Shown: positions 1 through 64,000 of the stretch, piece by piece
How positions within the stretch are numbered: position 1 is the stretch's first letter
Layout: each line of letters begins with the position of its first letter
IMG/VR virus record: IMGVR_UViG_3300035042_000139
DNA from: a virus
Lineage: Duplodnaviria; Heunggongvirae; Uroviricota; Caudoviricetes
Direction: 5' to 3' (one strand)
DNA length: 64,000 bases
Made by a program: the position numbers and the translations under genes
Notes under the pieces: generated by a model
What the model saw: the letters and a program-made list of their open reading frames with translations, nothing else
What the model was told of the DNA's origin: nothing
Databases searched by the model: none

Positions 1-377
1 CTGGAGTTTTTGACGAACCAGAACCCACAAAAGAAGAAATTATTGAATTCGAAATGGACACAATCGGTTTATCTTTAACCTATCCTTCTGAATGGGATTT
101 TGCTAAAAGTGGAGAGGTCTTAGAGGTAGAAGGTATAATTACAGAATCTAAAGAGGTTAAAACCAGAAAGTCAAATAAGCTGATGGCTTTTGCAAAAGTT
201 AAGACAGATAAAAATAAAATTAAACTTGTAGTTTTTCCAGATACCTACAGAGCAAACCACGACTTATTCCAAAAAGGTTTTAAGCTAAAGCTTGAAGGTA
301 AAAAAGATAAAAGTAATGCAATGCTGGTTGATAAAGTTAAATTGATTGAAGGAGATTTCTTTAAGAAAGCTAATTAG
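1..377 (+). CDS. Partial CDS (5' end outside the window). C-terminal OB-fold (tRNA_anti-like) of a replication protein, probably a DNA polymerase III alpha (DnaE)-type C-terminus.
   Basis: Frame 3 is open from base 3 with no upstream stop (GVFDEPEPTKEEIIEFEMDTIG...). The pattern 'KLMAFAKVKTDKNKIKLVVFPDTYRANHDLF' resembles the DnaE C-terminal OB domain ('MAF..LED..G.IE.VVFP..Y'). Stop at 375-377. Confidence 0.4.
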   Translation, partial: GVFDEPEPTKEEIIEFEMDTIGLSLTYPSEWDFAKSGEVLEVEGIITESKEVKTRKSNKLMAFAKVKTDKNKIKLVVFPDTYRANHDLFQKGFKLKLEGKKDKSNAMLVDKVKLIEGDFFKKAN

Positions 378-2001
378 AAAGAAGGTGGTAAGTTTGAGCA
401 AATTAAAAGTAGAAGATATACAAGAAAAACTAAATATAAATAAAATAGTAGCAGAGCTCATGGTGGATAGAGGTCTTGATAATGAGAAAGATTTAGACCT
501 CTTTCTCAACGGCTCTTTAAAAGACCTGCACGAACCAGAAAAGATACCAAATATTAAGGAATTTGCAGATAAGGTAAAAGAGTATGCCTTCTTTTCAAAG
601 ATTGCAATCTATTCAGATTATGATGCTGATGGAGTTTCATCTGCTTATATTTTAAGAACTGCACTAAAAAAGCTGTCAAACAATGCTAAGGTGGATGTCT
701 TTTTTGCTAATAGGTTTAAAGATGGTTATGGTTTATCAAAAAGGTCAATAGATATAATGAATCATCAGGGGGCTAAGTTAATAATTACTTTAGATTGCGG
801 TATATCTAATCAGGCTGAAATAGATTATGCACGCTCTTTGGGAATGGAAGTAGTTGTTATCGACCACCACGAAAGTGATGATGGTGTTGATGCTCCCTTT
901 ATAGATTTAAAAGCAAACTCGGGAGATTATCCATTTACTGAACTTTGTGGAGCTGGAGCAGTCTGGAAGTTTTCTCAGTATCTTCTAGATGACTTATTCT
1001 TAGATGTAATCGACATTGCAGCAATTGCTACAGTAGCTGATGTTGTACCTTTAGTTGATGAAAACAGAATTATCGTCAGAGAAGGCTTAAAGCGTATGAG
1101 AAATGGAATAATGAATCCCGGCCTTAAAAATATACTTGAAGTTAACGAGGTTGATGAAACAAAACTTTCAGCGACTGATATAGGCTTTAAGATAGGACCA
1201 CTCATCAACGCTACTGGAAGGCTTAAAACCGCTCGACCAGCATATGATATTTTATATACAGATAACGAATATCAGCGCTCAGAATTAGCTGATGAGCTTT
1301 ATAGAAAAAATGTACAACGAAAAGATATCACTAAAAAGATATTAGATGAAATGAAAAATGATATCGATGATAGTGATAAAGTAATAGTTTGTAATGGCAA
1401 TATACCACAGGGCATAGTTGGACTTATTTCAGGAAGAATATCATCTTCTTTTGAGAAGCCATCAATAGTTGTTGATAGAAAGAGTGGTAAGGGTTCAGGC
1501 AGAAGCATAGAGCCGTTTAATCTTTACGAAAATTTAAAAGTCTGCTTAGAAGAAGAACTCTTAAATTCTGCAGGTGGACACTCGATGGCAGCTGGCCTAA
1601 ATGTATCAATGAACAAATTTGATGATTTTAGCTTAAGACTAAATGAGCTTGCTGAAAGTGTAGAGTTAATGCCAGTAACCTATGATAAAGAGGTAGACAT
1701 AGGTGAAATTTCAGAAGAGCTACTATACGACCTTGAGATTTTAGAACCATGTGGAGAAGGAAACAGGAAGCCAGTATTCTATTCAAAAGATGTTGATATA
1801 ACTTCAGTCTGGGTTCTGCCAGGAAATGAACATGTTAAATTTAAAGCTGGTGGAGTTGAAGCTATAGCCTTTAGGCAGGCTGATATGGAAAGAACCTTGA
1901 GAGAGGGTAAAGTTAACCTAACATATACAGTTGGCTGGAATGAGTATAGAGGCAGAAAGTCACTGCAAATAATAGTTGAAAAGATAAATCCTTTTAAGTA
2001 A
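346..2001 (+). CDS. recJ: Single-stranded-DNA-specific exonuclease, RecJ-like (DHH/DHHA1 phosphoesterase).
   Basis: DHH-family motifs 'IYSDYDADGVSS', 'ITLDCGIS', 'VVVIDHHE' and a DHHA1-like 'GGGHSMAAG' region. The true start is probably the in-frame TTG at 394 (or GTG at 385) after RBS AAGGTGG (382-388), because the first ATG overlaps the upstream gene. Confidence 0.75.
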   Translation: MKEISLRKLIRKKVVSLSKLKVEDIQEKLNINKIVAELMVDRGLDNEKDLDLFLNGSLKDLHEPEKIPNIKEFADKVKEYAFFSKIAIYSDYDADGVSSAYILRTALKKLSNNAKVDVFFANRFKDGYGLSKRSIDIMNHQGAKLIITLDCGISNQAEIDYARSLGMEVVVIDHHESDDGVDAPFIDLKANSGDYPFTELCGAGAVWKFSQYLLDDLFLDVIDIAAIATVADVVPLVDENRIIVREGLKRMRNGIMNPGLKNILEVNEVDETKLSATDIGFKIGPLINATGRLKTARPAYDILYTDNEYQRSELADELYRKNVQRKDITKKILDEMKNDIDDSDKVIVCNGNIPQGIVGLISGRISSSFEKPSIVVDRKSGKGSGRSIEPFNLYENLKVCLEEELLNSAGGHSMAAGLNVSMNKFDDFSLRLNELAESVELMPVTYDKEVDIGEISEELLYDLEILEPCGEGNRKPVFYSKDVDITSVWVLPGNEHVKFKAGGVEAIAFRQADMERTLREGKVNLTYTVGWNEYRGRKSLQIIVEKINPFK

Positions 2002-2027
2002 TAATTATAGTTTATAAGGAGGTAAAA

Positions 2028-2450
2028 ATGCTTAAAAAATTATTGAATTTTTTTAAGAAAAATTCTTCTTTAGTTTCTGGAAATAATAATAAAGTCGCCG
2101 GCAGAGATATAAACTCTGTTGGCGATAACAATTTAAAAAGTAAAGTTGTTATAAATGGAAGAATGTATGAAGGTAACAATATTAGCATTTCAAATGGTGA
2201 GGTTCGTGTTGATGGCAGCAAAGTAGATGATATTGATGATGATATAAAATGTCTAAAAATAAACGGAGATATAAACGGCAATTTAACTACTGACCTTGCT
2301 GTAAACTGCAACAATGTCGATGGAGATATAAGTTCTCACGGAAGTATTAACTGTGACGACGTTTTTGGAAGTGTATACTCTAAAGGCAGTGTAAATTGTG
2401 AAGATGTTAATGGTGATATTACAGCAAATGGAAGTGTAAATACTATATAA
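2028..2450 (+). CDS. Bactofilin-like / polymer-forming beta-helical repeat protein.
   Basis: Strong RBS AAGGAGGT at 2016-2023. Protein has a repetitive 'G.V.G.I..NG.V' pattern, e.g. 'INGDINGNLTTDLAVNCNNVDGDISSHGSINCDDVFGSVYSKGSVNCEDVNGDITANGSVN'. Confidence 0.35.
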   Translation: MLKKLLNFFKKNSSLVSGNNNKVAGRDINSVGDNNLKSKVVINGRMYEGNNISISNGEVRVDGSKVDDIDDDIKCLKINGDINGNLTTDLAVNCNNVDGDISSHGSINCDDVFGSVYSKGSVNCEDVNGDITANGSVNTI

Positions 2451-2454
2451 GGTT

Positions 2455-2482
2455 GAGAAGGCATTTCGCCTTCTCTTTTTTT
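2455..2482 (+). terminator. Rho-independent terminator.
   Basis: GAGAAGGC (2455-2462), loop ATTTC, GCCTTCTC (2468-2475), then T7 run. Followed by TGtTATAAT (2484-2492), a possible extended -10. Confidence 0.7.
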
Positions 2483-2513
2483 ATGTTATAATATGTAAAA
2501 GGAGGGATTTAAT

Positions 2514-2816
2514 TTGGCTTCTTTTGAAGAAGAAAGAAAAAAGATATCTAATAAAATAAAAGGTGGAAAGAAAAAATCTTTTAGAAGGTTGAGAGAGTGG
2601 AATGTAGAGAATAAAATATTATATGGAATTATGTTTTCGCTTAACTTGAAGATTTCTGACTTAGCTAAAATAATAAATGTTAGTCCCAGAACTGTTCAGG
2701 CATGGGTTTTTGAAGGCAGGAATCCCAATGAAGAAAATAAAGAAAGCCTATCTAAATTACTTGGTTATCCTGAGTATATATTATTTTATGATTTGAGAAA
2801 AGGAGGTAAAAAATGA
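2514..2816 (+). CDS. XRE-like helix-turn-helix DNA-binding protein.
   Basis: Segment 'ISDLAKIINVSPRTVQAWVFEGRNP' has the HTH signature (helix, turn G/S, recognition helix with T/R..V..W). RBS AAAGGAGGG upstream. Confidence 0.5.
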   Translation: MASFEEERKKISNKIKGGKKKSFRRLREWNVENKILYGIMFSLNLKISDLAKIINVSPRTVQAWVFEGRNPNEENKESLSKLLGYPEYILFYDLRKGGKK

Positions 2817-3037
2817 TTAAAACTTTAAAAGAAGATAATGGAGACTGGACTGTATATGATGATGAATCAATGATTGCTGCTACCATATCAATAATAAATG
2901 AATATTCTATAATTCCAGAAGATGAAAAGACTAGAAAATACAGGGTTGATATGAGCGGAAAAACAGTAAGAACATATATAAAAAACTTCAACGATGCTGT
3001 TTCTGCAGCCGCTGAAGCTATAAGAGATAAAAAGTAA
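2813..3037 (+). CDS. Hypothetical protein.
   Basis: ORF overlaps the stop of the upstream gene (ATGA). RBS GGAGG at 2802-2806. Confidence 0.4.
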   Translation: MIKTLKEDNGDWTVYDDESMIAATISIINEYSIIPEDEKTRKYRVDMSGKTVRTYIKNFNDAVSAAAEAIRDKK

Positions 3038-3288
3038 AATTATTTGCACATTAATATTGAATGTGTTATAGTTAAATTATAAAATATGTAGTATGTAGAG
3101 TGATACTTATCAAACTAAAATTAAAACAAAAAAAATAGGAGCGACCCACCAAGTCACTCCAGCAAACAAAAATAAACTAAAACAAACAGAAAAAACAAAA
3201 ATAACCATTTAATTGTTTAATTCTTGGATTAATAATAACACATATAGATAATATTAGTCAAGGGTTATTTAAAAGTTTTTCCTATTCT

Positions 3289-3335
3289 CGCCCACTGTTT
3301 GCTGGATACTTGCCAAGACTCTAGCAGCAGTGGGC
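3289..3335 (+). promoter_or_regulatory. Long imperfect hairpin (about 13-bp stem, 20-nt loop) in a 335-bp non-coding A/CA-rich region.
   Basis: GCCCACTG(3289-3296) pairs with CAGTGGGC(3328-3335). Inner pairs are TGCTG/CAGCA. Lies directly upstream of RBS AAAGGAGATG and the ATG at 3374. Confidence 0.4.
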
Positions 3336-3373
3336 TTTATTATGCTCCGAAAACAAAAGGAGATGTAGACGAA

Positions 3374-3544
3374 ATGAATAAAAAGAAAAGAGAAAGCTTA
3401 AAAAAAGCAATGGAGATTTATAAGAATAAGGAAAAACAAAAACCAAAAGGGTACATAGAGACTAACATCAGAATAAAGCATAGTATTTCAGAAAAACAAT
3501 ACGAAAGATTATTGGATTATGTTTTATGTGGCGGTGTTTTATAA
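3374..3544 (+). CDS. Small basic hypothetical protein. The ORF-track N-terminal extension from 3299 is probably not translated.
   Basis: RBS AAAGGAG at 3356-3362 precedes ATG 3374 (MNKKKRESLKK...). The 3299 start lies inside the hairpin. Confidence 0.4.
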   Translation: MNKKKRESLKKAMEIYKNKEKQKPKGYIETNIRIKHSISEKQYERLLDYVLCGGVL

Positions 3545-3614
3545 TGAAAGAAATTATAAAATCTATTAATGCTGAAAATGTGTCTAATATTATTGGTGGA
3601 GAAGGTGTTGCTGT

Positions 3615-4583
3615 ATGAGTGATAAAAAACAGCGACCACTAAAGAGGGTTGTTATAAAAGAAGAACTAGTTGAGCTTACAGGAGAGTACTTAGCAGCATT
3701 AGTTTTAAATCAGTTTATATACTGGTCAGAAAGAGTTAATGATTATGACAAAATGTTAAGTGAAGAATATTCAAGGTTAGAAAATGAAGGAATAAAAACT
3801 GATGAAGAAGTTCAGTTTAAGAATGGGTGGATATATAAAAGTGCTGAAGAAATGAATGAAGAATTAATGGTAGATATGACTGAACCTACTATAAGAAAAA
3901 GAATGACTAAGTTAGTAGAAAAAAAATGGCTACAAAGAAGGAGAAATCCAAAGTACAAGCAGGATAGAACATATCAGTACAGAGTAGATATTATACAGAT
4001 ACAAAAAGACTTACTTAAGCTTGGTTATAACTTAGATAAATATCCTTCAATAATTCAAAAGGTTCCTTATCCCCGAGATAACGCCAAAGAAAATAAAAAC
4101 GAATGCAAAGAAAATGATTTTGTTTCAAACACGAATAATTTTGGTTCAAACATAAATAAAAACGAAACATTACCAGAGAGTACTACAGAGACTACTACAA
4201 ATTCTAATAATAATAACAAAAAGCCGGGAGATAAAAATTCAGAACTGCTTGTGGATAACTTCCAAAAAGCATTCGGCAAAAAACCAAACGATTTTCAAAA
4301 GCAAAAGCTCTCAGAGTTTATTGATAAAGGTGGCGATTTTGAACTATTGCTCAAAACAATAGAGTACTGTGCACTAGGTGGCCACAACCAGACATTCTTT
4401 TTCAGGAGACTTGATATCCTGATGGACAAAGGTATTTATAAAAAAGACGACCTTAAAAAGATTTTTAGAAAAGACAATCTTAAAACAGCTGCAGGAGATT
4501 CTAATAAAACAGAGAAGAATGAAGTAGAGGATAATTATAAATGGAAGGATTTCTTTATAGATTTCGACAAGTATAAGGAGTGA
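3615..4583 (+). CDS. DnaD-domain replication initiation / replisome organiser protein.
   Basis: C-terminal 'KQKLSEFIDKGGDFELLLKTIEYCALGGHNQTFFFRRLDILMDKGIYKKDDLKK' matches the DnaD-like domain pattern (IxYA...G.....YxxxILxxWxxxGIxT). N-terminus is winged-helix-like. A low-complexity N/T-rich linker separates them. Confidence 0.55.
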   Translation: MSDKKQRPLKRVVIKEELVELTGEYLAALVLNQFIYWSERVNDYDKMLSEEYSRLENEGIKTDEEVQFKNGWIYKSAEEMNEELMVDMTEPTIRKRMTKLVEKKWLQRRRNPKYKQDRTYQYRVDIIQIQKDLLKLGYNLDKYPSIIQKVPYPRDNAKENKNECKENDFVSNTNNFGSNINKNETLPESTTETTTNSNNNNKKPGDKNSELLVDNFQKAFGKKPNDFQKQKLSEFIDKGGDFELLLKTIEYCALGGHNQTFFFRRLDILMDKGIYKKDDLKKIFRKDNLKTAAGDSNKTEKNEVEDNYKWKDFFIDFDKYKE

Positions 4584-4589
4584 TTAAAG

Positions 4590-4823
4590 ATGATTCCTGT
4601 TGACAAGGATATTTATAATGAGCTCATACAGGCCAGACAAATCTATGTTAAAGATTTAGGCTTTGAGGATTTTGCTAATACTTTATTCAATGATTTGGAC
4701 TATCTTATAAACAAACTTGCCTTTATAGGTTTTAGGAGGGCATACACCTGGGCCACCATGAATAAGTCTGAGTTTGCTCAGGGTATGGCTCAGGGTTTTG
4801 CGATAAGAAACGAAAGATTATGA
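4590..4823 (+). CDS. Hypothetical protein.
   Basis: ORF with RBS AAGGAG at 4576-4581. Confidence 0.4.
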   Translation: MIPVDKDIYNELIQARQIYVKDLGFEDFANTLFNDLDYLINKLAFIGFRRAYTWATMNKSEFAQGMAQGFAIRNERL

Positions 4824-4864
4824 TGCAAATAATTGTATTTTAATTTAGTTTATAATACTAAACC

Positions 4865-4893
4865 TTGAAAAATGGATAGGGGTATGGTATACT
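4865..4893 (+). promoter_or_regulatory. Sigma70-type promoter with extended -10.
   Basis: TTGAAA (4865-4870), 17 nt spacer, TATACT (4888-4893), preceded by TGg. The shared 'TTGAAAAATGG...ATGGTATAcT' core also occurs at 36951-36979 on the - strand. Confidence 0.45.
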
Positions 4894-5102
4894 TATTATA
4901 GGTTAAAAAGAGAGGGGGATTTACCATAAAGTTATATAAATGGCAGGAGGAAGTTTTTGCTGATAAGTCATCAGTTATAGAAGTTAAAGGAGCAAGAAGA
5001 ACAGGCAAAACAGAGCTTGGAAATCATTTATCTTTAAGAGATGAGGTTGTTGTAAGATACTTTAAATACAGTAGACAAAAGGATGAATGTTTTAAATCAA
5101 CT

Positions 5103-5534
5103 ATGCACAATATACTCTCACTTAAGAATTTTATAAGCTATACTGCTAAAGATAGAAGAATAATTCGATACTGGATTTTAAATGATAATGATGAAGTTGA
5201 AAGCAGAAAAATATTCTTTTTATCTGGAACATCAGATTATGCTATCAGAAATATATATGAAAGAACAAATGGTTATACTAAAAAAATCGATACTTTAATT
5301 TTTGAAGACATGGAAGTTTCTGATAAAAAAGTAGAAAAAATAAGAGAGCATTTTATTAAAGACTTTAATTTAAAGCAGATATTCATTTTTAACTCAACTC
5401 CTTTAAAAAGGAAACAATATGTGATAGACTTATTACAGGTCAACAAAAGTGCAGCAGAAGACATGAAAAAACTAATGTCTGAAGAAAGGTATAAAGAAGA
5501 TATAAAACTTATTGGTTACGAGGAGGTAGATTAA
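5103..5534 (+). CDS. Hypothetical protein.
   Basis: 143-aa ORF. No recognisable motif. Confidence 0.4.
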   Translation: MHNILSLKNFISYTAKDRRIIRYWILNDNDEVESRKIFFLSGTSDYAIRNIYERTNGYTKKIDTLIFEDMEVSDKKVEKIREHFIKDFNLKQIFIFNSTPLKRKQYVIDLLQVNKSAAEDMKKLMSEERYKEDIKLIGYEEVD

Positions 5535-5708
5535 TTGCCTACATATAATTACAGGTGTAAAGATTGTGGCCACGAGTTTTCTGAGATTCAGAAAATAAGT
5601 GATGAGCCTTTTAAAGAATGTCCAAAATGTGAAGGTGAGCTTGAAAAGATTTTTAAAAAACCACCCGGCATTCAATTTAAAGGTCCAGGATTTTATAGTA
5701 ATACTTAA
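5535..5708 (+). CDS. FmdB-family zinc-ribbon regulatory protein (TTG start). Not in the ORF track.
   Basis: RBS AGGAGG at 5521-5526 then TTG 5535. MPTYNYRCKDCGHEF...CPKCEG: CxxC-x17-CxxC with the typical FmdB N-terminus 'Y.Y.C..CGH.FE'. Confidence 0.6.
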   Translation: MPTYNYRCKDCGHEFSEIQKISDEPFKECPKCEGELEKIFKKPPGIQFKGPGFYSNT

Positions 5709-5771
5709 CTTTTTTTTAGGCTTAATGGTTTAGTTAAGTTTAATAAACTAATCAATTGAAAGGATGATTTT

Positions 5772-5909
5772 ATGTGGGGCCCGATGTTTATATTTTTTAG
5801 CCTTCTGGCTATTATGGTTTTTGCAGTTTCTATCTTTTCTATCTTTCCGAAGGTAGGAAATGCAATTAAAAAATATTTTGACTGGGAAGATGAAGAAGAG
5901 AATAAATAA
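5772..5909 (+). CDS. Small membrane protein (45 aa).
   Basis: ATG after RBS AAAGGATG. Single hydrophobic helix 'MFIFFSLLAIMVFAVSIFSIF' and an acidic C-terminus. Confidence 0.35.
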   Translation: MWGPMFIFFSLLAIMVFAVSIFSIFPKVGNAIKKYFDWEDEEENK

Positions 5910-5933
5910 TAAAAAACTAGGGGGATTTATTTT

Positions 5934-7034
5934 ATGACAGGAAAAGACAAAGGTATGATGGGGCTTATAGCATTTTTGGTGATTGTGTTTATTGCAGGTG
6001 TAGGATTTTTTATGGTAACGGATAATATCGAGCCAGGGTTTGTTGGCTATGTTTATGACCGTACCATTGACCCTGATAATCCAGATGAAAATAGTGTACC
6101 TGTATTAGAGGGTACATCAGTAATCAACCAGCCAAGGTATGGACTTGTTTGGCTTAATCCTTTTACTCAAGAAATGTATATCTCACCAACAACTATTATC
6201 AGCAGAAACTGGACTAAAAATGAGCAGGAAGGCTCAAAACAGGATGACTCAATTGAGGCAGGAACAATTGAGGGCAAGAATGTAATTACTGATATTTATA
6301 TGTCAGTTCAGCCAGAAAATGTAGCTAAGATTATTAAAAATTGGGGCGTCAAAAAAGACTTCGAGACTATTGTAGATGATGAGCTTTACGGAGTTATGAA
6401 GGGCGAGGTTAAAAAGGTAACAAGAAAAACTTCAGTCTATAACTTCCAGGCCAAGGTTAGTGAAATGCAGACAGAAATCTTTGAGAACTTAAAAGAAACA
6501 ATGTCTGATAAGTATGGCATTAGATTAATCAGGTTTGAATTTGGAAACATATTAGTGCCAGAGGAAATTCAGGCTGAGATTAACCGAAAAACATCAGCTA
6601 TTAATGAGGTAGAACTTGCTGAGCTGGATGCTAAAAGACAGGCTGAGGTTAACGCTAAAGAGGTAGCAAGACAGGAAGCTGAGTCAAAGCAGGAGCTTAT
6701 TCAAAGACAGGCAGCTGCTGATGCTGATGCTTATGAGAAGGAAAGAAAAGCAGATGCAGAAGCTTACTCTATTGAAAGAAAGGCAGAGGCTATTAAGATG
6801 GCAGCTAACAATAAATATGAAGCAGCTATTTTAGAAAAGAAAGCAGAGTTAGAAAAACAGCAGGCTTATACAGATGTGTATTTTGCTAACAGAGAGCTTG
6901 ACCTGCAGACTAAAGCTGTTACAAGCATCAATGATAAGATGAAGATTATTGTTACTCCAGAAGACGGCAGTGGTATAGGTTCAATGCCCGGTATCATGGG
7001 TATCTTAAATGAAATCAGCGGGGCGATGGAATAA
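5934..7034 (+). CDS. SPFH / Band-7 (flotillin/HflK-like) membrane-scaffold protein.
   Basis: N-terminal TM helix (GLIAFLVIVFIAGVGFFMV), SPFH-like core, and a long Ala/Glu/Lys-rich coiled coil ('EVELAELDAKRQAEVNAKEVARQEAESKQELIQRQAAADADAYEKERKADAEAY...') typical of flotillin and HflK/C. Confidence 0.65.
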   Translation: MTGKDKGMMGLIAFLVIVFIAGVGFFMVTDNIEPGFVGYVYDRTIDPDNPDENSVPVLEGTSVINQPRYGLVWLNPFTQEMYISPTTIISRNWTKNEQEGSKQDDSIEAGTIEGKNVITDIYMSVQPENVAKIIKNWGVKKDFETIVDDELYGVMKGEVKKVTRKTSVYNFQAKVSEMQTEIFENLKETMSDKYGIRLIRFEFGNILVPEEIQAEINRKTSAINEVELAELDAKRQAEVNAKEVARQEAESKQELIQRQAAADADAYEKERKADAEAYSIERKAEAIKMAANNKYEAAILEKKAELEKQQAYTDVYFANRELDLQTKAVTSINDKMKIIVTPEDGSGIGSMPGIMGILNEISGAME

Positions 7035-7201
7035 TGATGTTTGATGAGGATTTTATAGGACTAATGATTGGAGGATTTGGATTTTTCCTGATTGCAGTAT
7101 CATTTTTACTGGCAGACATTCCTTTGTCGGGCAAGTTGTTACTTGAGGGGTTTTTATTCTTGGTAGCTTGGCTTATTTGGGAGATGAAAAATTCATTGTA
7201 A
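7034..7201 (+). CDS. Small two-helix membrane protein translationally coupled to the SPFH gene (possible NfeD-like partner).
   Basis: ATG overlaps the SPFH stop (TAATG). MMFDEDFIGLMIGGFGFFLIAVSFLLADIPLSGKLLLEGFLFLVAWLIWEMKNSL. Confidence 0.4.
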   Translation: MMFDEDFIGLMIGGFGFFLIAVSFLLADIPLSGKLLLEGFLFLVAWLIWEMKNSL

Positions 7202-7232
7202 AAAAAGAGAGGCGGGTAATTCCGCCTCTTAA
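7201..7232. terminator. Bidirectional rho-independent terminator.
   Basis: A6 (7201-7206), then AGAGGCGG (7208-7215), loop GTAATT, CCGCCTCT (7222-7229). Read on the - strand it gives a U-run directly after the stop of the 7229..7525 gene. Confidence 0.75.
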
Positions 7233-7525
7233 TCTAAATCTTCTTCGACATATTTAGAGTGTGACTGGCCTAGTTTCTGGTATTTAGAGTAATATTTTTT
7301 AAGGATATAGCGGTATCCTTCTTCGGTTAACTCATTAATGTTACGCTTAATACCAATCTTTCTAAGCCTTAATGATAACATTTTAATCTCATAATACAGG
7401 TCGGGGTCAATTGTTCCACTAAATTCTATTCTTTCTATTTTTTTCTTTTTCGACATATACCTCACCTCTGTATTAATTGTATCTCGTACAATTTTGATTG
7501 TCAATAATACAATAAAAGAATGCAC
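7229..7525 (-). CDS. Hypothetical protein. Lone - strand gene within the + strand module.
   Basis: 98-aa basic ORF flanked by a terminator. Unknown function. Confidence 0.4.
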   Translation of the reverse strand: MHSFIVLLTIKIVRDTINTEVRYMSKKKKIERIEFSGTIDPDLYYEIKMLSLRLRKIGIKRNINELTEEGYRYILKKYYSKYQKLGQSHSKYVEEDLD

Positions 7526-7642
7526 CTTCTTATATAGGTTTACTTAAACAACAAAAGTATAGGCAGTAAATTTTTTAATCTTACATTATAGAAAATAAAA
7601 AAGCAAATTTAATTTTAAAAAGGATTGGAAGTGGTTTATTTA

Positions 7643-8338
7643 ATGACATGTGTAGTTGGATTTAAAGCAGAAAAAGAAAACAAAATATATATTGGCGCTG
7701 ACACTGTTGGCTCTACAAATTACACAAAAGAAAACAGGAAAGACGGCAAGGTATTTGCTTCAGGTGATTTCACAATAGGTTTTGCGGGTTCTTATAGAAT
7801 GGGACAGGTATTGCAGTATAAATTAGATGTTCCGGCACAGAAAGACTCTCAGACAGACCACGGCTATATGGCCACGACATTTATCGATGCAGTTAGGAGA
7901 CTTTTTGATAAAAATGGTATTATGGGTGTCGACCAGGACAACAAGGAATTTGGCGGTTTGTTTTTAGTAGCATATAAAAATGAGCTCTATAGAATCGACT
8001 ATGACTTTCAGGTTGGTATCGGAAGTGAAGACTTTACCGCTATAGGTTCCGGTGGAGAGGTAGCTTTGGGGGCTATGTACGCTTTAAATAGTTTTGATGA
8101 AGTTGGGCCTACCGAAAAGGTAACGATGTCTATTCTGGCAGCTATGGACCTCACACCCTTTGTTGGTGGAGATATAGAGATTGTAACTCATACCTATGTT
8201 GAAGAAAAAGAGATTGATAAGGTATACAAGAAACTTTCTGATATGACAGATGAGGACCTAATGGAGATTCAGGAATATCTTGATATGACTATTTGCGATA
8301 ATGACATGATGGCTCTCGGAGTTGATGAGTGTGCGTAG
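7643..8338 (+). CDS. HslV/20S-proteasome-beta-like Ntn-hydrolase peptidase (T1 family).
   Basis: With start at ATG 7643 the N-terminus is M-TCVVGFKAEKENKIYIGADTVGS, i.e. nucleophile Thr1 after Met removal, matching HslV/proteasome beta 'TT.VG.K..DGVVLAAD'. A later 'FTAIGSGGEVALGAMYAL' matches the GSGG motif. Confidence 0.55.
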   Translation: MTCVVGFKAEKENKIYIGADTVGSTNYTKENRKDGKVFASGDFTIGFAGSYRMGQVLQYKLDVPAQKDSQTDHGYMATTFIDAVRRLFDKNGIMGVDQDNKEFGGLFLVAYKNELYRIDYDFQVGIGSEDFTAIGSGGEVALGAMYALNSFDEVGPTEKVTMSILAAMDLTPFVGGDIEIVTHTYVEEKEIDKVYKKLSDMTDEDLMEIQEYLDMTICDNDMMALGVDECA

Positions 8339-9974
8339 CAAGAAGACAAAATATATATTTGTTACTGGTGGAGTGGTTTCGGGCTTAGGTAAAGGCCTTA
8401 CTGCTGCTTCACTTGGTTTTTTGCTTAAAGCTAGAGGGTTAAATATTAAGGTTCAGAAATTTGACCCCTATATCAATGTTGACCCCGGGACAATGAACCC
8501 TATAGAACATGGAGAGGTTTTTGTAACATCAGATGGGGCTGAAACTGATTTAGACCTCGGTCATTATGAAAGGTTTATCAACATTGAGCTTTCTGGTAAA
8601 AACTCAGTTTCTACAGGTCAAATATATCAGACTGTTTTAGATAATGAAAGAGAAGGAAAGTATTTAGGAAAAACAATACAGGTTATACCGCACATAACAG
8701 ACGAGATTAAAAGAAGAATGACATTACCAGAAGATAAAAATACAGATATTATTATTATTGAAGTTGGAGGAACTGTAGGAGATATTGAAAGCTATCCATT
8801 TATAGAAGCTGTAAGGCAGTTAAGACATGACTTGGGCTTTGATAATACATTCCATATTCACTGCACTTTAATACCTTATATGCATAAGGTCGGTGAATAC
8901 AAGTCAAAGCCAACACAGCAGAGTTTAAAAGAACTTAGGAGCTTGGGTGTTCAGCCAGATGCCGTTGTTGGCAGAATAAAAGGTCAGATGCCGGAAGATA
9001 TAAAAGATAAAATTTCACTCTTTGGAAATATAGATAAAAGATTAATATTTGAATCTGTAGATGTTGAGCACATATACGATATTCCTCTGAAATATGAAGA
9101 GCAGTTTATGGCTGAAAGGGTTATGAAAGGTATAGGTTTTGATTTGTCTGTACCAGATATGACTCCCGGAGTTAAGTTTAAGGATATGGATATGTGGGAA
9201 ACTATGGTCAAAAATTTAAAAGAAGAAAAAGAAAGTGTAAATATCGCTGTTGTTGGTAAATACACAGAGCTTGAAGATGCTTATCTTAGTATCAAAGAAG
9301 CTTTATATCATGCAGGTGTCGCAAACAATCTTGATGTAGAAATTGCATTTATAGATGCTGAATACTTAGAAGATTTAAGCTGTGATGAAGCAGTAAAAAT
9401 AACATTAAAAGAATATGATGGAATACTAGTTCCTGGTGGATTCGGCAAAAGAGGTATTGAGGGTAAGATAAAAGCAGCTAGGTATGCTAGAAAAAACAAT
9501 GTCCCTTACTTTGGTATCTGCCTAGGAATGCAGGTTGCAGCTATTGAGTATGCCAGAAACAAGCTTGGCCTAGAAGATGCCAACAGCTTAGAGTTTGACA
9601 GTGAAACTAAAAACCCTGTAATCACTCTCATGAATGAGCAGAAAGAAATTAATAATAAAGGTGGAACAATGAGGCTTGGCTCTTATGACTGCACTCTTGA
9701 TACTAATAGCAAGGCTTACGGAGCTTATAAAGAAGAGCATATTAGTGAAAGGCACAGACATCGCTTTGAATTTAATAATTATTTTACTGAGTTTTTTGAA
9801 AAAGGAATGATAGTTACTGGAATAAACCCGGACTTAAATCTTGCTGAAATAATTGAAATAGAGGACCACCCGTGGTTTGTTGGTGTGCAGTTTCACCCTG
9901 AGTTTAAGTCAAGGCCTTTAAGACCACATCCGTTATTTGTTGACTTTATAAAAAATGCTTCTACGAGGAGATGA
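8322..9974 (+). CDS. pyrG: CTP synthase (glutamine-hydrolysing).
   Basis: 'KYIFVTGGVVSGLGKG' N-terminal P-loop, 'DPYINVDPGTMNP', and a GATase domain with catalytic Cys in 'YFGICLGMQ' and 'HRHRFEFN'. Start overlaps the end of the HslV-like gene by about 17 nt. Confidence 0.95.
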   Translation: MMSVRSKKTKYIFVTGGVVSGLGKGLTAASLGFLLKARGLNIKVQKFDPYINVDPGTMNPIEHGEVFVTSDGAETDLDLGHYERFINIELSGKNSVSTGQIYQTVLDNEREGKYLGKTIQVIPHITDEIKRRMTLPEDKNTDIIIIEVGGTVGDIESYPFIEAVRQLRHDLGFDNTFHIHCTLIPYMHKVGEYKSKPTQQSLKELRSLGVQPDAVVGRIKGQMPEDIKDKISLFGNIDKRLIFESVDVEHIYDIPLKYEEQFMAERVMKGIGFDLSVPDMTPGVKFKDMDMWETMVKNLKEEKESVNIAVVGKYTELEDAYLSIKEALYHAGVANNLDVEIAFIDAEYLEDLSCDEAVKITLKEYDGILVPGGFGKRGIEGKIKAARYARKNNVPYFGICLGMQVAAIEYARNKLGLEDANSLEFDSETKNPVITLMNEQKEINNKGGTMRLGSYDCTLDTNSKAYGAYKEEHISERHRHRFEFNNYFTEFFEKGMIVTGINPDLNLAEIIEIEDHPWFVGVQFHPEFKSRPLRPHPLFVDFIKNASTRR

Positions 9975-10423
9975 ACACAATCAGTAATGAATTCACAGGA
10001 AAAAAAGTAAAAGCAGCAGAGATGAGAATGTTTATAGATAATATTGAATTCCCGGCAGAAGTTATGACCATGACATCTCAGGTAGCAAAAGACCAGATTG
10101 AGTGGTATGACAGTATATCTAAGGATAGGTATTCTGTCGAATGTGAAATAAATACAGACGAAACAAGCCTTGATGACTTGTATGAGGCAATAAATTCACT
10201 GCCTGAAATGTCTTATCATTATGTAATTGTTTTTAATAAAGAGGGTTTTGAAGAATTTAAAGAAACAATGCCTGTTGAGTTGAAAGAAAACGCAGATAAG
10301 ATTAGTTCTATATTTGGGATGAAAGTTAGGGTAATTGCAGGACTTGAAGAAAAGGTAGCAATTTACAAAATTCCTCTTGGCTCTGAAGGAATTGAAGGGG
10401 TGTTAGACTTATGGAATTTTTAA
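9971..10423 (+). CDS. Hypothetical protein.
   Basis: 150-aa ORF overlapping the pyrG stop. Confidence 0.4.
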   Translation: MNTISNEFTGKKVKAAEMRMFIDNIEFPAEVMTMTSQVAKDQIEWYDSISKDRYSVECEINTDETSLDDLYEAINSLPEMSYHYVIVFNKEGFEEFKETMPVELKENADKISSIFGMKVRVIAGLEEKVAIYKIPLGSEGIEGVLDLWNF

Positions 10424-10659
10424 AAGAAAAGCCACCAAGAATTGATTATATCAAACACTTTTTTGCTGGAGGGTTAATAACACTAATTTTAAGTTTGATT
10501 AACCCATTCTTTGGATTAGTAACAGGAAGTACAGTTGGTATATTAAAGGAATATGTCTGGGACAAGTGGCTTGATAAAGGTTGCTTTGAATGGACGGATA
10601 TGGCTTACACTATAACAGGTTCAACACTTGTATATATAGTAATTATGCTTTGCATATAA
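10411..10659 (+). CDS. Small membrane protein.
   Basis: Two predicted TM helices (GGLITLILSLINPFFGLV, GSTLVYIVIMLCI). Confidence 0.35.
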   Translation: MEFLKEKPPRIDYIKHFFAGGLITLILSLINPFFGLVTGSTVGILKEYVWDKWLDKGCFEWTDMAYTITGSTLVYIVIMLCI

Positions 10660-10678
10660 AAAATGGAGGAATATAAAA

Positions 10679-10876
10679 ATGATTAAATGGATTAAAAAAA
10701 TCTTTTCGAAAGAAGCAAGAGCTAAAGTAGATAAAATAAAATACCATCTGCTTTTGGAAAAGACTTATTGGGATGGACGAGCCTATGATAAAACTGAAAA
10801 AGATTACGAAACAGTAAAGCACGAAACTATTTTAGATATAGAAAACATGGTAAAGGAAGTTTCAAATAAAGAGTAA
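10679..10876 (+). CDS. Hypothetical protein.
   Basis: RBS GGAGG at 10666-10670. Confidence 0.35.
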   Translation: MIKWIKKIFSKEARAKVDKIKYHLLLEKTYWDGRAYDKTEKDYETVKHETILDIENMVKEVSNKE

Positions 10877-10895
10877 AAACAAGGGGGATAAAATA

Positions 10896-11180
10896 ATGGC
10901 AGCTACACAGAAATTAAAAGAACACGAAGATATTAAGAAGGAATTTTTTAATCTTCTAGATGAAAAGAATGAAGAACTTGAAGTTGGGTTTTTAGATGGG
11001 ACATGGGATAAGTATAAAGGAACAATGTCTTTAATTGATAATAGAAGTTCTGTACCTAGAACAAAGAGATTTATGAAAGTAAAGTATGACAAGGACCTTA
11101 AAAAGTTTCAGTATAAAAACTGGCTAGGTCAACATACAAATTTAGAAAAGGAAATCGAGATTGGTCTCTCGAGATTTTAA
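10896..11180 (+). CDS. Hypothetical protein.
   Basis: RBS AAGGGGGA at 10881-10888. Confidence 0.35.
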   Translation: MAATQKLKEHEDIKKEFFNLLDEKNEELEVGFLDGTWDKYKGTMSLIDNRSSVPRTKRFMKVKYDKDLKKFQYKNWLGQHTNLEKEIEIGLSRF

Positions 11181-11912
11181 ATGGAAGATTACTTAAAAAG
11201 ATTTACAGAGCCTATTGTTATAAAGTCGCAAAAAGCAGCTGATAGGTTTTATGAACTTTTAGAAGAAGCTGAAAATCATAAATCTACACCAGAAGAAATA
11301 AATAAAAGAAAAACAAACATAAAGAAAACAATGGAAGAAATTGAAAGAGGAAAAAGGATAATTGAGTCAATCTTGGGTGTTAAAAATCTATATCTGATTG
11401 CTGACACCCATTTTGGCCATTATAACATTATAGAATATGAGAACAGACCTTTTTTAACAGCAGAAGAGATGGATGAATACATGATTGAAATGTGGAATGA
11501 TACTGTTTGTCCACATGACACAGTGCTTCATCTAGGAGATTTCTTTCTTACTAACACCAAACGACAGCTTGAGATTATGGACCGTTTAAACGGCAAAATT
11601 ATACTCATTAGAGGTAATCACGACGGTCAATCACGAACAAAACTCGTTGAGAGGCTTGGGTTTAAAGAAGTATATGACAGTTTTACCTTGATGGTTGATG
11701 ATTACACTTTCGTTTTAACTCACAGACCAATGGAATTGAGTATAGAAGATGAGCTTTATTTTAAGTCACACAACATAATTAACATTCACGGACATGTTCA
11801 TGGTGTTAAGGAAGAGAAATCTAAGTTTCACAAATGTGTTTCAGCAGAAAATTTATTATTAAAACCTATAAACTTAAAAAGACTAATAAAATTTATAGAG
11901 AATGAAAGGTGA
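11181..11912 (+). CDS. Calcineurin-like metallophosphoesterase.
   Basis: Motifs 'IADTHFGH', 'LHLGDFF', 'IRGNHDG', 'LTHRP', 'GHVHG' are the canonical MPE motifs I-V. Confidence 0.75.
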   Translation: MEDYLKRFTEPIVIKSQKAADRFYELLEEAENHKSTPEEINKRKTNIKKTMEEIERGKRIIESILGVKNLYLIADTHFGHYNIIEYENRPFLTAEEMDEYMIEMWNDTVCPHDTVLHLGDFFLTNTKRQLEIMDRLNGKIILIRGNHDGQSRTKLVERLGFKEVYDSFTLMVDDYTFVLTHRPMELSIEDELYFKSHNIINIHGHVHGVKEEKSKFHKCVSAENLLLKPINLKRLIKFIENER

Positions 11913-12297
11913 TAAAATGACAGAAAAAGAAGATTTAAATGGAGATATGCCTAGAATTATAGCTGTCGACTTTGACGGAACTATTGTTCAAAATAAATGG
12001 CCTGAAATTGGAGAGATTAATAAGCATGTTGTAGAAGAGATGAGAAGAGAAGATGAAGATGGCACTGTAATTATTCTCTGGACATGTCGGACTGGTAAAG
12101 AGCTTGAGGAAGCTATAAAATTCTGCTACGAAAATGATATACCTATTGACTATGCTAATGAAAATTGTGAATGGGTTAAGAATAATTTTAATGGCGAGGG
12201 AATAAAAGTGTTTGCTTTTCAGTACTGGGACGACAGAGCCCTTAATGTCGACGATATATCTGTTGGTATACCTTTAGATATTGGAGAGGATGAATAA
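11902..12297 (+). CDS. Small HAD-like hydrolase (DxDGT).
   Basis: 'RIIAVDFDGTIV' is the HAD motif I. Similar to the small HAD protein at 33461..33751. Confidence 0.4.
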   Translation: MKGDKMTEKEDLNGDMPRIIAVDFDGTIVQNKWPEIGEINKHVVEEMRREDEDGTVIILWTCRTGKELEEAIKFCYENDIPIDYANENCEWVKNNFNGEGIKVFAFQYWDDRALNVDDISVGIPLDIGEDE

Positions 12298-12701
12298 TGT
12301 ATCAATACAATGCAGTGGTAGATGAGGTTATAGACGGTGATACATTTGATATAACAGTAGATTTAGGCTTTTCTACCTTTAAAAAAGAAAGGCTTAGACT
12401 AAAAGGTGTTGATACACCAGAGCTAAGAACATCAAATAAAAGAGAAAAAAATGCAGCAATACTTGTTACTGAGTTTGTTAAACATCTTCTAAAGGATAGA
12501 ACATTAGTGATTGAAACAAATAAAAAAGGTGGCTTTGGCAGATACATTGCAGATATTTATCTACCACAAGGTGGAACCTTGAGCAACTTTCTTTTAAAAA
12601 GAGGCTTGGCCAGAGAGTATGAAGCTGGAGCCCCTGACTGGACTGAAGAGCAGTTAGCACATATTTTTAACGAACTTAACTTTATAGAGATTGGAGATTA
12701 G
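12297..12701 (+). CDS. Staphylococcal nuclease (thermonuclease/SNase) homolog.
   Basis: 'GDTFDI', 'RLRLKGVDTPEL', 'EKNAAILVTEFV', 'DRTLVIET...DKYGRYIADIYL', 'LLKRGLA'. Confidence 0.7.
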   Translation: MYQYNAVVDEVIDGDTFDITVDLGFSTFKKERLRLKGVDTPELRTSNKREKNAAILVTEFVKHLLKDRTLVIETNKKGGFGRYIADIYLPQGGTLSNFLLKRGLAREYEAGAPDWTEEQLAHIFNELNFIEIGD

Positions 12702-12707
12702 AATACG

Positions 12708-13037
12708 ATGGAGCTTAGTTTGGTAGAGCAGTTTGCAATTTTAATACTTATGCACTTAATGTATGACTTTCACTGGCAGGGAGATTTTGTCGGAACATAC
12801 AAGGCTAAATACATTTTTATTTTATTCATACACTGTCTGACATGGGCTTTATTCTTGTCGCTTGGGTTAAAGATTCTTGGAATTTATACACTCTGGAAGT
12901 TTATGTTTTTATTTGCTACACATTTTATTATCGACCTGGCGAAAATTTCATTGCAGCGCGAGGCTCATTATTCTGGCTACTTAATAGCAGACCAGCTTGC
13001 CCATGTATTTACATTAATAATAGTCTTTATATTTTAG
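12708..13037 (+). CDS. Membrane protein (DUF3307-like).
   Basis: Three or four hydrophobic helices and a 'HLMYDFHWQGDF' start. Confidence 0.35.
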   Translation: MELSLVEQFAILILMHLMYDFHWQGDFVGTYKAKYIFILFIHCLTWALFLSLGLKILGIYTLWKFMFLFATHFIIDLAKISLQREAHYSGYLIADQLAHVFTLIIVFIF

Positions 13038-13046
13038 GGGGGTAAA

Positions 13047-13244
13047 ATGAGTCACCTTTGGAAAAACGCTCCTGGTTATCAGAAATATCAATCGCTTGAA
13101 GCTATGCTTTTAGCAAAGTGGGCTCTTGATGTAGGGAGCAGACAAAAAGCTTTAAGAATGAAAAAGATTGCTGATAAGATGGAGGATAAAAAAAGAAAAT
13201 ATAATGAAGGAAGAAGCTTTGTTTATCATTACAATCTAATTTAG
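13047..13244 (+). CDS. Small basic hypothetical protein, paralog of 15686..15931.
   Basis: Shared 'W..PGY..Y.S.EA..LA.WA......AL..K..AD..ED.KRK.N' with 15686..15931. Confidence 0.45.
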   Translation: MSHLWKNAPGYQKYQSLEAMLLAKWALDVGSRQKALRMKKIADKMEDKKRKYNEGRSFVYHYNLI

Positions 13245-13255
13245 GAGGTAAATAA

Positions 13256-13645
13256 ATGAATTACGAAAAAATGTGGGAAGAATTAAAAGATGAAATTTTA
13301 CAGCAGGTAGAACAGTACGGGACAAATAAAGATACGCTATCTGCAATGATGGAAATAGAAATGATGGAAATAGAAAAGTCCAATAAAATGTCGATTAAGC
13401 CGCATGAATACCGTTTTGTAAGACTTGAAAATGGTCATGAATACCATTTTGTAAGACTTGAAAATGGTGAATGGGAAGGTTTTTATTTAGGCAACAAACT
13501 TGTAGCAGAAAATCATAGATTATCAGCTGATGATGTACTAAAGCATGTTGATGATGCGCTTGTTCTTTATATGAGGGAAGAAGACTTTGAAAAAATTAAT
13601 CTTAGAATGCCAGAAGATTTTGCGGAATTAACAGAGGTGCTATAA
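13256..13645 (+). CDS. Hypothetical protein with an internal tandem duplication.
   Basis: RBS AGGAGGT at 13241-13247. Contains 'HEYRFVRLENG/HEYHFVRLENG' and 'MMEIE/MMEIE'. Confidence 0.45.
   Translation: MNYEKMWEELKDEILQQVEQYGTNKDTLSAMMEIEMMEIEKSNKMSIKPHEYRFVRLENGHEYHFVRLENGEWEGFYLGNKLVAENHRLSADDVLKHVDDALVLYMREEDFEKINLRMPEDFAELTEVL
13403..13468 (+). repeat. Tandem direct repeat, 2 x 33 bp with 1 mismatch. A 2 x 15 bp repeat also lies at 13346-13375.
   Basis: CATGAATACC(G/A)TTTTGTAAGACTTGAAAATGGT repeated head-to-tail, in frame, within the CDS. Confidence 0.9.
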
Positions 13646-13888
13646 ATGATTGTTTTATTTGAGAGATTATTTTGGTTTTATTTAGCAGGAGTGATGGCCA
13701 CAATGTTTTTGTGGCTGTCACAGTATTTAGTTAATAAACATATTTGGGAAGATGCACTTGAACATATTATAAAGGCTTCATCAGCAAAAGATAAGAATGA
13801 TATTTATTCTGCTATTTTTCTTTCATGTCTTTTAAGCTGGATTACAATTCTTGCATTTATTTATGTCAAGTCGATGTCTCCAAAATAG
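13646..13888 (+). CDS. Small membrane protein.
   Basis: Two TM helices. Confidence 0.35.
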   Translation: MIVLFERLFWFYLAGVMATMFLWLSQYLVNKHIWEDALEHIIKASSAKDKNDIYSAIFLSCLLSWITILAFIYVKSMSPK

Positions 13889-13903
13889 AAAGCGAGGATT
13901 ATT

Positions 13904-14137
13904 ATGGATTTTGAGCCAAACTTTATTAAACTTGATTATAATATAATAAATGTCAACTCAATTATTAATATTGAAATTTATGAAAAAGAAAATATGGTTG
14001 AGCCATATTATTTAGAAATAACATTAACAGATAAAAATATCGTTAAAACTTTTAAATACCGAATGCAAAGAGATTCGGTTATGAGAAAACTTTACAACTA
14101 TATAAAAGATAATGGAGTTTTACTAGAGCTAGAATAA
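13904..14137 (+). CDS. Hypothetical protein.
   Basis: 77-aa ORF with RBS. Confidence 0.35.
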   Translation: MDFEPNFIKLDYNIINVNSIINIEIYEKENMVEPYYLEITLTDKNIVKTFKYRMQRDSVMRKLYNYIKDNGVLLELE

Positions 14138-14253
14138 AGGAGAATTAAAAATGGATTTCTTAATAGGAACAGTATTTACAATTGGAGCACTTGTTATACT
14201 ATATGCAGTATTTAAAATATTAAAAGAATTATATTATTGGATGTTTTTATAAA

Positions 14254-14622
14254 AAAAGATTCGCAAAAAAGTTTCGCAATATTTTCGTATAATTCTTGTT
14301 TTACGAAATTTTTACCAAAAGAGAGGTTATTTTACTATTAAAATATTTTACATCCAAGTTATTTAATTCTAAATTATGTCTCAATATCCCAAGATATCTA
14401 GGTTTTTGGGATAAAATGGAAAAAATAACATAAATTATATGGCCTCATATCGTCAAAAGTTTTTGGATTGTGGGTATAACTAAATACTTTTTTAAAATTA
14501 GAGGGGTTAGTTCTTTTATTCCTATATTCATTAATTCATATTATGATTAAACATAATAAAAATATATGTTTTTATATTCTTAAACATACTTAGTTCATAA
14601 GAATAAATAAATTTAAGAAGGA
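14254..14622. promoter_or_regulatory. 370-bp AT-rich non-coding region with several inverted repeats. Candidate promoter/operator cluster or replication origin.
   Basis: TTCGCAA x2 direct (14260-14278). TTTCGTA/TACGAAA IR (14283-14308). TATCCCAA-13nt-TTGGGATA perfect 8-bp IR (14385-14413) containing a GATATC palindrome. ATTATG-ATTAAA-CATAAT (14538-14556). Confidence 0.35.
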
Positions 14623-15234
14623 ATGTTTTTTATGGCAGATATTGTATTTCCAAAAAATGAGAGCTTTGAACATTTTACTTTAAAAGAAATTGGCAAGCTT
14701 TATTTAAAACATAACCAGCTCTGCAACTTTGTGACGGATGAATTTAAAATACCTCGCTACTTTTCTTCCCTTGCAGAAAAACAGTTTGATTTAAAACTTG
14801 GTTATAAGATACATAACAAAAGTATTACAGATGCTTTTGGGTTTAAGGCAACCTACTCTGGTGATGTGACGATTAAATCGGTTGAGGCTAAGGCCTCTTA
14901 TTCTGACTTTCAAAACGGTTTCTGCATCGGCGGTGAGTATAATTATCTTATTGCACCAAAAGGAGTTATCCCTGTGGATGAGGTCCCTTCTTTTGTCGGT
15001 TTGATTGAGATTGATTTTGATAAGTTCTACTATAAAGGTAATAGAATAAAGTCGGGTTATAAGACTATCCAGAGGGCCAGAAAAATAAAGACACCTAAAA
15101 AAAGAAAAGAACAAACTGTTGAAAGATTAAAGTGGAGGATGCTTTATAAATTAAGTAAGGACTTTTATATGAGAAATAACTGGCTCTATAGAACAAGGTT
15201 AAAGAAGGAATATGGAGATAAATTTAAGGATTGA
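14623..15234 (+). CDS. Hypothetical protein, possibly a PD-(D/E)XK-fold nuclease with a basic C-terminal tail.
   Basis: 'ITDAFGFKATYSGDVTIKSVEAKAS' gives D...(D)..E-x-K spacing. C-terminal 'KTPKKRKEQTVERLKWR' is basic. Weak. Confidence 0.3.
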   Translation: MFFMADIVFPKNESFEHFTLKEIGKLYLKHNQLCNFVTDEFKIPRYFSSLAEKQFDLKLGYKIHNKSITDAFGFKATYSGDVTIKSVEAKASYSDFQNGFCIGGEYNYLIAPKGVIPVDEVPSFVGLIEIDFDKFYYKGNRIKSGYKTIQRARKIKTPKKRKEQTVERLKWRMLYKLSKDFYMRNNWLYRTRLKKEYGDKFKD

Positions 15235-15488
15235 GGTGTTTTAATTTGAGAGTTAAAAAGATAAAGGTGTTTAAGGGCGAGCTATGGAACATCACTATTT
15301 ATGCATATCTTATAACTGTTGTTTTATATGCTCTCCTCTCTCTTTTTGAGCTTGGTAGAGATGTTGAATATACATATACATGGACTGCATGGTTTTTAGA
15401 TAATTTAAGATTTATTATAATGACTGTTTTGTGGTTTTATTACGGATATACTGAGGAGGACCGATTTAAGGATGAGCAACATAAATAG
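15231..15488 (+). CDS. Small membrane protein.
   Basis: Two TM helices. Confidence 0.35.
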   Translation: MRCFNLRVKKIKVFKGELWNITIYAYLITVVLYALLSLFELGRDVEYTYTWTAWFLDNLRFIIMTVLWFYYGYTEEDRFKDEQHK

Positions 15489-15696
15489 AAAAGTTTTTCG
15501 TCTTGAAGATGGTGGCGTTTTTAAAGAGGTTAACTTCAAAGACTTAAAAAAAGATGATATGTTTAAAATGTATGAACCAGATGGAATGCTTGTATCTGAT
15601 AAGAATGACAGAGTTCTTTTTACATGTATTTCAGACGCATACATTAATGATGGAGTATATACTGTAGATATTAAGGATAAAAAAGATGAGTCTTGA
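15472..15696 (+). CDS. Hypothetical protein.
   Basis: 74-aa ORF overlapping neighbours. Confidence 0.3.
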   Translation: MSNINRKVFRLEDGGVFKEVNFKDLKKDDMFKMYEPDGMLVSDKNDRVLFTCISDAYINDGVYTVDIKDKKDES

Positions 15697-15931
15697 AGAT
15701 AGAGTTAAGTGGCCTACAATGCCTGGCTATAATGAGTATGAATCAGACGAAGCTTTTGACCTTGCTACTTGGGCAATGGAAACTCCCAATAGGATTTTGG
15801 CCCTTAAAAGAAAGAGGGTAGCTGATAGAGTTGAGGACAGAAAAAGAAAAAGTAATAGGTTTGCTATTGGTAGAACAAAAAAAACTATATATATGTACAA
15901 GATATTAATGGGAGTTGATGATGATGATTAA
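15686..15931 (+). CDS. Small basic hypothetical protein, paralog of 13047..13244.
   Basis: See 13047..13244. Confidence 0.45.
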   Translation: MSLEDRVKWPTMPGYNEYESDEAFDLATWAMETPNRILALKRKRVADRVEDRKRKSNRFAIGRTKKTIYMYKILMGVDDDD

Positions 15932-16169
15932 AAAAGGAGACATTGTCTATCACAAAGGACTGCTCGAACGCCGTGGAATCAATAACAATTGTGAGTTTAA
16001 AGTTAATAAGGTAGAAAATGATAAGGCTGAAGTTGAGGTAGTTGTCCCTGCCGAGGACCCTTTCGATAGAGTCGGTATGAAATGGACTAAAATACCAATT
16101 GAAAATCTAATTAAAGTTAGAGATTATAACCAGAGTGAAGTTAAAGAGTTTGATATGGGGGGATTTTAA
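15915..16169 (+). CDS. Hypothetical protein.
   Basis: 84-aa ORF. Confidence 0.3.
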   Translation: MMMMIKKGDIVYHKGLLERRGINNNCEFKVNKVENDKAEVEVVVPAEDPFDRVGMKWTKIPIENLIKVRDYNQSEVKEFDMGGF

Positions 16170-16507
16170 TGAGTGAAATGGTACATTTTAAGGGTCAGTT
16201 AGTGCCTTTGACAAGGCCTGAAGGTATGACACTTGAAGAACAAATGAAAGATGTAGCTGGTATTACAGAGGTTAAAAGCTATTATGACAGCTTAGAAGAA
16301 CAGTTTTTGGAAGCTGCTTACAAGAAGTTTGCTGTTATCGATGATACTATCTACCGGATTGAAATGGAAGATGTTTATTATGATGATATCTTTGAATCTA
16401 ATTTTAACGATGACGGAACTATAAGCTTTGAAACAAAGTATTATAATGGTGGCTGCTCTTTTTATGAGGCTTTAGGTTATGCCCTGAAGAGTGATAATAA
16501 TGCCTAG
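16169..16507 (+). CDS. Hypothetical protein.
   Basis: 112-aa acidic ORF. Confidence 0.35.
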   Translation: MSEMVHFKGQLVPLTRPEGMTLEEQMKDVAGITEVKSYYDSLEEQFLEAAYKKFAVIDDTIYRIEMEDVYYDDIFESNFNDDGTISFETKYYNGGCSFYEALGYALKSDNNA

Positions 16508-16578
16508 AGCTTATTGCGATGCATCTGATTGCGAATATCATGATTTAGGCGAATGCTGGACAGATGAAGTTTTTTTAG

Positions 16579-16998
16579 ATGAGAAGGGTAAATGCAGAAA
16601 CTATAAAAAAGAGGATGATGACAACAATGAGTAAGGAGCTTCTATTTTCTGTAACTAAAAACGATTTAGAAATTGAGACATTCCGCTCTGGTGGCCCGGG
16701 CGGACAAAACCAAAACTCACGAGAAACTGGTGTCAGAATTAGACATAAAGAGTCAGGGGCTGTGGCCGAGTCAAGAAACCACAGGACTCAGGCTAAGAAT
16801 AAAAAGGCTGCACTTGAAAGACTTGTAAAGACAGATGAATTTAAAAAATGGCATAAGCTTAAAACAAGTTATGCTCTAAAGGGTGTTGATGACTATAAAA
16901 AACAAATAGAAAAAGAAGTTGATGCATGGATGAGTGATAGGAATTTAAAAATAGAAAGTTTTAATGAAGATACTAAGCAATGGGAGGAATTAAATTAA
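16579..16998 (+). CDS. RF-1 domain (GGQ) peptidyl-tRNA hydrolase, ArfB/ICT1-like ribosome-rescue factor family.
   Basis: 'FRSGGPGGQNQNSRETGVRIRHKESG' is the canonical GGQ motif and context. Size of about 125-139 aa equals ArfB. Likely start at ATG 16618 or 16630 (MMTTMSKE...). A Cys-rich micro-ORF lies at 16500..16634 in another frame. Confidence 0.65.
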   Translation: MRRVNAETIKKRMMTTMSKELLFSVTKNDLEIETFRSGGPGGQNQNSRETGVRIRHKESGAVAESRNHRTQAKNKKAALERLVKTDEFKKWHKLKTSYALKGVDDYKKQIEKEVDAWMSDRNLKIESFNEDTKQWEELN

Positions 16999-17297
16999 TG
17001 ATAGAGATTACAAATATAGATGAGTTTAATTATTTTATCAACCAGGATGAATATGTTCTGATTGATTTTTATGCTAAATGGTGTGGAAAGTGTAAGCAAC
17101 TTAAAGGAAGGTTAATGGCCCAGTATGCTGATAAGTTTGATATTTACACAGTTGATGTTGACTCTTTTGAGGCTTTAGCTGAAGAGTATAACGTAAAAGG
17201 ACTTCCGAAACTTATATTGTTTAAAAATGGAGAGATTGTTGAAGAACAGGATAAATCAGCTATGGTATTTCTAAAAAAGATAAAAACATTACTATAA
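16980..17297 (+). CDS. trx: Thioredoxin.
   Basis: 'IDFYAKWCGKCKQL' CxxC active site, 'GLPKLILFKNGE' cis-Pro region, 105 aa. Confidence 0.8.
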   Translation: MGGIKLMIEITNIDEFNYFINQDEYVLIDFYAKWCGKCKQLKGRLMAQYADKFDIYTVDVDSFEALAEEYNVKGLPKLILFKNGEIVEEQDKSAMVFLKKIKTLL

Positions 17298-17335
17298 AAA
17301 AAGAAGCCGTCCATTTAAGGGCGGCTTTTATTGTT
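17296..17335. terminator. Bidirectional rho-independent terminator at the convergence point of the + and - strand modules.
   Basis: A-run 17296-17302, AAGCCGTCC (17304-17312), loop, GGGCGGCTT (17319-17327), then TTTTA. Confidence 0.7.
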
Positions 17336-17340
17336 TCTAT

Positions 17341-17925
17341 TTAGTTATCTATTACTAAATCAGCTGTAGAATAAATGGCTACACCTAATGCTATGTACTC
17401 AATTTTTTCTATAAAGCTCATTGAATACATTTTTTCCTGTTCATTTATTATATCGTCTTTAAGCATTAGCTGCTCTTTCTGCAGTCCTATCACCTGATTG
17501 GCGTTAGCTATTGCACTGTCAAAAGATTCTTTCTGGTTTTTAATAGAAACTTTAAGCATGTCATTTTCATCTTCTAAGGATAATATGTATTTATCTTGGA
17601 GTTCATTCTCCTTTTTTAATCCTTTTATTAAAGATTCCTGTTTGGCTACAATGCTTTTTAGTTTCGATACTTCATTTTCAAGAGATTTAATCTTATTTGC
17701 AACATCAATAGCTTCCTGTTCTGTTAAATCATATTTTTTACTTTCTATTATCTTTTTTAGAGTTTCTATCTCTGCCTTTTGAGCTTTTATAGTGTTGCTT
17801 AGTTCTACTATTGTTGCAGACTCAGCATTAGCCTTCTGACTTCCCATCATCATTAATACTGTCAATAATATAATTATAAGCAGCGTCGCCATCAGAGTCG
17901 CCAAATTCTCCGGGTGCATTCTCAT
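17341..17925 (-). CDS. Membrane-anchored coiled-coil protein.
   Basis: N-terminal hydrophobic segment 'LATLMATLLIIILLTVLMMM' then about 150 aa of heptad-rich coiled coil. The true start is probably an internal Met (about 17892 or 17856). Confidence 0.45.
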   Translation of the reverse strand: MRMHPENLATLMATLLIIILLTVLMMMGSQKANAESATIVELSNTIKAQKAEIETLKKIIESKKYDLTEQEAIDVANKIKSLENEVSKLKSIVAKQESLIKGLKKENELQDKYILSLEDENDMLKVSIKNQKESFDSAIANANQVIGLQKEQLMLKDDIINEQEKMYSMSFIEKIEYIALGVAIYSTADLVIDN

Positions 17926-18268
17926 CGTCTTCGAGCTCCTTTTTTAGGGTTTCAATTTCCTTTTCTGTCTCCCTATTTTTTTCTTTCTGTTGTTTGATTT
18001 CATTATCAATTAAATCTCTTTTCTCTTTCATATCTTTAGTTTTCTGAATCGAATCCTCAAACTCTTTGTCATACTTCTTAGCGTCTTTTTTTAATTGTTC
18101 CTGCCTGATTTTTACCTCTTCTCTAATTCTCTTTTCTTTTTCTTTTTTGCTTTTGATTTTTCTTTCTATCTCTTCCTTTTCTTTATTTTTGCTGAAGAAA
18201 ACAAATGCTAAAGCAGCACCTATCCCTGATAGAATATAAACCAAAGCTTCCTTTATTTTATTAAACAT
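17828..18268 (-). CDS. Membrane-anchored Lys/Glu-rich coiled-coil protein.
   Basis: TM 'ALVYILSGIGAALAFVFF' then a KE-rich helix and an acidic C-terminus. Confidence 0.4.
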   Translation of the reverse strand: MFNKIKEALVYILSGIGAALAFVFFSKNKEKEEIERKIKSKKEKEKRIREEVKIRQEQLKKDAKKYDKEFEDSIQKTKDMKEKRDLIDNEIKQQKEKNRETEKEIETLKKELEDDENAPGEFGDSDGDAAYNYIIDSINDDGKSEG

Positions 18269-18288
18269 AAATTCGCACCTTCTTTTTT

Positions 18289-18534
18289 TTATTTAAAGTT
18301 CTTAAGCAGTTCCTTTAAAATACCCTTAAGCATCGTCATGCCGCCGGAAAGACCTACAACAAGATAAAAGACAATTTTTACATCTTCAAAATCAATCATC
18401 TTGAGGAAAAAAGCCGGCACAGTAATCAAAAGAAGCACCAAGGCTAAGATATAATCTATAATTCTCTCCACTCTGTCATCTACTCCATCCTGGTCCCTGT
18501 CTAAAAACTCTCTTTTTTCTTCCATTAAGACCAC
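18289..18534 (-). CDS. Small two-TM membrane protein (holin-like topology).
   Basis: 81 aa. Two TM helices (IIDYILALVLLLITVPAFFL and VFYLVVGLSGGMTML) and a charged N-terminus. Confidence 0.35.
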   Translation of the reverse strand: MVLMEEKREFLDRDQDGVDDRVERIIDYILALVLLLITVPAFFLKMIDFEDVKIVFYLVVGLSGGMTMLKGILKELLKNFK

Positions 18535-18578
18535 TCCTATTTAAATTTTTACCCCCTTTTAACCCCCTTTTTATGCCT

Positions 18579-18959
18579 TTACCGTCTCTCAATATCCTTT
18601 TTTATACTCTCAATCTCTCCCTTTAAGTCGACCTTTACATCGTTTAAATCATTTCTCATTTCTGCTACAGCTGTTGCTATCTCTTTAATTGCATAACGGT
18701 GTTCTCCCATCTGCACCTCTAATGTGTGTGCAAATTTAGTCTGATTTTTTTGTGACTGAGCTAAGAGCTTTCTCGTCTCTTCCGCATCACAGATTACTTT
18801 ATCAAGCATCTCCGATTTCTCTTTTGAGTTTTCTCTTTCTCTTTCAATCATGACTTTAACTATCGAATAGATTACACCAACTAACATAGCTATCAAGTAG
18901 AGATAAGGGTTTGATAGTGTGTCTCCTAGTACTGAAATGAATTTTGTGAATTCTACCAT
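18579..18959 (-). CDS. Membrane-anchored coiled-coil protein.
   Basis: TM 'YLYLIAMLVGVIYSIVKVMI' followed by a coiled coil. Confidence 0.4.
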   Translation of the reverse strand: MVEFTKFISVLGDTLSNPYLYLIAMLVGVIYSIVKVMIERERENSKEKSEMLDKVICDAEETRKLLAQSQKNQTKFAHTLEVQMGEHRYAIKEIATAVAEMRNDLNDVKVDLKGEIESIKKDIERR

Positions 18960-19017
18960 CTTCTCAAGTTACCTCCTAGACATATTTAATGTCCCCCCTG
19001 TGATAGCCCCTTTTGAA

Positions 19018-20127
19018 TTATAACTTATCACCTCCATTTAAGATAATGTAGGACCTTGGCTCAATTTTAAACCCCTGAACCATTTCTGCGTTGCCTCCGT
19101 TGTTGATTATTAGTTCGTAACATCCTCTTTTAGCGTGGTAAATGTTACATGTTGATTTGATAATCTCAAGGCCCTCTTTTTTTGTTTTCTTTTTAACTCC
19201 GATAAGAGTATCTATTTGGTCTTTCAGTTCATATCTAAAGTAATCATCCCAGAAAACAACGACTGGATTGTCCTGGAAGAATATATATGCATATGCAAGC
19301 TCTTTTTTCTCTGAGATTGCATCCTTATTTGAACTTCTCTCTCTTCTTTCAATATCGTGATTAGCAAGGAAGTTAACCCTTTTATTTTTGTTTATTTCTT
19401 CAAGTTTTCTGATATCAAAATCAGGGTTCATACACATATCTCTTAATTTGTAAAATAAGGGAAAATTTAATAAATTTAAGTCTGGATTATAAGAGTGAAC
19501 CTCATTTAGTTTTGAATCTGCACCTTCCCAGTATTCGCCCATCATAAATGTGTCAAGCTTAAAATATTGTGTGAATACTTTTGTAAAATCCCAGCGCATA
19601 TCTTTTATGTTATCTAGTCGAAAACTGTCGAAACCTATCTCATCTTTGAGCCATTTTGCCCAGTTTATTAAACCATCTGCCATATATTTATCATCAGAGT
19701 AATAACAGATTGTTTCTCCAAAGGAGTTGCGGCTGTCGCAGCCACCACATTCGTGACAGAAGTGCTTGTAATTTTTTTTAAATAATTCATCTTCAAATTT
19801 TGTGTATGTTTTTTTATCAAAATAAGGATTGTACTCAAGCTCTCCTCCAAGCATATGGCCTAATACTAAATCAGCCATGACATTAACATCTTCTTTATGT
19901 AGTTTATTTATTAGTTTTTTGAGTGTTTCTTTAGTACCAAACCTAGAATCTAAGTTGTAATGTTCTTTAATATCATAGCCCATTGAGTTAGCACCATTCA
20001 TGCCCTTTGAAACAGGTGGAAGCCAGACAGTATCAAAGCCCTTGTTTGCTATCTCTTCAGCCAGATACTCTAAATGCTCCCACCAATTCTCAAGACAATT
20101 CCAATAAAACCCCTGTAAGATTACCAA
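19018..20127 (-). CDS. Glycoside hydrolase family 13 alpha-amylase catalytic domain protein.
   Basis: 'VILQGFYWN' N-terminus. GH13 regions I 'DLVLGH', II 'GFDSFRLDNIKD', III 'MMGEYWEG' and IV 'NFLANHDIERR'. Confidence 0.7.
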   Translation of the reverse strand: MVILQGFYWNCLENWWEHLEYLAEEIANKGFDTVWLPPVSKGMNGANSMGYDIKEHYNLDSRFGTKETLKKLINKLHKEDVNVMADLVLGHMLGGELEYNPYFDKKTYTKFEDELFKKNYKHFCHECGGCDSRNSFGETICYYSDDKYMADGLINWAKWLKDEIGFDSFRLDNIKDMRWDFTKVFTQYFKLDTFMMGEYWEGADSKLNEVHSYNPDLNLLNFPLFYKLRDMCMNPDFDIRKLEEINKNKRVNFLANHDIERRERSSNKDAISEKKELAYAYIFFQDNPVVVFWDDYFRYELKDQIDTLIGVKKKTKKEGLEIIKSTCNIYHAKRGCYELIINNGGNAEMVQGFKIEPRSYIILNGGDKL

Positions 20128-20141
20128 AGCCTCTCCACTCC

Positions 20142-20837
20142 TTAAAAATAGTAATTGTAATGTTTTAATGCTCCATTTTCTATAACCACTGCTAGTGCTT
20201 CAAGTTCTTTTTCTATTTCAAAACTAGTTTTAATATCATTTATTTTTTCATCTAATATTGTTTCGAATTCCTTTAAGTCCTCATCAGTTAAAGGCTCTGA
20301 TACATCTTCGTATTTTACCCTGTTTACTGTAAAATAAAGTCTTAAATTATCTTCTATCTTTTTTGTTTCCAGATTGTAATCAAGACCTATAAGGTAAGCT
20401 TTATCCAAAATAGATTCACTTAAAACTAAATCATCAGTATTCGTCATACTCTTAAGTTTGTTGAGCTGTTCATCATTTAAGCCCTTTTTGTACAAATAAA
20501 ATGTTACGCTTTTTTTGTCGTAAGAGATAATTGAATAAATCGAAGATAAAAAACTTAAGCTTGTAATATCAAAGAGCTTATTATTAATCTCCTGATTTAT
20601 AACATCACCCATCTTAAGCTCATCTAATACCTTTAAATACTTTTCGGTGTCGGCAACTTTATACTCATTAAATGTATAGTAAACTTCCTTTTTATCTATA
20701 TTAACTATGTCGGGTAGAGCTTCTTCGATTTCAAAGCCAAGCTCTTTTATTTTACTTTTTAGTTTTTCCTTGTTTTTGAACCTGTAGTCTTCATTTTTTA
20801 TTAAGCCGTCACTAATCTTAGTCATTACTTTTTCCAC
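20142..20837 (-). CDS. Hypothetical protein.
   Basis: 231-aa ORF, no recognised motif. Confidence 0.4.
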   Translation of the reverse strand: MEKVMTKISDGLIKNEDYRFKNKEKLKSKIKELGFEIEEALPDIVNIDKKEVYYTFNEYKVADTEKYLKVLDELKMGDVINQEINNKLFDITSLSFLSSIYSIISYDKKSVTFYLYKKGLNDEQLNKLKSMTNTDDLVLSESILDKAYLIGLDYNLETKKIEDNLRLYFTVNRVKYEDVSEPLTDEDLKEFETILDEKINDIKTSFEIEKELEALAVVIENGALKHYNYYF

Positions 20838-20853
20838 TTATATTTGCCTCCTT

Positions 20854-21477
20854 TTATAAGTTTAAAATAAAATTCTTAAACTCTGTTTTGTTAAGATTGT
20901 TATCTTCTTTAGTCCACATATTTTTATCTAAAGTAAGGCCTCTTTTAATAATGCCGAAACCCTCAGTGTTATTTTTAGCTAAAAAGGTGAGTCCGTATTT
21001 TTCTGCATATCTTTCACCAAAGTACAAGGAAAGTTCACACCCTTCTGAGAATTTAAGTTCAGATGAAGGTAATAATATATGAACTTTACTTTCTTTTGCA
21101 CTTTTAACTAAATCTCTTTTTTGCTTAAATTCTTTGCAAAGCTCTATGTATGGAATATCAAACTGCAAAACACAACTTAAACTTTTAATGTCATATACTT
21201 TAGGCATCCATTTAATACCAACTTTTTTTGAATATCTATCTATTTCTTTCAGTTCTTCTTTTTTGAGCTGTAATCTTCTTTCACAATCTATATTGAGCAT
21301 CTGGCCCCAGGGAGTATCAATCAATTTAAACCAATTATCTCTAGTGATTGATAGCTCTGGAACTTTAACATCAAAGGATATAATATCTGCTCCTGCCATA
21401 AAGGCTTCCTCTATTAGTTTTTTAGCAAATACTATATTTCCATTATGGTTTGTTTTTGCGTCTGCTATTATTTTCAT
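20854..21477 (-). CDS. NeuB/PseI-like (sialic/ulosonic acid synthase family) TIM-barrel protein, short form.
   Basis: 'KIIADAKTNHNGNIVFAKKLIEEAFMAGADIISFDV' parallels NeuB '[33 protein letters not shown]'. 'KVGIKWMPKVYDIKSL...FDIPYIELCKEF..KRDLVKSAKESKVHILLPSS' parallels NeuB 'KGMIFISTPFS...MDIPAYKIGSGE....LIKLVASFGKPIILSTG'. Lacks the C-terminal SAF domain. Confidence 0.4.
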   Translation of the reverse strand: MKIIADAKTNHNGNIVFAKKLIEEAFMAGADIISFDVKVPELSITRDNWFKLIDTPWGQMLNIDCERRLQLKKEELKEIDRYSKKVGIKWMPKVYDIKSLSCVLQFDIPYIELCKEFKQKRDLVKSAKESKVHILLPSSELKFSEGCELSLYFGERYAEKYGLTFLAKNNTEGFGIIKRGLTLDKNMWTKEDNNLNKTEFKNFILNL

Positions 21478-21521
21478 ATTTTTGTCACCCTTTTTAATTA
21501 AATGCTCCCCCTATTAAAAAT

Positions 21522-22115
21522 TTAGCTGTTGTATCTTATTACTGCATTGACTACATCGTTCATCATTAACTTTAAGTAGTCATCGTTATTTAGTTTCTTT
21601 TCTTCTTCTATATTTGTAATAAAACCCATCTCTATCAAGACTGCTGGCATATGAGTGTGTTTTAATACGTATAAGTTCTTTCTTTCTTTAAGGCCTCTAT
21701 CACGAGGATTAAGGTCCCTTATTACTTCTTCTTGTATTAATCCTGCAAGCTTTTTACCTCCTGTACTGGTAGGATAATGAAGTGTTTCAAAGCCACTAGC
21801 ACTCTCTGCAGCTGCTGCATTAGCATGGATTGAAATAAATAAATCTGCCTTTGCATTGTTTGCTATATTGCATCTTTCACTAAGCCTTACATATTCGTCT
21901 TTATCCCTAATCATTACTATTTCAAACCCTGTTTTTAGTTCGAACAAACTTTTAAGCATTTTTGCAGCTTTTAAGTTCTTTTCGCTCTCTTCTGTGTAGA
22001 TTTCATCTTTATAAATATCATCATCATGTTTTTTATCTTCAGGGTCAACAGCCCCCCCGTCTTTTCCTCCATGTCCTGCCGATATTGCAATTATTAAGTT
22101 TTCTTTATATGGCAT
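21522..22115 (-). CDS. N-acetylmuramoyl-L-alanine amidase (Amidase_3), endolysin.
   Basis: 'IAISAGHGGKDGGA', 'EKNLKAAKML', 'VMIRDKDEYV...RCNIANNAKADLFISIHANA', 'SGFET'. Confidence 0.75.
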   Translation of the reverse strand: MPYKENLIIAISAGHGGKDGGAVDPEDKKHDDDIYKDEIYTEESEKNLKAAKMLKSLFELKTGFEIVMIRDKDEYVRLSERCNIANNAKADLFISIHANAAAAESASGFETLHYPTSTGGKKLAGLIQEEVIRDLNPRDRGLKERKNLYVLKHTHMPAVLIEMGFITNIEEEKKLNNDDYLKLMMNDVVNAVIRYNS

Positions 22116-22174
22116 CTATAGTCACCTCCCTTCTTTTTTTAGTTTTATTTATCAAACATTACTAAACATAAAAC

Positions 22175-22408
22175 TTAAAGTTTATTTTTTTTATTCTCAT
22201 AAGTAAATTTAATATCGAATGGTTCTCCTTTTAGCTTACTTATTTCTGCTGCAAGTACATGAACTGCCTCTATTAATTCTTCTTTTGTAATGTAGTCTAG
22301 GTCGTTTGCTAGCTCAGCGTTTTCATCTGTTAATTTTTCATAACCTTTTGAAATAACCAGCCTATCTCCATTATCTAAAACATTATATTTAGCCATCATA
22401 CTCACCAT
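22175..22408 (-). CDS. Small acidic hypothetical protein immediately downstream of (and overlapping) radical-SAM paralog 1.
   Basis: 77 aa with a 20-nt overlap with the upstream gene. Confidence 0.35.
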   Translation of the reverse strand: MVSMMAKYNVLDNGDRLVISKGYEKLTDENAELANDLDYITKEELIEAVHVLAAEISKLKGEPFDIKFTYENKKNKL

Positions 22409-23292
22409 TTTCTATTTTTTTTAAATGATTATCAAAATGCTCTATTATAGAATCATCTTTTTTATATCTTATTTTGTTGCACCGCTTACACATATCGGGG
22501 TATTCCGAGACATCTTTTCTTAATTTATCTCTAAACCTATTTGCTTTTTTGGAATAAAATATTTCATAGACTGTATTTTTAAAAACATTCCCAAAAGACA
22601 TATCTTCAAATTCCTCTAGTTCTGTTCGTATATGGCAACAGGGATTAACCTCCCCCAAATAGTTAATTGATATATTTATAAATGGTTCATAGCATTTAAC
22701 ACTTCTGTTATCTCTATTATTTTTGTATTTTACCTTTCTCTTTTTATTTGATTCTTTATCCTCATAAAATATATCTTCAGTTATTATACCTGCCCTGTCC
22801 TCTATTTCTTTATTTTCTGGCCAATTATAAATAACTATAACTTTTGTTGCATCTTTATGGGTTGCTAATATTTTTGACTTACACTCAATAACATCAAGAA
22901 TACCACAGCCAGAATCCATTAATTTATTTTTCCAGTAATTTATACCCTTCATATCATAATCCATAATATGAAGCCTGTTAAGATTTAAACCATCTAAATT
23001 ATTATAATTTATAAAATCTCCATTTGTTGATATGTCAATCCTTACATTATCTAAAATATCTCTTGCTTGATTAACTCTTTTTTTGAGAATCTCAATATTT
23101 ATCATTGGCTCTGAATAACCATTTAATGTTAATATTTTATTAGGCTGATTAAAGCCTAATTCTTTTAATTCATTTAATATTTCTAAATATTTATTTTCTG
23201 AAAGTTCTTTATAAAAACTTCTATCTACATATTTGTTTGTGCACCACTCACAAGAGCGATTGCACTGACTAAAAATTTCAATTTCAACCCTC
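22389..23292 (-). CDS. Radical SAM / SPASM-like domain protein (paralog 1). N-terminal region lacks a canonical start codon, so this is either a non-ATG start or a pseudogene.
   Basis: ORF track starts at Met 23105, but the same frame stays open upstream to a TAG at about 23296 and encodes 'VEIEIFSQCNRSCEWCTNKY' (CX3CX2C). C-terminus has the 'CYEP...NPCCHIR...FGN....EI...C.RCNK' SPASM-like cluster. Start coordinate uncertain. Confidence 0.5.
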
Positions 23293-23323
23293 TTTATATT
23301 TGATAAAATTTTAAACTACCCCC

Positions 23324-24196
23324 TTAAACAATATTCCCGTTTACTTTTTTCGCGTGTGTTCTTCCCTCTCTATCTTTGTTGCAGTACTTGCATATCTCAG
23401 GCATAGTTTCTACAGTAGAAAACTTGTTGTACAAATCAAAAACAAACTTAGAATTATATATTTCTGGAAGAGTTTTTTCTTTTATATTTCCAAGAATAAA
23501 TCTTTTATGCTTATCATGGTCGCTTCTCATATGACAGCAAGGCATTACATTCCCGTTGTAGTCTACATATATTGACAAAGAAGGTTCACTGCATACATAA
23601 TCTCTTTTTTCTTTTTTTCCTCTCCATAAAAGTGGCTTATCTTCATTATATATAAATTCATCATCTAAAATTCCACCTCTATCTTCAAGTAGAGCATGTT
23701 TTGGCCAGTCAACTTTATATATTAATTTGTCAATATTTTTGCTTTTAGCATGTATCGTCTTTGTGTCTTCTTTAATTTCAATTATAGAGAACCCTAAATC
23801 TTTAACTCTTTTTTTGCACTTATCCATTCCTTCCATATCATAATCCATAATATTTAACCTATCTATAATTAGATTTTCTAATGATTTCTCATTAACAAAA
23901 TCTCCATTTGTTTTTACAACAACTCTTGCGTTTGGAAATGTTTTATTAATTTCCCGAGTCCGTTTTTTTAAAAGTTCAGGATTTAAAAATGGCTCATGAT
24001 ATCTTCCTATAACTATTTGCACAAATACATTCTGGCCAAAACCATCTTCTCCAAGTTCTTTTAATATTTTTGTGAAATGTTCATCGCTCATTTCTTCATA
24101 AAAAGTTCTATCTATATCCTTATTAGGACACCACGAACATTTTCTGTTGCATTGACTATGGAGCTCTAATTCTAAATATTTCATTCCAGAAATCAT
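23324..24196 (-). CDS. Radical SAM / SPASM-like domain protein (paralog 2).
   Basis: 'ELELHSQCNRKCSWCPN' (CX3CX2C), 'KTNGDF', 'LNIMDYDMEG', C-terminal 'CSEP...MPCCHMR...LGNI...C.YCNK'. Confidence 0.65.
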   Translation of the reverse strand: MISGMKYLELELHSQCNRKCSWCPNKDIDRTFYEEMSDEHFTKILKELGEDGFGQNVFVQIVIGRYHEPFLNPELLKKRTREINKTFPNARVVVKTNGDFVNEKSLENLIIDRLNIMDYDMEGMDKCKKRVKDLGFSIIEIKEDTKTIHAKSKNIDKLIYKVDWPKHALLEDRGGILDDEFIYNEDKPLLWRGKKEKRDYVCSEPSLSIYVDYNGNVMPCCHMRSDHDKHKRFILGNIKEKTLPEIYNSKFVFDLYNKFSTVETMPEICKYCNKDREGRTHAKKVNGNIV

Positions 24197-24198
24197 TA

Positions 24199-25044
24199 TT
24201 AACTCACCTCTTCTACAAAATTATTCCATTCTTTTTCGTCGTTAATTATTTTATGAGGCTTTATCATTTCGCCAGTCCTATTTTTGTAATCCCACAAAAT
24301 ATCTCTCATCCAATGTGGTATTGCCTGATTAAAAAATAATAAATCAGCATAATATTTTGCCTCTATTTCGAGCAGTATTTTTCTGTCGTCATAAAATTTA
24401 ACATTGTCAATATTAAAATATTTTTCTTCCAATATCTTTTTTATTTCATCTGTATTGTTTCTGTCACCATAAAGTACCACAAAAGGAACTGCTTGCTTTA
24501 TTTTTCTTTCGACTTTTGCTAAATCTCTCCTTGACTTTAAAGGAAAATAATCTCGTTTTACTTCTAGGCATAACAGTTTCTTATCTTCAGGCCAGATTCC
24601 TTCATCAACTAAGAGTTGTATAGAATAAAGTCTGTGATTACCTTCGTATATAAAAAGTTCATCATGAGGCATTCTGTTTGCTATAACAAGAGGCCAATAT
24701 GTTCCGTTTTCTAGTATATCTAAACCTAATTTTTTTTTATTATTTATAGTTTCCATAAGATATTTGTCCTCAACAAATTCATCCCAAAATTTTTGTGTCT
24801 GGTCATGCCTAACACGAATTTTTCTTGGGTGAAGCCATCTAAACTCAAAATATTCTAAATCAAGTATATTTTTGATATTATTATAGATATGCGTATTATA
24901 AAGGTAATGTATATCCTCTTTGCTGTACTTTATCTTGTTTTTTTGCAATAAGTAATTACCATGCTCATGCCCTACTATATTAGCAAAAACGAAATCGTTT
25001 ATCTTTTCATCAAAGAACAAAGGCCTAATAATATTTGGCTCCAT
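24199..25044 (-). CDS. Hypothetical protein (possible ParB/Srx-like fold).
   Basis: 'LFIYEGNHRLYSIQLL' loosely resembles the ParB 'DG.HRL.A' motif. Weak. Confidence 0.35.
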   Translation of the reverse strand: MEPNIIRPLFFDEKINDFVFANIVGHEHGNYLLQKNKIKYSKEDIHYLYNTHIYNNIKNILDLEYFEFRWLHPRKIRVRHDQTQKFWDEFVEDKYLMETINNKKKLGLDILENGTYWPLVIANRMPHDELFIYEGNHRLYSIQLLVDEGIWPEDKKLLCLEVKRDYFPLKSRRDLAKVERKIKQAVPFVVLYGDRNNTDEIKKILEEKYFNIDNVKFYDDRKILLEIEAKYYADLLFFNQAIPHWMRDILWDYKNRTGEMIKPHKIINDEKEWNNFVEEVS

Positions 25045-25061
25045 TTTTAACCTCCCTATAA

Positions 25062-25595
25062 TCAGTAAGCGTTGATTGTTATTTCATTATCAGAAAATCT
25101 ATCATCTACAACTCCAAAAACATAAGAGCCAGCTTCATTTATTTCAATACTTTTCTCTCCATAATTATTTGATACGTTTACAGGAAATGGAATATCATTT
25201 ACTTTTAGCTCTATTTTTTCAAAGTTGTCTACAGCCTCTAAAGTATTTTTGATAGTAACACTTATAGTTAAATTATTATTTAGACTTAAATCGAGCTCAT
25301 CCATTGAAGATTCAATTTCAATTACCGGCTTTTCTTTCACTTCTGTAAATCCATCAATTTTAACAATTCTTAATTTTTCTTGAGCATCAATTGTTATTAA
25401 CTCATCATAATAAACAACACTATCTAAAAATTCCTTCTGGTCTAATGGTACTCTAGCGGACATACATAGATTCTCAAAATCAGGAAGTGGAGCGCTACCA
25501 TAAGGCTTAGCCTGACATCTCAAAATTGCAAGATTCCTTTTGTCATATAAAATTCTACTTGGCATTAATCTGAACCTCCCTCTATTGCTAACCAC
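25062..25595 (-). CDS. Hypothetical protein (possible fiber accessory or assembly protein).
   Basis: 177-aa ORF overlapping the upstream fiber gene by 31 nt. Confidence 0.35.
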   Translation of the reverse strand: MVSNRGRFRLMPSRILYDKRNLAILRCQAKPYGSAPLPDFENLCMSARVPLDQKEFLDSVVYYDELITIDAQEKLRIVKIDGFTEVKEKPVIEIESSMDELDLSLNNNLTISVTIKNTLEAVDNFEKIELKVNDIPFPVNVSNNYGEKSIEINEAGSYVFGVVDDRFSDNEITINAY

Positions 25596-27388
25596 ATTAC
25601 CTCACCAGTTGCTATATTTAAGTCACTGGCTCTATACTCGCACTCAACAACGTTAATAGAAAGACTACCTGTTGAACATGATATATTGAATCTAAAATGA
25701 TATTCTCCCGCTGCCAAGTCCATTGCAATATCCCTGACACCAGTTGAAGGGTTTGTGTATCCTTTATGGTAAATCCAAGATGAACTTGTAGTTCTTTTAT
25801 AATAAAACCTTAGCACATTATTTGAAGATGATGATGTAACATTAAATCTTACTCTCAAATATGTGGAACCATTAACAGTACTTCCTGGCCAAACCCAGTC
25901 AGCACTTCCTGGAGTATAAGTATAACCATAACATTCGGAACCTGAGCGAATTGATGATGCACTAATATTTGTGTTTATTGTGTTTTTAGTAGTACCACCC
26001 AAAACTACTGACCTACCATAAACATAAAAACCACTGGCACTTGGAGCTGAGTGGTAACAGGAATATGTTTGGTTTCTGTTTGAGTAAGAACCAGTATAAC
26101 TTCTTAACTGTTTTATAGCTGTTGTAACTTTTGGGGCCTTATCCCAGCCCAAACTTATATAATCACCGTTTTGTGCTATGCCAGACGCTACTCTTTTAGA
26201 ATAATCATGTGGTATGCTTGAACCATTTTCGTAAAATAAAAGGGAGTCATCTGAAAGTATGGAGTAATCTCCATCAGAACCTGTGGTTCTTATACCTCTA
26301 CCATCAATTGTTACACTATTTACATCAACATCCCATTCTGTAGATGCATACCCGGCAGGTATTACTCCGTTATCAAACTCAACAGGATTCCATCCATTAC
26401 TTTGTATATTGTCTGTTATCTCACATCTTACACCACTTGTAGCACCAGTAAAGAAAACCTCAACATACATAGGGTCGTAAGTTCCATTAGTTAGCAACCT
26501 AACTCCTGAGATTGAAAGAATTGAATATCTAGAAAAAGATACCATTTGAAAATCAGCATTGCCTCTTTGGTTGTAACTACAACCTAATTTGAATTCTAAT
26601 GAGTTATGTTTTCCTCCATCTGTATCTCTTATTTTGAAGGTTGCGTGAGCTCTGTCTCCTGGATTTGAAGCTATCCTGACCCAACCAGGGCCCTCAATAT
26701 CTGCTTCAAATCTGTGATTAGTGCTAACCCATTTAGATTCATCATCAGCATATTTTTTGGCGTTAGTTTCTGCTGTAGTAGATTTACTTGTAGAACCACT
26801 TACTGTTTCTAAATCTTCAGCACTTGTGTCAACACCAGCAATATTTGAGCCTACATTTATTGAGCCACTAAATGATGCGTTACCATTACTATCTATTTTG
26901 AATGTGTCTTTAGAGCCATCATTTGCTGTTATACCAGTGTTATCTATTGTGATTGAGCCTGAAGAGTTTACTAGTTTAAAAGCTCCATTTACTACAGTTA
27001 TACCTGCTGAATCTATAGTAACATCTCCACCAGAAGAAGTTATTGGGTTGCCGTCAGCATCAGTAGTAGCTATTGTAGCTTTGCCATCATCAGAAACGTT
27101 GATACCTGTTGCTGACAGCCATTCTGAATCAAAGCCATCAGTTAGAGACTGAACCCATGCTATGTAGTTTGTGTCTTTATTTAATGTTATATTTCTAAAA
27201 ATATGCTCGTACTGAGTTGTACCTCTATTTAATATATCTGTTTTTTCTGAACTTGTTTTTTGTATAATTATTGCCTCTGTGTTAGGGTCAGAGCCTTGAG
27301 GGGCTATTGCTACATTAAACCCCTCAAGTAACATTTCGTCTCCTTCCCAGGTCCAAGACACATATATATCTTTAAGTATCTTCGCCAT
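25565..27388 (-). CDS. Tail fiber / receptor-binding protein, paralog family (N-terminal anchor domain).
   Basis: N-terminal 'IYVSWTWEGDEMLLEGFNVAIAPQG...YIAWVQSLTDG' is shared with 32083.., 36998.. and 39651... C-terminal part is beta-rich and Gly/Ser/Thr-rich. Confidence 0.6.
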   Translation of the reverse strand: MAKILKDIYVSWTWEGDEMLLEGFNVAIAPQGSDPNTEAIIIQKTSSEKTDILNRGTTQYEHIFRNITLNKDTNYIAWVQSLTDGFDSEWLSATGINVSDDGKATIATTDADGNPITSSGGDVTIDSAGITVVNGAFKLVNSSGSITIDNTGITANDGSKDTFKIDSNGNASFSGSINVGSNIAGVDTSAEDLETVSGSTSKSTTAETNAKKYADDESKWVSTNHRFEADIEGPGWVRIASNPGDRAHATFKIRDTDGGKHNSLEFKLGCSYNQRGNADFQMVSFSRYSILSISGVRLLTNGTYDPMYVEVFFTGATSGVRCEITDNIQSNGWNPVEFDNGVIPAGYASTEWDVDVNSVTIDGRGIRTTGSDGDYSILSDDSLLFYENGSSIPHDYSKRVASGIAQNGDYISLGWDKAPKVTTAIKQLRSYTGSYSNRNQTYSCYHSAPSASGFYVYGRSVVLGGTTKNTINTNISASSIRSGSECYGYTYTPGSADWVWPGSTVNGSTYLRVRFNVTSSSSNNVLRFYYKRTTSSSWIYHKGYTNPSTGVRDIAMDLAAGEYHFRFNISCSTGSLSINVVECEYRASDLNIATGEVMWLAIEGGSD

Positions 27389-30300
27389 TATTGCATTACC
27401 TCCATATCGACTGAATCCGGCATATCAATTTTTACACTTCTGTTAGGGTCATAAAACGGAGACCCTCCTATTCTGTCAATTTGTTTTTGGTCTATTATCT
27501 GTGGAAAAACTAAAAGCTCATCTATATCAATAGCTCCACTTTTAATAGTTATTTTGTCGTTTGTGCTCTCAAACCAGCTGACATCATACTTATTGTTTAT
27601 TTCGTTATCAACATAGACCTCTCCATCTGAGTTGATAAATATTGTTCTAAACTCACTATCGTCTATACCTCTTCTAAATACATGCATTGTCCATTCAGTA
27701 AAATCGCTGATATCAATTTCTAAGTCTGATAGACCTAGCCTTATGCCTTGCGAGAATTTACCGCTTACTAAGATAGGTTCGTCATACAATACCAAGATAT
27801 CCTGTAGTGAAGGTGCCGGACCTTCTGTTTTGTTTATGCCTGCTTCATATAATGTTTGTGATTTATAATTTGTTCTTTTACCTATTTCGTAGAGTGTAGG
27901 AGAATCGTATGACTTTGATAAAACATCTATTATCTGAGAACTTGGCGACTGGTAATTTTTGTTTATACCAGTTTCGTATTTTGTTTCAGATTTATAATCT
28001 GAGTTTATTCCCATTTCATAGTCGCTTAATCCCGTTAAAGTATGACTAGCATATATTCTTGGGGTAAATATAGAACTAATTTGTTGCTCTCCAGTTTCAT
28101 TTGTTGCTATATCATAACCATTAAAGCTTGCAGCTATATCTATCTCTCTAGGTACATTGCTAAAAATTGCTGTTTTACTCCCACCACCTGTTATATTATC
28201 CATATCAGTATTTGTTGTTATACCATCAGGAAGTGTGTTTTCATCGTAGTGCCAAATACCATCTACGTAAAACCCTATCTCTGTTCTGTCAACACCGGAT
28301 AAGTCTTGCTGGTCTTCTATGAACCACTCTATTGTGGCTGTATAGGTGTCATAGACCCCAGTTGGTGAATCAATTGTTATGTTGGTTGAGTTGATTACTG
28401 GTGCTGTTTTGTCTATCTTATATGGCCCTGAATAATCATAGGCTGTGTTATTGTAATTATCAGTTGCCTTGATGTGTAAATACCATTCACCTTCTTGTGA
28501 TTGAGAGGTAGCAAAATTAGTAGTTGTACCCATTACAATCCATCCATCAGTAGGTTGAACAGCTGAGTTTGTCCACTTATACCATGCCTCTGCTACACCA
28601 GAACCAGCCTGGTCATCAACATTAATTACCTCATCTACATTTGTATTTAACCAATCTCTTGAATTCAAACTATAACCAACAATTGGTTCTGTAATATCAT
28701 CAGTTATCATCTCAGCATAAGTATCTTCACTGAAGTTTCCTGCCTTATCAAATACTCTTACCTTATATCTATAATTAGTATATTCACTTAAACCATCAAC
28801 AGTATAGCTTGTATCAGTATTTGAAAGCTGTATAGAAGGTTCTGTGTTAGAATCTCCATCAATATCTATATCAGCCACATAATTTAAACTGCCGTCACTT
28901 TCTTCAGTATATAGTTCTACATAATCTACTCCTGATAAGCTATCGCTATTAGTCCACTCTAAACTGAATGAGTGAGAAGTATTATTGATTAAATTAACAT
29001 TAGGTACATCAGGTTGTGTCTTATCTATATCATAAGTCCCTTGTCTGTCTATCACTACTTGGTTGTCTGAGTTAAAAGCTTTAGTATATAAGTACCATTG
29101 ACCATCCTGTGATTGAGTCAAGGGGTTAGAGGTAAATGTTTCCCAAGTGTTAGGATTAGTAGTATCTAAGCTCCACTTATATTTTATTGGAGTTTCTATT
29201 TGTACCTCTAAACTCTCTAATACAGGGGTCAAAGTAGTGTCATTAGTATCAAGAGTTTGCCTTACATCAAGAGTAGTTGGATTAGCAGGTAGGTTAGGTA
29301 TAGCACCACCATTAGTTGCTGTCTGCCAGGTTGAGCCGTTGTCAATGGAGGTTTTGATAGTAGTTAATAAATTTTCATCTACAGAGTTTACTACAGATGT
29401 TTTAGTGATAGTAATATCATCAACCCATAATGCACCTGTGTTATTTACATAATTGAATATCCAAATTCCTACCTCTGTTATACCAGCAGGAATAGTTAAT
29501 CTTCCTTCATAAGTAGTCCAACTTTCTCCTACATTAACATAACTCATATTTGAAAAGTATCGATAATTTTGATTGTTATTAGCAGTAAGACCAACATACA
29601 TGCTTGAAGTTCCTGCATCACCTTTTGCTCTTATTCTACATTTATATTCTTCTCCTTCTTCAACATTAAATCTATAATTACTTTTTATTCTGTGATAAGC
29701 GCCATCACCTGGAAAATAAACAGACTTATTGCCGTCCTCTGATGTTGTGCTTAAAGATGGATTACCCAATTCTATTATCCATTCATCAGTTAAATTTATT
29801 ATATCAAAGTTAGCTTGATAAGGATAATATTTCCAACTAATACTACTACTTGCTACATCATTAACTGCTGATAAGTCTAGTTGAGGGGCTTGGCGTGTTC
29901 CATTGTCCATTCTTTTAGCAGGTAGTTGTTGATTATATATTTTCTGTATTTGACTATCGCTTATAGCTTTTTTCTCTATCATTAATTCATCATAAATAAA
30001 ACCTGTTTCATTAGAGACACCATAATACCCTAATGCTAAATATGGTATATCTGTATCGAAATCATTAGATAAAATCCTAGTTGATGATAAACTACCATTA
30101 TGATAAAAACTAAGCTCATTACCATCTTTTTTTATAGTAATCATATTCCATTGGAAAGAATTATTATCTATATCGCAAATGTCTTGGGTTTCCCATACTC
30201 CACTACTATCCTTCTGCCAAGTTCCTAGAGAAGGGTCAGTCTTCCACCTCATAATTGTTATTGAATTATTCACATAATAGTCATTAATTTGGAGTAGTCT

Positions 30301-31203
30301 AACTGTTCTATCCGGTAATAGTGAAGTGTCCCAATCCCATTTAGCCCATAAATTAATAGTGAAGTTATCTTTTGGTATTGTTATAGGATACTTTAATTGT
30401 CCACTGCTTCTACTACCATCTACAAATGATGTACAAAAAGCTCTTTCTTCAATTTGTGCTTTCTTGAAATATATAAAGTCTGTATCAGGGTTAAATGAAG
30501 TGCCATCAGAAACTGGTCGCATATTCAAATACCCATTTTGAATTGTGGTTGAGGTATATGCAAAACCCATAGCTTGTACTAATCTATCCCCATTAGGTAA
30601 ATCAGTTGTAAAATTCCTTTCTCCATAATCTAGTGGTTCATTTACATATTTTATAGCGTCAATTTTATGGTTAAACTTTTCTGGTACATTTGTGTAATAC
30701 TGTATAAAGGCACTATACCTAACTCCTCCTGTAAAACTTACAGAAGGCAACGCCATACAATATGGGTAAGTACCACTACTCCAAGTCCCACTTATTCCAT
30801 ATTTATAATAACCACTTTCTATTCCTATATAATTAAGTGAAATGTTACGGGTTCCTCTAATTGAAGTAGGGTCTATTAAATTTGTAGTGCTAGGCTCAAC
30901 AGCAATACTTGTTCCTCCATTTCTCCCTAAACCCTCTTTATAGGTAGAAATATCAGTGGTAGGAGATATATCACTAGACCTTCCTTCTAAATTTTTACTA
31001 TCTTCATACCCACTAAAATAGTCAAATTGTTTTAACTGCAAATTATCATTAACTACCTCTACATCAGTCAGAGTTCCTTCTGAAAAACTAGCATTATCAT
31101 TGTCAACATCTATTATCCCATTAAATCCATCAGGGTCTGTTATGTTTACATTCACATCTGTATTATCCCAGTCTCTACTTGTTATATCGTAATTTAAAGC
31201 CAA
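27388..31203 (-). CDS. Large tail fiber / receptor-binding protein with LamG-like, FN3 and CBM-like domains.
   Basis: FN3 ('PDVPNVNLINNTSHSFSLEWTNSD...YRYKVRVFDKAGN'), ConA/LamG-like ('FTINLWAKWDWD...FYHNGSL') and CBM-like ('YKCRIRAKGDAGTSSMYVGL...ALWVDDITI') domains. Shares internal segments with 36998..39634 and the family C-terminal motif. Confidence 0.6.
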   Translation of the reverse strand: MALNYDITSRDWDNTDVNVNITDPDGFNGIIDVDNDNASFSEGTLTDVEVVNDNLQLKQFDYFSGYEDSKNLEGRSSDISPTTDISTYKEGLGRNGGTSIAVEPSTTNLIDPTSIRGTRNISLNYIGIESGYYKYGISGTWSSGTYPYCMALPSVSFTGGVRYSAFIQYYTNVPEKFNHKIDAIKYVNEPLDYGERNFTTDLPNGDRLVQAMGFAYTSTTIQNGYLNMRPVSDGTSFNPDTDFIYFKKAQIEERAFCTSFVDGSRSSGQLKYPITIPKDNFTINLWAKWDWDTSLLPDRTVRLLQINDYYVNNSITIMRWKTDPSLGTWQKDSSGVWETQDICDIDNNSFQWNMITIKKDGNELSFYHNGSLSSTRILSNDFDTDIPYLALGYYGVSNETGFIYDELMIEKKAISDSQIQKIYNQQLPAKRMDNGTRQAPQLDLSAVNDVASSSISWKYYPYQANFDIINLTDEWIIELGNPSLSTTSEDGNKSVYFPGDGAYHRIKSNYRFNVEEGEEYKCRIRAKGDAGTSSMYVGLTANNNQNYRYFSNMSYVNVGESWTTYEGRLTIPAGITEVGIWIFNYVNNTGALWVDDITITKTSVVNSVDENLLTTIKTSIDNGSTWQTATNGGAIPNLPANPTTLDVRQTLDTNDTTLTPVLESLEVQIETPIKYKWSLDTTNPNTWETFTSNPLTQSQDGQWYLYTKAFNSDNQVVIDRQGTYDIDKTQPDVPNVNLINNTSHSFSLEWTNSDSLSGVDYVELYTEESDGSLNYVADIDIDGDSNTEPSIQLSNTDTSYTVDGLSEYTNYRYKVRVFDKAGNFSEDTYAEMITDDITEPIVGYSLNSRDWLNTNVDEVINVDDQAGSGVAEAWYKWTNSAVQPTDGWIVMGTTTNFATSQSQEGEWYLHIKATDNYNNTAYDYSGPYKIDKTAPVINSTNITIDSPTGVYDTYTATIEWFIEDQQDLSGVDRTEIGFYVDGIWHYDENTLPDGITTNTDMDNITGGGSKTAIFSNVPREIDIAASFNGYDIATNETGEQQISSIFTPRIYASHTLTGLSDYEMGINSDYKSETKYETGINKNYQSPSSQIIDVLSKSYDSPTLYEIGKRTNYKSQTLYEAGINKTEGPAPSLQDILVLYDEPILVSGKFSQGIRLGLSDLEIDISDFTEWTMHVFRRGIDDSEFRTIFINSDGEVYVDNEINNKYDVSWFESTNDKITIKSGAIDIDELLVFPQIIDQKQIDRIGGSPFYDPNRSVKIDMPDSVDMEVMQ

Positions 31204-31222
31204 GTTAAAACCTCCTTTCTTT

Positions 31223-31513
31223 TTATAGTTCTATCATTGTTATATTGTCTGGTTTGTTTATTTTTTCTTTTTCGTCAGGGTCGTAAAATGTTGAGTTGTA
31301 ATACCTATCAAGGTCTTCATCTGTTATCATAAATGGTATCGCTATTAGTTCATCGATATCAATCGCCTCATTTTTAATCGTTACTGTTTTATCTGTTTCG
31401 TTAAATTCAAACCAACTTATATTAGTTTCTATTAACTCCTTATCAACATATATTCTTCCTTGACGCTCCTCGGGGCAAGCCCTCGAGGTTTGCGAGCAGA
31501 CTTTCATAATCAC
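31223..31513 (-). pseudogene. Remnant of a tail-fiber C-terminal domain (fragment).
   Basis: 'IKNEAIDIDELIAIPFMITDEDLDRYYNSTFYDPDEKEKINKPDNITMIEL' matches the last about 60 aa of 27388..31203. Its N-terminus is encoded by an anomalous GC-rich patch (31463-31500). Confidence 0.5.
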
Positions 31514-31671
31514 TAATAATATTTATGCTTTTTGTTTCTCCAATCTCGTATTTGCTGCTAGAATAAACAGAGAGTGAGTCATTAGTGTAATACCAGTCTC
31601 AATACTGTAGTCTAATGATAAAACTAAAACCTCCCTTCTGTTGTTAAGTATTATAAATATTACTAAACTAA

Positions 31672-32079
31672 TTACTTAACATATTCGTCATAATTTTCTA
31701 TGTGATGTTCTATATTACTTATTGTAAAGGCGGTTGTTATATTTGGTGCTGTCATCTTCCTCCAGATAGGTACAGGTGGGTCAAAATCATTATTTGGAAC
31801 ATTTAAAACCTGATTGTATGTACCTGGACTTCCATTACTGTCTAAAGCATATTCTATGTCAATCTCTCCTGCGTTTGATGTATGGTCAAAATCATTTACT
31901 GTGCTGACAACTATATTTTCGTATGTTAAATTAGGGTCATCTGAACCTATATAAATTTGTGTTTCTGATATAATAGTGCTGCCTACAACATCAGCAAGTC
32001 TTTCATGGTCTACATCTGCTTCTGTTATCTCTTGAGTACCTGCTGCATCATGATAAAAATGTAATGCCATTATATTCAC
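31672..32079 (-). CDS. Hypothetical protein.
   Basis: 135-aa acidic ORF. Confidence 0.35.
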   Translation of the reverse strand: MNIMALHFYHDAAGTQEITEADVDHERLADVVGSTIISETQIYIGSDDPNLTYENIVVSTVNDFDHTSNAGEIDIEYALDSNGSPGTYNQVLNVPNNDFDPPVPIWRKMTAPNITTAFTISNIEHHIENYDEYVK

Positions 32080-32082
32080 TCC

Positions 32083-33417
32083 TTAAACTGGTTTTATTAT
32101 TGTAATCATTTCTCCCTGGGTGGATGTGAAGTGCTTGTCAAAATGCCACAACTTACCACCTTCGGGTTTTACATTTACCTTTTTTTTCGTTGATTCGTTT
32201 ATTGTTTCGAGTATCGATTTACCTTCTGCTCCTACTGTAACACCATCAGATATGTACCCATCTTCTGCATAAATGGTTCCGTTTACAAGTAATCCTAAGT
32301 TTGGTTCGTAGTATAATCTTCCTCCGAAATCTATAATGCCGCTATCTAGGTCAACCTGAGCTCCTTTTGTTTGTGGTTCATAATTTTCTGACTGAATCTG
32401 CCCTGTCCTTACTACTCCACCAGAAATAGTTGTGTAATTTGTTGTATCAGAAGTCCAATTTTCAACAGCACCAACAGCATTTTCTGAATAAGATTTAGCG
32501 TTTTCTTCAGCAGAATCAGCTTTGCTTTGTGCCCCTGATTGTGTTTCTAAGTCATTGGTTGAAGTTGCTGTACCTCCAATTACTATCTCGCCTTCAAAAT
32601 GGGCGTTTCCGTCGGGGTCTATACTAAAGCTACCGCTTGTATGTCTAATACCGTTTTCGTCTAAAAGGAATGTTCCTCCACCAGCTGAACCATTAACATT
32701 GTCGTGATTGATGGTTGCATCACCAACATCAACATCTGTCCAACTTGCAGGACTTACTATATTGCCAATCTCTAATCCGTTTTCTGTTCTTCTTGCTGCT
32801 GCTATACCAAATCTATAAAATGTATTAGGAGCAAGTCCTTCTAATAAGTAGTACGCACTATTGCTTTCGTTTACACTAAAGCTAACATTGCTGTCTTCTG
32901 TTGTAGGCACTCCAAGACCTGAAGTATCACCCTTTTTCCAGAAAAGAATAAGCATATCTGCTTTTCTTGTCCCCTGACTATATGGTGCCCACTCGACTCT
33001 AATATCTAGAGAGCCGTTGCTGTTTTCATTAACAACTATATTGGTCGGTGTTGGCTCATTAGTTGGAGACCCTTTTGTTCTGTAATTAACAGTTTCATCT
33101 AAAAGAGCGTCGTGCTGGTCTTTAGTTGTTATAGTAGCTGTGCCGTCATCATTGGCTATAAACCCGCTGACGCTTATCCACTGACTATCTTTATTTTCAT
33201 AGATAGCCTGAACCCATGCCGTATATTCAATGCCGTCTTTTAGTGTAATCTGCCTGAATGTATGCTCAAATTTTTCCTTACCGGTTTGAGCTAATACAAC
33301 AATCTCATCAGTAGGCTCAACTCCAACAGGTGTTATTGCTACATTAAATCCAAGAACAGCATATATGTCTCCTGACCAATCCCATGTTATCTTTAAGTTT
33401 TTTATAACATATGCCAT
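32083..33417 (-). CDS. Tail fiber / receptor-binding protein paralog (N-terminal anchor domain). Appears C-terminally truncated.
   Basis: N-terminal 'LKITWDWSGDIYAVLGFNVAITPVG...YTAWVQAIYENKDSQW'. Ends 'WHFDKHFTSTQGEMITIIKPV*', i.e. stops about 10 aa into the 'HFDKHLTSTKG' LamG-like module found in paralogs. Confidence 0.55.
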   Translation of the reverse strand: MAYVIKNLKITWDWSGDIYAVLGFNVAITPVGVEPTDEIVVLAQTGKEKFEHTFRQITLKDGIEYTAWVQAIYENKDSQWISVSGFIANDDGTATITTKDQHDALLDETVNYRTKGSPTNEPTPTNIVVNENSNGSLDIRVEWAPYSQGTRKADMLILFWKKGDTSGLGVPTTEDSNVSFSVNESNSAYYLLEGLAPNTFYRFGIAAARRTENGLEIGNIVSPASWTDVDVGDATINHDNVNGSAGGGTFLLDENGIRHTSGSFSIDPDGNAHFEGEIVIGGTATSTNDLETQSGAQSKADSAEENAKSYSENAVGAVENWTSDTTNYTTISGGVVRTGQIQSENYEPQTKGAQVDLDSGIIDFGGRLYYEPNLGLLVNGTIYAEDGYISDGVTVGAEGKSILETINESTKKKVNVKPEGGKLWHFDKHFTSTQGEMITIIKPV

Positions 33418-33460
33418 TATTTCACCTCTCTATTTTTGAAGTTTGCCCCCCTTTAAAAAA

Positions 33461-33751
33461 TTAAATTTCAAAATTTTCTATATTAACCATTCTATCTCCT
33501 ACATAAACATCGGCAGAGGGTTTTTTAAATAATAATTTATGGTACCTCACACCCCAGTCCTCAAACTGCTTTTCTGTGACAAAACGCCAGTCAATTTCAG
33601 TTTCAGTACCTCTAGCTGTGAAGTACCATATAGTATTTCCTTCATCATATAATCTGTTAAACATTTTTATTTTTTCTTTTTTTGGCTTAGCATCATGATA
33701 GTTTTTCTCTTGTGTACATATAGTTCCATCTATATCTACAACATATTTCAT
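33461..33751 (-). CDS. Small HAD-superfamily phosphatase-like protein.
   Basis: 'KYVVDIDGTICT' HAD motif I. 96 aa. Similar to 11902..12297. Confidence 0.45.
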   Translation of the reverse strand: MKYVVDIDGTICTQEKNYHDAKPKKEKIKMFNRLYDEGNTIWYFTARGTETEIDWRFVTEKQFEDWGVRYHKLLFKKPSADVYVGDRMVNIENFEI

Positions 33752-33884
33752 TTATTTATAGCAAGGAAACCTCATCCTAATCTTGTCTCTGATTAGGGTG
33801 GGGAGGAATTGCGTAATTTAATATCCTTACTATTTTTTCACCATCCTTTTTTAAATATTTTGTAACATTTAAGTGTTTAAATAC

Positions 33885-33913
33885 TTGACTTTTACAACAA
33901 AATGTGGTATAAT
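33885..33913 (+). promoter_or_regulatory. Consensus sigma70 promoter (TTGACT-17-TATAAT, extended -10 TGg).
   Basis: TTGACT 33885-33890, 17-nt spacer, TATAAT 33908-33913. Confidence 0.6.
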
Positions 33914-33933
33914 AGTAGTATGAGGTGATAAAA

Positions 33934-34074
33934 ATGGAACGAACACAAGTCTCTTTACCTAAATATCTTAGAGATAAACTAGATGAAGAAGGAAACAAAA
34001 AAGGCATAGGCATTTCAGAAATGGTTCGCTATATTTTATTTCAATACTATGAAGAAAGTGATAACAATGAGTAA
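33934..34074 (+). CDS. Small ribbon-helix-helix-like protein (46 aa) inside the IS element.
   Basis: RBS GAGGTGA 33922-33928. MERTQVSLPKYLRDKLDEEGNKKGIGISEMVRYILFQYYEE... has a beta-strand plus two helices of CopG/RHH type. Overlaps the tnpB start. Confidence 0.35.
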   Translation: MERTQVSLPKYLRDKLDEEGNKKGIGISEMVRYILFQYYEESDNNE

Positions 34075-35203
34075 ATCACATATCACACTACACCACATTA
34101 AATTATTTGAACCTACAAATATTAAACGTAATGAACTAAAAAAGCTTTCTCGTAACTGGAACAAAGCTATTCGTTCAGCCCTCAAAATAATTAAACACTG
34201 GGGGCTTACTGCTTACACTAAATCACATAAGCATGTATATAGAGTTGTTAAGAATAATTACAACCTCCCTTCACAGGTAGCTATTGAAGCTAATCGTAAA
34301 GCTATGGAATCTTATAAGTCTTGTCATAAAAAGTTTAGAGATAACGTTAAGTTTAACTATCAAGTACCTGTTGATTTAGTTAAGAATAAAAGTTTTAAAC
34401 TTATAAGAAAAGATAACGGTACTAATATTATAAAGATAAGCATTGAGCCTTATAACAATATCTACGTACCTATCTCTTTAAGCAACTACCACTTAAATTA
34501 TATTAATAATGATAGGTACGAGATTAAAACAGCTGAGCTATATAAACAAGATGGTGAATGGTATCTTAATTTTATACTAAGATACGAAGTGAAAGGAAAA
34601 GAAACAGACACTCATCTTGGTGTTGACCTTGGTATTATTAATCTAGCTACGTTTAGTGTAGTAGACAGCAGTGAAAATATTTTGCATACTGAACACCTAT
34701 CAGGTAAAGAGTTAAGGTTTAAACGTATGAGATATAAAAGTAAACGTAAGCGTAAAGCTTTTAAGTCTGATAGTAAGAATACTTCACTGATTAAAGAAAA
34801 CAGAATTACTAAAGAAACTAACTGGCTTATAACTAATAGAATTATTGAGATAGCTAAAGAATATAATTCTACTATTGTATTTGAAAACCTTAAGAATATT
34901 AGAAAGAATATTACTAACGATAACAATCTAAACAACTATGAGAAAAATAGTTGGGCTTACTATCAATTAAAACAGTTTGTAAAACATAAAGCTAATCTTA
35001 ATAACTTACCTGTTGAAGAAGTTAATCCTTACAAAACATCTAAGATATGCCACGTATGTGGACAAGAAGGCATAAGAGAAACACAAAACTTGTTTGAATG
35101 TACTAATGGTCACACTTTTAATGCTGATACTAATGCCAGTATAAATATAGCTAAACTTGCTATGGGTATTGAGATAGAAAATCCTTTTGTCGATGTAGCA
35201 TAG
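34049..35203 (+). CDS. tnpB: TnpB (IS605 OrfB / IS1341-type RNA-guided RuvC-like nuclease).
   Basis: RuvC-I 'HLGVDLGIINLA', RuvC-II 'TIVFENLKNI', zinc finger 'CHVCGQ...CTNGH', RuvC-III 'NADTNASINIAK'. Likely start at ATG 34067 (MSKSHITL). Confidence 0.8.
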   Translation: MKKVITMSKSHITLHHIKLFEPTNIKRNELKKLSRNWNKAIRSALKIIKHWGLTAYTKSHKHVYRVVKNNYNLPSQVAIEANRKAMESYKSCHKKFRDNVKFNYQVPVDLVKNKSFKLIRKDNGTNIIKISIEPYNNIYVPISLSNYHLNYINNDRYEIKTAELYKQDGEWYLNFILRYEVKGKETDTHLGVDLGIINLATFSVVDSSENILHTEHLSGKELRFKRMRYKSKRKRKAFKSDSKNTSLIKENRITKETNWLITNRIIEIAKEYNSTIVFENLKNIRKNITNDNNLNNYEKNSWAYYQLKQFVKHKANLNNLPVEEVNPYKTSKICHVCGQEGIRETQNLFECTNGHTFNADTNASINIAKLAMGIEIENPFVDVA

Positions 35204-35424
35204 CTGTTTAATACAGCTTACAGAGTAATCTGTAACCCACTGTGTTTTAACATGGTGGATAGGGTGAAAAAGATTCACGAGTCAACCATCCTGTAACTTT
35301 CTTAATCCTGAATCACCCACTTGTGGGTTTAAGAAGGTGCGAAAACTTGTTAATAGACTATACTGAGTATGGTTTATTACTTAACAAGCTCCCTTCTAAT
35401 CTTGTTTTTGATTAGGTGGGAGAA
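35204..35424 (+). ncRNA. Putative omega-RNA (right-end RNA) scaffold of the TnpB element.
   Basis: Non-coding stretch of about 200 nt from the tnpB stop through the right-end hairpin (35396-35415), as in characterised TnpB/omega-RNA loci. The guide would derive from flanking DNA from about 35421 onward. Confidence 0.4.
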
Positions 35425-36092
35425 GTTGACTTATTTTCCCACTTCCATTTAGCAAATTCATAATCCTCTTTGGTGTCTATATCTATTACTTCTTTGTTTG
35501 GTACTTCTATTAAAGAATGGTTGTCTTTTAGCATCTGCCCGTCTTTGAAAAAATTATCTTTATTAAAAATATGAAAGCAGTGAGCAGCTTCGTAATAATC
35601 AGGTATTTCTTTTGTTGTCAGCCTCTCATAATTTATATCTGTTAAGCATTGATTTTGATTATTAAATAACCAGTTTTTATAAACTTTTACGCTTGTTGCA
35701 TAATTGCCCTCACAGTAATCTTCATCTAAACTATCGAATGTCTCTAATGACTTTAAGATTGTTTCTTTTTTTAAAAAAGCAAGGCACGGATTTAAAAACA
35801 TTAAATGTGTATCTTCTACTTCTTTTAAGTCTTTAAATATATACTCAAGCGGGCCATCAACTAAAGCCGTAATTTTATCTCTTAAAATAACTGTTAGATT
35901 ATCATATTTTTGAGCAATCTCTACAAGCTCTTTGTCGTAGCATAGTGCATATTTATTATACTTATCTGGCAGACTGTTTAGCTTTTTACAGGCTATATCC
36001 CAAAGGTTTGTATCTCCTAAAGGAAGTACTAATTTGTTTGGAAGCCTTTCGCTTTGTAATCTACCAGGAATAAAAACTCCGATTTTTTTCAT
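35412..36092 (-). CDS. Acylneuraminate/3-deoxy-manno-octulosonate cytidylyltransferase family (NeuA/KdsB-like, CTP_transf_3).
   Basis: 'KIGVFIPGRLQSERLPNKLVLPLGD' matches 'IIPAR.GS.R.P.K.L..' N-terminal motif of CMP-ulosonic acid synthetases. 226 aa. Its stop codon lies inside the IS right-end hairpin. Confidence 0.55.
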   Translation of the reverse strand: MKKIGVFIPGRLQSERLPNKLVLPLGDTNLWDIACKKLNSLPDKYNKYALCYDKELVEIAQKYDNLTVILRDKITALVDGPLEYIFKDLKEVEDTHLMFLNPCLAFLKKETILKSLETFDSLDEDYCEGNYATSVKVYKNWLFNNQNQCLTDINYERLTTKEIPDYYEAAHCFHIFNKDNFFKDGQMLKDNHSLIEVPNKEVIDIDTKEDYEFAKWKWENKSTSPT

Positions 36093-36111
36093 TTATTAAC
36101 TCCTTTTAATC

Positions 36112-36915
36112 TCAATATTTTATACCGGGATTCTCCCTGGTATACCTTCCCTCTTCTTTGATGCAGTATTTACACTGCTCGGGAAAGTCTAAGTTTTGAA
36201 GTCTTAACTGCAGGTCTTTTAGCTTTTTAGAATCCAGTATTGACCTGATACTTTCGTTTTTTATGTTACCAAGTACAAATTCCTGGTGGATATTATTATC
36301 GCTTCTGAAGTTGCAGCAGGGCATCACATTGCAGTTGTAGTCTATCCCAAGAAAATGAAAAGGCTCATAACATTTCTTTTTTCTTATTTTTTTATCTGCT
36401 TTTTCTAAAGAGCCCGCCCTGTCTCCAAAGCTTTCCAGTCTGGCCCAGTCGCTAACATACACTACTTCCATGTCGTGACCAAAACCGTATATCTTATTAT
36501 CTATTATTTCTGTTATCTCAAAATTTAAATCTTCCATTCTTTGAATACAGTAGCCTAAACCTTTGTTGTCGTAATCCATTATTGAAAGCTCATCTATCTC
36601 AACTCTATCTAAAATTGAGTTTGTAAGATAATCTCCATTGGTGTTTGTTACAAGTCTTGCTTCAGGTAATAACAACCTTGCTTTTTTAGTATACTGAGCA
36701 AAAATTTCTTTCAAAGCAAAAGGTTCATTATACCTTGAGTAACTTATTGTTCCTTTATAATCGATGGACTTGAGTTCGTTTAAAATATTTGTATAATTAG
36801 TCTTAGGCAGTATCTTTTTTATCTTTCGATTTATATATTTATTAGGACACCAACTGCATGTTCTGTTGCAATAGCTGTGTATTTCTATTTCTACCATTCT
36901 TAGATTAGTGTACAT
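36112..36915 (-). CDS. Radical SAM / SPASM-like domain protein (paralog 3).
   Basis: 'VEIEIHSYCNRTCSWCPN', 'TNTNGDY', 'LSIMDYDNKG', C-terminal 'CYEP...MPCCNFR...LGNI...C.YC'. Confidence 0.65.
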   Translation of the reverse strand: MYTNLRMVEIEIHSYCNRTCSWCPNKYINRKIKKILPKTNYTNILNELKSIDYKGTISYSRYNEPFALKEIFAQYTKKARLLLPEARLVTNTNGDYLTNSILDRVEIDELSIMDYDNKGLGYCIQRMEDLNFEITEIIDNKIYGFGHDMEVVYVSDWARLESFGDRAGSLEKADKKIRKKKCYEPFHFLGIDYNCNVMPCCNFRSDNNIHQEFVLGNIKNESIRSILDSKKLKDLQLRLQNLDFPEQCKYCIKEEGRYTRENPGIKY

Positions 36916-36950
36916 TTTGGCCCCCTTTTTATTCTTTCCTTCTATATATA

Positions 36951-36979
36951 ATTATACCATATTCTGGACCATTTTTCAA
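36951..36979 (-). promoter_or_regulatory. Sigma70-type promoter on the - strand (TTGAAA-17-TATAAT, extended -10).
   Basis: Reverse complement of 36951-36979 is TTGAAAAATGGTCCAGAATATGGTATAAT. Lies between the fiber gene 36998.. and radical-SAM paralog 3. Confidence 0.5.
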
Positions 36980-36997
36980 GTTGTTTATTAAACTAAA

Positions 36998-39634
36998 CTA
37001 AACCTCTGTTAATACTACATTTGTGGGTGTATTTGTGTTTGTTTTAGGGTGCAAATCAACGAATGGTGTTCCGAGTTCATACCAGTTATTGATTTCTTCT
37101 TCTGTTACGTCTCCATCTTTTATTAGTACTTCGTCATAGATGTTGTTTGGTTTAAACTGTAACTTGCCGGGTTCGGTTATATCTATCACGGCATTCGGTA
37201 CTGCATTTATTTGATTACCGTTTAGATAAGCTGTGCCGTCAGGCTTGATGGTGTACATTTTGTACTCATCATCACTATCAGTAAAGATATATGCCTTAAC
37301 TTCTGATAGAGTAGGGGTTATGGTTGTTGCACCAGTGCTGAGTTTGAGCCTTACATCAAGTGTCGTTGGACTTGTTGGCAGGTTAGGAACTGAGCCCCCA
37401 TTTTCACACAATTGCCATGAAGAACCATTATCTACGCTTGTTTCTACTTTTAATGAGCTTAAGTCAGTTATGTGCCAGTCAAAAAAATAATAATAATAAT
37501 CAGCAGCATTTGTTCCAGTCATTGTTGCTATATTATATTTACTTTCATATGGAAATGTTGCTGCACCCGGAATCCTTCTTAATGGCGTGGCGCTGGTATT
37601 TGTTACCCTTCCTATTCTGTAGCTTCCAGGTTCTAACACCCAGCCTATATCTATCCTCTGCTCTCCTGAAGTTGATATATTGATAGTTTTGTCTTTTATA
37701 TAGCCTCCGCTACCATCCTGTAATGTTATAACAACATCACCTGTAAAATTAGCATCAATAAGCACACTATCAAGTCTCATTCTTCTATGAACATCAAAAT
37801 AGATTAATCCATTATTACCGTGATAACTTCCCCCCATGCTATCTCCGAAGTTCTCTTCTTCGATGTAATTTCCTTCCCACTCTATTAAACTATCAGTAAC
37901 ATTATTAATATCAGATAGATTTAGTTGAGGTGATTGTCGGGTGCCAGATTTTTTGTATTGTTCTATATAGATATTATCCAACCCAGTTCCATTAACATCA
38001 GTATATCTTGCAAAAGAATGAAACTTGCCTTCATCAACTACTCCTTCTGGGGCTGAAACTTCCCAATCCCAATTCTCAGGCTCAGAGTCTCCTTCAATCC
38101 ATATTTTAACTTTAATATCAGAACTATCTTTAAACATTTTTATATTAAACCATTGACCAGCCATATTATAATAGTTGTATTTTGTGTCAGAAAATAAAGA
38201 AGTGCTTGCCCCACCTATTAAAGATAGTAGTTCTATTTCATAATCTCCGCTTTTGTAAGTCCTCATGTAAAAGGTTAATCTATCATCATCACTATTCCAT
38301 ATAGGAGATACATAGTATTGGTCCTGTGATGAACCATGACCATTGTTCATAAATTTAAAATTTATAGTTTTTTTACCAGACTCAATAACGTTGTTAATAG
38401 TATATGCAGAAATATTGTCTGCTGTATGTCTTAAATATCCATTGTCAATATCAAAATTGCCTGTCCAATTATTTGAGTTTAAAAAATCATCTTCAAAAGT
38501 AGGTTTTAATAACTCAACCCCATCACCAACAACTTCTACATCAGTTAATATTCCTTTACTAAAATCCTCGTTTGTATTCTCTACTAAACTCGTAACACCT
38601 TTTCTGTAGAAATTAATTGTTTTATTATCAGTATTGATAGGATAGTTAAGCTTACCTTTGTCTCTGGTTGATTCTGTGAATGAGGTTGAGAATATACTTT
38701 TTTCTACTTGAACTTTTTTAAAGTATACAAAATCAGTATTAGGATTAAATGTAGTTCCATTTTCTTTTGGTCTTATAGACAAATATCCTGATTGGGTTGT
38801 ATCTTTAGGGTAAATAAACCCCTCTCTTTTAACAAAAAAGATATCATTATGTAGCTTCTCAACTGAAAAATTTCCGGTTGTAACCAAAGACATGTTCACA
38901 TAATTAACAGACCTTATTTCTGAGTGAAATTTGTGCTGTGCATTAGTTTTAAAATAAAACGAAGTAGAATAAGCAGTATTAGCTTTTAAACTAACACCTT
39001 TAAGGCGCATGCAGTATGGATATGTTCCACTGTTCCAGGTGCCACTTAAACTATACTTTTTCCAACCATTTTCATCACTAATATAAGTTAAAGAAATTCC
39101 ACTCGTTCCTGATATTCCATTTGATAAATTCTCAGTGCTTTCCTCTATGGCCACAGCTCCATCATGTTTTCCATCTTCTCTTATAGTTACTTCATAGCCA
39201 GCTTCCGGCTCCAACCCCTTAGTAGAAGTTAAATGCTTATCAAAATGAATCAGCTCGTCATTGTCTTTTATGTAGCGTGAATCGAAATATTCTTTTGCAT
39301 TCTGTTCTGTTTCATCTGCTATTGTGTCTACATCAGTAGAAGATACTATGGTTGGTGTTCCGTCATCAGGTACTGTTATCTTACCCGTAGTCTGCCAGGC
39401 ACTATCTCCACCTTCATAAATAGCCTGCACCCAGCCCTGATATTCTCCATCAGCATTAATAGTTATATTTTCAAAAGTATAAGACCTTGATGAGGCTTCA
39501 ACTCTTGCCTTTGCAATTGACTCACTGTTTGGGTTGCCACCATAGGGGGTTATGGCAACATTAAACCCCCTTAAGGCAAAGGTATCTCCCTCCCAGCTCC
39601 ATGTTATATTTCCGTCTCTGTTTTGTTTGTTCAA
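36998..39634 (-). CDS. Tail fiber / receptor-binding protein paralog with LamG-like domains.
   Basis: N-terminal anchor 'NITWSWEGDTFALRGFNVAITPYG...YQGWVQAIYEGGDSAW', 'HFDKHLTSTKG' module, segments shared with 27388..31203, and the family C-terminal motif 'YDEVLIKDGDVTEEEINNWYELGTPFVDL'. Confidence 0.6.
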   Translation of the reverse strand: MNKQNRDGNITWSWEGDTFALRGFNVAITPYGGNPNSESIAKARVEASSRSYTFENITINADGEYQGWVQAIYEGGDSAWQTTGKITVPDDGTPTIVSSTDVDTIADETEQNAKEYFDSRYIKDNDELIHFDKHLTSTKGLEPEAGYEVTIREDGKHDGAVAIEESTENLSNGISGTSGISLTYISDENGWKKYSLSGTWNSGTYPYCMRLKGVSLKANTAYSTSFYFKTNAQHKFHSEIRSVNYVNMSLVTTGNFSVEKLHNDIFFVKREGFIYPKDTTQSGYLSIRPKENGTTFNPNTDFVYFKKVQVEKSIFSTSFTESTRDKGKLNYPINTDNKTINFYRKGVTSLVENTNEDFSKGILTDVEVVGDGVELLKPTFEDDFLNSNNWTGNFDIDNGYLRHTADNISAYTINNVIESGKKTINFKFMNNGHGSSQDQYYVSPIWNSDDDRLTFYMRTYKSGDYEIELLSLIGGASTSLFSDTKYNYYNMAGQWFNIKMFKDSSDIKVKIWIEGDSEPENWDWEVSAPEGVVDEGKFHSFARYTDVNGTGLDNIYIEQYKKSGTRQSPQLNLSDINNVTDSLIEWEGNYIEEENFGDSMGGSYHGNNGLIYFDVHRRMRLDSVLIDANFTGDVVITLQDGSGGYIKDKTINISTSGEQRIDIGWVLEPGSYRIGRVTNTSATPLRRIPGAATFPYESKYNIATMTGTNAADYYYYFFDWHITDLSSLKVETSVDNGSSWQLCENGGSVPNLPTSPTTLDVRLKLSTGATTITPTLSEVKAYIFTDSDDEYKMYTIKPDGTAYLNGNQINAVPNAVIDITEPGKLQFKPNNIYDEVLIKDGDVTEEEINNWYELGTPFVDLHPKTNTNTPTNVVLTEV

Positions 39635-39650
39635 AGTCTACACCTCTCTT

Positions 39651-41882
39651 TTAATTCCAACTCATTGTAATTGAGGTTGGCTCCGGAACATCTATTGTAA
39701 GTTCAGGGTCAAAAAATGGTTTCTGCATATCATACCAGTTTTTTATCTCTGCTGCTGAATTTAATTCTGTTGAGACCATCAGTTCATCATATACTCCTGT
39801 GTTTAATGTTATATTTGGTGCACTAACTGTCATGAAGCTTGTGGTAGCTCCGTCATTTCTCTCTCCATTCACATACTTCTCTCCGTTAGACTTTATTACA
39901 TAATGGTCAAAAGAACCGCCTAATGTGCTTGTATAGTAGACTGATATAGTATAATCTGTTAAACTGCCGAAGTTATACGACAGGCTACTGACTACTTCTG
40001 CTGCTCCACCGAATTTGCCTCCATCTTTGTGCAAATTAACATCATAACCTGAGTTAGGACCTACTCCATCAGTAGATGTTATATTTTTATTAAAGTGGAA
40101 TAAATAGGTTGTGTTTGGATTAACTATATGAGCGTGTGTTAAATCTTTTGTATACTGTTCTGCATTAGTAGCAAGTTCCCAATGAGAAGCTGTGAAGTTT
40201 CCTGTTGAACCATCAGCTGTTGTACAGATTTTCATATCAACATTATCCGGGCCAAGCCACCACATATCACCTACATCATAAGGAGAAACTGGCTCATTTG
40301 TGAATATTGTCTTCTTTTTATCAGCGGTCCCTTGAGCTTCTCCTGCAGCTTCCATAGCGTCTATTGCTTTCTGGTCTGTTATCTCATTCCAGCCTGCCCC
40401 ATCCCATCTTTTAAGCTTCTGAGAACCTGATGTATTGTCATACCAGAGGTCTCCTTCGTGAGAGGCATCAGTGCCAGCCCAGCTTGTAGAAGGGTCTGTT
40501 GAGCCAAACCAGGTATCTATCTTACCGTCAATCTGGCCTGTTAAATCGTCAACTGTATCTGCAAATGTCCCGTCTATGAAAGTATTTACTGTTGTGTCAT
40601 CTGTATATTTTACTGCCTTTTCCCAGTCGTTTGAGCTGTAAGAACCTGTGTCTGATTTAGGAGTAATACAGCGGTATAAATCTCCGCTTTCTCCTTCTGT
40701 CCATAAATCTCCGACATCATAAGGTGTCGTTGGAGTTGTGACAAAAACTCTTCTTTTCTGGTCAGCTAAATCTTCAGCACCTCTTGCTGTTGTCAAAGCT
40801 TCAGTCAAGGCGTTATCTGTTATTTCTGTCCAGGAATATGAGCCTGTTGAGCCTGTAAAACGGTAGGCTGTACCTGTTACATTATCATAGTAGATATCTC
40901 CCAGGTGAGAATTTCTGATATAGTAATCTGTATCATCAGTTGATGCATTATCTTCTGTTTCCCAGTCTGTATATGGCTGGCTTGTTAAGCTAGGTACCCC
41001 ATCCATAAACCAGGTTGTTATATTGCCATCTAGCTGGTTTTGGAGTTCTGTCATATTTTGAGTCATGCTGTCTACAAAATTCTGGTATTCTGTTCCTGTT
41101 GCATAGTCAGCAGCTTTCTGCCAGTCATTTACTGAATAACTTTCGCCTTCAAGCTTTGCAGTTTTACAGACATACATGTCTCCTGCTTCACCCTGTGCCC
41201 ACATATCACCTACATCATAGGGGGTTGTAGGAGTTGAGGTAAAGATTCTTCTCTTTTCGTCTGCTGTATCCTGAGCCTTAGAAGCGTTATCGTAAGCGTC
41301 AATTGCTTTCTGGTCCTGTATTAAAATCCAGCTTCCTGCAGAACCGTCCCAGTTATATCTTTTAAGCTGGTTTGAGGTTCCGTTGTACCACATATCTCCG
41401 TGGTGTTTTTCCTTTTCAGAAGCTGTTGTCCAGTTTGTCTCAGGGTCAGTTGAGGTAAACCATGTTTCTATCTTGCCGTCAATTTGTGTCTGCAGTGCTT
41501 CTTTATCTGTTGTGTACTGGCCGTCAATAAAGGTCTGAACTTTATCTGCGGCTACAGTGTCAACTTCATCAAGTGAAGCTATTGACGGTGTTCCATCATC
41601 TTCTATAACCAGAGTACTTGTAGAAAGCCAATCACTATCCTCGTTTTCATAAACTGCCTGAACCCATGCTACATATGTATTGGCTGTATCTACTGTTATA
41701 TCTCTAAATATATATTCATAAAGTCCGTTTTTGTTTTTTGTGGTTCCTGCAGATGCATAAACTGTTGCATCCTGTCTTGGGTCTCCCCCTGAAGGGGTTA
41801 AAACTACATTAAATCTTTCTAATGCAAACTCATCACCAGACCAGTCCCATGTTATCTTTGCGTTTCTTATTTGTTTATTCAT
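39651..41882 (-). CDS. Tail fiber / receptor-binding protein paralog with internally repeated modules.
   Basis: N-terminal anchor 'AKITWDWSGDEFALERFNVVLTPSG...YVAWVQAVYENEDSDW'. Three internal repeats of a 'TPYDVGDMW..GE.GD.Y.C' module. C-terminal LamG-like 'FHFNKNITSTDG...YDELMVSTELNSAAEIKNWYDMQKPFFD'. Confidence 0.6.
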   Translation of the reverse strand: MNKQIRNAKITWDWSGDEFALERFNVVLTPSGGDPRQDATVYASAGTTKNKNGLYEYIFRDITVDTANTYVAWVQAVYENEDSDWLSTSTLVIEDDGTPSIASLDEVDTVAADKVQTFIDGQYTTDKEALQTQIDGKIETWFTSTDPETNWTTASEKEKHHGDMWYNGTSNQLKRYNWDGSAGSWILIQDQKAIDAYDNASKAQDTADEKRRIFTSTPTTPYDVGDMWAQGEAGDMYVCKTAKLEGESYSVNDWQKAADYATGTEYQNFVDSMTQNMTELQNQLDGNITTWFMDGVPSLTSQPYTDWETEDNASTDDTDYYIRNSHLGDIYYDNVTGTAYRFTGSTGSYSWTEITDNALTEALTTARGAEDLADQKRRVFVTTPTTPYDVGDLWTEGESGDLYRCITPKSDTGSYSSNDWEKAVKYTDDTTVNTFIDGTFADTVDDLTGQIDGKIDTWFGSTDPSTSWAGTDASHEGDLWYDNTSGSQKLKRWDGAGWNEITDQKAIDAMEAAGEAQGTADKKKTIFTNEPVSPYDVGDMWWLGPDNVDMKICTTADGSTGNFTASHWELATNAEQYTKDLTHAHIVNPNTTYLFHFNKNITSTDGVGPNSGYDVNLHKDGGKFGGAAEVVSSLSYNFGSLTDYTISVYYTSTLGGSFDHYVIKSNGEKYVNGERNDGATTSFMTVSAPNITLNTGVYDELMVSTELNSAAEIKNWYDMQKPFFDPELTIDVPEPTSITMSWN

Positions 41883-41903
41883 TTTTATACCACCTCTTAA
41901 TTT

Positions 41904-44900
41904 TTATAACCAATTAATATTTACAACATCAGCAATTGGTACAGATATATAATCTTCGGTATCATTAAACGGCCTATTCATTTTGGCCCATCTTTTTATC
42001 TTCATATCGTCTTCAGCTTTGTTAGAAATTAAAACCTCATCTATCACGGAATTAATGTGCTCCTCGTTTTTGTTTTTGGAACCGAAGTATATTATATCTG
42101 AGGCAAAAAATTCCGGCAGATTAAAACTATTTTTGATAAATTTTTCGCTACCTATAAAAATAGCCATCTCATCAGGGCTCCACTTAAAAGTAAAGCGTTT
42201 AAATCCTGGCTGATAAACATGATTTGCGGTAACTTCCTGTGCTGTTGTTCCGTCATGGATTCTAAATCTGAAGGTGTTGTCGCTTAAGTTATAGTAAGCT
42301 ATAAACTGGCCCTCTGTAGCAAACTCTCCTATGCTAAATAATCTCTTGTAACCTGAACTTCCTTTAAAATCTACATCACTTGGTATCTTAAAAGCCATCG
42401 ATATTGTTCCTGAATTTGTATTTAAATTAAGGTCTGCTGTATTATAGAACAAAACTCCCTCATCTACGCTGTGGATTCCAGCACCGTTTTTAAATAATCC
42501 AGTTTCTATTGAAACTGTAAAATCTCCTGCTGGATGAACACCTTTTGTTGATGTAAGATGCTTATCGAAATGGAATATATTTATCTCAGGGTCACTTACT
42601 ATATCAGCTTCAGAGTAAAGAATAGCCTCTTCCTGCTTGGCATCTGTAATTGAGTTATATAAAATAACTCTTTTAGATTCCAAATCATCAAATAGTGCTC
42701 TTACTTCAGTTCTTGTTGCATTTGTTGTCGTAATATCTAAAGGGTAAAGGTCAGAATCAAGACCTATCCACTCTGAAAGTTTAACCTCTAAATCTATTAA
42801 AGCCTGTTCGTAAGACTCTTTGATAGTGACTATATTCTTTTCTTCAGCTATCTGAACCAAGTCAACACTCTCTGTCTTTAAGCTTTCCAATGTTGTCTGA
42901 AGAGTGTTGGCTTCTGCTTTTGTGATAACAGAGTCCATTGAAAATCTATCAATCTGGTTTTGTATCTCAGTCTCTAATGAGTTTATCTCAGCCTGTGACC
43001 ATGCTATAGCAGCATCCTGTCTGAACTTTGTTATCTCATTTAAAAGCTCTGCTTTGGTGCTCATTACATTGTCGAATTTTATTTCAATATTATCTTTATC
43101 GCTAACAGTTATATCAACAGGGTAAGAGTCTAAGCCTATCCATGAGTTTAGTTCAAGCTCTAATTCATTTATAGCATTTTCTGCTGCAAGCCTTTTATCA
43201 GCAAGTGATGTGATATTGTATGTTGATGTGGAAATAATAGAACTTGCTACTGTATTTAAGGAAGACCACTCTGATTTAACTCTTTCTTTTGAACCCCTTA
43301 AAGTTTCGGCCTCTATTCTTGTAAGTTTTAAGTCATCTACAAATTGACTCAGCTGGTTTCCCAAAGAGGAAAAGCTTTTGTTTAAATCATTCATATCATC
43401 TGTTAACTTATCGTTTATTATTTTAGGGTTATACCCCTCTTCGTACTGAGTATCTGTTCCTATAACTATGTGGTCTGCACTTAATCTACCCCTAACATCA
43501 AGTTTCTCTATATCAAGATAATCAATATGGGCTGTGTTAATCATTGCTTCTTCTATCTGAGCTGCGCTTGTTATAATCGAAGCTGCAGCTAGCTTATCAC
43601 CAGTAACAGAACCGTTAGCAATTAAATTAGCCTCTATATAAATATTTCCAGTAGTTGAGTCAACAGCAAAGATTGGTCTTCCAACCTCAGCTCCGTCTTC
43701 TGTATCTCCAAAAACAAAGAACCTGTCGGCCATGACTGAGAATTCAGATTCTCCATCTTCACTAGCTAGTCCAAAGCCTGATATTACTTCTTTGCCGTTT
43801 GCATGCTCTCTTACCTTAACTGTAAACTCGTTGCTTAACTGCCTTACCTGACTTGTGGTGGACTCTATTCCGTACCATTCACATTTTTTGATAATCCCGT
43901 TTTGAACTTCTTTGATGTCGTTTACTATTAAGCCCGAGCCTTCATCTATCTTATATCCGCTTAAAAGGCCGACTTCATTCCCTTCAATATCATCCATCAA
44001 GCCTGTTGTCTGGTAGCTGTTCCAGAGCTGAATCTCATCAAGGTAGCCGTTAAAAAAGTTGGAATACTCTGCTGAGATAATACCTGAAGCTGGTGATTTT
44101 AGCTTTGTAGTACCAAAAGCAAATCCATCTGATAAGTAAGATAAATTAAAGCTATCTGTTATTTTGCTTTTAACCACTTCTCCATCAATTTTAAGGAAAA
44201 GCTTGCCTGCTGGTCCATCAGCTATAGCCTCTATCTCATACCATCTATCTTTGCTTAAGTTTTCCAGTCCATAATCTGTACTCTTTTTAACTTCATTTTC
44301 TACAACCGTGAAGTCAAGATTGTTATTATAAAGTGATACCTCAAGACCGCTGACATTATCTCCACCTACAAAAAGAGCCTGATGTCCCTCAAAGTCTGTA
44401 AAGTTAACCCTTAATTTTATCGAAAGAACATTGTTGCCATGTACCGAGGCTAAAGTGTTAAAGTCAATCCAGCTTTCAACACCTCTAAATCTAAGATAAC
44501 TACCTTCATCTATGTTAATGTGTCTTACTGTTGATTTAATAGAGTCAGCATTCTGGCTGATTTCTGTCTGGTTTAATTCTATGTTGCCTTCGTTTGTGTC
44601 AAGTCTATTTACTGCCGACGTAATGTTTTCAGCGTTGACTGTTATTGCGGCTTCATTAGCTGAGATATTACCCTCGTTTGTAGTAAGTCTTTCAGCATGG
44701 AGGCCGATATCAGTCTCGTTTTGAGAAATAGAAGTCTGGTTGGTTGAAATGGACCCCTCGTTGCCGCTAACCCTTGTTTCAAGACCTAGAATTGTAGAAT
44801 CTTCAGGTATAGGCTCGTTCCATTTAAAGCCTTCTCCTTTAAGTTGGCTTATGGTATCAACTACGCTTACATCAACTTCCTTGGCTGTTACACCTCTTTT

Positions 44901-46364
44901 GATTAAAGCGTCAACTGCAAGCTCTTTCATTGTCTTCTTTACTGCATAGCGGACTACTATATCTGTTAATCCATCAGGAAGATTTGGTGTTGCGGATAAA
45001 ACTAGGTGTATTTCCTCTCCTGGTTCTTTCCCGTACCATTTAATGTCATTTCCTTCTACATCTTGATGAGGTAATTGAAGCCCGTTCTCGTCAACTAAAT
45101 CTATAACCTCAACTGCATTACCATCTGCATCAAAAAGCTCTCCGTAATTCTCGTCAACAAAATCAAAAAAGGCATTTGGGTCTTCTAAAGATGACCCCAC
45201 ATAAATGTCCTCCGGGCCAGAATACTGGATTAAATAATCCATAGGTGTTAAATCCTCGGTTAAAGTGTAGCTTTCTTCTACCGGATATCCTATTTCCTTA
45301 TCCCAGTAAGCAGACCTGGATTCAAGGTTATTTATTTTATCTGTTAAGCCGTCAACAACTAATGACTTATTTAAAAGATTAAAGTTGATAACTGTTTTTC
45401 TGTCACTTACTACAACAGCATCTTTAAAATAGGTGTAATAACCATCAGCTTCGGCTTTTACTGTGTAAGGCCCTTTAGGTATTCCTTCCCATAAGGCTTT
45501 AAAACTGCTCAGCTCATCTGCATTTATAGTTTCTTCTCTCTCGACGAGAGTAATCGTTGCCGGAATTGATTCTCCTGCGAGGTTAAAAGCTTCAACCTCC
45601 AAGTCTCCAAGGCCTGACTCCAAAGCTTTTAAGGCCGTAGAACCTATATCTACTGAAGTATTTGCTATCACTTCTACATTCGTTATTGTCTCTGTCTCAA
45701 AACCGCTGGCGTTAATTGTAATACTGTGTGTGCCGGCTGTTAGTCCGGGCAGTGTAAAATATCCATCAGGACCTGTAACAATGCTCATTCCGGATTCTAC
45801 CTGAGCGTTTGCTATCCCTACACCGTCTTCTCTTGTTACTCTACCTGTTACATCTCCAACTTCGGGGTCAAGGGCTATGATACCCATATCTGTTACCCCG
45901 CCGTTGGTTATTATTATATTCTTTCTTGATTTTGTATAGTGTCCATCTGCACTTACTTCTACTAAGTATGTATCAGAAGCTACCCCTGTAGCCTTGAAAT
46001 CTCCGTCTTCATCTGAAGTGAAGGTGTAATTATCGAAGTTTCCATAAAGGCTTATTGTAGCTCCTTGAGGGACTGTGCTACCGATTAATGTTCCCGGTCT
46101 TGGCAGGAGATAAATCGTTCCTATTTCTTTAACACTATTTTTTTGAACATTAACTTCTATAGTTTTTGTTTCATAGTCTGGATGGTAAATCATTACTTTC
46201 TGCAGCCCAACCTCAGCTTCAACTATGAACTCTCCTGTAGTTCCAGTGATGGTGGAGTTTCCAGTAACTACAATAGTTACATTATCTACTGGGTCTTCAG
46301 CTGTCTTTACTTTGATAAACCCGTGTATTTTACCGGGCTTTGGGTCTAAAAATATCTGGCCCAT
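41904..46364 (-). CDS. Very large (1486 aa) tail fiber / baseplate protein with CarboxypepD_reg-like Ig domains, a repeat-rich coiled-coil region and a C-terminal LamG-like module.
   Basis: Several N-terminal 'GxVxD..G.P...A.V........TD..G.F.L..L.AG.Y' beta-sandwich repeats. Periodic 'TNEGNI..N...I' repeats around 44470-44790. C-terminal 'FHFDKHLTSTKGVHPAGDF...IDEVLISNKAEDDMKIKRWAKMNRPFND'. Confidence 0.55.
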   Translation of the reverse strand: MGQIFLDPKPGKIHGFIKVKTAEDPVDNVTIVVTGNSTITGTTGEFIVEAEVGLQKVMIYHPDYETKTIEVNVQKNSVKEIGTIYLLPRPGTLIGSTVPQGATISLYGNFDNYTFTSDEDGDFKATGVASDTYLVEVSADGHYTKSRKNIIITNGGVTDMGIIALDPEVGDVTGRVTREDGVGIANAQVESGMSIVTGPDGYFTLPGLTAGTHSITINASGFETETITNVEVIANTSVDIGSTALKALESGLGDLEVEAFNLAGESIPATITLVEREETINADELSSFKALWEGIPKGPYTVKAEADGYYTYFKDAVVVSDRKTVINFNLLNKSLVVDGLTDKINNLESRSAYWDKEIGYPVEESYTLTEDLTPMDYLIQYSGPEDIYVGSSLEDPNAFFDFVDENYGELFDADGNAVEVIDLVDENGLQLPHQDVEGNDIKWYGKEPGEEIHLVLSATPNLPDGLTDIVVRYAVKKTMKELAVDALIKRGVTAKEVDVSVVDTISQLKGEGFKWNEPIPEDSTILGLETRVSGNEGSISTNQTSISQNETDIGLHAERLTTNEGNISANEAAITVNAENITSAVNRLDTNEGNIELNQTEISQNADSIKSTVRHINIDEGSYLRFRGVESWIDFNTLASVHGNNVLSIKLRVNFTDFEGHQALFVGGDNVSGLEVSLYNNNLDFTVVENEVKKSTDYGLENLSKDRWYEIEAIADGPAGKLFLKIDGEVVKSKITDSFNLSYLSDGFAFGTTKLKSPASGIISAEYSNFFNGYLDEIQLWNSYQTTGLMDDIEGNEVGLLSGYKIDEGSGLIVNDIKEVQNGIIKKCEWYGIESTTSQVRQLSNEFTVKVREHANGKEVISGFGLASEDGESEFSVMADRFFVFGDTEDGAEVGRPIFAVDSTTGNIYIEANLIANGSVTGDKLAAASIITSAAQIEEAMINTAHIDYLDIEKLDVRGRLSADHIVIGTDTQYEEGYNPKIINDKLTDDMNDLNKSFSSLGNQLSQFVDDLKLTRIEAETLRGSKERVKSEWSSLNTVASSIISTSTYNITSLADKRLAAENAINELELELNSWIGLDSYPVDITVSDKDNIEIKFDNVMSTKAELLNEITKFRQDAAIAWSQAEINSLETEIQNQIDRFSMDSVITKAEANTLQTTLESLKTESVDLVQIAEEKNIVTIKESYEQALIDLEVKLSEWIGLDSDLYPLDITTTNATRTEVRALFDDLESKRVILYNSITDAKQEEAILYSEADIVSDPEINIFHFDKHLTSTKGVHPAGDFTVSIETGLFKNGAGIHSVDEGVLFYNTADLNLNTNSGTISMAFKIPSDVDFKGSSGYKRLFSIGEFATEGQFIAYYNLSDNTFRFRIHDGTTAQEVTANHVYQPGFKRFTFKWSPDEMAIFIGSEKFIKNSFNLPEFFASDIIYFGSKNKNEEHINSVIDEVLISNKAEDDMKIKRWAKMNRPFNDTEDYISVPIADVVNINWL

Positions 46365-46377
46365 TTACTCCACCTCC

Positions 46378-47802
46378 TTAAACTTCTTGTACTATGAGTT
46401 CTAGTTCTGTTGTTCTGTTTGCATTAACATCTACGTTATACCAGGCTGCTATATAATCAGCATGTGAAACCTTCATCGTGTAATTGCCGGGCCTTACGTT
46501 AATCATTGTAAATCCACCGGAAGATTCTGTGACTGCTGTTCTGTTTTCTGCATCATCTACAAATAATTCCACATTGGCATTTAATATCGGGCTGTTATCA
46601 TAGGAACTTTTTACTATACCTATAATCTGTCCAAATAAATCAATGTCTACTGTCATACCCTTTAAAACGGGAGTTGCTATTCCATCTGTCTTATTTATCG
46701 TTACTTTAATCCAGAATTTCTGGTTATAATTTGTCGAGATATTTGTGCCTATATTGATTGGTACTAATGTGTTTGTCTCTAAGTTTTCTGCAAAGACATC
46801 AATTTGAACTGCTCCCGGGTCCTCTGTGTTTTCAAGTATAGGTGTGATATCCTTAATCATCTTAACTTCTGTTCCCGGGTCAAGTACAGCATAAAAACTG
46901 CTTTCTTTTATGTAATCAATATTATAGACTGCAATATTTTGGATACCCATCATGAACATTTTTGAAGATGAGTCTATATCAATAGCATTTCTCTGCCTGA
47001 TATTTATCCTGATTTTTTCTATTGGCTTTTTCTCAAATGAAAGCATTACATTATTTGAGTTTTCTTTTGTTCTAAAAATATCCTCATCCTGAAAGTTGAA
47101 ATATCCCTCGCTGTTAATTTTTGTGTATTCAACTGATACTATATCAAGTGAAGAGTCTGGATAAGGGTTAATAAAAATTGTGTTCGAATACATGTTGTTA
47201 ATAATACTTTTAGGTAATGTAATCTCTATTGAGGCATTTACACTTGATATCGGTGAGTTGATATCATAAACTACCTTTCTCTTCCACTGAGTTGAGATGT
47301 CCTGGTCGAAAGCGTACTTGATGTCGTTTTCTTTAACAATAGCATCTGTGTATTCTTTTGGCGTAACTCCAACTCTTAAGTCCTCAGGTAAAAATACCTC
47401 ATCATCCATCTTATTGTAGAGGAAGGTTTTGCTGTTTTGGAAAACAGGCTTAAGCGTTGCCACATTATAGTCGTTATTGATATAAGCTCTTTTTGTTTCT
47501 TCTATTGGCTCTGTATCTATTTCTTCACCGTAGGATAATATTTCAGAGCGGTAAAAATCTATGTATTCTTTATCCACATCCATATTATTAATCTGGTTTT
47601 CTAGAAAAGAAATCCTATTTGCAAGCTGCTGATTGTTAACCTGGAGAGTTTCTATTATCTGGTCAAGTTTATTATCTTCTGTTGCAAATGTTTGGAATAA
47701 TCCCGTAAGGTCGGTACCGAGCTCTTTATTCATCTTATTGAAGTCTTCTGAATCTAAAACATTATTAAACTTCACATTCCTCGGTTTAAATATAGAATCC
47801 AT
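46378..47802 (-). CDS. Virion structural protein (baseplate/fiber-associated) with a C-terminal CarboxypepD_reg-like domain.
   Basis: N-terminal helix 'LQVNNQQLANRISFLENQINNM' resembles that of 50461... C-terminal 'SGGFTMINVRPGNYTMKVSHADYIAAWYNVDVNA' is an Ig-like beta-sandwich. Confidence 0.45.
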   Translation of the reverse strand: MDSIFKPRNVKFNNVLDSEDFNKMNKELGTDLTGLFQTFATEDNKLDQIIETLQVNNQQLANRISFLENQINNMDVDKEYIDFYRSEILSYGEEIDTEPIEETKRAYINNDYNVATLKPVFQNSKTFLYNKMDDEVFLPEDLRVGVTPKEYTDAIVKENDIKYAFDQDISTQWKRKVVYDINSPISSVNASIEITLPKSIINNMYSNTIFINPYPDSSLDIVSVEYTKINSEGYFNFQDEDIFRTKENSNNVMLSFEKKPIEKIRINIRQRNAIDIDSSSKMFMMGIQNIAVYNIDYIKESSFYAVLDPGTEVKMIKDITPILENTEDPGAVQIDVFAENLETNTLVPINIGTNISTNYNQKFWIKVTINKTDGIATPVLKGMTVDIDLFGQIIGIVKSSYDNSPILNANVELFVDDAENRTAVTESSGGFTMINVRPGNYTMKVSHADYIAAWYNVDVNANRTTELELIVQEV

Positions 47803-47806
47803 TTTA

Positions 47807-48073
47807 TCACTCTCCTTTAAATCTGTACTGTTTTATAAAATCAAACTTCTTTTTAAGATAACTGAGTCTTCTTATAAGCTCGGCATTTTCTTTAATTATA
47901 TTTAAAACATCTGTCTCTAAAATTTCAGTATTTTTATTCTTGCCATTTTTTAGGTATTCTAAGTTTATCTTAAGCTCATTTAAGAGCATATTATACTTAA
48001 AAGTTTCTGTTGGCCCATTTTTACGGTTGTTTCTTAAGGTCATTAAGGGCTTGTAATTTTCCATTTTAACCAC
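47807..48073 (-). CDS. Small hypothetical protein within the structural operon.
   Basis: 88 aa with a coiled-coil-like 'LKINLEYLKN...ENAELIRRLSYLKKKFDFIKQY'. Confidence 0.35.
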   Translation of the reverse strand: MVKMENYKPLMTLRNNRKNGPTETFKYNMLLNELKINLEYLKNGKNKNTEILETDVLNIIKENAELIRRLSYLKKKFDFIKQYRFKGE

Positions 48074-48083
48074 TCCTTACTTC

Positions 48084-50447
48084 TTAAAATACAAAGCTGT
48101 ATTTTTGATTTTCTATATTCCAGTAGCCCTCATCCCATACCCACTGGTCCCAGTAAACATTAAGGTGGTTGTTTATATAACTTGAAATTGATAAAAGCCT
48201 TTCTGAGGCAGAGCCGTCAGCCTTTTTAAGTTCATTTAAATAACTATCATCAGAGAGTGAGTTAACATTAACTTCATCTTTATTAAGTGAAAGTTCCCTT
48301 GCTATATGGTTCCTTAATCCTTCTGTGGTTGAATCTCCGGGGTTTATGCCGTAATCCAATATCCTAGCTTTTAATTCTTCATTTGTTTCATTTTTATTTC
48401 TTTCAAGGTCAAAAAGGAGGGCAAACTCATCAAAGACATTCCATATCTTATGCTCTTTTAAGTCCGCCTCCAAGCTGTATGTGATATCATTATATAAATC
48501 GATTAGTTTTAAGTCTCTACCGTAATTGTCGCTGAAATATATTACCTCAGTCTTTAAATTAAAATAGCAGAGTTCATCTTTGGAGTTGTAATACTTTTTC
48601 TCATCGAAAGTTATGGGTATGTATTTACCCTTATACTTTGCCTTAAACTGCTCTGTATTTGCTATTAAAGGAGTATCTTCTCCGTTTTTGAAGTTTTTAG
48701 CCCTTGTCTTAAAAGCTATAGACTTCATTGATGTGTCAGCTGTATCTAAAAAGTAGTTTTTTATCAGCTGGTAGTATTTACTTCCTGCATCTTCCACTTC
48801 TGTAAAAACACCGTGGTTTAAAATTTGCTGAAAGTTTGATTCTTTTTTCCTGACATCCATCCACCTTGGCAGTTTGGTAGCAGCCATCTTGGTTCTTGGT
48901 GAGTATAGGTTATCTGTTGCCATAATTCCATAGGTACTGAAATGTTCTATATATGAGATTGCCTTATTTCTTAATTCATCCACCACGGTAGATAGTTCTT
49001 CTGGTTCTGTGTTATCAAGGTAAGCCAGTTTAAGCCCGCTCTCGCTCTGGTAGGAGTTGAAATTAAAGCTTGAATAGTCAACCTCAAGCATAGCAGGTTT
49101 TAGAAACTGCAGTCCTTCAGGGCCAAACTCGAAGCCTATAATATCATCTGCAAATTTCTCTTCTGAGCTTGCAACTCTTCTAATAGTTATCGTCTCATCG
49201 GCTGTTAAAGCTCCTTCTGGAATGTATAAGCTGACAGGGAAGTATTCTGTGTCTAAACTTATAACTCCTCCAGCTTGGCCTATAATACGGCTTGTACTGG
49301 ATTCTGTTACCTCTTTCTGTACGTATCCACTCTGCTCGCTAGGAAGTAAGTATTCGAGCTTAAAATAATCGATTGAGTTCTGGTAGTTTTTGCTGTTTGA
49401 GATATTTATCTTGAGTTTCAAATACCTACCTTTAAGTTCCTGAAGTTCTTCTTCAAGCTCATTTGAGATTGTAAAATCTTTTTCTGTAGGAACTAAGTTT
49501 ATGCTCCTTGACATATCTGATTCAATTGTCTCTGTGTTATCAGAAGCAAAAACATCTATTGTGATTGAGTTGGAGCCGTCCTCTATTAGTGCAGCTTCAG
49601 GAAAAGTACCGCTTAATGTCAGGCTATCCCAGACTGCAGAGTTTTCTCCTGCATCAAAAATCTTGGACTCGTAAGATGTTGTTTCGTTAAAACCTTCGGC
49701 ATATATCTCTTTAATGTTTAGCTCTTTATCAACAATTGAGTTAGTACCGTTATTTGCCGGCTGTACCAGTCTCATCTTTGATATTTTGTTTGCACCAAAC
49801 TTAGCCCTGTACCAGATACTTTCATAACCAGAACATCTTAATCTACTTTCTAAATAATATACTGCTTCAGTCTCGTCATAATCAAGTCTTAAATCAACAA
49901 AGAAGTCTGCAAGGTTATTTGTTATGATTGATGTTATCTGACCTATTGAACCTACAGCAGAGTCTTCTACAGTAAATTCCGTGGTTGACACTCCATCTGT
50001 GATACTCATCTTTATTTCCGACTGGTTTGTTAAAATAAGCCTGTAGACTGAAGATGCGCTATCTAAAAACTCTATATAGGCATTTTCTTTGTGGTTTGTT
50101 TTTAGTGCTTCCCAGTCAAATTTAACTGAGATATAATCAAGCTCGTGAGCTATATTGTTCTTTTTGAATGTGCTCTCAGCCAGCATAAAGTTATCTTCAG
50201 TTAGTGCTTTTTCTGCGTCTTCTTTTTTTACCTTTAAATTTATTTTATTTCCTTCAATGTCAAAGCTTGAATATTCCTCAAGGATAATACTTTCTGAAAA
50301 ATCTGAGCGTACTGGAAGCTCAAGACTATCATCATTTAAGACCTTGAGTTTGTTTTTTATGGTGTTTGAATCTGTTGCCTCAGCACCGTAAAGCGTACCT
50401 TCAAGCCATTGACTTTTATGGAAAATAGCCATTTCTTTTGAGGCCAT
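48084..50447 (-). CDS. Large virion structural protein (putative baseplate component).
   Basis: 787-aa ORF in the structural operon with tight spacing. Confidence 0.45.
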   Translation of the reverse strand: MASKEMAIFHKSQWLEGTLYGAEATDSNTIKNKLKVLNDDSLELPVRSDFSESIILEEYSSFDIEGNKINLKVKKEDAEKALTEDNFMLAESTFKKNNIAHELDYISVKFDWEALKTNHKENAYIEFLDSASSVYRLILTNQSEIKMSITDGVSTTEFTVEDSAVGSIGQITSIITNNLADFFVDLRLDYDETEAVYYLESRLRCSGYESIWYRAKFGANKISKMRLVQPANNGTNSIVDKELNIKEIYAEGFNETTSYESKIFDAGENSAVWDSLTLSGTFPEAALIEDGSNSITIDVFASDNTETIESDMSRSINLVPTEKDFTISNELEEELQELKGRYLKLKINISNSKNYQNSIDYFKLEYLLPSEQSGYVQKEVTESSTSRIIGQAGGVISLDTEYFPVSLYIPEGALTADETITIRRVASSEEKFADDIIGFEFGPEGLQFLKPAMLEVDYSSFNFNSYQSESGLKLAYLDNTEPEELSTVVDELRNKAISYIEHFSTYGIMATDNLYSPRTKMAATKLPRWMDVRKKESNFQQILNHGVFTEVEDAGSKYYQLIKNYFLDTADTSMKSIAFKTRAKNFKNGEDTPLIANTEQFKAKYKGKYIPITFDEKKYYNSKDELCYFNLKTEVIYFSDNYGRDLKLIDLYNDITYSLEADLKEHKIWNVFDEFALLFDLERNKNETNEELKARILDYGINPGDSTTEGLRNHIARELSLNKDEVNVNSLSDDSYLNELKKADGSASERLLSISSYINNHLNVYWDQWVWDEGYWNIENQKYSFVF

Positions 50448-50460
50448 TATTTATACCTCC

Positions 50461-52899
50461 TTAATATTTTGCGTTTACTTTTATCGAGTCTATTTTGGGT
50501 GTGATATATGTGTTCTCACTTTCCATCTCTGCCATTATTTTTATAGATTTTACCCTGTTTATATTGTATTTATAATTAATTGAATAGTTGTTGTTGATTC
50601 CAGCTTCTGAGTTGTTGAATATGATACTGTTTCCTTCTATAGCAAATACGCTGTCATCTTCGTAATCATAGCCGGACATTAAGGAAGATAATGAAACCTG
50701 CTTTAAACCTTCTCTCTTTGCTCTCCATTTTTCAAAAGAACTTAAATCTATTAAGTCCTCAAAAAAGCTGGCCTTTGTGCTGTCTCCAAGATAAATTACA
50801 ATATCAATCTTATTCCAGCCTCTATCAAGCTGAATATCATAAAGGTATGTGCTTCCGTTTACCTGTCTTTCAAGCTTCATTCCGTTAACATAAAGTGCTT
50901 CATTCTGGTAACATTCACTGTAATCAATGCCGTCTTTTGTTATTGACTTAGGCTCATCTAAATAAAGCCAGGTAGAAAAAAGATAATGGCTGTTATCTGT
51001 AGCATCAAGACTTACATTATCTTTGTATGTCTTGGTAAAGCTTTGACCCATTGGATAGTAAAAATAATTCTTTTTAGTAAAGGTTGGCATCTTTCTTTTA
51101 TTCCATAAGAATAAGCCGACCTGAGAGTCTAGATTTATTTCCTTTTCGTATTTATAAACAGACCATCTGTTAACACCCGCAACAACTTCAGCCTCTTTTT
51201 TGAGAGGTATATACGGAAGATTGTAGCTTTTGAAATCCTTGCCGTGCTTATTTTTATAAAGTGAAAGATTTGCCGTACTGAAATTAGCCTCTCCCTTAAG
51301 CGTATTTTTAAGCTTTAGAGAAGTTTTGTTTTTGGGGTTTTCTCTATTATCAGGACTAATTATGTAAGGGTTGCTGTAGTCTACCTTTCCTGCCTCACTA
51401 CCCTCAACCAGGAAGAATTTGTCTGCTAGAACTTCTGTTTGAGGGGTGTCAGAATCCTTTATTCTTATTCTCTGAGTTCCCTCTACCTCGTTTAAAAATG
51501 TATACTCAAAGTGGTTCCATTCTTGGTTGTCCTCTAAAGATAGAACCTCTATAACCTCTCCATCATGCTCTCTTATGATATTGATTGGTTCCATTGATAT
51601 TTCTCTTTTTAAATAGCCAGACAGTGTGTATTCTCTTCCGGGAATAAGCTCTACATCCTGATACATTCCTTCAGAACTTGAATCTCCACAGTAAGAACCT
51701 CCGTCAGCACCACCTTCATCATAGTAGTTTTCTGCATGCCAGCTCTCAGCTTTGTCAAACTCGGAGTCATTAAAGAAGTTGTTATTCTCCTTTATCTTAA
51801 GGTAGTATCTTATCTCAGAACCCTGTGGTACTATCTCGTCTGCGGTTATTGAAAGTTCTTCCAGTGTGTCCTTATCTTCTCTGTCATTGATTGTCAGTTC
51901 TTTTGTTTCTATTTTTGCTGTAGGCTCATACTCTCTATAATCAATTGATATATTTTTAAGCCCAAATAGGTATTCCTTTTCTGTCAGTTCAATATCGGGA
52001 GAACTTTTAGATAGTATTAATTTTATTTTTTCTGTTTTTATAGGTTCAGGGAAGGAAAACCATGCTTCTTTTTTATTTAAAATTGTCTTTTCTTTGAAGT
52101 CGAATTTGTGCCAGCCTCCATCAAGGAGATAATGAAGCTCTATCTCCATCAAGCCTGATGACTGCGGTGTTAGCTGTATTTCAGATATCTTATATGAATC
52201 AGCAAGCTCAATCTCAAGTTCTAGGCTGACAGAGTTATCTATCTCAAAACCTTTAGGATAAATCACTTTAGTTGCCCAGAAGGTATTTAAATAATCATCA
52301 AGAAGGTTTGATAGAGGACTTACCTCATTTATATATGCCTTCTCAGTTGGAGTTATGTTTGTTATTTTTACTCTGGCGTTTGACAGTGGAACCTTGACAA
52401 CATCCTTATTTGAAATAGGGAGCATCGCTCTTTTCTCATTCAGGTCAATAAATGCGTTAGAATTTTCCATGTCAATGTTTTTAAAGCTCGAAAAGTTTTC
52501 CTCAAATGAATAGTTAAAGTCATTTGATTTACTGCTTTCTGTTGTCAGCTTAGAAATCCTGTTCTGAAGGCTTTTTATTTTGGCCATCAGCTTTATTCTC
52601 TCATCTTCTTTGATTGAAAAATTGTTCAGAATTTCTTTGTGCTGCTCATTAAAAGATTCAAAAAGACAGCTTATATCAAAGTGTATATCATCTAGCAGGC
52701 TGTTGTAGGATTTTATATCTGAGCGCTCTCTTTTTTCTATAGGCTCAAAGTCGGTCATCGGCATCCCAAGCTCGTTTCCCTTAATGATTTTCCCAAATAA
52801 AAACTCAATGGTCTCTTCTGTTGGATTAACACCGGATTTAAGCTGATTTGACATAATAGCCTCAAGTATTCTTCTTGTTTGTATGCTTTTGTTGTCCAT
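50461..52899 (-). CDS. Large virion structural protein (putative baseplate component).
   Basis: 812 aa. N-terminal helix plus beta-sandwich ('W..K..YP') similar to 46378.. and 52899... Confidence 0.45.
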   Translation of the reverse strand: MDNKSIQTRRILEAIMSNQLKSGVNPTEETIEFLFGKIIKGNELGMPMTDFEPIEKRERSDIKSYNSLLDDIHFDISCLFESFNEQHKEILNNFSIKEDERIKLMAKIKSLQNRISKLTTESSKSNDFNYSFEENFSSFKNIDMENSNAFIDLNEKRAMLPISNKDVVKVPLSNARVKITNITPTEKAYINEVSPLSNLLDDYLNTFWATKVIYPKGFEIDNSVSLELEIELADSYKISEIQLTPQSSGLMEIELHYLLDGGWHKFDFKEKTILNKKEAWFSFPEPIKTEKIKLILSKSSPDIELTEKEYLFGLKNISIDYREYEPTAKIETKELTINDREDKDTLEELSITADEIVPQGSEIRYYLKIKENNNFFNDSEFDKAESWHAENYYDEGGADGGSYCGDSSSEGMYQDVELIPGREYTLSGYLKREISMEPINIIREHDGEVIEVLSLEDNQEWNHFEYTFLNEVEGTQRIRIKDSDTPQTEVLADKFFLVEGSEAGKVDYSNPYIISPDNRENPKNKTSLKLKNTLKGEANFSTANLSLYKNKHGKDFKSYNLPYIPLKKEAEVVAGVNRWSVYKYEKEINLDSQVGLFLWNKRKMPTFTKKNYFYYPMGQSFTKTYKDNVSLDATDNSHYLFSTWLYLDEPKSITKDGIDYSECYQNEALYVNGMKLERQVNGSTYLYDIQLDRGWNKIDIVIYLGDSTKASFFEDLIDLSSFEKWRAKREGLKQVSLSSLMSGYDYEDDSVFAIEGNSIIFNNSEAGINNNYSINYKYNINRVKSIKIMAEMESENTYITPKIDSIKVNAKY

Positions 52900-54821
52900 T
52901 AATAATCATCTCCACTTAAATCGATAAGCATGTCTGCTTTGAAATTTTTTAAAATAGGAGTAAAAAACTCGGCATCTTCAATTGTTGTCGGCCTTTTAAA
53001 AACAGCCTTAAATTTAAAGTTGTTATCGGAATCGCTTTTGATATACTTTACGTTCTCATTCTGCATTTCATCAGGTATTTTTGAATTAAGATATATTTCA
53101 TTTGCTATTCCATCTTTGCCGTTACCTATTTCATGCCACTCTTTACCATCATCAAAACTAACAAAGTATTTAATCCAGTTATTTTTATTTTTAATAGATG
53201 TCTCGTTATTTTGGCCGGAGTAAAAAACTTTAGGCAGATGTTCATTTGCACTGATTAAAACCCTTTTTATTCTGCCTGGAATTATATAATTTCTGGAAAC
53301 AACCTGTGATTCCTCAGAATAACCATAAGCGTTTACATTAATATCTCTAATTCCAATAGCCCATCTTTTTCCATCGAAAGCTTCGACTCTGTTTTCTGTC
53401 TTGTCGGAAACTATTGTTTTTTCAACGCTACCCCCAAATATGCTTTTAAAAGCGCCCTCAAGCCAGTTATCGTCGTTTCCTTCAATTAGTTTCTTATCGT
53501 ATTTATTGAGCTCTGTTGGAATTCTATACTTTCTTGTTTCATAAGTTGTATCATCGCTATGGAACCAGCCACCATCTTCTTTTATTTTTATTCTTGTTAT
53601 TCTTAAAACATAGTTGTGACCTATAATGCAGCTATATGGACTGTTCTGCTCAAAGGTAATATAGATATGTTTTGCAGTCCTTGGAGAGAATGTAAATACA
53701 CCTCTGCCTGTAAAATCATCATTGCCTGGAATTAGGTCTTCATCTAAAAACCTGTCGTAGGTTTCTGTATTTTCATTTAACCTATAGTTTATGAACTCAT
53801 TACTGTAGATGCTCTTTGGAGTCTCGTTTATTCTCTTTGATGTTTTTATGCTTTTTATTATGGCCCCTTTTGCACCCTTAAATTCTGGCACATATGGGTT
53901 AACATCAATCCAGTTTATTCTTTGAGCTTTATCTAAAGTTATCTTTAAAGTTAAGCTAAGCCTTCCATTTTTAGGGTTTCTTGCCCATGACACCTCTTTA
54001 TTATCCGATACTTTGTAGCTAAAACCATAGCCCTTAGCCTTCTTTTTGGCCGCATTTGAAACATTAACAAGCTCATACTCAAACCATGTATTTGGGTTGT
54101 CATCTAAGATGTCATACTTATTTATTCTAGGATTTTCTTCTCCATACCAGACAATCTTTTTTTCTCTTTCATTTCTGCTGTACTCTATATCTCTCACACC
54201 ATCAGTTTTAACCTGGTGCAAGTTGCCCACAAAACCTTCAGAGTCACCAACTATCTCAACTTTTGTACCTGAATCTATCAGGTTTATAGAGCGGTCCTTG
54301 TTTAAGGATACAACACCGCTGTGGTTATCTATATCAGCTGTTGTTAGGCTTTTATCTATATTATTTGATGTTTTAAAATCTTCTGTTATGACAAAGGTTC
54401 CACTGTCATTTTTTACCTCTACCTCATTATTGTAGAGGCTTATTTTGTCAACCTGATTTTTTAGCTCAAAAACTTCTTTTTCCAGTTTATTATTTGAGAT
54501 GGCATTATAGTTGAAATTGTTTTTGATATCATTTGTTAAATTTTCAATTTCTCTATAGGAAGAATCTATATCATTACAAATTTCTCTGATGTTTTTATTA
54601 TAATCCTCTACATTGGGTATCCTTTTGGCATACCTTTTTTGAAAAGAAGGTTCTCCTATACCATCTATTGCCTCTTTTATACCAGAGACTATCGAGCTTA
54701 TAATTCCTCCGAAGTCCATATCTTTATTTTCTTCTAAGTTGTCATGTATCTTATTAACCCCATCTTTTAACTGCTTTCTTATTGTCTCAACATTGTGTTT
54801 AAATCTGTATGGGTTTGGCAT
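52899..54821 (-). CDS. Large virion structural protein (putative baseplate component).
   Basis: 640 aa. Start overlaps the stop of the downstream gene by 1 nt. Confidence 0.45.
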   Translation of the reverse strand: MPNPYRFKHNVETIRKQLKDGVNKIHDNLEENKDMDFGGIISSIVSGIKEAIDGIGEPSFQKRYAKRIPNVEDYNKNIREICNDIDSSYREIENLTNDIKNNFNYNAISNNKLEKEVFELKNQVDKISLYNNEVEVKNDSGTFVITEDFKTSNNIDKSLTTADIDNHSGVVSLNKDRSINLIDSGTKVEIVGDSEGFVGNLHQVKTDGVRDIEYSRNEREKKIVWYGEENPRINKYDILDDNPNTWFEYELVNVSNAAKKKAKGYGFSYKVSDNKEVSWARNPKNGRLSLTLKITLDKAQRINWIDVNPYVPEFKGAKGAIIKSIKTSKRINETPKSIYSNEFINYRLNENTETYDRFLDEDLIPGNDDFTGRGVFTFSPRTAKHIYITFEQNSPYSCIIGHNYVLRITRIKIKEDGGWFHSDDTTYETRKYRIPTELNKYDKKLIEGNDDNWLEGAFKSIFGGSVEKTIVSDKTENRVEAFDGKRWAIGIRDINVNAYGYSEESQVVSRNYIIPGRIKRVLISANEHLPKVFYSGQNNETSIKNKNNWIKYFVSFDDGKEWHEIGNGKDGIANEIYLNSKIPDEMQNENVKYIKSDSDNNFKFKAVFKRPTTIEDAEFFTPILKNFKADMLIDLSGDDY

Positions 54822-54834
54822 AAAAGCCTCCTTT

Positions 54835-57435
54835 CTATTTGAATGGTTTTACTTTGATTGCATAATTTTTTATAACAGGTGTTATACCGTTCTGATGCTT
54901 TACATTTCTGTACATTACAGCCTTTACTCTAATACATTCTGTTAAGTATTTGTATTTTACTCTTATCTCTGATTTTTTATCTCCGTCTTCTAAGCTGTGG
55001 CTGAATATTATATTTTTTCCATCATGAAAGTAATCTATGATTGGATAGTCAGCTGCTGAATACTCTATTAAAGGTACCTGTATTCCCTGACTGAAAGGTA
55101 GTGCTTCTCTGCCTCTGTAATCAGTCTTATTAAAAAAGTATGGCTTGCTTTCTTTTTTGTACTCAAAAGATTCAATAACACCGTCACCGTTAGTGTCTTT
55201 AAAATAAGGGAACCTGTATGGAATGCCTGAAAGGTCCTGCTCTACGTTAATCTCTTCTTCTTTTATTTCGCTTCCCTCTAGATACTCAAGCTTACCAAAC
55301 CCACTTACCTCTATTGGCCTATAACACTTATGGTAGTTAGGATTATATGAGCCGTAAAATGGGTTTTTATCTGTTGAGCTTTCCTTAACATCTACTTTAG
55401 GACTTGAATAGAGTTTTTCTTTGTCAGTGAAGGGATAATATTTTAACCTTATTCTATTGTCACTGTAGTCACTGATATTAAAAAGTTCTCCCTCATTCCC
55501 GTCACTGTCTATAAAGTCAACAGGTGGTGCCGACTCTTCAAGGTCTAGTATAGTGGGGTCGAAGCCATCTTTGACAGTGTAATTTACAGTATAGATACTG
55601 CTGTTGTAGATTGAGTTTATTTCATTTACAAGTGTGATTATATTGTCTGTTAATAGTGAGTTTGATGAATCAGTTTCGCTATAGGTAATATAATCTGAGT
55701 CAATCTCTACACCATCTTTAAAAACCTCAATGGTATCAGGATTAGCTGGAAATCTTATTTTTGCCTTAAAATCCTCTCCACCAAGAGCAAAAAGCCTTTC
55801 GCCTTTTATTTTGGGGTTACCGTTTATATCTCTATATTCATAGTTTGTTGGCAGAATAGGATACCAGGTAGCTTTTCTTGGAGACGGGTTCTTTAAATTT
55901 GTTATGTAATACTCTGTTGAGGTTGAAAACTCCTCACTATCCTCATGGTAGAGTTTTTGATTTGTTTCATCAACTTCTATTGCAACCTCTTTTATATTGC
56001 TGATAAAATTATATGGTTTTGATACATATACAGCCCTATCTAAATATTCCTTGTATGATGGCTCTATATTTTTAAAGCCATACTGATATGAGTATTTGTT
56101 TAAGCTGACAATCTTTTCTGTTTCTTTTCCGGTGTTTTCTGATAGCGGATTGAATTTCTCAGAACTTAATTCAGGTATAATTGAGTTGATTGAGTTTAAG
56201 ATATTTCCTATTACCTTGTTTTTGTTGTTTACATCAAGCTCTTTAAAAAAGTTTCCAACCATATCCTTAAGGTAATCCCAGAGGATACTGTTATTTGAGT
56301 AGTCAAGCTCAAGCAGAGATTCATTGCTGCTTTCTTCAAGGTTTAAAACTGTGTGCCGGCTTGAATACATTTTCTCTGCTATATTAATATCGTTTTTATC
56401 TGACTCTTTAATGCTGAATTGTTCGTATTCGTAGTGTTCTTGGTTAACAACAAACTCGACAATCTGGATGTTTCTGGTAGGAAACTCGAGTGTTTCAGCA
56501 TCATCAATATACTTAGGGTCAAAAAAGGACTCATAACTATCAGATAAAATAGGAAAAGCAAATTCCTCACCCTTCATATAATCTTCAGCATTTTCGTATG
56601 TGTTTATCTTTATAATCTTTAAAGGGTATTTGCTGAAAGGGTCTATTGAAATATTATTAATAGGCATCGGCTTTTCAAATATTATCCTAAATTTAAATAC
56701 CGCCCCTTCTTTCTCTTCCTCCATTTCTACCTCAAATGGCCTATCTGTGAGTATGCTCTCACTCCATACATCTTCAGGTTTATCATTTTTTATAATGTTT
56801 TCCAAAGGGTAAAGGTTGTTTTCTACTTTAAGATACTTCCCTACCTGACTGTCCATCTCAACAAGGGGAGCTTCAGGTCTGATAGTTCCTATAGGAGATA
56901 GGGTTAGGCTGTCACTGTATTTATTTATATCTGCTATAAAATCAGAGCTATAGATTCTGTCATCCTTTGGGTTTGTAAAAAGCATCTTGGTCTCATCGTT
57001 CATTTCCTCAAAAGACTCTTTATCGTTAAAGTTTTCAAACTTTACTTCTGAAAACCCTTCATCATTATTTGCTATGTAACTGTAGGCCTCTATTTTGTTT
57101 TCTATTTTTTTAAGGTTATTCTTGAGGCTTGAAATAAAGGAATCATAAAGGTAATTATTTGTACTGATTGAAGCTGATGTTTTGTTTGCTAGTGTAAAAA
57201 GTTTAATCAGGTCAGTCAGTACATCCTCAAACTGTCTGTTAAAAAGCTCTGAACTTGTTTTTTCACCCTGATAAAGCGGCTTAGATACCGCTCTCAGGGC
57301 ATTGTTTTTAAAATCATCTATAATTTCTTCTTCGTTTTTTTCTGTAGTTGTTTTATTTTTTACAGTTTCTACAAAAAGCTTTTTATCTTTGTAATCTAAA
57401 TTAAGATTTAAGCTTTCTAAAGTCCTGGTTTCCAT
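54835..57435 (-). CDS. Large virion structural protein (putative baseplate component).
   Basis: 866-aa ORF. Confidence 0.45.
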   Translation of the reverse strand: METRTLESLNLNLDYKDKKLFVETVKNKTTTEKNEEEIIDDFKNNALRAVSKPLYQGEKTSSELFNRQFEDVLTDLIKLFTLANKTSASISTNNYLYDSFISSLKNNLKKIENKIEAYSYIANNDEGFSEVKFENFNDKESFEEMNDETKMLFTNPKDDRIYSSDFIADINKYSDSLTLSPIGTIRPEAPLVEMDSQVGKYLKVENNLYPLENIIKNDKPEDVWSESILTDRPFEVEMEEEKEGAVFKFRIIFEKPMPINNISIDPFSKYPLKIIKINTYENAEDYMKGEEFAFPILSDSYESFFDPKYIDDAETLEFPTRNIQIVEFVVNQEHYEYEQFSIKESDKNDINIAEKMYSSRHTVLNLEESSNESLLELDYSNNSILWDYLKDMVGNFFKELDVNNKNKVIGNILNSINSIIPELSSEKFNPLSENTGKETEKIVSLNKYSYQYGFKNIEPSYKEYLDRAVYVSKPYNFISNIKEVAIEVDETNQKLYHEDSEEFSTSTEYYITNLKNPSPRKATWYPILPTNYEYRDINGNPKIKGERLFALGGEDFKAKIRFPANPDTIEVFKDGVEIDSDYITYSETDSSNSLLTDNIITLVNEINSIYNSSIYTVNYTVKDGFDPTILDLEESAPPVDFIDSDGNEGELFNISDYSDNRIRLKYYPFTDKEKLYSSPKVDVKESSTDKNPFYGSYNPNYHKCYRPIEVSGFGKLEYLEGSEIKEEEINVEQDLSGIPYRFPYFKDTNGDGVIESFEYKKESKPYFFNKTDYRGREALPFSQGIQVPLIEYSAADYPIIDYFHDGKNIIFSHSLEDGDKKSEIRVKYKYLTECIRVKAVMYRNVKHQNGITPVIKNYAIKVKPFK

Positions 57436-57452
57436 TGCTTCACCACCATTCT

Positions 57453-59288
57453 TTAAACGTATTCTATTACAGGAAGAACTCCTAGAGCTACCTGTTTTTC
57501 TACTCTTGCCACTATTTCATTGTGTGTAAACCTTTCAAGAACTTCTTCTGGAAGCTCTATAACAACAACCCCGTTTGAAGGGTATGACTTTCCGTTCCAC
57601 TTTCCTATATCCCAGTAGAATTCTGCGTTTCTATCAATCTTTTTAACTTCTTTAATTAGCTTTTCTTTAATCCCTCCACCACGAGTTCTGGTATCTGTTA
57701 CTTCAAGCTTTTCTGGATTAGTTATCGGTACTATAAAAATCCTAGAAATTAGTTTTACATCTTCATAATTGTAGTAATTATTTTCTATATCAGAATTTAT
57801 CATCGGATGGTTCTCGCTTACGTGAATATCGTTATTTATAGTGTGGAATAATGTTTCACCATTCCTTGTTATTATCTCATTTCCGTCGATTACATACTCA
57901 GGTTTTAAATAAATGCTAATCATTTTGCTTGTAAGTTTATATGAGGGAATATTATGAGTTACAGCTCCGCCGTTTTTTATGTCCTTTGTGCTGTAAAAAT
58001 GTCCTGACCGAGGGTTTATATCAAGTTGAATAAACTGCCCGTTTTCATCATAATATCCTCTATATTTAAACTTATTCTGCCTTACTACATAGTCAGCAAT
58101 TATTTTTTTGTAGATTATGTTTTCATCAACATAGAGCAGGCCGTTTTCTATATCCCAATTTTTTACTGTATATTCATTACCTGCTGTATCTTTTAGGCTT
58201 ATATTTGAAGGAACTTTAATGCCTTCCTCGTTAGTTTCTGTCTTTATAAATAAAGGTGCGTTTTTAAGCTCAACGGTATGTTCGTCTACTACGCTAACTT
58301 CTTCCTCGAAATATTTCATGCAGGGATAGCCGTCAATCCAATAAATATCTTGGTATAAAAACTCTGGAATTTCATAGATATATAGCCTGTCAATTTTATT
58401 ATCAACAAAAGAATCTCTGTTAATATCTATATGCCATGAGTCGTTTTTTCTTAGGTTTTTATTTACACTGGCATAAATCTTACTTGTAGAGTCATTGAAA
58501 GAAAGGAAGAATTTTTTGGTATCATAAATGAAGTTATTAGAAGATAGGTACTCTTCTGTCCTTACTGAATCATCATCGTTTACTATCTGCATAATAGCCT
58601 TAATTGGAACCATGATTGCAAATCCATTTCTTCTGTTTTCTATAGCATAGACTTTATCATTGGTGTTTAACCTATTTTCATAGAAGTCGTTTGCTGAAAC
58701 TCGCTGGTATATTTCTACGGGATTAAGTATTTCTTCGTAGTTGTTTAACTTTTTATTTTCCGGATTATATATTATTTTAAACTGCTCATCCGGTTTAAAG
58801 TTTAAATAAATAGTAATTTCATATCTGTTTTTGTTGTTTGTCTGGCCCGGAAGCTCCTTGATGTCTAGCTTGTAAAAATACCTTTCATCTATTGAGTCTC
58901 TTTCTTCATCTATAATATCTATATTCTTTTCTACCTGTTCAAACTCTGTGTCAAGATGAATATATCTCAGCTTATGTCTAAAAAACACAGCCTCACCATC
59001 TATAGTTATATCTGTTAGAGAAAAGTCTTTTGAATAAAAAGTATCAACAAAATCATCACTATCTCCGTATATGTTGTAAAAGAGCTTATAACCTTCATCA
59101 ACATAGCATACCATGTCAGAATTATTGTTTATATTATCGTTCATGCTCACAGATTGATTGATTATTTCTATATTATTTTCTACTGTAACTTCTGGTGTTT
59201 TGTAGAATGCAATATTTACATCCTGTTCTGGAACTTCCCTGCCAACTTTTAAAAACACTTCGCTGCTTCCGTTAAATTTATCTGGCAT
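57453..59288 (-). CDS. Virion structural protein (putative baseplate component).
   Basis: 611-aa ORF. Confidence 0.45.
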   Translation of the reverse strand: MPDKFNGSSEVFLKVGREVPEQDVNIAFYKTPEVTVENNIEIINQSVSMNDNINNNSDMVCYVDEGYKLFYNIYGDSDDFVDTFYSKDFSLTDITIDGEAVFFRHKLRYIHLDTEFEQVEKNIDIIDEERDSIDERYFYKLDIKELPGQTNNKNRYEITIYLNFKPDEQFKIIYNPENKKLNNYEEILNPVEIYQRVSANDFYENRLNTNDKVYAIENRRNGFAIMVPIKAIMQIVNDDDSVRTEEYLSSNNFIYDTKKFFLSFNDSTSKIYASVNKNLRKNDSWHIDINRDSFVDNKIDRLYIYEIPEFLYQDIYWIDGYPCMKYFEEEVSVVDEHTVELKNAPLFIKTETNEEGIKVPSNISLKDTAGNEYTVKNWDIENGLLYVDENIIYKKIIADYVVRQNKFKYRGYYDENGQFIQLDINPRSGHFYSTKDIKNGGAVTHNIPSYKLTSKMISIYLKPEYVIDGNEIITRNGETLFHTINNDIHVSENHPMINSDIENNYYNYEDVKLISRIFIVPITNPEKLEVTDTRTRGGGIKEKLIKEVKKIDRNAEFYWDIGKWNGKSYPSNGVVVIELPEEVLERFTHNEIVARVEKQVALGVLPVIEYV

Positions 59289-59309
59289 AGAACCCTCCTT
59301 CCTTTCTTT

Positions 59310-62300
59310 TTATGCTCTCATAACCGTAATATTTGTTGTATCCTCGATAACTGAACCCTCAACATCTGCACTTGCTTTAATCATGTAAGTATCAAGCACT
59401 GTGTGGCTTAAGGTCTTAACGAACTCAAATGAACATAGTCCATCTTTATCAGTTGTTAAACTTTTAGATTCTGTGCCACCTGTATAAGTGTCTTTTATTT
59501 CTATATTTATCGCAGTATCAGTAATCGGATTTTCATTCTTGTCGTACATTTTTACATTTACTCTGATTTGTTCTCCCTTTAAAATAACGTACTTATCAGG
59601 AGTGATATTGATTCTGAATTCATCTTTTGTTTCGTTATTTGTGTAGGCACTATTATCAAGGTCATTTTTTATTCTCTTGGGGTTTATTCTTACAGTATTT
59701 GACGCTGATAGGTCTCCGTAATTTCCATATATTAAATCCTCACTAAGACCTTCTCCACCAGCATAAGTATATACTGCATAAACGTTACCGAATTTATCCG
59801 GTATTGATAGGTCTTCTCCAGGAATTTCAGACTGTAAATTACCTTCATAATCTATAAACTCTATGGTTCCACCATTACTTCCAAGGCTTACACCTTTTGT
59901 CATATCAGGGTTAAAGAACGGATTTCCGTAATTATCAAAAAGCGAAACCTTTAAGTATACTTTCTGCAGCCCATCTGAATAAATAGTCTCTGGAAAAACT
60001 GAGATTTCCATAGTTCCTATCTGAGGTTTTTTGTTTGAGATAAATAAAAAGCCTTCGTTATAATCATTAATGTGTGGGTTTAAGTTTATCTCAACCTCTT
60101 CAAAGTATGAAGTAGAAATTGAACTCTCATAAGATATATCTACACCATCTAAATAGTTGTTACTGAATTTGATTGTGGGAACATCACCAAAGGTGTTTAC
60201 TAAAAATGAATCGTTTATCATGTATTCTATATTTACTTTTTGGTCAGCATAATCAGCTGTAAGGTCTATTTCTATATAGTTTTTGTTAACATCTTTGACA
60301 GTGATAGGGTTTCCTTCATGGTCTGAGACCACAAGTGTGTCCTCTTTGATGTTTGTATAGTCTGTAAATATACCTGCAACAAAAGCCTCACTGAGCTCTA
60401 TTGTAAGCTCTGAAGAAACGGTTAGTGTATCAGTCTTTTTATTTGAACCTGAATAATAATATTCAACATTAACAACGTCTCCTGGACTCACCTTTGAACT
60501 GCTTAGGTAGATTATATTACCTTCTTTTTTAACAACATCTACTTTGATTTCTGATGTGTTTATCACACTTAACTTAACTGGAGTATGCTCAACTTTAACA
60601 TCATGAGACTCTTTACTTGTCAGGCTAGGATTATAGTTTTCATCGAAAAACATAACACCTGTTAGCTCTTTTCCTTCTTTATCTTTTGCTATTACTGGTG
60701 ATAGCTGTTTAGGGAAATCCTGAAGCTCGTACTCGTAGCCGTTTACCACCTCAATTATTTCTTCATCTTTAACCATAGAGTATAGATAGTATTCTTTCGG
60801 CATCAGGTCATTGTTAGCATCAGTTATGTAGAAATATCCGTTGTGAATATATGGCTTCCAACTCATAACACTTGTCATCTTTACCATAGCTTTAAACTGT
60901 TCATTTTCCTTCAATATCACCACATCAGGGTTTAACATCTGTTCTCGACATTCAGCAAGCAGAGAGTAACTTCCTATATCTCCTTCCGGAACTGAGAAAA
61001 CAGAGGCTAGTGACATATCATCTTCTGGTATTTTCAAAGACCAGATAGGTTCTGAAAGGGAAACTGAACCGAGCTTTGTTATAGTATCACTCCACCCTTT
61101 TAAGTAATACCCATCTTCAAGGATATCCGAACTGATATTTATTGTATCTTCAGTAAATAAGTTGCTGGAGTTTGTCGAGCTGCTTGTAAAAGAACTTACT
61201 ATATCATCAAGTTGAGCTTCGACAGTCTCTTTAACTATGTATCCATACTTATTTTCTCCAATAACAACTGTTGTGTCCTCAATGCTGTCTCCATTTGCAG
61301 TAACAGTAATAAAATCATAAACAGCTGATTTTAAGTCTATATTGTATTCTACTGTGCCAAAATCTATATCTCTTGGAAAAAGAATTTTAGCTGAAACATT
61401 ATTACCTCTGTTTGAGTTAACTATTATCTGGCGTGAACTGCCTGTGCCTGTCTGGTTTATGGAAGCACTGTAGTCATATTTTCCTGTTTCATCCTGAACA
61501 TAATAGCCGTTAACATATGCCTTTAAGTTAATTGTAGCATCTTCTATCTCGTCTTCTGTAGCAGGCCATGGTTCGTCAAAAATTGTAGTTGTAATAGCAG
61601 CTGCATTTGGGAAAATTAATATATTGTCATTGCTTAATGCTCCGTTTATTTCGTGATAATTTGTAGTGTCTGTTCTTGTTAGCTCAAACTCTATATTTGT
61701 ATCTTTAGGGTCAGCTAATTTATTTATGAGCTTAATTTCTATCTTTGAATCACCAATAGTTGAAACTATTCCATCATCATCTATTGTTACCTCTTCTATT
61801 CCAGACCATAAATCAGCACCAGGAAATCTTGGGTCTTCCTCTCTTATCTTGGGAATCTCAACTCTCTGGATTTCATCAAGTGTCCCAGTAAGGTTTTTTA
61901 CTATCTCAAAGTCTGTACTTAAAATTACGCTGTCGGTAATTGCTGTTGAACTTAAAGTTCCAGAACTCGACCACGAGAAATTAAGTGGCTTTTCATAGTT
62001 TTCGTACTCTTCAAGTACACTAACTGGTGTTATGTCCTGTATCTCGACTCTGCATAATGTGTAATCCTCAAGTGTCGGATAACCAGACAAGCTTATTGTT
62101 GGCAACACGTTTGTGTAGTTTTTGCCAGAATAATTAAGTGAGTTGTTACCATCAATATAATTTGAGTTGCTAATTTCTGTAAAACCATAAATTCTTTTTT
62201 GGGTATAGCTTGGAGACTGCCAGAATCTATCCTGTCTATCAACCCATCTTCTTATCTTTAGATAACTGCCATTGTTTCTGTTATAAGTTTTGCCCCAATA

Positions 62301-63938
62301 ACTTACAGTAAAGTTATGGTAGACAACTCTTATTCGTCTTCTTTTTGTGCCGGATAAGTTGATAGTTATATTTCTGTTTTTGCTAGAATAATTACTGGTA
62401 TCTTCAGTGCTTTTTTTTCTGGTGTAGTAGTTCCAGGTTGACTCACCTTCGTTTTGATAGTAAATAGAGTAATCTACTTTAAATCTCCATCTGTCCTGGT
62501 CCGAATGGTATTTTCTGTCCTTTTCATAATGGTCACCATATTCAGTAAAAGAAATTTCAAGTCTATCAACCTTATCCCTTGACCAGGCAGAAATCCACTC
62601 GTTGCCGGCACTGATATTATTGTTTATATAGTATCCTTTTCTGTGTTTATAACTTGAGTCTGGCTTAAACCAATTATTAGAAAGATAAGAATCTTTTCGC
62701 TGTGGCTTAAGTATTTTATTTGCCTGATACCAGATATACCATGAATTATTAACATTAGAGATAGATAACCTGTTATCCATATCAGCCTTAAAGATTTCAT
62801 TAAAAGTCTGTGTAGATAAAACTTTACTAGCCTCTCCATATTTTAAGAAGTCATCTTGGGCTGTATTCTCTAAAACTATATACCTATCAAAAGATATGTT
62901 TTCAAATCTTGCGTTTGTAACCCTGTATGTTGCCAGACCAAAACCATTAGCGGTGAGCGGGTTGGCATCATTATATGAAATAACCTTTCTGCCGTTTGCA
63001 AAAACCTGTATTTGACCTTCTATTTTCCTTACTTCAAGGGTTAGGATATTAAAATCAGGACCAAACCGACCAGCATCCTTAATTCGCCTAGCGTATGGTG
63101 ATTTTGCTAATACCTCTTTTGCCCCTCCAGAGACTTTAAAAAGTGTAATTTTATTATCGACTCCATTATGTCCGGCAAAATAAAAGTTATTAGCATCCTG
63201 AACATTAAAAGCAAAACCAACAAGTCCATACCCTAATTCTTCAAAGGTTAACTCTGCTTTAATTCTAAAATTACTGTAGTTAAATTCGCTGTGGTTGGCT
63301 TTTAAGATAGCAAACCTTGAATTCGCTCCGTTTACAGATGCTCTTCCTTCTCTCTGGTAATAGTTATATCTAGGATAACCAAGAGAAGGTATTGAGCTTT
63401 CTCCTGAATTAATAGAGCTGTTGTATAATTTCTGCCAGGTGCTAAAGCCTGTAAATCTGTGGACATAAAAGGCTGAAGTTTCTACAGTAACCATCTTCTC
63501 CTGATGAGAGAAGGTCATAGCCCTCCTGTTTAAGGTTGAGTTTGTGCCGTCGAGAGTTAACACGTTTTTGTTGCCTTCTGATTTTTTAATTGAAGTTCTT
63601 TTATCTACATTGTCAATTTCTGTATCAAAAATAGGGTCAAAAGATTTTAATCTATAATAAGCCTTAAAGTTGGGCTCGTATAAAACATCAAAATTGTAAT
63701 CAGCTGGGTCTGTTGTTCTTTCAACTTTTCTTGTACCGGAAGCTTTTACCTCGTAGTCAACATCAAGCTTTGGGTAAAAGGTGTCATTTTCTAATGTTTT
63801 GCCTGATAAGGTTAAGTCTACCTCGAAGTCCTCTTCATGTTTTCTGCTGTAGTCATCTAAAACTTTTAGGTCTTCTAAATCCCCGATACCGGATTTGAAA
63901 TATTTTTCGTTGTCTTCTATCTTAATTTCTCTGTCCAA
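59310..63938 (-). CDS. Very large (1542 aa) virion structural protein with LamG/DUF1080-like jelly-roll and C-terminal bacterial Ig-like (Big) domains.
   Basis: 'FRIKAELTFEELGYGLVGFAFNVQDANNFYFAGHNG...LEVRKIEGQIQVFANGRKV' is a ConA-like jelly roll. C-terminal 'KVYLKVSLFDNYGNPF...' and 'IRVNVKMYDKNENPITDTAINIEI...DKDGLCSFEF' are Big_1-like. Confidence 0.5.
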   Translation of the reverse strand: MDREIKIEDNEKYFKSGIGDLEDLKVLDDYSRKHEEDFEVDLTLSGKTLENDTFYPKLDVDYEVKASGTRKVERTTDPADYNFDVLYEPNFKAYYRLKSFDPIFDTEIDNVDKRTSIKKSEGNKNVLTLDGTNSTLNRRAMTFSHQEKMVTVETSAFYVHRFTGFSTWQKLYNSSINSGESSIPSLGYPRYNYYQREGRASVNGANSRFAILKANHSEFNYSNFRIKAELTFEELGYGLVGFAFNVQDANNFYFAGHNGVDNKITLFKVSGGAKEVLAKSPYARRIKDAGRFGPDFNILTLEVRKIEGQIQVFANGRKVISYNDANPLTANGFGLATYRVTNARFENISFDRYIVLENTAQDDFLKYGEASKVLSTQTFNEIFKADMDNRLSISNVNNSWYIWYQANKILKPQRKDSYLSNNWFKPDSSYKHRKGYYINNNISAGNEWISAWSRDKVDRLEISFTEYGDHYEKDRKYHSDQDRWRFKVDYSIYYQNEGESTWNYYTRKKSTEDTSNYSSKNRNITINLSGTKRRRIRVVYHNFTVSYWGKTYNRNNGSYLKIRRWVDRQDRFWQSPSYTQKRIYGFTEISNSNYIDGNNSLNYSGKNYTNVLPTISLSGYPTLEDYTLCRVEIQDITPVSVLEEYENYEKPLNFSWSSSGTLSSTAITDSVILSTDFEIVKNLTGTLDEIQRVEIPKIREEDPRFPGADLWSGIEEVTIDDDGIVSTIGDSKIEIKLINKLADPKDTNIEFELTRTDTTNYHEINGALSNDNILIFPNAAAITTTIFDEPWPATEDEIEDATINLKAYVNGYYVQDETGKYDYSASINQTGTGSSRQIIVNSNRGNNVSAKILFPRDIDFGTVEYNIDLKSAVYDFITVTANGDSIEDTTVVIGENKYGYIVKETVEAQLDDIVSSFTSSSTNSSNLFTEDTINISSDILEDGYYLKGWSDTITKLGSVSLSEPIWSLKIPEDDMSLASVFSVPEGDIGSYSLLAECREQMLNPDVVILKENEQFKAMVKMTSVMSWKPYIHNGYFYITDANNDLMPKEYYLYSMVKDEEIIEVVNGYEYELQDFPKQLSPVIAKDKEGKELTGVMFFDENYNPSLTSKESHDVKVEHTPVKLSVINTSEIKVDVVKKEGNIIYLSSSKVSPGDVVNVEYYYSGSNKKTDTLTVSSELTIELSEAFVAGIFTDYTNIKEDTLVVSDHEGNPITVKDVNKNYIEIDLTADYADQKVNIEYMINDSFLVNTFGDVPTIKFSNNYLDGVDISYESSISTSYFEEVEINLNPHINDYNEGFLFISNKKPQIGTMEISVFPETIYSDGLQKVYLKVSLFDNYGNPFFNPDMTKGVSLGSNGGTIEFIDYEGNLQSEIPGEDLSIPDKFGNVYAVYTYAGGEGLSEDLIYGNYGDLSASNTVRINPKRIKNDLDNSAYTNNETKDEFRINITPDKYVILKGEQIRVNVKMYDKNENPITDTAINIEIKDTYTGGTESKSLTTDKDGLCSFEFVKTLSHTVLDTYMIKASADVEGSVIEDTTNITVMRA

Positions 63939-64000
63939 TTAGAACCCTCCTTTAGGTAATCAAGGGATTTTAGTTTATTTTTATATCTCCTGGAACTATT

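Follow-up and report, generated by a model that had tools for sequence, protein, structure and literature searches.

What is an SPFH gene doing in a phage genome between two genes for tiny membrane proteins, and which of the three genes form a unit? The locus that raises this question lies at positions 5772–7201 of a 64,000-nt stretch of phage DNA (hereafter the window). An earlier note had described it as a three-gene membrane module of a flotillin-like SPFH protein and an NfeD-like small partner, with a suggested link to phage defence. Three plus-strand ORFs were confirmed in the ORF list of the window at 5772–5909, 5934–7034 and 7034–7201, and the coordinates and sizes agree with that description (45 aa with one transmembrane [TM] span; 366 aa; 55 aa with two TM spans and an ATG/stop overlap). 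The phage origin was likewise borne out: there are tail, virion and endolysin genes in the window, relatives occur on IMG/VR contigs as long as 203 kb, and the module is encoded by a large gut phage, for which MAG bins suggest a host among the Clostridia. The features of the region are as follows.

5758..5764, + strand: Shine-Dalgarno-like GAAAGGA, 7 nt ahead of the ATG of the 45-aa gene (read from the sequence)
5772..5909, + strand: candidate mini-partner gene, 45-aa bitopic peptide with one TM span (ORF; synteny in 50/50 relatives)
Start of the 45-aa gene, + strand: uncharged N-terminus MWGPM
5787–5837, + strand: TM span of the 45-aa peptide, residues 6–22
Remainder of the 45-aa gene, + strand: amphipathic basic helix PKVGNAIKKYFDW, then acidic tail EDEEENK
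5920..5925, + strand: Shine-Dalgarno-like GGGGGA, 8 nt ahead of the SPFH ATG (read from the sequence)
5934..7034, + strand: SPFH/Band 7 gene, 366 aa (Pfam, phrog_200, AF2, Foldseek, 79 homologues)
5961–6017, + strand: signal-anchor TM of the SPFH protein, residues 10–28, behind a K-rich N-terminal stub
Within the SPFH gene, + strand: conserved start motif EPGFVGYVYDR
6138–6554, + strand: SPFH alpha/beta core, residues 69–207
6561–6929, + strand: long helix (residues 210–310) together with second helix (residues 314–332)
6930–7031, + strand: conserved C-terminal segment KIIVTPEDGSGIG... of the SPFH protein
7034..7201, + strand: clade-restricted accessory gene, 55-aa two-TM hairpin protein (ORF; ATG overlaps the SPFH stop)
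7208..7229, no strand assigned: GC-rich hairpin AGAGGCGG-gtaatt-CCGCCTCT, between the module and a convergent minus-strand gene at 7525–7229 (terminator scan and sequence)

The 45-aa and SPFH genes share a reading frame and are separated by two stop codons. At the following junction (TAATG), the last base of the SPFH stop TAA (7032–7034) is also the first base of the ATG of the 55-aa ORF. The hairpin beyond it, with a T-run behind it, makes a good minus-strand terminator and may possibly serve as a bidirectional stop for the module too. In the window, the module is surrounded by RecJ, DnaD-like, CTP synthase and similar genes, and in relatives by RNR, dUTPase, ligase and NAD genes. Linkage to two nearby genes, an HslV-like peptidase (7625–8338) and an FmdB zinc ribbon (5535–5708), was considered and rejected, as each is a neighbour in this lineage only.

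Family and fold of the SPFH protein

Membership of the SPFH family was defined as an HMM score above the Pfam gathering threshold (Band_7, PF01145), and the earlier note had named failure to match Band_7 as the result that would overturn its reading. The 366-aa protein scored 42.9 bits against Band_7 (cutoff, 23.6; residues 70–236) and 27.2 bits against Band_7_1 (cutoff, 24), and among the PHROGs it matched phrog_200 over residues 5–295 (E = 1.1e-23, 85 bits). An AF2 model of the monomer, of medium confidence (pLDDT 74.7, pTM 0.44; low for residues 29–100 and 300–366), places the TM span, SPFH core, 100-residue helix, second helix and C-terminal segment in that order. Residues 210–310 form a single helix, and the helical region as a whole (residues 210–332) contains A, E and K at 21%, 17% and 11%, in keeping with the long A/E/K-rich coiled coil that had been noticed at the outset. 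Foldseek searches of the PDB returned prohibitin (8rrh), erlin (9o9u), HflK/C (7vhq), stomatin (9z7u), QmcA (8z5g) and flotillin (9l3g), all with probability 1.0. Cage-forming SPFH subunits and viral SPFH proteins were both matched over the full length, and flotillin ranked below prohibitin, erlin, HflK/C and stomatin. Both identity and fold mark the 366-aa product as a genuine member of the SPFH family.

Conservation among 79 SPFH homologues spans the full length of the protein, including a C-terminal IIxT..GxGxG motif, and this segment is compatible with a cap strand. Relative to L005, a related locus, the SPFH gene carries 100 synonymous and 27 non-synonymous codon changes. At the sequence level the family is narrow: an exhaustive search of representatives gave three matches at E ≤ 1e-30, with one full-length representative at 50% identity. 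The representative set comes without gene context and served solely to classify N-termini (150 nearest). A sequence-profile search of the PDB matched QmcA alone (E = 0.004), and tblastn against GenBank phages recovered two Ruegeria phages alone (24% identity); a nucleotide search of all GenBank phages with positions 5000–8400 gave no match. A scan of NCBIfam gave no HflK or HflC model at E ≤ 0.1 and, for the SPFH protein, a weak low-complexity match to TolA alone.

The small membrane proteins

In the upstream 45-aa peptide, a hydrophobic span (FIFFSLLAIMVFAVSIF) leads into a tail that is first basic and then acidic, and the tail has a hydrophobic moment of 0.70, compared to 0.38 ± 0.12 in shuffled sequences. 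In all 50 of the 50 related loci, the SPFH gene is immediately preceded by an ORF for a single-TM peptide of 34–70 aa (many of just 34 aa), against a background of 4.7% (19/404) for small single-TM ORFs upstream of other ORFs ≥120 aa in the same loci; the arrangement is not due to chance. The peptide is retained down to 40% SPFH identity and across differing gene neighbourhoods, with a common design of a TM span, an amphipathic K-rich helix and often an acidic tail. The peptide is 51% identical to that of the L001 locus, and the identical 45-aa protein was gene-called on 10 contigs. It had no match in Pfam, NCBIfam or the PHROGs. Homology searches with either the 45-aa or the 55-aa protein returned (near-)identical copies only, the method being word-based and prone to miss diverged TM peptides. 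Fused forms, in which one or more extra TM spans are part of the SPFH protein itself, occur in Zucker, Edson and 8 of the 150 nearest representatives, and they give good support to a physical partnership between peptide and SPFH protein, though the fused TM span may not be homologous to the peptide.

The downstream 55-aa ORF has a different distribution. Its product, two hydrophobic spans joined by a D-I-P-L-S-G-K-L loop, is encoded in the 93% lineage, and L001/L002 carry a 51-aa homologue; beyond near-identical copies, this clade is the sole other support for the ORF (39% identity over 33 aa). The ORF is missing from L047, L048 and all loci with 41–49% SPFH identity, and even from one clade at 70% SPFH identity, and is thus limited to the two closest clades. 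The protein had no Pfam family match (just a sub-threshold Sec20 hit, E = 0.76) and none in NCBIfam or the PHROGs. At the nucleotide level the ORF is 98.8% identical to that of L005, which was considered as a sign of selection or of an RNA element. This was rejected: identity along the L005 alignment is mosaic, with near-100% blocks at 4600–4900 and 7000–8100, and because the ORF falls within the second, recently exchanged block, its identity to L005 is uninformative on selection.

That either or both of the small ORFs arose by chance as hydrophobic reading frames in T-rich, AT-rich DNA, and that the SPFH protein acts alone, is very improbable. The GC content of the genome (30–36%) does favour chance ORFs rich in F, I and L, and the 55-aa ORF has the one independent homologue and owes its high L005 identity to recombination. 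For the 45-aa gene, however, the synteny against its background, the conserved design and motifs, the Shine-Dalgarno sequence and analogous annotated genes in cultured phages argue otherwise, as do, for the 55-aa ORF, the TAATG coupling signal and the preservation of frame, length and a DxPLSxKL loop in a clade whose SPFH protein is just 70% identical. The conserved unit, by strict synteny, consists of two genes, those of the peptide and the SPFH protein. The reading of the locus as a three-gene module therefore holds in that small membrane proteins are linked to the SPFH gene, but not in its extent, as the upstream peptide and SPFH alone are conserved and the 55-aa ORF is confined to two clades.

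Membrane topology and known systems

Among 34 distinct family members, the N-terminal flank of the TM span holds a mean of 2.6 K/R, compared to 0.2 in the 15 residues past it. All 34 have an uncleaved anchor, and the window protein has no Cys in or after its TM span. A lipobox Cys occurs immediately before the homologous xEPGxVG motif in at least 43 of the 150 nearest representatives and in every sampled homologue from Gram-negative phages, and hhalign aligns the lipobox Cys of the P1-like protein with the end of the TM span of the window protein. On the positive-inside rule and the lipoboxes of homologues, there is good support for a predicted location of the SPFH domain outside the cytoplasmic membrane, in the orientation of HflC and opposite to that of flotillin and QmcA. 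For the main-clade peptides (MPI[KR]...), charge bias is ambiguous.

The predicted topology bears directly on the description as a flotillin-like protein with an NfeD-like partner. Operon-like order with a translationally coupled small membrane protein would fit a cytoplasm-facing SPFH protein with the 55-aa protein as its NfeD-like partner, and the fold also matches flotillin and the QmcA of the QmcA-YbbJ complex. Bacterial SPFH-NfeD operons (QmcA-YbbJ, FloA/FloT-NfeD, PH1511-PH1510) share with the window an SPFH fold and a membrane-protein partner gene co-transcribed with that of the SPFH protein. However, neither small protein matches NfeD or any other Pfam family, at 45 and 55 aa both are too short for an OB-fold, and the window partner has neither an OB-fold nor a protease domain. 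The 55-aa gene is missing from most of the family, no Flot-domain match was found for the SPFH protein (Pfam scan, E ≤ 1), and charge bias and lipoprotein homologues would place the SPFH domain on the membrane side opposite to that of QmcA and the flotillins. The label flotillin-like is not supported, and an SPFH-NfeD system of this kind is scarcely probable.

Closer likenesses are found among phages and in HflK/C. The SPFH 'lipoprotein' family of PHROG 200 has the xEPGxVG motif at the start of the domain and an abutting gene for a small membrane protein. Members from phages of Gram-negative hosts are lipoproteins of ~270–296 aa with a cleavable lipobox signal peptide and a partner that usually has two TM spans, whereas the window protein has an uncleaved signal-anchor, 366 aa, a ~120-residue helix, a one-TM partner and <30% identity to them; it lacks the lipobox from which the family is named but matches the profile by which the family is recognised. 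In Kayvirus (K/812/MSA6), MbpV, a small protein with an N-terminal TM span and a charged C-tail, is encoded directly upstream of the SPFH protein MbpS, in a compact operon with overlapping start and stop; this phage, too, is large and has Gram-positive hosts (Glowacka-Rutkowska et al. 2020, PMC7150955). MbpS is 24% identical to the window protein over 245 aa (pairwise E = 3e-5), but is 263 aa long with a far shorter helical region, while MbpV has 102 aa compared to 45 aa here; the Kayvirus pair also lies in the lysis region and the window module among genes for replication and nucleotide metabolism. The temperate Bacillus phage B13 (36.9 kb) has the gene order dUTPase, 46-aa peptide with an N-terminal TM span and amphipathic K-rich tail, and SPFH (gp44-gp45), the same as in several family members (L003, L006–L010), although its SPFH protein has 263 aa, a short coiled coil and no significant pairwise similarity to that of the window. 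Small membrane ORFs abut or overlap the SPFH start in Burkholderia, Pseudomonas, Caulobacter, Lak, P1-like and Stx2 phages, and in Enterococcus phage ZJGS2 the partner overlaps SPFH on the downstream side; the same layout recurs widely in phages, distant cultured ones included. With E. coli HflK/HflC, the window protein shares a predicted type II orientation with the SPFH domain outside and, in a full-length fold match, the succession of SPFH domain, long CC1 helix, CC2 and C-terminal segment. It differs in that it is not an orthologue by NCBIfam and appears homo-oligomeric and not an alternating hetero-oligomer, with the mini-TM partner standing where HflK/HflC has a second SPFH paralogue.

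Proposed assembly and candidate roles

Taken together, we give about an even chance to a phage-encoded, two-component exported membrane scaffold with an obligate peptide partner. The 366-aa protein would be of type II (N-in, C-out), with its K-rich N-terminus in the cytoplasm, one TM anchor, and the SPFH core, ~100-residue helix and C-terminal segment on the outer face of the host cytoplasmic membrane. By analogy with cage-forming relatives, from which both assembly and stoichiometry are borrowed, the long helices and C-terminal strand would most likely close into a ring or cage with a separate area of membrane inside it. The 45-aa peptide would be the obligate partner, its TM span N-out/C-in with the amphipathic basic helix and acidic tail in the cytoplasm, and this span and the SPFH anchor helix would probably pack together like a hairpin. 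The 55-aa two-TM protein would be a lineage-specific add-on via translational coupling. As the module sits in an early block of replication and nucleotide-metabolism genes, it is probably deployed early in infection. A cage ~15 nm in height on the outside of the membrane would have no known precedent in a thick-walled cell.

The role ranked first for such a scaffold is to insulate or occupy the membrane early (for superinfection exclusion, or as a block to lysis from without or to incoming DNA); it is speculative and has clearly less than an even chance. In PhiSH19, the SPFH gene adjoins an annotated superinfection-exclusion gene. A tie to known phage-defence systems, as the earlier note had proposed, was not found: none of the three module proteins had a match in PADLOC-DB v2 at E ≤ 0.1, and full-text searches of the literature for SPFH with 'anti-phage' or 'superinfection exclusion' returned no such system and no functional study. 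A 2026 paper describes the reason for SPFH in phage genomes as unclear. The earlier interpretation is thus kept in part, with the SPFH protein, phage origin and small membrane proteins retained and the NfeD partner, three-gene extent, flotillin assignment and defence link given up. For the window, the gain is mainly that its annotation is corrected.

Control of a holin-like partner was ranked second among the roles and is a speculative one that we regard as unlikely. In the corresponding explanation by lysis timing, to which we assign a similarly low probability, the peptide would be holin- or antiholin-like and confined or concentrated by the SPFH cage (a 'caged holin'), or the export of a lytic enzyme would be organised by it, setting the time of the lesion. 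Kayvirus mbpV-mbpS lies between the endolysin gene lysK and the lytic transglycosylase gene tgl, and in the Kayvirus study MbpV was said to 'resemble holins', while MbpS was suggested to assist the Sec export of Tgl (PMC7150955). The window peptide has the holin-like traits of a TM span and a charged C-terminal tail, and there is no obvious holin gene beside the Amidase_3 endolysin of the window (21522–22115). However, the module is 14 kb from that endolysin, on the opposite strand and amid replication and nucleotide-metabolism genes, and the same non-lysis context is found in nearly all relatives, B13, ZJGS2, Zucker and V22. Neither the 45-aa nor the 55-aa protein matches a holin family in Pfam or the PHROGs, and partner peptides of only 34 aa also speak against a holin. 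The position of the Kayvirus pair, on its own, favours lysis timing over early membrane insulation.

Modulation of a host membrane protease, the third role, is speculative and at best unlikely. As an explanation in its own right, mimicry of HflK/C is decidedly unlikely; an exported cage would capture or displace quality-control machinery of the host, be it a membrane protease (FtsH or HtpX-like) or another component, so that phage proteins are stabilised or the lysis-lysogeny decision is biased. The predicted orientation is the same as that of HflK/C, full-length structural matches include HflK/C-FtsH complexes, and the role has already been proposed by annotators of other phages. The gene of the Stx phage lies in the early-left region near xis-int, and it is in the early-left region that lambda has its FtsH inhibitor, cIII. 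On the other side, the NCBIfam scan found no HflK or HflC model, and in structure HflK/C matches no better than prohibitin, erlin or stomatin do, at 13–18% identity. Many carriers are strictly virulent phages without a lysogeny decision, and no protease gene accompanies the module consistently, the HslV-like neighbour being peculiar to this lineage.

The window pair belongs to a widespread, known but uncharacterised class of phage genes. Annotations of phage SPFH genes go back to 2006, and at least 748 GenBank phage records contain such a gene, among them those of therapeutic Kayviruses, P1-like, Stx2, Vi01-like, Vequintavirinae, Bruynoghevirus and Lak phages, many of the carriers being strictly virulent. 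Three regularities emerged within this class: the SPFH gene is almost always accompanied by, and sometimes fused to, a tiny membrane-protein gene, with 12 adjacent and 2 fused cases in a sample of 14; the SPFH domain, in this branch, is predicted to be exported and not cytoplasmic; and the module is usually among early genes or beside an integrase. A tentative and rather doubtful extension would be that mini membrane protein and exported SPFH protein constitute a single ancient, unrecognised two-component device common to hundreds of phages (P1-like, Stx, Kayvirus, gut jumbo and Lak megaphages), in which a cage on the outer face encloses or gates the small partner, e.g., a pore-former confined by the cage or a plug that keeps out incoming phage DNA. 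If true, it would represent a general means for phages to partition the host membrane, and the two-gene unit, if it works as proposed, would offer a simple two-protein system in which to study how a client is chosen and confined by an SPFH cage. Phages K, B13 and P1 are tractable for phenotypes of exclusion, lysis timing and proteolysis. As to the integrase, the SPFH gene is beside xis-int in temperate relatives and in an Stx phage, and the same adjacency is present in satellite AH14b (PMC4936722).

The SPFH module in its phage genome

The module comprises three consecutive ORFs on the + strand, at exactly the coordinates claimed in the earlier note.

5758-5764, +, Shine-Dalgarno-like sequence GAAAGGA before the 45-aa gene
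5772-5909, +, mini-partner gene, a 45-aa single-TM peptide (MWGPMFIFFSLLAIMVFAVSIFSIFPKVGNAIKKYFDWEDEEENK)
5920-5925, +, Shine-Dalgarno-like sequence GGGGGA before the SPFH gene
5934-7034, +, SPFH gene, 366 aa
7034-7201, +, two-TM protein gene, 55 aa, with its start inside the SPFH stop codon (TAATG, 7032-7036)
7208-7229, GC-rich hairpin between the module and a convergent minus-strand gene (sequence/terminator scan)

The 366-aa protein is a bona fide SPFH protein in identity and fold, as had been claimed, though a divergent one, with HMM matches to Pfam Band_7 (42.9 bits; cutoff, 23.6) and Band_7_1 (27.2; cutoff, 24), as well as to PHROG 200, a phage SPFH family labelled ‘lipoprotein’ (E=1e-23). 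An AF2 model (28-sequence alignment; pLDDT, 74.7) consisted of a TM helix (3-28), an alpha/beta core (69-207), a single helix (210-310), a second helix (314-332), and a C-terminal segment, and the helical region was composed of 21% A, 17% E, and 11% K, in agreement with the long A/E/K-rich helix described from the sequence. Foldseek matched full-length subunits of the prohibitin, erlin, HflK/C, stomatin, QmcA, and flotillin cages (13-18% identity), and also SPFH proteins from phages and giant viruses. The family is narrow, with 193 matches at E<=1e-3 and three at E<=1e-30 among 1.84 billion representatives, and the 79 clusters recovered by a word-indexed search (41-93% identity) were all from metagenomes or MAG bins. 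Compared to L005, a close relative of the window (IMG/VR contig; 203,584 bp), the SPFH gene has 100 synonymous and 27 non-synonymous codon changes, indicative of purifying selection. Overall, the module adds a divergent new member to a known class of uncharacterised phage genes.

The window derives from a phage, with an early block on the + strand (RecJ, a DnaD-like loader, an HslV-like peptidase, CTP synthase, a metallophosphatase, and SNase) and a - strand block carrying an Amidase_3 endolysin and tail and virion proteins; these last genes confirm that the SPFH protein is phage-encoded. The phage is ~200 kb in size, no tRNA genes were detected in the 64-kb window (ARAGORN), and the GC skew changes sign near 17-18 kb, the site of the gene-orientation flip. 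Just upstream of the module is a 57-aa FmdB-family CxxC...CxxC zinc ribbon (5535-5708; TIGR02605, 73 bits), a position kept only in the closest lineage; in L056, a relative, an HTH_OrfB_IS605 domain and the FmdB zinc ribbon are joined in a 103-aa protein encoded close to the SPFH module. An HslV/proteasome-like peptidase gene (7625-8338; phrog_1040, E=2e-25) runs into the 5' end of a complete CTP synthase gene (PyrG; 8322-9974, 387 bits), both unusual auxiliary genes in a phage that adjoin the SPFH module only in the window lineage. Further, a 139-aa RF-1 (peptidyl-tRNA hydrolase, ArfB-like) domain protein (16579-16998, 67 bits) may be a phage ribosome-rescue or translation factor. The endolysin (21522-22115, - strand) has no recognisable adjoining holin gene, its neighbours being a 77-aa soluble protein, NeuB-like and alpha-amylase-like proteins, and two SPASM/radical-SAM-like proteins (22389-24196). 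A + strand transposase gene (34049-35203; phrog_506, E=1e-34) within the minus-strand structural block suggests that a mobile element has entered the phage genome.

The upstream peptide and the downstream ORF

The conserved unit consists of two genes, the upstream peptide and SPFH. Among loci with sufficient upstream DNA, a single-TM ORF of 34-70 aa preceded the SPFH gene in 50 of 50 (one, L012, counted with a non-ATG start), compared to a background of 19/404 (4.7%) for other ORFs >=120 aa in the same DNA. The upstream ORF ends from -29 nt to about +170 nt relative to the SPFH start (<=+31 nt in all loci except L047). The synteny with a bitopic peptide is obligate, and the pair is kept together though its neighbours vary by lineage (RNR, dUTPase, ligase, NAD synthesis, or integrase). 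The peptides have a very short N-terminus (MPI[KR] in the majority; M(G)WG in the window clade), followed by ~17-20 hydrophobic residues, an amphipathic K-rich helix (EIYKYLKKNFKK; AIKKYFDW in the window peptide), and often an acidic tail. In seven of 11 peptides tested, the tail had a higher hydrophobic moment than at least 97% of shuffles.

The proposed link of SPFH to small membrane proteins therefore holds, with the upstream peptide in place of the downstream 55-aa gene as the conserved partner. The 55-aa two-TM ORF was limited to the 93% lineage and two further loci, L001 and L002, where it occurs as a 51-aa homologue with D-x-P-L-S-x-K-L common to both forms; no homologue occurred in L047 (70% SPFH identity), L048 (50%), or any locus at 41-49%, and it is probably a lineage-specific accessory gene. 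Nucleotide identity between the window (4100-10000) and L005 (2160-8060) is mosaic, with ~100% blocks at 4600-4900 and 7000-8100 alternating with 63-90% blocks, which argues for recent recombination between co-circulating relatives of the window phage. Selection as the cause of the near-identity of the 55-aa ORF to L005 was rejected, the ORF lying inside a mosaic recombination block. Neither the 45-aa nor the 55-aa protein matched NfeD or any other family (Pfam, PHROGs, NCBIfam) and both are too short for an OB fold, so the suggestion of an NfeD-like partner was abandoned. The suggested link to known phage-defence systems fared no better: PADLOC returned no defence-system match for the module proteins and a literature search found no SPFH-based anti-phage system.

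Predicted topology and partnership

Positive charges in 34 distinct members average 2.6 in the N-flank of the SPFH anchor compared to 0.2 in the following 15 residues (net charge there, -0.9), the signature of an N-in, C-out signal anchor. Among the 150 representatives nearest in sequence space, at least 43 have a lipoprotein signal peptide, with the lipobox Cys a few residues ahead of the homologous xEPGxVG motif. Every homologue sampled from phages of Gram-negative hosts has one too, and by hhalign the lipobox Cys of a P1-like protein aligns at the TM end of the window protein. As lipoprotein signal peptides export the sequence after them, this SPFH branch would face outside the cytoplasmic membrane, and an exported SPFH domain on its outer side is a well-supported prediction. 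HflK/C shares this predicted orientation while flotillin and QmcA have the opposite one, contrary to the flotillin-like arrangement initially envisaged. For the window peptide, an uncharged N-flank and three K in the C-flank predict N-out, C-in.

Extra TM segments are fused to the SPFH N-terminus in some relatives, among them Arthrobacter phage Zucker, Bacillus phage Edson, and 8/150 representatives, several of the latter with an internal lipobox still present. Gene fusions are a classic sign of physical partnership, and the existence of fused forms gives good inferential support to a physical partnership of peptide and SPFH protein. The Zucker inter-TM loop (net charge, +3) fits a cytoplasmic location. 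In six proteins from the sequence-space search (P0128, P0140, P0145, P0157, P0191, and P0212), two extra N-terminal TMs precede an internal lipobox-like signal just before the SPFH start, and these look like fusions of a small membrane partner and a lipoprotein-type SPFH.

Occurrence among phages and candidate roles

Phage SPFH was present in at least 748 GenBank phage records (tblastn, typical phage SPFH query). In 12 of 14 distinct loci inspected a small membrane-protein gene was adjacent, the other two (Zucker and Edson) being fused. The pairing of a small partner with SPFH is a general arrangement in phages.

Immediately upstream, in many cases overlapping the start of the SPFH gene: Kayvirus 812h1, Bacillus B13, Burkholderia vB_E264, Pseudomonas FBPa29, Caulobacter RBC11, Lak-B5, Ruegeria V10, Stx2_95, P1-like phage
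Two genes upstream: two Vequintavirinae
Overlapping downstream: Enterococcus ZJGS2

The GenBank records lack calls for several of the small ORFs, including those overlapping the SPFH start in Stx2_95 (2459-2647 in record L069) and Burkholderia vB_E264 (598-747 in record L065). Phage SPFH genes are often misannotated, as ‘transposase’ (Ruegeria phages V10 and DSS3P8) or ‘serine protease’ (Stx2_95, P1-like Ro157c2YLVW, and Caulobacter RBC11).

In the literature, the Kayvirus pair alone is discussed, with other papers just mentioning the SPFH domain, the presence of which in phage genomes ‘remains unclear’ according to a 2026 paper; what is added here is how general the mini-partner is, together with the fused forms and the predicted exported topology. 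Kayvirus MbpV is said to ‘resemble holins’ and the SPFH protein MbpS was proposed as a possible aid to Sec export of Tgl (PMC7150955). The position of the Kayvirus pair favors control of a holin-like partner, a speculative and unlikely role ranked second, and an HflK/C-like effect on a host membrane protease, also speculative, ranks third as slightly more doubtful still. Superinfection exclusion or membrane insulation is ranked first, as a tentative and speculative possibility, based on positions that early envelope-modifying or exclusion genes typically occupy: in the window and the majority of relatives the module is surrounded by early genes for replication and nucleotide metabolism, it lies beside xis-int in temperate relatives, an Stx phage, and a Pseudomonas satellite, and in PhiSH19 the SPFH gene adjoins an annotated exclusion gene. 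By analogy to SPFH complexes of known structure, the SPFH proteins would come together via their long helices and conserved C-terminal segment to form a closed cage around a membrane patch, and the peptide TM would pack against the SPFH anchor helix with its charged tail in the cytoplasm.

Among the ~140-147 kb gut phage relatives, an excisionase-like HTH ORF follows the SPFH gene (6068-6244 in L003; 5028-5219 in L010), with a tyrosine integrase next on the opposite strand in L003 (6289-7425), suggesting that some are probably temperate. Another relative, L038, lies inside a 543-kb Oscillospiraceae MAG contig.

Follow-up and report, generated by a model that had tools for sequence, protein, structure and literature searches.

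A phage gene for a proteasome-like peptidase that overlaps the start of a pyrG gene raises two questions: what kind of enzyme the peptidase is, and whether it works together with the CTP synthase encoded beside it. Both genes lie on the plus strand of a 64-kb stretch of phage DNA, which was analysed as a whole and is referred to here as the window. Taken together, the results make it likely that the locus encodes an active-looking, BPH-like threonine peptidase and an ordinary CTP synthase that are incidental neighbours in an operon.

Gene structure, fold and active site of the peptidase

The peptidase gene (7643..8338, plus strand) encodes a 231-aa group-I proteasome homologue, a BPH/AAH-like Ntn threonine hydrolase of PHROG 1040. 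Its open reading frame begins with ATG-ACA-TGT, placing threonine directly after the initiator methionine (M-T-C), and a JGI gene call made independently on an identical contig gave the same 231-aa product. The Shine-Dalgarno-like sequence GGAAGTGG (7627-7634, plus strand) lies 8 nt upstream of ATG 7643, and because its spacing fits this codon, the M-T-C start was favoured over TTG 7625. A stop codon is located immediately 5' of the peptidase start codon in four relatives (L002, L003, L004, and L005), so that a propeptide was ruled out. On both grounds, TTG 7625 and GTG 7631, which would have added a short propeptide, were rejected as start codons. The N-terminus reads MTC in 224 of 267 family members.

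A profile search assigned residues 1-206 to PHROG 1040, annotated as "peptidase HslV family" (E 2e-24). The Pfam Proteasome profile PF00227 was matched over positions 5-187 of 189, at a score of 15.8 bits that lies below the gathering cut-off of 22.4. The equivalog cut-offs for HslV were missed by far (22.9 bits against 157.75 for TIGR03692 and 22.7 against 137 for NF003964). An AlphaFold2 model of the monomer (pLDDT 92) predicted an alpha-beta-beta-alpha Ntn fold with helices H1-H4 present. When this model was compared with the PDB by Foldseek, BPH was the best match (TM 0.80), followed by HslV and then by 20S beta subunits. There were 862 PDB matches at E<=1e-3, and the 50 listed among them were all BPH, HslV, or 20S proteasome chains. 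The best PDB match by sequence was likewise BPH (5ovu, E 2.4e-4), with T-C-V-V aligned to T-C-V-V. BPH (PDB 5OVS, 5OVT, and 5OVU) is therefore closest in both sequence and structure, at only about 22% identity to the phage protein.

The active-site set consists of T2, D20, K36, G46, and G135-S136-G137 (Met = 1), in which T2, D20, K36, G46, and S136 are the equivalents of Thr, Asp17, Lys33, Gly47, and Ser129. The corresponding plus-strand codons are found at 7646-7648 (Thr1), 7700-7702 (Asp20), 7748-7750 (Lys36), and 8045-8053 (Gly-Ser-Gly). Across 268 family members, T2 was retained in 256 and replaced by serine in 7 (Thr or Ser in 263), D20 was kept in 266, K36 in 265, G46 in 260, G135 in 267, and Gly-x-Gly in at least 262; conservation of Thr1, Asp, and Lys thus amounts to 96-99%. 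With dN/dS values of about 0.05-0.11, the peptidase is under strong purifying selection. The preliminary description had considered that the protein might be a non-catalytic scaffold. A catalytically dead structural element, comparable with a proteasome alpha subunit, would be compatible with the fact that activity in this family, and with it the label peptidase, is deduced solely from the layout of the active site. Because the catalytic residues are near-invariant, this reading is disfavoured; the purifying selection and the lack of an N-terminal extension blocking Thr1 also speak against it, and we regard it as scarcely credible.

These results agree with the earlier description of a Thr1-type proteasome/HslV-like Ntn protein: the catalytic equivalents align, and Thr1 is conserved in nearly all family members. 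The more specific HslV-like label stands for fold and active site and fails for affiliation, given the greater proximity to BPH by sequence and Foldseek and the missed HslV cut-offs. Thus, the peptidase is a proteasome-fold Ntn protein closest to BPH and not HslV proper. BPH and the phage protein share the Met-Thr-Cys N-terminus, the absence of a propeptide, and the Asp/Lys/Gly/Ser set. Their pore loops are about equally long and contain acidic residues, and for neither was a cognate AAA+ unfoldase found. BPH has its Met removed, binds epoxomicin at Thr1, and has no unfoldase partner (PMC5777263). In the phage peptidase, the start Met would likewise be removed and Thr1 exposed, which together with Asp20, Lys36, Gly46, and Ser136 would constitute a classical proteasomal active site. 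BPH is a tetradecameric (7+7) double ring with an acidic cavity, whereas the phage peptidase is known here as a monomer model; it may assemble into a double ring resembling that of BPH or HslV.

Unlike BPH, the peptidase is phage-borne, contains family-specific motifs, and is extended by 46 residues at its C-terminus. Two motifs, S-[FY]-R-M-G-Q and D-F-Q-V-G, are invariant in the family and lack an equivalent in either HslV or BPH; R52, Q55, D121, and Q123 are invariant as well and missing from both. Judged from sequence, the two motifs could point to a different substrate chemistry. The protein might then be a specific Ntn transpeptidase or ligase of the connectase kind, or an amidohydrolase acting on a small-molecule or nucleotide-related substrate, instead of a general protease. 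The four invariant residues are in line with this idea, as are the inertness of BPH on every substrate tried, standard protease substrates included (PMC5777263), the presence of the sequence-specific ligase connectase in the proteasome family, and the recurrence of the gene among replication and nucleotide-metabolism genes such as those for thymidine kinase, pyrG, dCMP deaminase, DNA ligase, PTH2, and Thg1. However, the model lacks the S3/S4 helical insertion that covers the connectase active site (Fuchs et al., PMC8665760), the nearest folds are ring-forming proteases, and the gene context varies from locus to locus without any one metabolic partner being conserved. We therefore consider a transpeptidase or amidohydrolase unlikely and retain the assignment as a BPH-like threonine peptidase.

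Subgroup, C-terminal extension and distribution

Like the phage peptidase, AAH, CPH, and PPH (PMC8665760) are compact, with subunits of about 180 aa, lack both a propeptide and an AAA+ partner, and occur in phages. Phage-associated group-I homologues are present in genomes of phages, Alphaproteobacteria, Actinobacteria, and Firmicutes (PMC8665760). From its length, helix content, and taxon distribution, set against AAH by description, the protein probably belongs to the AAH subgroup. Identity with PPH was rejected: helix H2 is missing from PPH, which comprises about 140 aa, but the peptidase core spans about 185 aa, and its model shows H1 at residues 51-60 and H2 at residues 72-90. Phage proteins of 131-146 aa gave only weak matches to the family.

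Group-I members have been described without C-terminal elements (PMC8665760), whereas the clade of the phage peptidase has a specific extension of 46 residues (residues 186-231; 8198..8335, plus strand). AlphaFold2 modelled residues 190-199 and 203-220 as helices and the acidic tail behind them as disordered. The extension is missing in most family members, whose median length is 184 aa and of which only 10 of 267 reach at least 215 aa. Its dN/dS is 0.07-0.08 in comparisons with L012 and L004. This acidic two-helix element may serve in docking or regulation.

The family itself is widespread. By tblastn, it was detected in 204 of 50,697 phage records, among them Salmonella, Escherichia, and Vibrio phages; it is present in at least 400 IMG/VR contigs, and 3,067 clusters at 50% identity matched it at E<=1e-10. 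Members occur in Rhizobium, Mesorhizobium, Frankia, and Bacillota as well as in phages. Phage proteasome homologues without AAA+ partners had already been described by Fuchs, Alva and Lupas in 2021 (PMC8665760). The claim that a stand-alone HslV-like peptidase is unusual in a phage is contradicted by these numbers, by this earlier survey, and by the existence of a PHROG of its own. The family is thus known already in phages, and the peptidase studied here is a further member. A PADLOC scan of the peptidase, PyrG, and the neighbouring proteins gave no defence-system match.

Search for an unfoldase partner

Translation of the window in six frames revealed a single Walker-A motif, at about 4989, within a gene remnant that has no start codon. 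With no coding Walker-A motif, there is no AAA+ partner in the 64-kb window, which bears out the earlier statement that HslU is missing from it. Over 92 peptidase loci, no gene cluster other than antisense shadow ORFs of the peptidase gene was a neighbour in more than 19, and the partner search covered about 64-84 kb of a genome of 150-200 kb. In the annotation of the MTATph1 genome, no HslU/ClpX-type gene is listed, and the "ATPase" near its peptidase proved to be an AAA_5 family member. Fuchs et al. (2021) found no AAA+ proteins co-occurring with phage proteasome homologues (PMC8665760). Two candidates were rejected. In L006 and MTATph1, the peptidase gene has a generic AAA and an AAA_5 gene, respectively, in its vicinity, but these are not conserved across loci and do not represent a recurrent partner. 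An upstream SPFH/Band-7 gene, considered as a protease-associated partner, is missing at the equivalent position in L002 and L003.

The missing partner might be supplied by the host. In that case, the peptidase would dock on HslU/CodX or some other AAA+ protein of the host acting as unfoldase, and the resulting ATP-dependent hybrid protease would be turned against host or defence proteins. HslV (ClpQ/CodW) does have the same fold, the Thr1 nucleophile, the Asp17/Lys33 equivalents, and the GSGG motif in common with the phage peptidase, and no phage-encoded partner was detected in the window or over the 92 loci. C-terminal extensions of proteasome homologues are exposed on the outside, where they could mediate interactions (PMC8665760), and an AAA-family gene is located 2-3 kb away in some loci (L006 and MTATph1). 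However, these AAA genes are unconserved and not of the HslU/ClpX type, and the HslV model scores lie far under the cut-offs. Moreover, the peptidase is nearer to BPH, which has not retained the residues of the HslU interface (PMC5777263). Unlike the basic cluster of HslV, the pore loop GVDQDNKEFGG is moderately acidic and of BPH length, and hslU is absent from the window. Hijacking of a host unfoldase thus appears doubtful. As a BPH-like enzyme, the peptidase would cleave unfolded or specific host or phage proteins, independently of ATP and of a dedicated phage AAA+ unfoldase.

CTP synthase, its linkage to the peptidase and the phage

The pyrG gene (8325..9974, plus strand; alternative starts TTG 8322 and GTG 8331) encodes a glutamine-hydrolysing CTP synthase of 549 aa. 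It comprises a synthase domain (about 8349-9131; Pfam CTP_synth_N) and a GATase domain (about 9273-9953; Pfam GATase). Scores of 799.1 bits for NF003792 (NCBIfam PRK05380; cut-off 308) and 759.7 bits for TIGR00337 (equivalog cut-off 462.75) place the protein in both families. The motifs GICLGMQ, HRHRFEFN, and FHPEF are intact, and the nucleophile Cys399 (9519-9521) as well as His524 and Glu526 (9894-9902, all plus strand) are invariant in the four phage PyrGs compared. The pyrG gene is thus intact, as had been proposed: full length, with both domains and the catalytic motifs. The protein agrees with cellular PyrG (TIGR00337/PRK05380) in its two-domain architecture, catalytic Cys-His-Glu, and synthase motifs. 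It differs in being phage-encoded and in sharing at most 61% identity with any cellular PyrG found, the closest being those of Halothermothrix and Halanaerobiales (59-61%). Within a small phage clade, identities are 60-81%. A search of IMG/VR matched only 32 viral loci, many of which lie on giant-virus contigs or at contig edges; phage-encoded pyrG is rare, in keeping with the initial view of CTP synthase as uncommon in phages. The gene may have been captured long ago from a Halanaerobiales-like lineage, and its product would raise the supply of CTP, and hence of dCTP, during phage replication.

The peptidase stop and the pyrG start overlap by 14 nt (8325..8338, plus strand; TTGATGAGTGTGCGTAG), and this overlap, noted from the outset, is real. 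It is conserved in the close relatives L012, L004, L005, and L002, the only ones in which adjacency and overlap were seen. In L003, whose peptidase is 53% identical, the two genes are 3 kb apart and separated by seven genes, including those for a thymidine kinase and an HNH protein. Peptidase and pyrG share one module across 53-97% identity, which might reflect some functional relation. Within 10 kb of the peptidase, pyrG was absent from all of the more distant loci, and none of the other 31 IMG/VR pyrG loci contains the peptidase. Eight gene junctions of the plus-strand block overlap or abut. Since overlaps are usual in this operon and adjacency is lost outside the phage's own clade, functional coupling is unsupported; translational coupling, in the sense of a functional link, could not be upheld, and the arrangement appears to reflect dense packing of the operon, not a functional partnership.

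It has also to be considered that the two products might act as a pair. The PyrG of the phage could be processed or regulated by the peptidase, or the host's own PyrG could be degraded and the phage enzyme take its place; the overlap would then enforce co-expression in stoichiometric amounts. Retention of the overlap in four relatives, the common module down to 53% peptidase identity, and the restriction of the pairing to this phage clade would suit such an arrangement. The intervening genes in L003, the separate occurrence of the two genes elsewhere, and the commonness of overlapping or abutting neighbours here stand against it. In addition, a recombination breakpoint was located inside the peptidase gene near codon 185 in the comparison with L012, indicating that the pyrG-side segment was exchanged independently of the peptidase core. 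Downstream of pyrG, a 150-aa ORF (9971..10423, plus strand) overlaps the pyrG stop by 4 nt (ATGA). Its homologue abuts pyrG in L003, so that this ORF, and not the peptidase, is linked to pyrG over more divergence and is the more persistent neighbour. A homologue search for it returned three close relatives only, and its predicted structure, with a pLDDT of 43, was too poor to be of use. A functional pair is accordingly judged highly improbable.

The peptidase and PyrG genes lie in a phage block for replication and nucleotide metabolism, ordered as DNA pol III alpha, RecJ, DnaD-like, peptidase, PyrG, phosphatases, and SNase-type nuclease. The overlap would reflect co-transcription in a tight operon 3' of a conserved, ribbon-helix-helix-associated control region. 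This intergenic region (7457..7642) contains the palindrome AATTGTAtctcgTACAATT at 7475-7493, and positions 7441-7545 are about 95% identical even in L002, whose coding DNA is 72-78% identical. A divergent gene on the minus strand (7229..7456; sigma-70-like promoter 7504-7476, terminator 7229-7208) encodes a ribbon-helix-helix-like protein of 75 aa, a possible regulator of the region.

The minus strand encodes virion and tail PHROGs, the plus strand RecJ and DnaD-like proteins. The structural proteins match those of Bacillus phage 0305phi8-36 and Moorella phage MTATph1. A 203.6-kb contig (IMGVR_UViG_3300033747_000022) shares 91-98% nucleotide identity, and a 147-kb JGI contig carries identical genes with DNA pol III alpha upstream. 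The source is a tailed phage of roughly 150-200 kb, distantly related to 0305phi8-36 and MTATph1. A DNA-level search of the phage collection with positions 7000-10500 gave only weak pyrG-like matches to unannotated records; thus, the collection contains no close isolate relative. The GC content of the window is about 33%, and the phage probably infects low-GC bacteria of the Halanaerobiales or of a related Bacillota group (salt-loving anaerobic Firmicutes).

A broader proposal would see the phage BPH-like clade as unfoldase-independent, substrate-specific threonine proteases or transpeptidases used early against host defence or nucleotide-pool regulators. Here, the enzyme would be wired to a captured CTP synthase, dismantling host pyrimidine control while the phage enzyme takes over, with the acidic extension as a targeting module; we hold this to be quite improbable. 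Current concepts are left unchanged by our results, and the pairing of peptidase and pyrG appears incidental. What is added is a sub-clade with a conserved C-terminal extension and a clear gene structure without propeptide, together with a full-length CTP synthase that is rare, clearly resides in a phage, apparently stems from Halanaerobiales-like hosts, and usefully illustrates how a phage may manipulate the pyrimidine pool. When the literature was searched for functional studies of HslV-like or proteasome-like proteins of phages, or of their CTP synthases, only the bioinformatic survey of Fuchs et al. and genome reports came up. No function has been assigned to any proteasome homologue of phages, yet the family is very widespread, and work on a single tractable member could open up the question.

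Translation start, fold, and active site of the peptidase

Two overlapping ORFs, a peptidase gene followed by pyrG, were confirmed on the plus strand at 7643-9974. The peptidase ORF (7643..8338, +; 231 aa) starts with ATG-ACA-TGT (Met-Thr-Cys), and a Shine-Dalgarno-like GGAAGTGG lies 8 nt 5' of the ATG. The ORF listing keeps the frame open further 5' to a TTG at 7625. Because a stop codon directly precedes the start codon at the loci of four relatives (L002, L003, L004, and L005), the conserved product starts with Met-Thr and lacks a propeptide. The JGI gene caller gave the same 231-aa product on an identical contig.

The protein scored below the cut-offs of both the Pfam Proteasome model (15.8 bits; cut-off 22.4) and the HslV model TIGR03692 (22.9 bits; cut-off 157.75), and it was matched by PHROG 1040 ("peptidase HslV family"; E 2e-24). 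The top solved relative by sequence was the bacterial proteasome homologue BPH (5ovu, E 2.4e-4), with TCVV aligned to TCVV at the extreme N-terminus. For a confident AlphaFold2 model based on 44 homologues (pLDDT 92, pTM 0.81), the top structural match was BPH (TM 0.80), followed by HslV (0.63-0.78) and then 20S beta subunits. The catalytic equivalents, counting Met as residue 1, are Thr2, Asp20, Lys36, Gly46 (and Gly49), and Gly135-Ser136-Gly137. Loss of the N-terminal Thr, which the preliminary description had considered fatal to its assignment, was not seen: the family alignment has Thr at position 2 in 256 of 268 sequences and Ser in 7 more, and Asp (266/268), Lys (265/268), Gly46 (260/268), and Gly135 (267/268) are similarly retained. 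The MTC N-terminus occurs in 224/267 homologues. Values of dN/dS against three relatives were 0.05-0.11, and the same comparison revealed purifying selection on the C-terminal extension as well. The peptidase is apparently a functional Thr1-type proteasome homologue. The family also carries invariant motifs of its own, S-[FY]-R-M-G-Q and D-F-Q-V-G, which have no counterpart in BPH and HslV over the stretches aligned. In BPH, Met is removed to expose Thr1, to which epoxomicin binds; that protein has no unfoldase partner and was inert toward standard substrates (PMC5777263).

Distribution of the family, C-terminal extension, and unfoldase partners

The notion that a stand-alone HslV-like peptidase is unusual in a phage had to be abandoned. 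Relatives were detected by tblastn in 204 of 50,697 phage records, among them Salmonella, Escherichia, Vibrio, Aeromonas, Geobacillus, and Moorella phages, and at least 400 were confirmed in IMG/VR with two peptide patterns. Many viral structural relatives are present in BFVD. One peptide pattern retrieved 442 relatives from bacterial species genomes, including Myxococcota, Bacillota, Rhizobium/Mesorhizobium, and Frankia, and an exhaustive phmmer search matched 3,067 50%-identity clusters at E<=1e-10. Such proteins have already been described: the group-I proteasome homologues AAH, CPH, and PPH, radiating from BPH, occur in phages, lack propeptides, do not co-occur with AAA+ proteins, and have no known function (Fuchs, Alva and Lupas 2021, PMC8665760). 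PPH was rejected as the identity of the window's peptidase, PPH being ~140 aa without H2 and the peptidase core ~185 aa with helices H1-H4. AAH fits best by size and by the taxa of the relatives. In three Rhizobium genomes (L175, L178, and L181) the homologous ORF, at about 6001-6117, is stopped after residue 38; the sequence is identical in the three genomes, and the tblastn matches nonetheless run on to residue 182. This ORF could be a pseudogene or reflect recoding or an intervening element.

A 46-residue C-terminal extension, modeled as two helices followed by a predicted disordered acidic tail, is a trait of the window's sub-clade (homologues P0001-P0006 and P0121); just 10 of 267 relatives reach at least 215 aa. 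Compared with the 97%-identical relative L012, synonymous divergence is 0.11 over the peptidase core but rises abruptly to 0.93 over the extension, from about 8198 (about codon 185) onward through pyrG, and PyrG is only ~80% identical. These differences indicate a recombination breakpoint within the peptidase gene and point to mosaic exchange of the extension together with pyrG.

The absence of an HslU partner from the window, as previously noted, held: across all frames of the 64 kb, a single Walker-A motif was found (GARRTGKT, about 4989), in a gene remnant without a start. This region (4902..5708, +) is the broken counterpart of a single 245-aa protein of L002 with a P-loop and a Zn-ribbon. 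No canonical start codon precedes its Walker A, and an in-frame stop (5532-5534) separates off a 57-aa Zn-ribbon ORF (5535..5708, TTG start); the gene has either been split or survives only as a remnant. When all ORFs of 92 peptidase-bearing loci were clustered, none of the clusters was shared by more than 19 of them, once antisense shadow ORFs of the peptidase gene itself were set aside. The biggest real clusters, an unannotated ~519-aa family and matches to DNA ligase, DnaB-type helicase, PTH2, and UvrD, included no AAA+ unfoldase. Likewise, the annotation of the complete genome of Moorella phage MTATph1, the nearest isolate with the family, contains no HslU/ClpX-type gene. An "ATPase" near its peptidase was dismissed as a partner, being an AAA_5 protein and not of the HslU/ClpX type.

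Upstream region and other genes of the window

A divergent RHH-like gene (7229..7456, -; 75 aa) and an unusually conserved intergenic region with palindromes lie upstream of the peptidase-pyrG unit and suggest that the unit is under regulated expression. The segment 7441..7545, comprising intergenic DNA and the 5' end of the RHH-like gene, is ~95% identical to L002, compared with 72-78% for coding DNA. It includes a near-consensus promoter on the minus strand (7504-7476), whose -10 hexamer overlaps a perfect palindrome, AATTGTAtctcgTACAATT (7475-7493); the segment probably serves the 75-aa protein as an operator. Just upstream, 5934..7201 (+) encodes an SPFH/Band-7 protein (366 aa) and then a 55-aa predicted membrane protein. 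The pair also occurs in L004, a close relative, and in the identical contig L204, whereas L002 and L003 lack it.

Further downstream, an RF-1 (peptide-chain release factor/ArfB-like) domain protein of 139 aa (16579..16998, +) is followed by a thioredoxin gene (about 16980..17297, +) at the end of the plus-strand block. GC and AT skew both flip sign at about 17,000-18,000, where plus-strand replication/metabolism genes give way to structural genes on the minus strand. A 369-aa protein encoded at the structural module's edge (19018..20127, -) matches an alpha-amylase catalytic domain (E 2e-16) and could be a glycosidase associated with the virion. A 384-aa transposase (34049..35203, +; PHROG 506, E 1e-34) amid the otherwise minus-strand virion/tail block probably marks an insertion element within the phage; the structural region of MTATph1 likewise holds a transposase.

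CTP synthase and its association with the peptidase

pyrG (8325..9974, +) encodes 549 aa from an ATG, with alternative starts at TTG 8322 and GTG 8331. The product scored 799 and 760 bits against CTP synthase equivalog models, and it has both domains and the motifs GGVVSGLGKG (P-loop-like), GICLGMQ, HRHRFEFN, and FHPEF. Phage CTP synthases are indeed uncommon, as first proposed. Only 16 records of the phage collection matched, 11 of them unannotated and one a Salmonella enterica whole-genome contig; the hits include a 595-kb uncultured phage. Patterns for two near-universal PyrG motifs, somewhat an undercount, yielded 32 loci in IMG/VR; 10 are giant-virus MAG contigs, and several further ones sit at contig edges. 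The 59-61% identity to the closest cellular PyrGs (Halothermothrix and Halanaerobiales), together with a window GC of ~33%, suggests that the host is Halanaerobiales-like and that pyrG was captured long ago.

The pyrG stop is overlapped by 4 nt by a 150-aa ORF (9971..10423, +) with no Pfam or PHROG match, three close homologues only in 5.8 billion proteins, and an unusable AF2 model (pLDDT 43). Its homologue in the distant relative L003 (15195..15656; 24% identity, pairwise E 6e-9) also abuts pyrG, so this ORF is linked to pyrG over more divergence than the peptidase is.

The pyrG ATG overlaps the peptidase stop codon by 14 nt, an overlap kept in L012, L004, L005, and L002. In L003, whose peptidase is 53% identical, a 3-kb interval holding an HNH gene, a thymidine kinase gene, and several small ORFs separates the peptidase gene from pyrG downstream. 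pyrG was present at 5 of the 91 peptidase loci then fetched, all from the phage's own clade, and at none of the more distant ones; conversely, the peptidase was found at the 32 viral pyrG loci only in the window's own relative. Eight gene junctions overlap or abut in this plus-strand block. We conclude that peptidase and pyrG are co-transcribed members of one replication/nucleotide-metabolism module rather than a dedicated pair; the order of the module is pol III alpha, RecJ, DnaD-like, the peptidase-pyrG unit, metallophosphatase, SNase-type nuclease, and others. The original observation is confirmed, and its interpretation is supported in part: it stands for a Thr1-type proteasome homologue and a rare phage pyrG, and falls for rarity of the peptidase in phages and for dedicated pairing. 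Most likely, the peptidase would act like BPH, as a Thr1 peptidase independent of an unfoldase, and PyrG would supply CTP, each acting separately. To a known, uncharacterised family of phage-associated proteasome homologues, the peptidase adds a new member that bears a C-terminal extension, and the phage CTP synthase is a conventional, though rare, auxiliary gene.

Follow-up and report, generated by a model that had tools for sequence, protein, structure and literature searches.

What kind of protein does a phage make from a short gene that carries the GGQ loop of peptide chain release factors and no codon-reading domain, and what could such a protein do during infection? The question is raised by a gene in the window, a stretch of 64,000 nucleotides of viral DNA (IMGVR_UViG_3300035042_000139) analysed here. 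An earlier note had read the gene as encoding a phage-borne, ArfB-like ribosome-rescue factor of 125-139 aa, overlapped at its 5' end by a Cys-rich micro-ORF.

Table 1. Positions of the features at the GGQ locus, counted from the first nucleotide of the window.
Feature	Position	Strand	Basis
112-aa gene, phrog_6035, function unknown	16169..16507	+	Profile match; syntenic in L083-L086 and L089
44-aa four-Cys gene ('micro-ORF'), MPRAYCDASDCEYHDLGECWTDEVFLDEKGKCRNYKKEDDDNNE	16500..16634	+	Homologues in L083, L084, L086
Shine-Dalgarno-like AGAGGA, 11 nt upstream of ATG 16627	16610..16615	+	Read from sequence
Stand-alone GGQ (RF-1 domain) protein gene, predicted 123 aa	16627..16998, stop included	+	PF00472, phrog_3122, family alignment, LLFS position
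GGPGGQNQN catalytic loop, residues 22-30	16690..16716	+	Sequence; invariant residues
Family-specific C-terminal module (predicted), residues 66-123	16822..16995	+	AlphaFold model; profile search; charge
Thioredoxin gene, 99 aa	16998..17297	+	Pfam Thioredoxin E 3.2e-22; arrangement shared with L084, L089
Terminator-like hairpin, 11 pairs then T run	17302..17329	+	Ends the + strand block

The gene, its start and its neighbours

The GGQ reading frame lies on the + strand, where it is closed upstream by a TAG at 16576-16578 and is open from an ATG at 16579 to the TAA at 16996-16998; further in-frame ATG codons occur at 16615, 16618 and 16627. We place the start of the gene at 16627, with a predicted product of 123 aa rather than the 139 aa of the longest ORF, because of the conserved N-terminus of the family, the AGAGGA site and the junction found in a close relative. 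The conserved N-terminus, taken from an alignment of 43 homologues, is M-[SK]-K-E-L-L-F-S. The (L)LFS motif was detected in 116 of the 120 best homologues, whose median length is 119.5 aa; it stands no more than 10 residues from the called N-terminus in 112 of these 116 proteins, and 3-9 residues from it in 100 of them. The close relative is L083, whose GGQ protein is 85% identical to that of the window. Its junction GAGGATGATAATGAGTAA is the same, but the gene upstream is a different one of 107 aa, and the N-terminal extension of the 139-aa reading is absent. The junction GAGGATGAT(A/GAC)A..ATGAGTAA is conserved in both L083 and L085. The ORF and the GGPGGQNQN motif described in the earlier note are thus as claimed, and the length has to be corrected to 123 aa. 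As for the candidate starts it had offered, 16579 and 16618 are indeed in-frame ATG codons, 16630 is not, and the start that we assign is 16627.

With this start, the stop of the upstream 44-aa gene overlaps the GGQ gene by 8 nt (ATGAGTAA) and not by the ~56 nt that the earlier reading implied; the micro-ORF itself exists at the place given for it, and the large overlap falls away. To judge by its homologues, the 44-aa ORF is a real conserved gene and a normal phage neighbour, and junctions like its 8-nt overlap with the GGQ gene are ordinary in phages. L083, L084 and L086 encode a 43-aa homologue (MSKFCNFKNCKYSSLGECMCDDIFINENGMCV...) with the identical four-Cys pattern, and there the 107-aa gene intervenes between it and the RF-1 gene; the gene arrangement in L085 and L089 is that of the window. 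The 44-aa protein compares with DUF1540 below threshold (15.3 bits against a Pfam cut-off of 22.1, E 0.021), its homologues gave no Pfam match, and a database search of 5.8 billion proteins recovered only 3 clusters.

In a long block of co-directional genes devoted to replication and nucleotide metabolism, which overlap at their junctions, the GGQ gene is the last but one. The thioredoxin start overlaps the GGQ stop (TAATG), and beyond the terminator-like hairpin a convergent block of virion genes occupies the - strand. Virion and tail proteins, RecJ, a DnaD-like loader, CTP synthase and an HslV-like peptidase are encoded in the window, and window proteins are distantly related to those of the jumbo phages 0305phi8-36 (Bacillus) and MTATph1 (Moorella), all of which agrees with the phage origin proposed earlier. 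The window has a GC content of 32-35%. A syntenic copy, 95% identical, was found on a 203.6-kb IMG/VR contig, evidently a jumbo phage of the window's kind; no near-identical DNA was found in INPHARED. We infer a Firmicute host. The window uses the standard code, with table 11 giving open frames as long as 1542 aa. No tRNA, tmRNA or Rfam family was found across the 64-kb window, and neither RtcB (sought by tblastn with a phage RtcB query) nor Pth was found in it. The window also encodes a metallophosphoesterase homologue (11181..11912, E 6e-19).

The catalytic domain and the C-terminal module

The catalytic domain looks intact and appears to be of the RF1/RF2/PrfH subtype rather than of the ArfB/ICT1 subtype, as indicated by family and PDB matches and by the conserved residues of RF domain 3. 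The Pfam RF-1 model (PF00472) matches residues 7-69 with 67.3 bits (gathering cut-off 35, E 1.4e-18), and phrog_3122, 'RF-1 domain peptide chain release factor', aligns its positions 19-126 of 136 with residues 1-117 (E 2.9e-25). Residues G23, G25, G26, Q27, N30, R37, H40, S43, A45, N58, A62, F72 and W75 are invariant in the 43 aligned homologues, those through A62 matching conserved positions of RF domain 3, and the GGQ itself is kept in 119 of 120 homologues. The catalytic loop and its flanks are under purifying selection; a loss of conserved residues around the GGQ, named in the earlier note as a finding that would refute its reading, is absent from the alignment.

The assignment to a subtype follows from the ranking of the NCBIfam models, in which prfB, prfA and prfH stand above ArfB, all of them far under their own cut-offs. 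The RF1/RF2 models score 50-62 bits against cut-offs of 370-423 and are matched only at model positions ~209-282, and the PrfH model (TIGR03072) scores 51 bits against 166.65, with residues 9-69 aligned to model positions 103-163 only. The ArfB model (NF006718), whose cut-off is 100 bits, reaches 36.4 bits and aligns with no more than residues 8-40. The best matches in sequence and fold are domain 3 of RF1, RF2, mtRF1 and PrfH (Table 2). The label 'ArfB-like' given to the protein in the earlier note is not sustained, as RF1/RF2 and PrfH are closer and the basic tail is absent.

Table 2. Comparison with solved structures (PDB E-values; the second column of figures is from the family profile).
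Factor	PDB E-value	PDB E-value, family profile	Structure match
RF1/RF2	1e-9	5e-17 (positions 9-88)	8.8 (mtRF1)
PrfH	2.5e-6	2.4e-13	7.5
C12orf65	1.8e-4	1e-10	6.5
ArfB	5e-3	5e-6 (positions 13-39)	5.3

An AlphaFold model built from the family alignment (mean pLDDT 89.4) predicts a strand at residues 14-19, the GGQ loop, strands at 35-40 and 46-49, and helices at 55-67 and 70-84, which jointly align with alpha7 of RF2. The C-terminal end of the model consists of a helix at 90-101 and a hairpin of strands 110-113 and 118-121. The C-terminal module of ~55 aa would accordingly take in the last part of the alpha7-like helix, together with one more helix and a beta-hairpin. Within it F72, W75 and E110 are invariant and M102 and N106 nearly so. 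Residues 66-123 have a net charge of -1 here and of +0.3 on average over 43 homologues, which bears out the earlier remark that the tail is not the typical basic tail of ArfB.

The C-terminal profile was compared with 1.84 billion representative proteins, of which it found 440. All of the 150 matches listed are at most 175 aa long, and the 11 inspected are members of the family or fragments of members. The profile search showed no fusion of the module to other domains except rare Cys-rich extensions, which occur in 3 of 140 full-length members (P0218, P0226 and P0152). In the PDB the module had no real match, the only hits being spurious ones to TPR repeats. As far as profiles can tell, the module is specific to this GGQ family.

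Distribution and genomic context of the family

The family is mainly phage-borne, widespread and already annotated, and the gene of the window is a further member. Searches with tblastn returned 242 phage records, of which 206 are Mycobacterium phages (coverage of at least 80%), in which the protein bears the name 'RF-1 peptide chain release factor'. In IMG/VR, 289 contigs carry a relative, and many of these contigs measure 100-460 kb; in the protein database, 447 homologous clusters of ~110-130 aa represent metagenomic homologues. Cellular genomes contribute little: among 185,579 species genomes there are only ~20 full-length copies, scattered across phyla, and the sole one inspected (L004, Brevibacillus) looks like part of a prophage, with a serine recombinase nearby. 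A cellular paralogue in Planctomycetes was considered and rejected, the genome-contig hits being ordinary RF2 genes. BFVD contains further small phage GGQ proteins of 64-194 aa.

We found no functional or experimental study of any family member in the literature. Apart from showing that the family reaches into a low-GC jumbo phage, the copy in the window has little to add. Taken together, by contrast, the family lends itself well to experiments: it is abundant and occurs in more than 200 genetically tractable mycobacteriophages, so that its function is directly testable.

The surroundings of the gene were compared across 105 loci by clustering same-strand ORFs within 4 kb. No conserved partner gene emerged, since no family of neighbours occurs at more than 11 loci; the commonest are a DnaB-like helicase (11 loci), a metallophosphoesterase (10) and a dUTPase (7). 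This suggests that the GGQ protein acts alone or with host factors. Raw counts place a tRNA within 10 kb of the GGQ gene at 28 of the 105 loci and within 1 kb at 17. Nine of the 105 loci, from about seven independent lineages, have a same-strand tRNA within 40 nt, a figure that is likewise a raw count. RtcB occurs within 10 kb at 3 of 80 IMG/VR loci, and tmRNA at one.

Part of the family is thus linked to tRNA arrays. In Mycobacterium phage prophiT49-2 the GGQ gene lies within an array of tmRNA and 24 tRNAs, and RtcB and a peptidyl-tRNA hydrolase gene follow it. A published survey has described one class of mycobacterial tRNA arrays in which a CDS with an RF-1 domain is the core gene, with the suggestion that it provides extra rescue capacity (PMC5966550). 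Iyer et al. interpret the tRNAs, RtcB, Rnl ligases and PTH2 of jumbo phages as means of RNA repair and ribosome rescue against host attack on translation and make no mention of GGQ proteins (PMC7824862). The position of relatives inside tRNA arrays with tmRNA, RtcB and Pth indirectly supports a role in the rescue of ribosomes or tRNAs, and a rescue or counter-defence role, the benefit suggested in the earlier note, is plausible. Because the window has no tRNA, tmRNA, RtcB or Pth, this contextual argument rests on relatives with 42-57% identity. Counting against rescue is the setting of the gene in the cluster C mycobacteriophage Tonenili, where it stands between DnaE (DNA polymerase III alpha) and RecA, and the fact that the commonest neighbours are replication genes.

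Possible function and known counterparts

On the evidence above we favour, as the probable function, that of a minimal codon-independent release factor, which would hydrolyse peptidyl-tRNA on stalled complexes and recycle ribosomes and tRNAs during infection. The protein, translated from its own start at 16627, would place its RF1/RF2-type GGQ domain in the peptidyl-transferase centre and there hydrolyse peptidyl-tRNA. In place of domains 2 and 4 of release factors, or of the ArfB tail, binding or the selection of substrates would fall to the alpha7-like helix and the C-terminal module. Candidate substrates are 70S ribosomes whose A site is vacant or damaged, or 50S subunits that have kept their peptidyl-tRNA. 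Ribosomes and tRNAs would thereby be regained for the pool during infection, for example after host nucleases, or the shut-off of the host that the phage itself imposes, have cut mRNA or tRNA.

In ArfB, ribosome binding was lost when the basic tail was shortened by 10 residues (reviewed in PMC8012679), which suggests that a GGQ domain needs a separate targeting element. The neutral C-terminal module of the phage family is a putative element of this kind, and the ArfB case is a point against the proposal.

A bolder proposal, which we put forward tentatively as one possibility, is that the family represents a fourth GGQ architecture beside RF1/RF2, PrfH and ArfB. Its C-terminal module would be a sensor of its own for stalls that are otherwise poorly handled, and large phages would carry it with tRNA arrays against immunity that targets tRNA or mRNA. 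The state sensed might be, for instance, a ribosome whose A site is empty after tRNA cleavage, or a 50S subunit that kept its peptidyl-tRNA on splitting, and the gene, often carried together with tRNA arrays, tmRNA, RtcB and Pth, would help to sustain translation. The survey of bacterial release-factor hydrolases by Burroughs and Aravind covers RF1/RF2, ArfB and PrfH and not this architecture (PMC6514570). The same survey reports that ArfB is missing entirely from Firmicutes, so that in a Firmicute host, if such is the host here, the phage would supply a missing function.

If active, the protein would have the smallest architecture known to deliver a GGQ domain of the bacterial type to the ribosome with neither a codon reader nor a tail in the mRNA channel. 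The target of its 55-residue C-terminal module could then point to a new way of distinguishing stalled from working ribosomes. An active protein would further extend, by a protein component, the set of tRNAs, tmRNA, RNA ligases and Pth2 with which phages are believed to ward off host nucleases directed at the translation apparatus.

Several other functions have to be weighed against release on stalled complexes by a stand-alone factor. The protein might act only after the splitting of ribosomes, on 50S subunits that retain peptidyl-tRNA, as mtRF-R (C12orf65) does together with MTRES1, or as in the release step of bacterial RQC; a sensor of the small subunit would then be unnecessary. The long alignment with C12orf65 is nevertheless due to the GGQ domain, as the C-terminal profile by itself finds nothing in the PDB. 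Moreover, mtRF-R needs its partner MTRES1, whereas the 105 loci share no partner gene, and no RqcH, RqcP or Hsp15-like genes were noticed nearby. We regard action confined to split subunits as unlikely.

The 44-aa protein could instead form one half of a two-part factor, either as an adaptor, in the way that ArfA or BrfA serves RF2, or fused to the GGQ protein by frameshifting. The coupling of both genes by the 8-nt overlap would suit such a pairing, as would the rare fused Cys-rich extensions of other members and the 50%-identical relative L005, which encodes a similar 43-aa Cys protein directly upstream of its GGQ gene; L116 gave a partial match. However, the motif that retrieved L005 and L116 was composed after these cases were known, and an unbiased HMM detects L005 only at E 2.7. 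The apparent enrichment of the C-x4-C...G-x-C motif directly upstream of GGQ genes likewise refers to a pattern composed post hoc, and a crude count of upstream ORFs with at least 4 Cys (28 of 100 loci) is not above the per-ORF background of 18%. The Cys-rich extensions are confined to the three members named above, the small protein to its 3 clusters, and in relatives 85% identical to the window the 107-aa gene separates the two genes. Since the TAG at 16576-16578 closes the GGQ frame, the two products could be fused only through a +1 shift between 16579 and 16634. No plausible +1 site was found in that interval, and the heptamer T TTT TTA (16571-16577) was rejected as a shift site, since a -1 shift leads into the wrong frame. 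A two-part factor is for these reasons improbable.

For a true factor of the ArfB/ICT1 type, the C-terminal part would thread into the mRNA entry channel, which is empty in non-stop ribosomes, and so license the GGQ domain. The protein does equal ArfB in size, it carries a stand-alone GGQ near the N-terminus (residues 25-27) as ArfB does, and weak ArfB matches exist. These matches stop short of the tail, with the ArfB model spanning residues 8-40 and ArfB chains aligning to the family profile at positions 13-39 only, while RF1, RF2 and PrfH are much closer. The tail that ArfB requires is unstructured and strongly basic (PMC8012679); the C-terminal part here is predicted to be folded into two helices and a hairpin (pLDDT ~85-90) and is about neutral in the family. 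We consider an ArfB-type mechanism very improbable.

Least credible is a modulator or decoy that occupies the A site or the peptidyl-transferase centre to bring about host shut-off, block tmRNA tagging or interfere with release factors, which could matter in phages that reassign stop codons: the usual neighbours are early and replication genes, and L090 and L091 (anticodon CUA) and L108 (UUA) have suppressor tRNAs at a distance of 1-4 kb from it, but these are only 3 of 105 loci, the window uses the standard code, and the near-absolute conservation of the GGQ and its flanks is what is expected of an active hydrolase.

The favoured reading, a codon-independent release factor, can be set beside the known systems, beginning with ArfB (YaeJ)/ICT1. 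ArfB, too, is a stand-alone GGQ protein of similar length that does not need a stop codon. The GGQ domain is of a different subtype, with only ~30 residues around the loop alignable, and the flexible linker and basic tail of ArfB both appear to be absent from the predicted structure of the window protein. C12orf65/mtRF-R also combines a GGQ domain of the RF1/RF2 type with a short C-terminal helical extension, and the profile alignment runs nearly from end to end (E 1e-10); the C-terminal parts are not detectably homologous, and C12orf65 is a mitochondrial protein that acts with MTRES1 on split large subunits. PrfH, a release factor for damaged ribosomes, keeps a module resembling domains 2 and 4, which the window protein lacks, and is linked to RtcB, which is not found in the 64 kb of the window.

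For residues 8-88 the closest counterpart is domain 3 of RF1/RF2 (with mtRF1 and mtRF1a), with which the GGQ loop, three strands and alpha7 are shared; N30, R37, H40 and N58 of the window protein correspond to RF1 residues in the alignment. The loop reads GGQNQN in the window protein and GGQHVN in RF1/RF2. Domains 1, 2 and 4 and the PxT/SPF codon-reading motif are missing, so that the protein should neither read stop codons nor interact with RF3.

The closest known counterparts over the whole length are the mycobacteriophage members of PHROG 3122, the 'RF-1 (domain) peptide chain release factor' of SEA-PHAGES (among them Tonenili gp155 and Alice gp197 of cluster C, and prophiT49-2 gp135), with 42-48% identity over 89-98% of the protein. 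They differ in host range and lineage, the phage of the window being a low-GC jumbo phage, and its gene lies outside a tRNA array and does not adjoin DnaE or RecA. Like the window protein they are phage-borne, and they have its size, its GGQ loop and its C-terminal module in common.

The junction upstream of the GGQ gene

The gene directly upstream of the GGQ gene differs between the window, where it is the 44-aa four-Cys micro-ORF, and L083, a relative with an 85%-identical GGQ protein, where it encodes 107 aa. The 3' ends of these two different genes are nevertheless near-identical: ...EDDDNNE* in the window (16620..16634) versus ...FEDDNE* in L083 (2325..2342), and both overlap the conserved ribosome-binding site and the start of the GGQ gene. 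This suggests that the 107-aa gene was deleted or inserted with the junction preserved.

A T TTT TTA heptamer also occurs within the micro-ORF, and its register is that of a classic slippery site for -1 frameshifting. Slippage by -1 at this site would not lead into the GGQ frame, which has a TAG at 16576-16578; the heptamer is therefore probably coincidental.

Features of the window and of related loci
Feature	Location	Strand	Details
T TTT TTA heptamer	window 16571..16577	+	inside the micro-ORF
SPFH/Band 7 protein	window 5934..7034	+	
HslV-like peptidase	window 7625..8338	+	
CTP synthase PyrG	window 8322..9974	+	full-length; Pfam CTP_synth_N, E 4e-116
Calcineurin-like metallophosphoesterase	window 11181..11912	+	Pfam Metallophos_2, phrog_547
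Transposase	window 34049..35203	+	384 aa; phrog_506, E 1.2e-34
Suppressor tRNA	L090 8982..9059		anticodon CUA
Suppressor tRNA	L091 10549..10627		anticodon CUA
Suppressor tRNA	L108 5917..5991		anticodon UUA

Other genes of the window and rare forms of the GGQ protein

The transposase gene sits within a block of virion genes on the - strand, in the opposite orientation, and looks like an insertion sequence inside the structural module. Within the GGQ family, Cys-rich, zinc-ribbon-like extensions occur at the N- or C-terminus of rare members (proteins P0218, P0226, P0225 and P0152); the C-terminal end of P0226 reads ...YHCDGCTQ...FCPTCQQ.

Translation and possible RNA repair genes near GGQ genes

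The metallophosphoesterase of the window matches, with 32% identity and an E-value of 6e-19, a family that recurs near the GGQ genes of relatives, being found on the same strand and less than 4 kb away in 10 of the 105 loci compared. Among the loci bearing it are some of the tRNA-array and RtcB loci, for example L088, L102, L104, L121 and L160. The enzyme could be an RNA-end-healing one tied to the same process as the GGQ gene.

Three relatives carry suppressor tRNAs at a distance of 1-4 kb from the GGQ gene, which hints at stop-codon reassignment in some carriers of the family. The clearest 'translation repair' island with a GGQ-family member is that of Mycobacterium phage prophiT49-2 (L088, 1..7215), where a single uninterrupted cluster, all of it on one strand, brings together a tmRNA, 24 tRNAs, the RF-1-domain gene, an RtcB-like ligase and a peptidyl-tRNA hydrolase.
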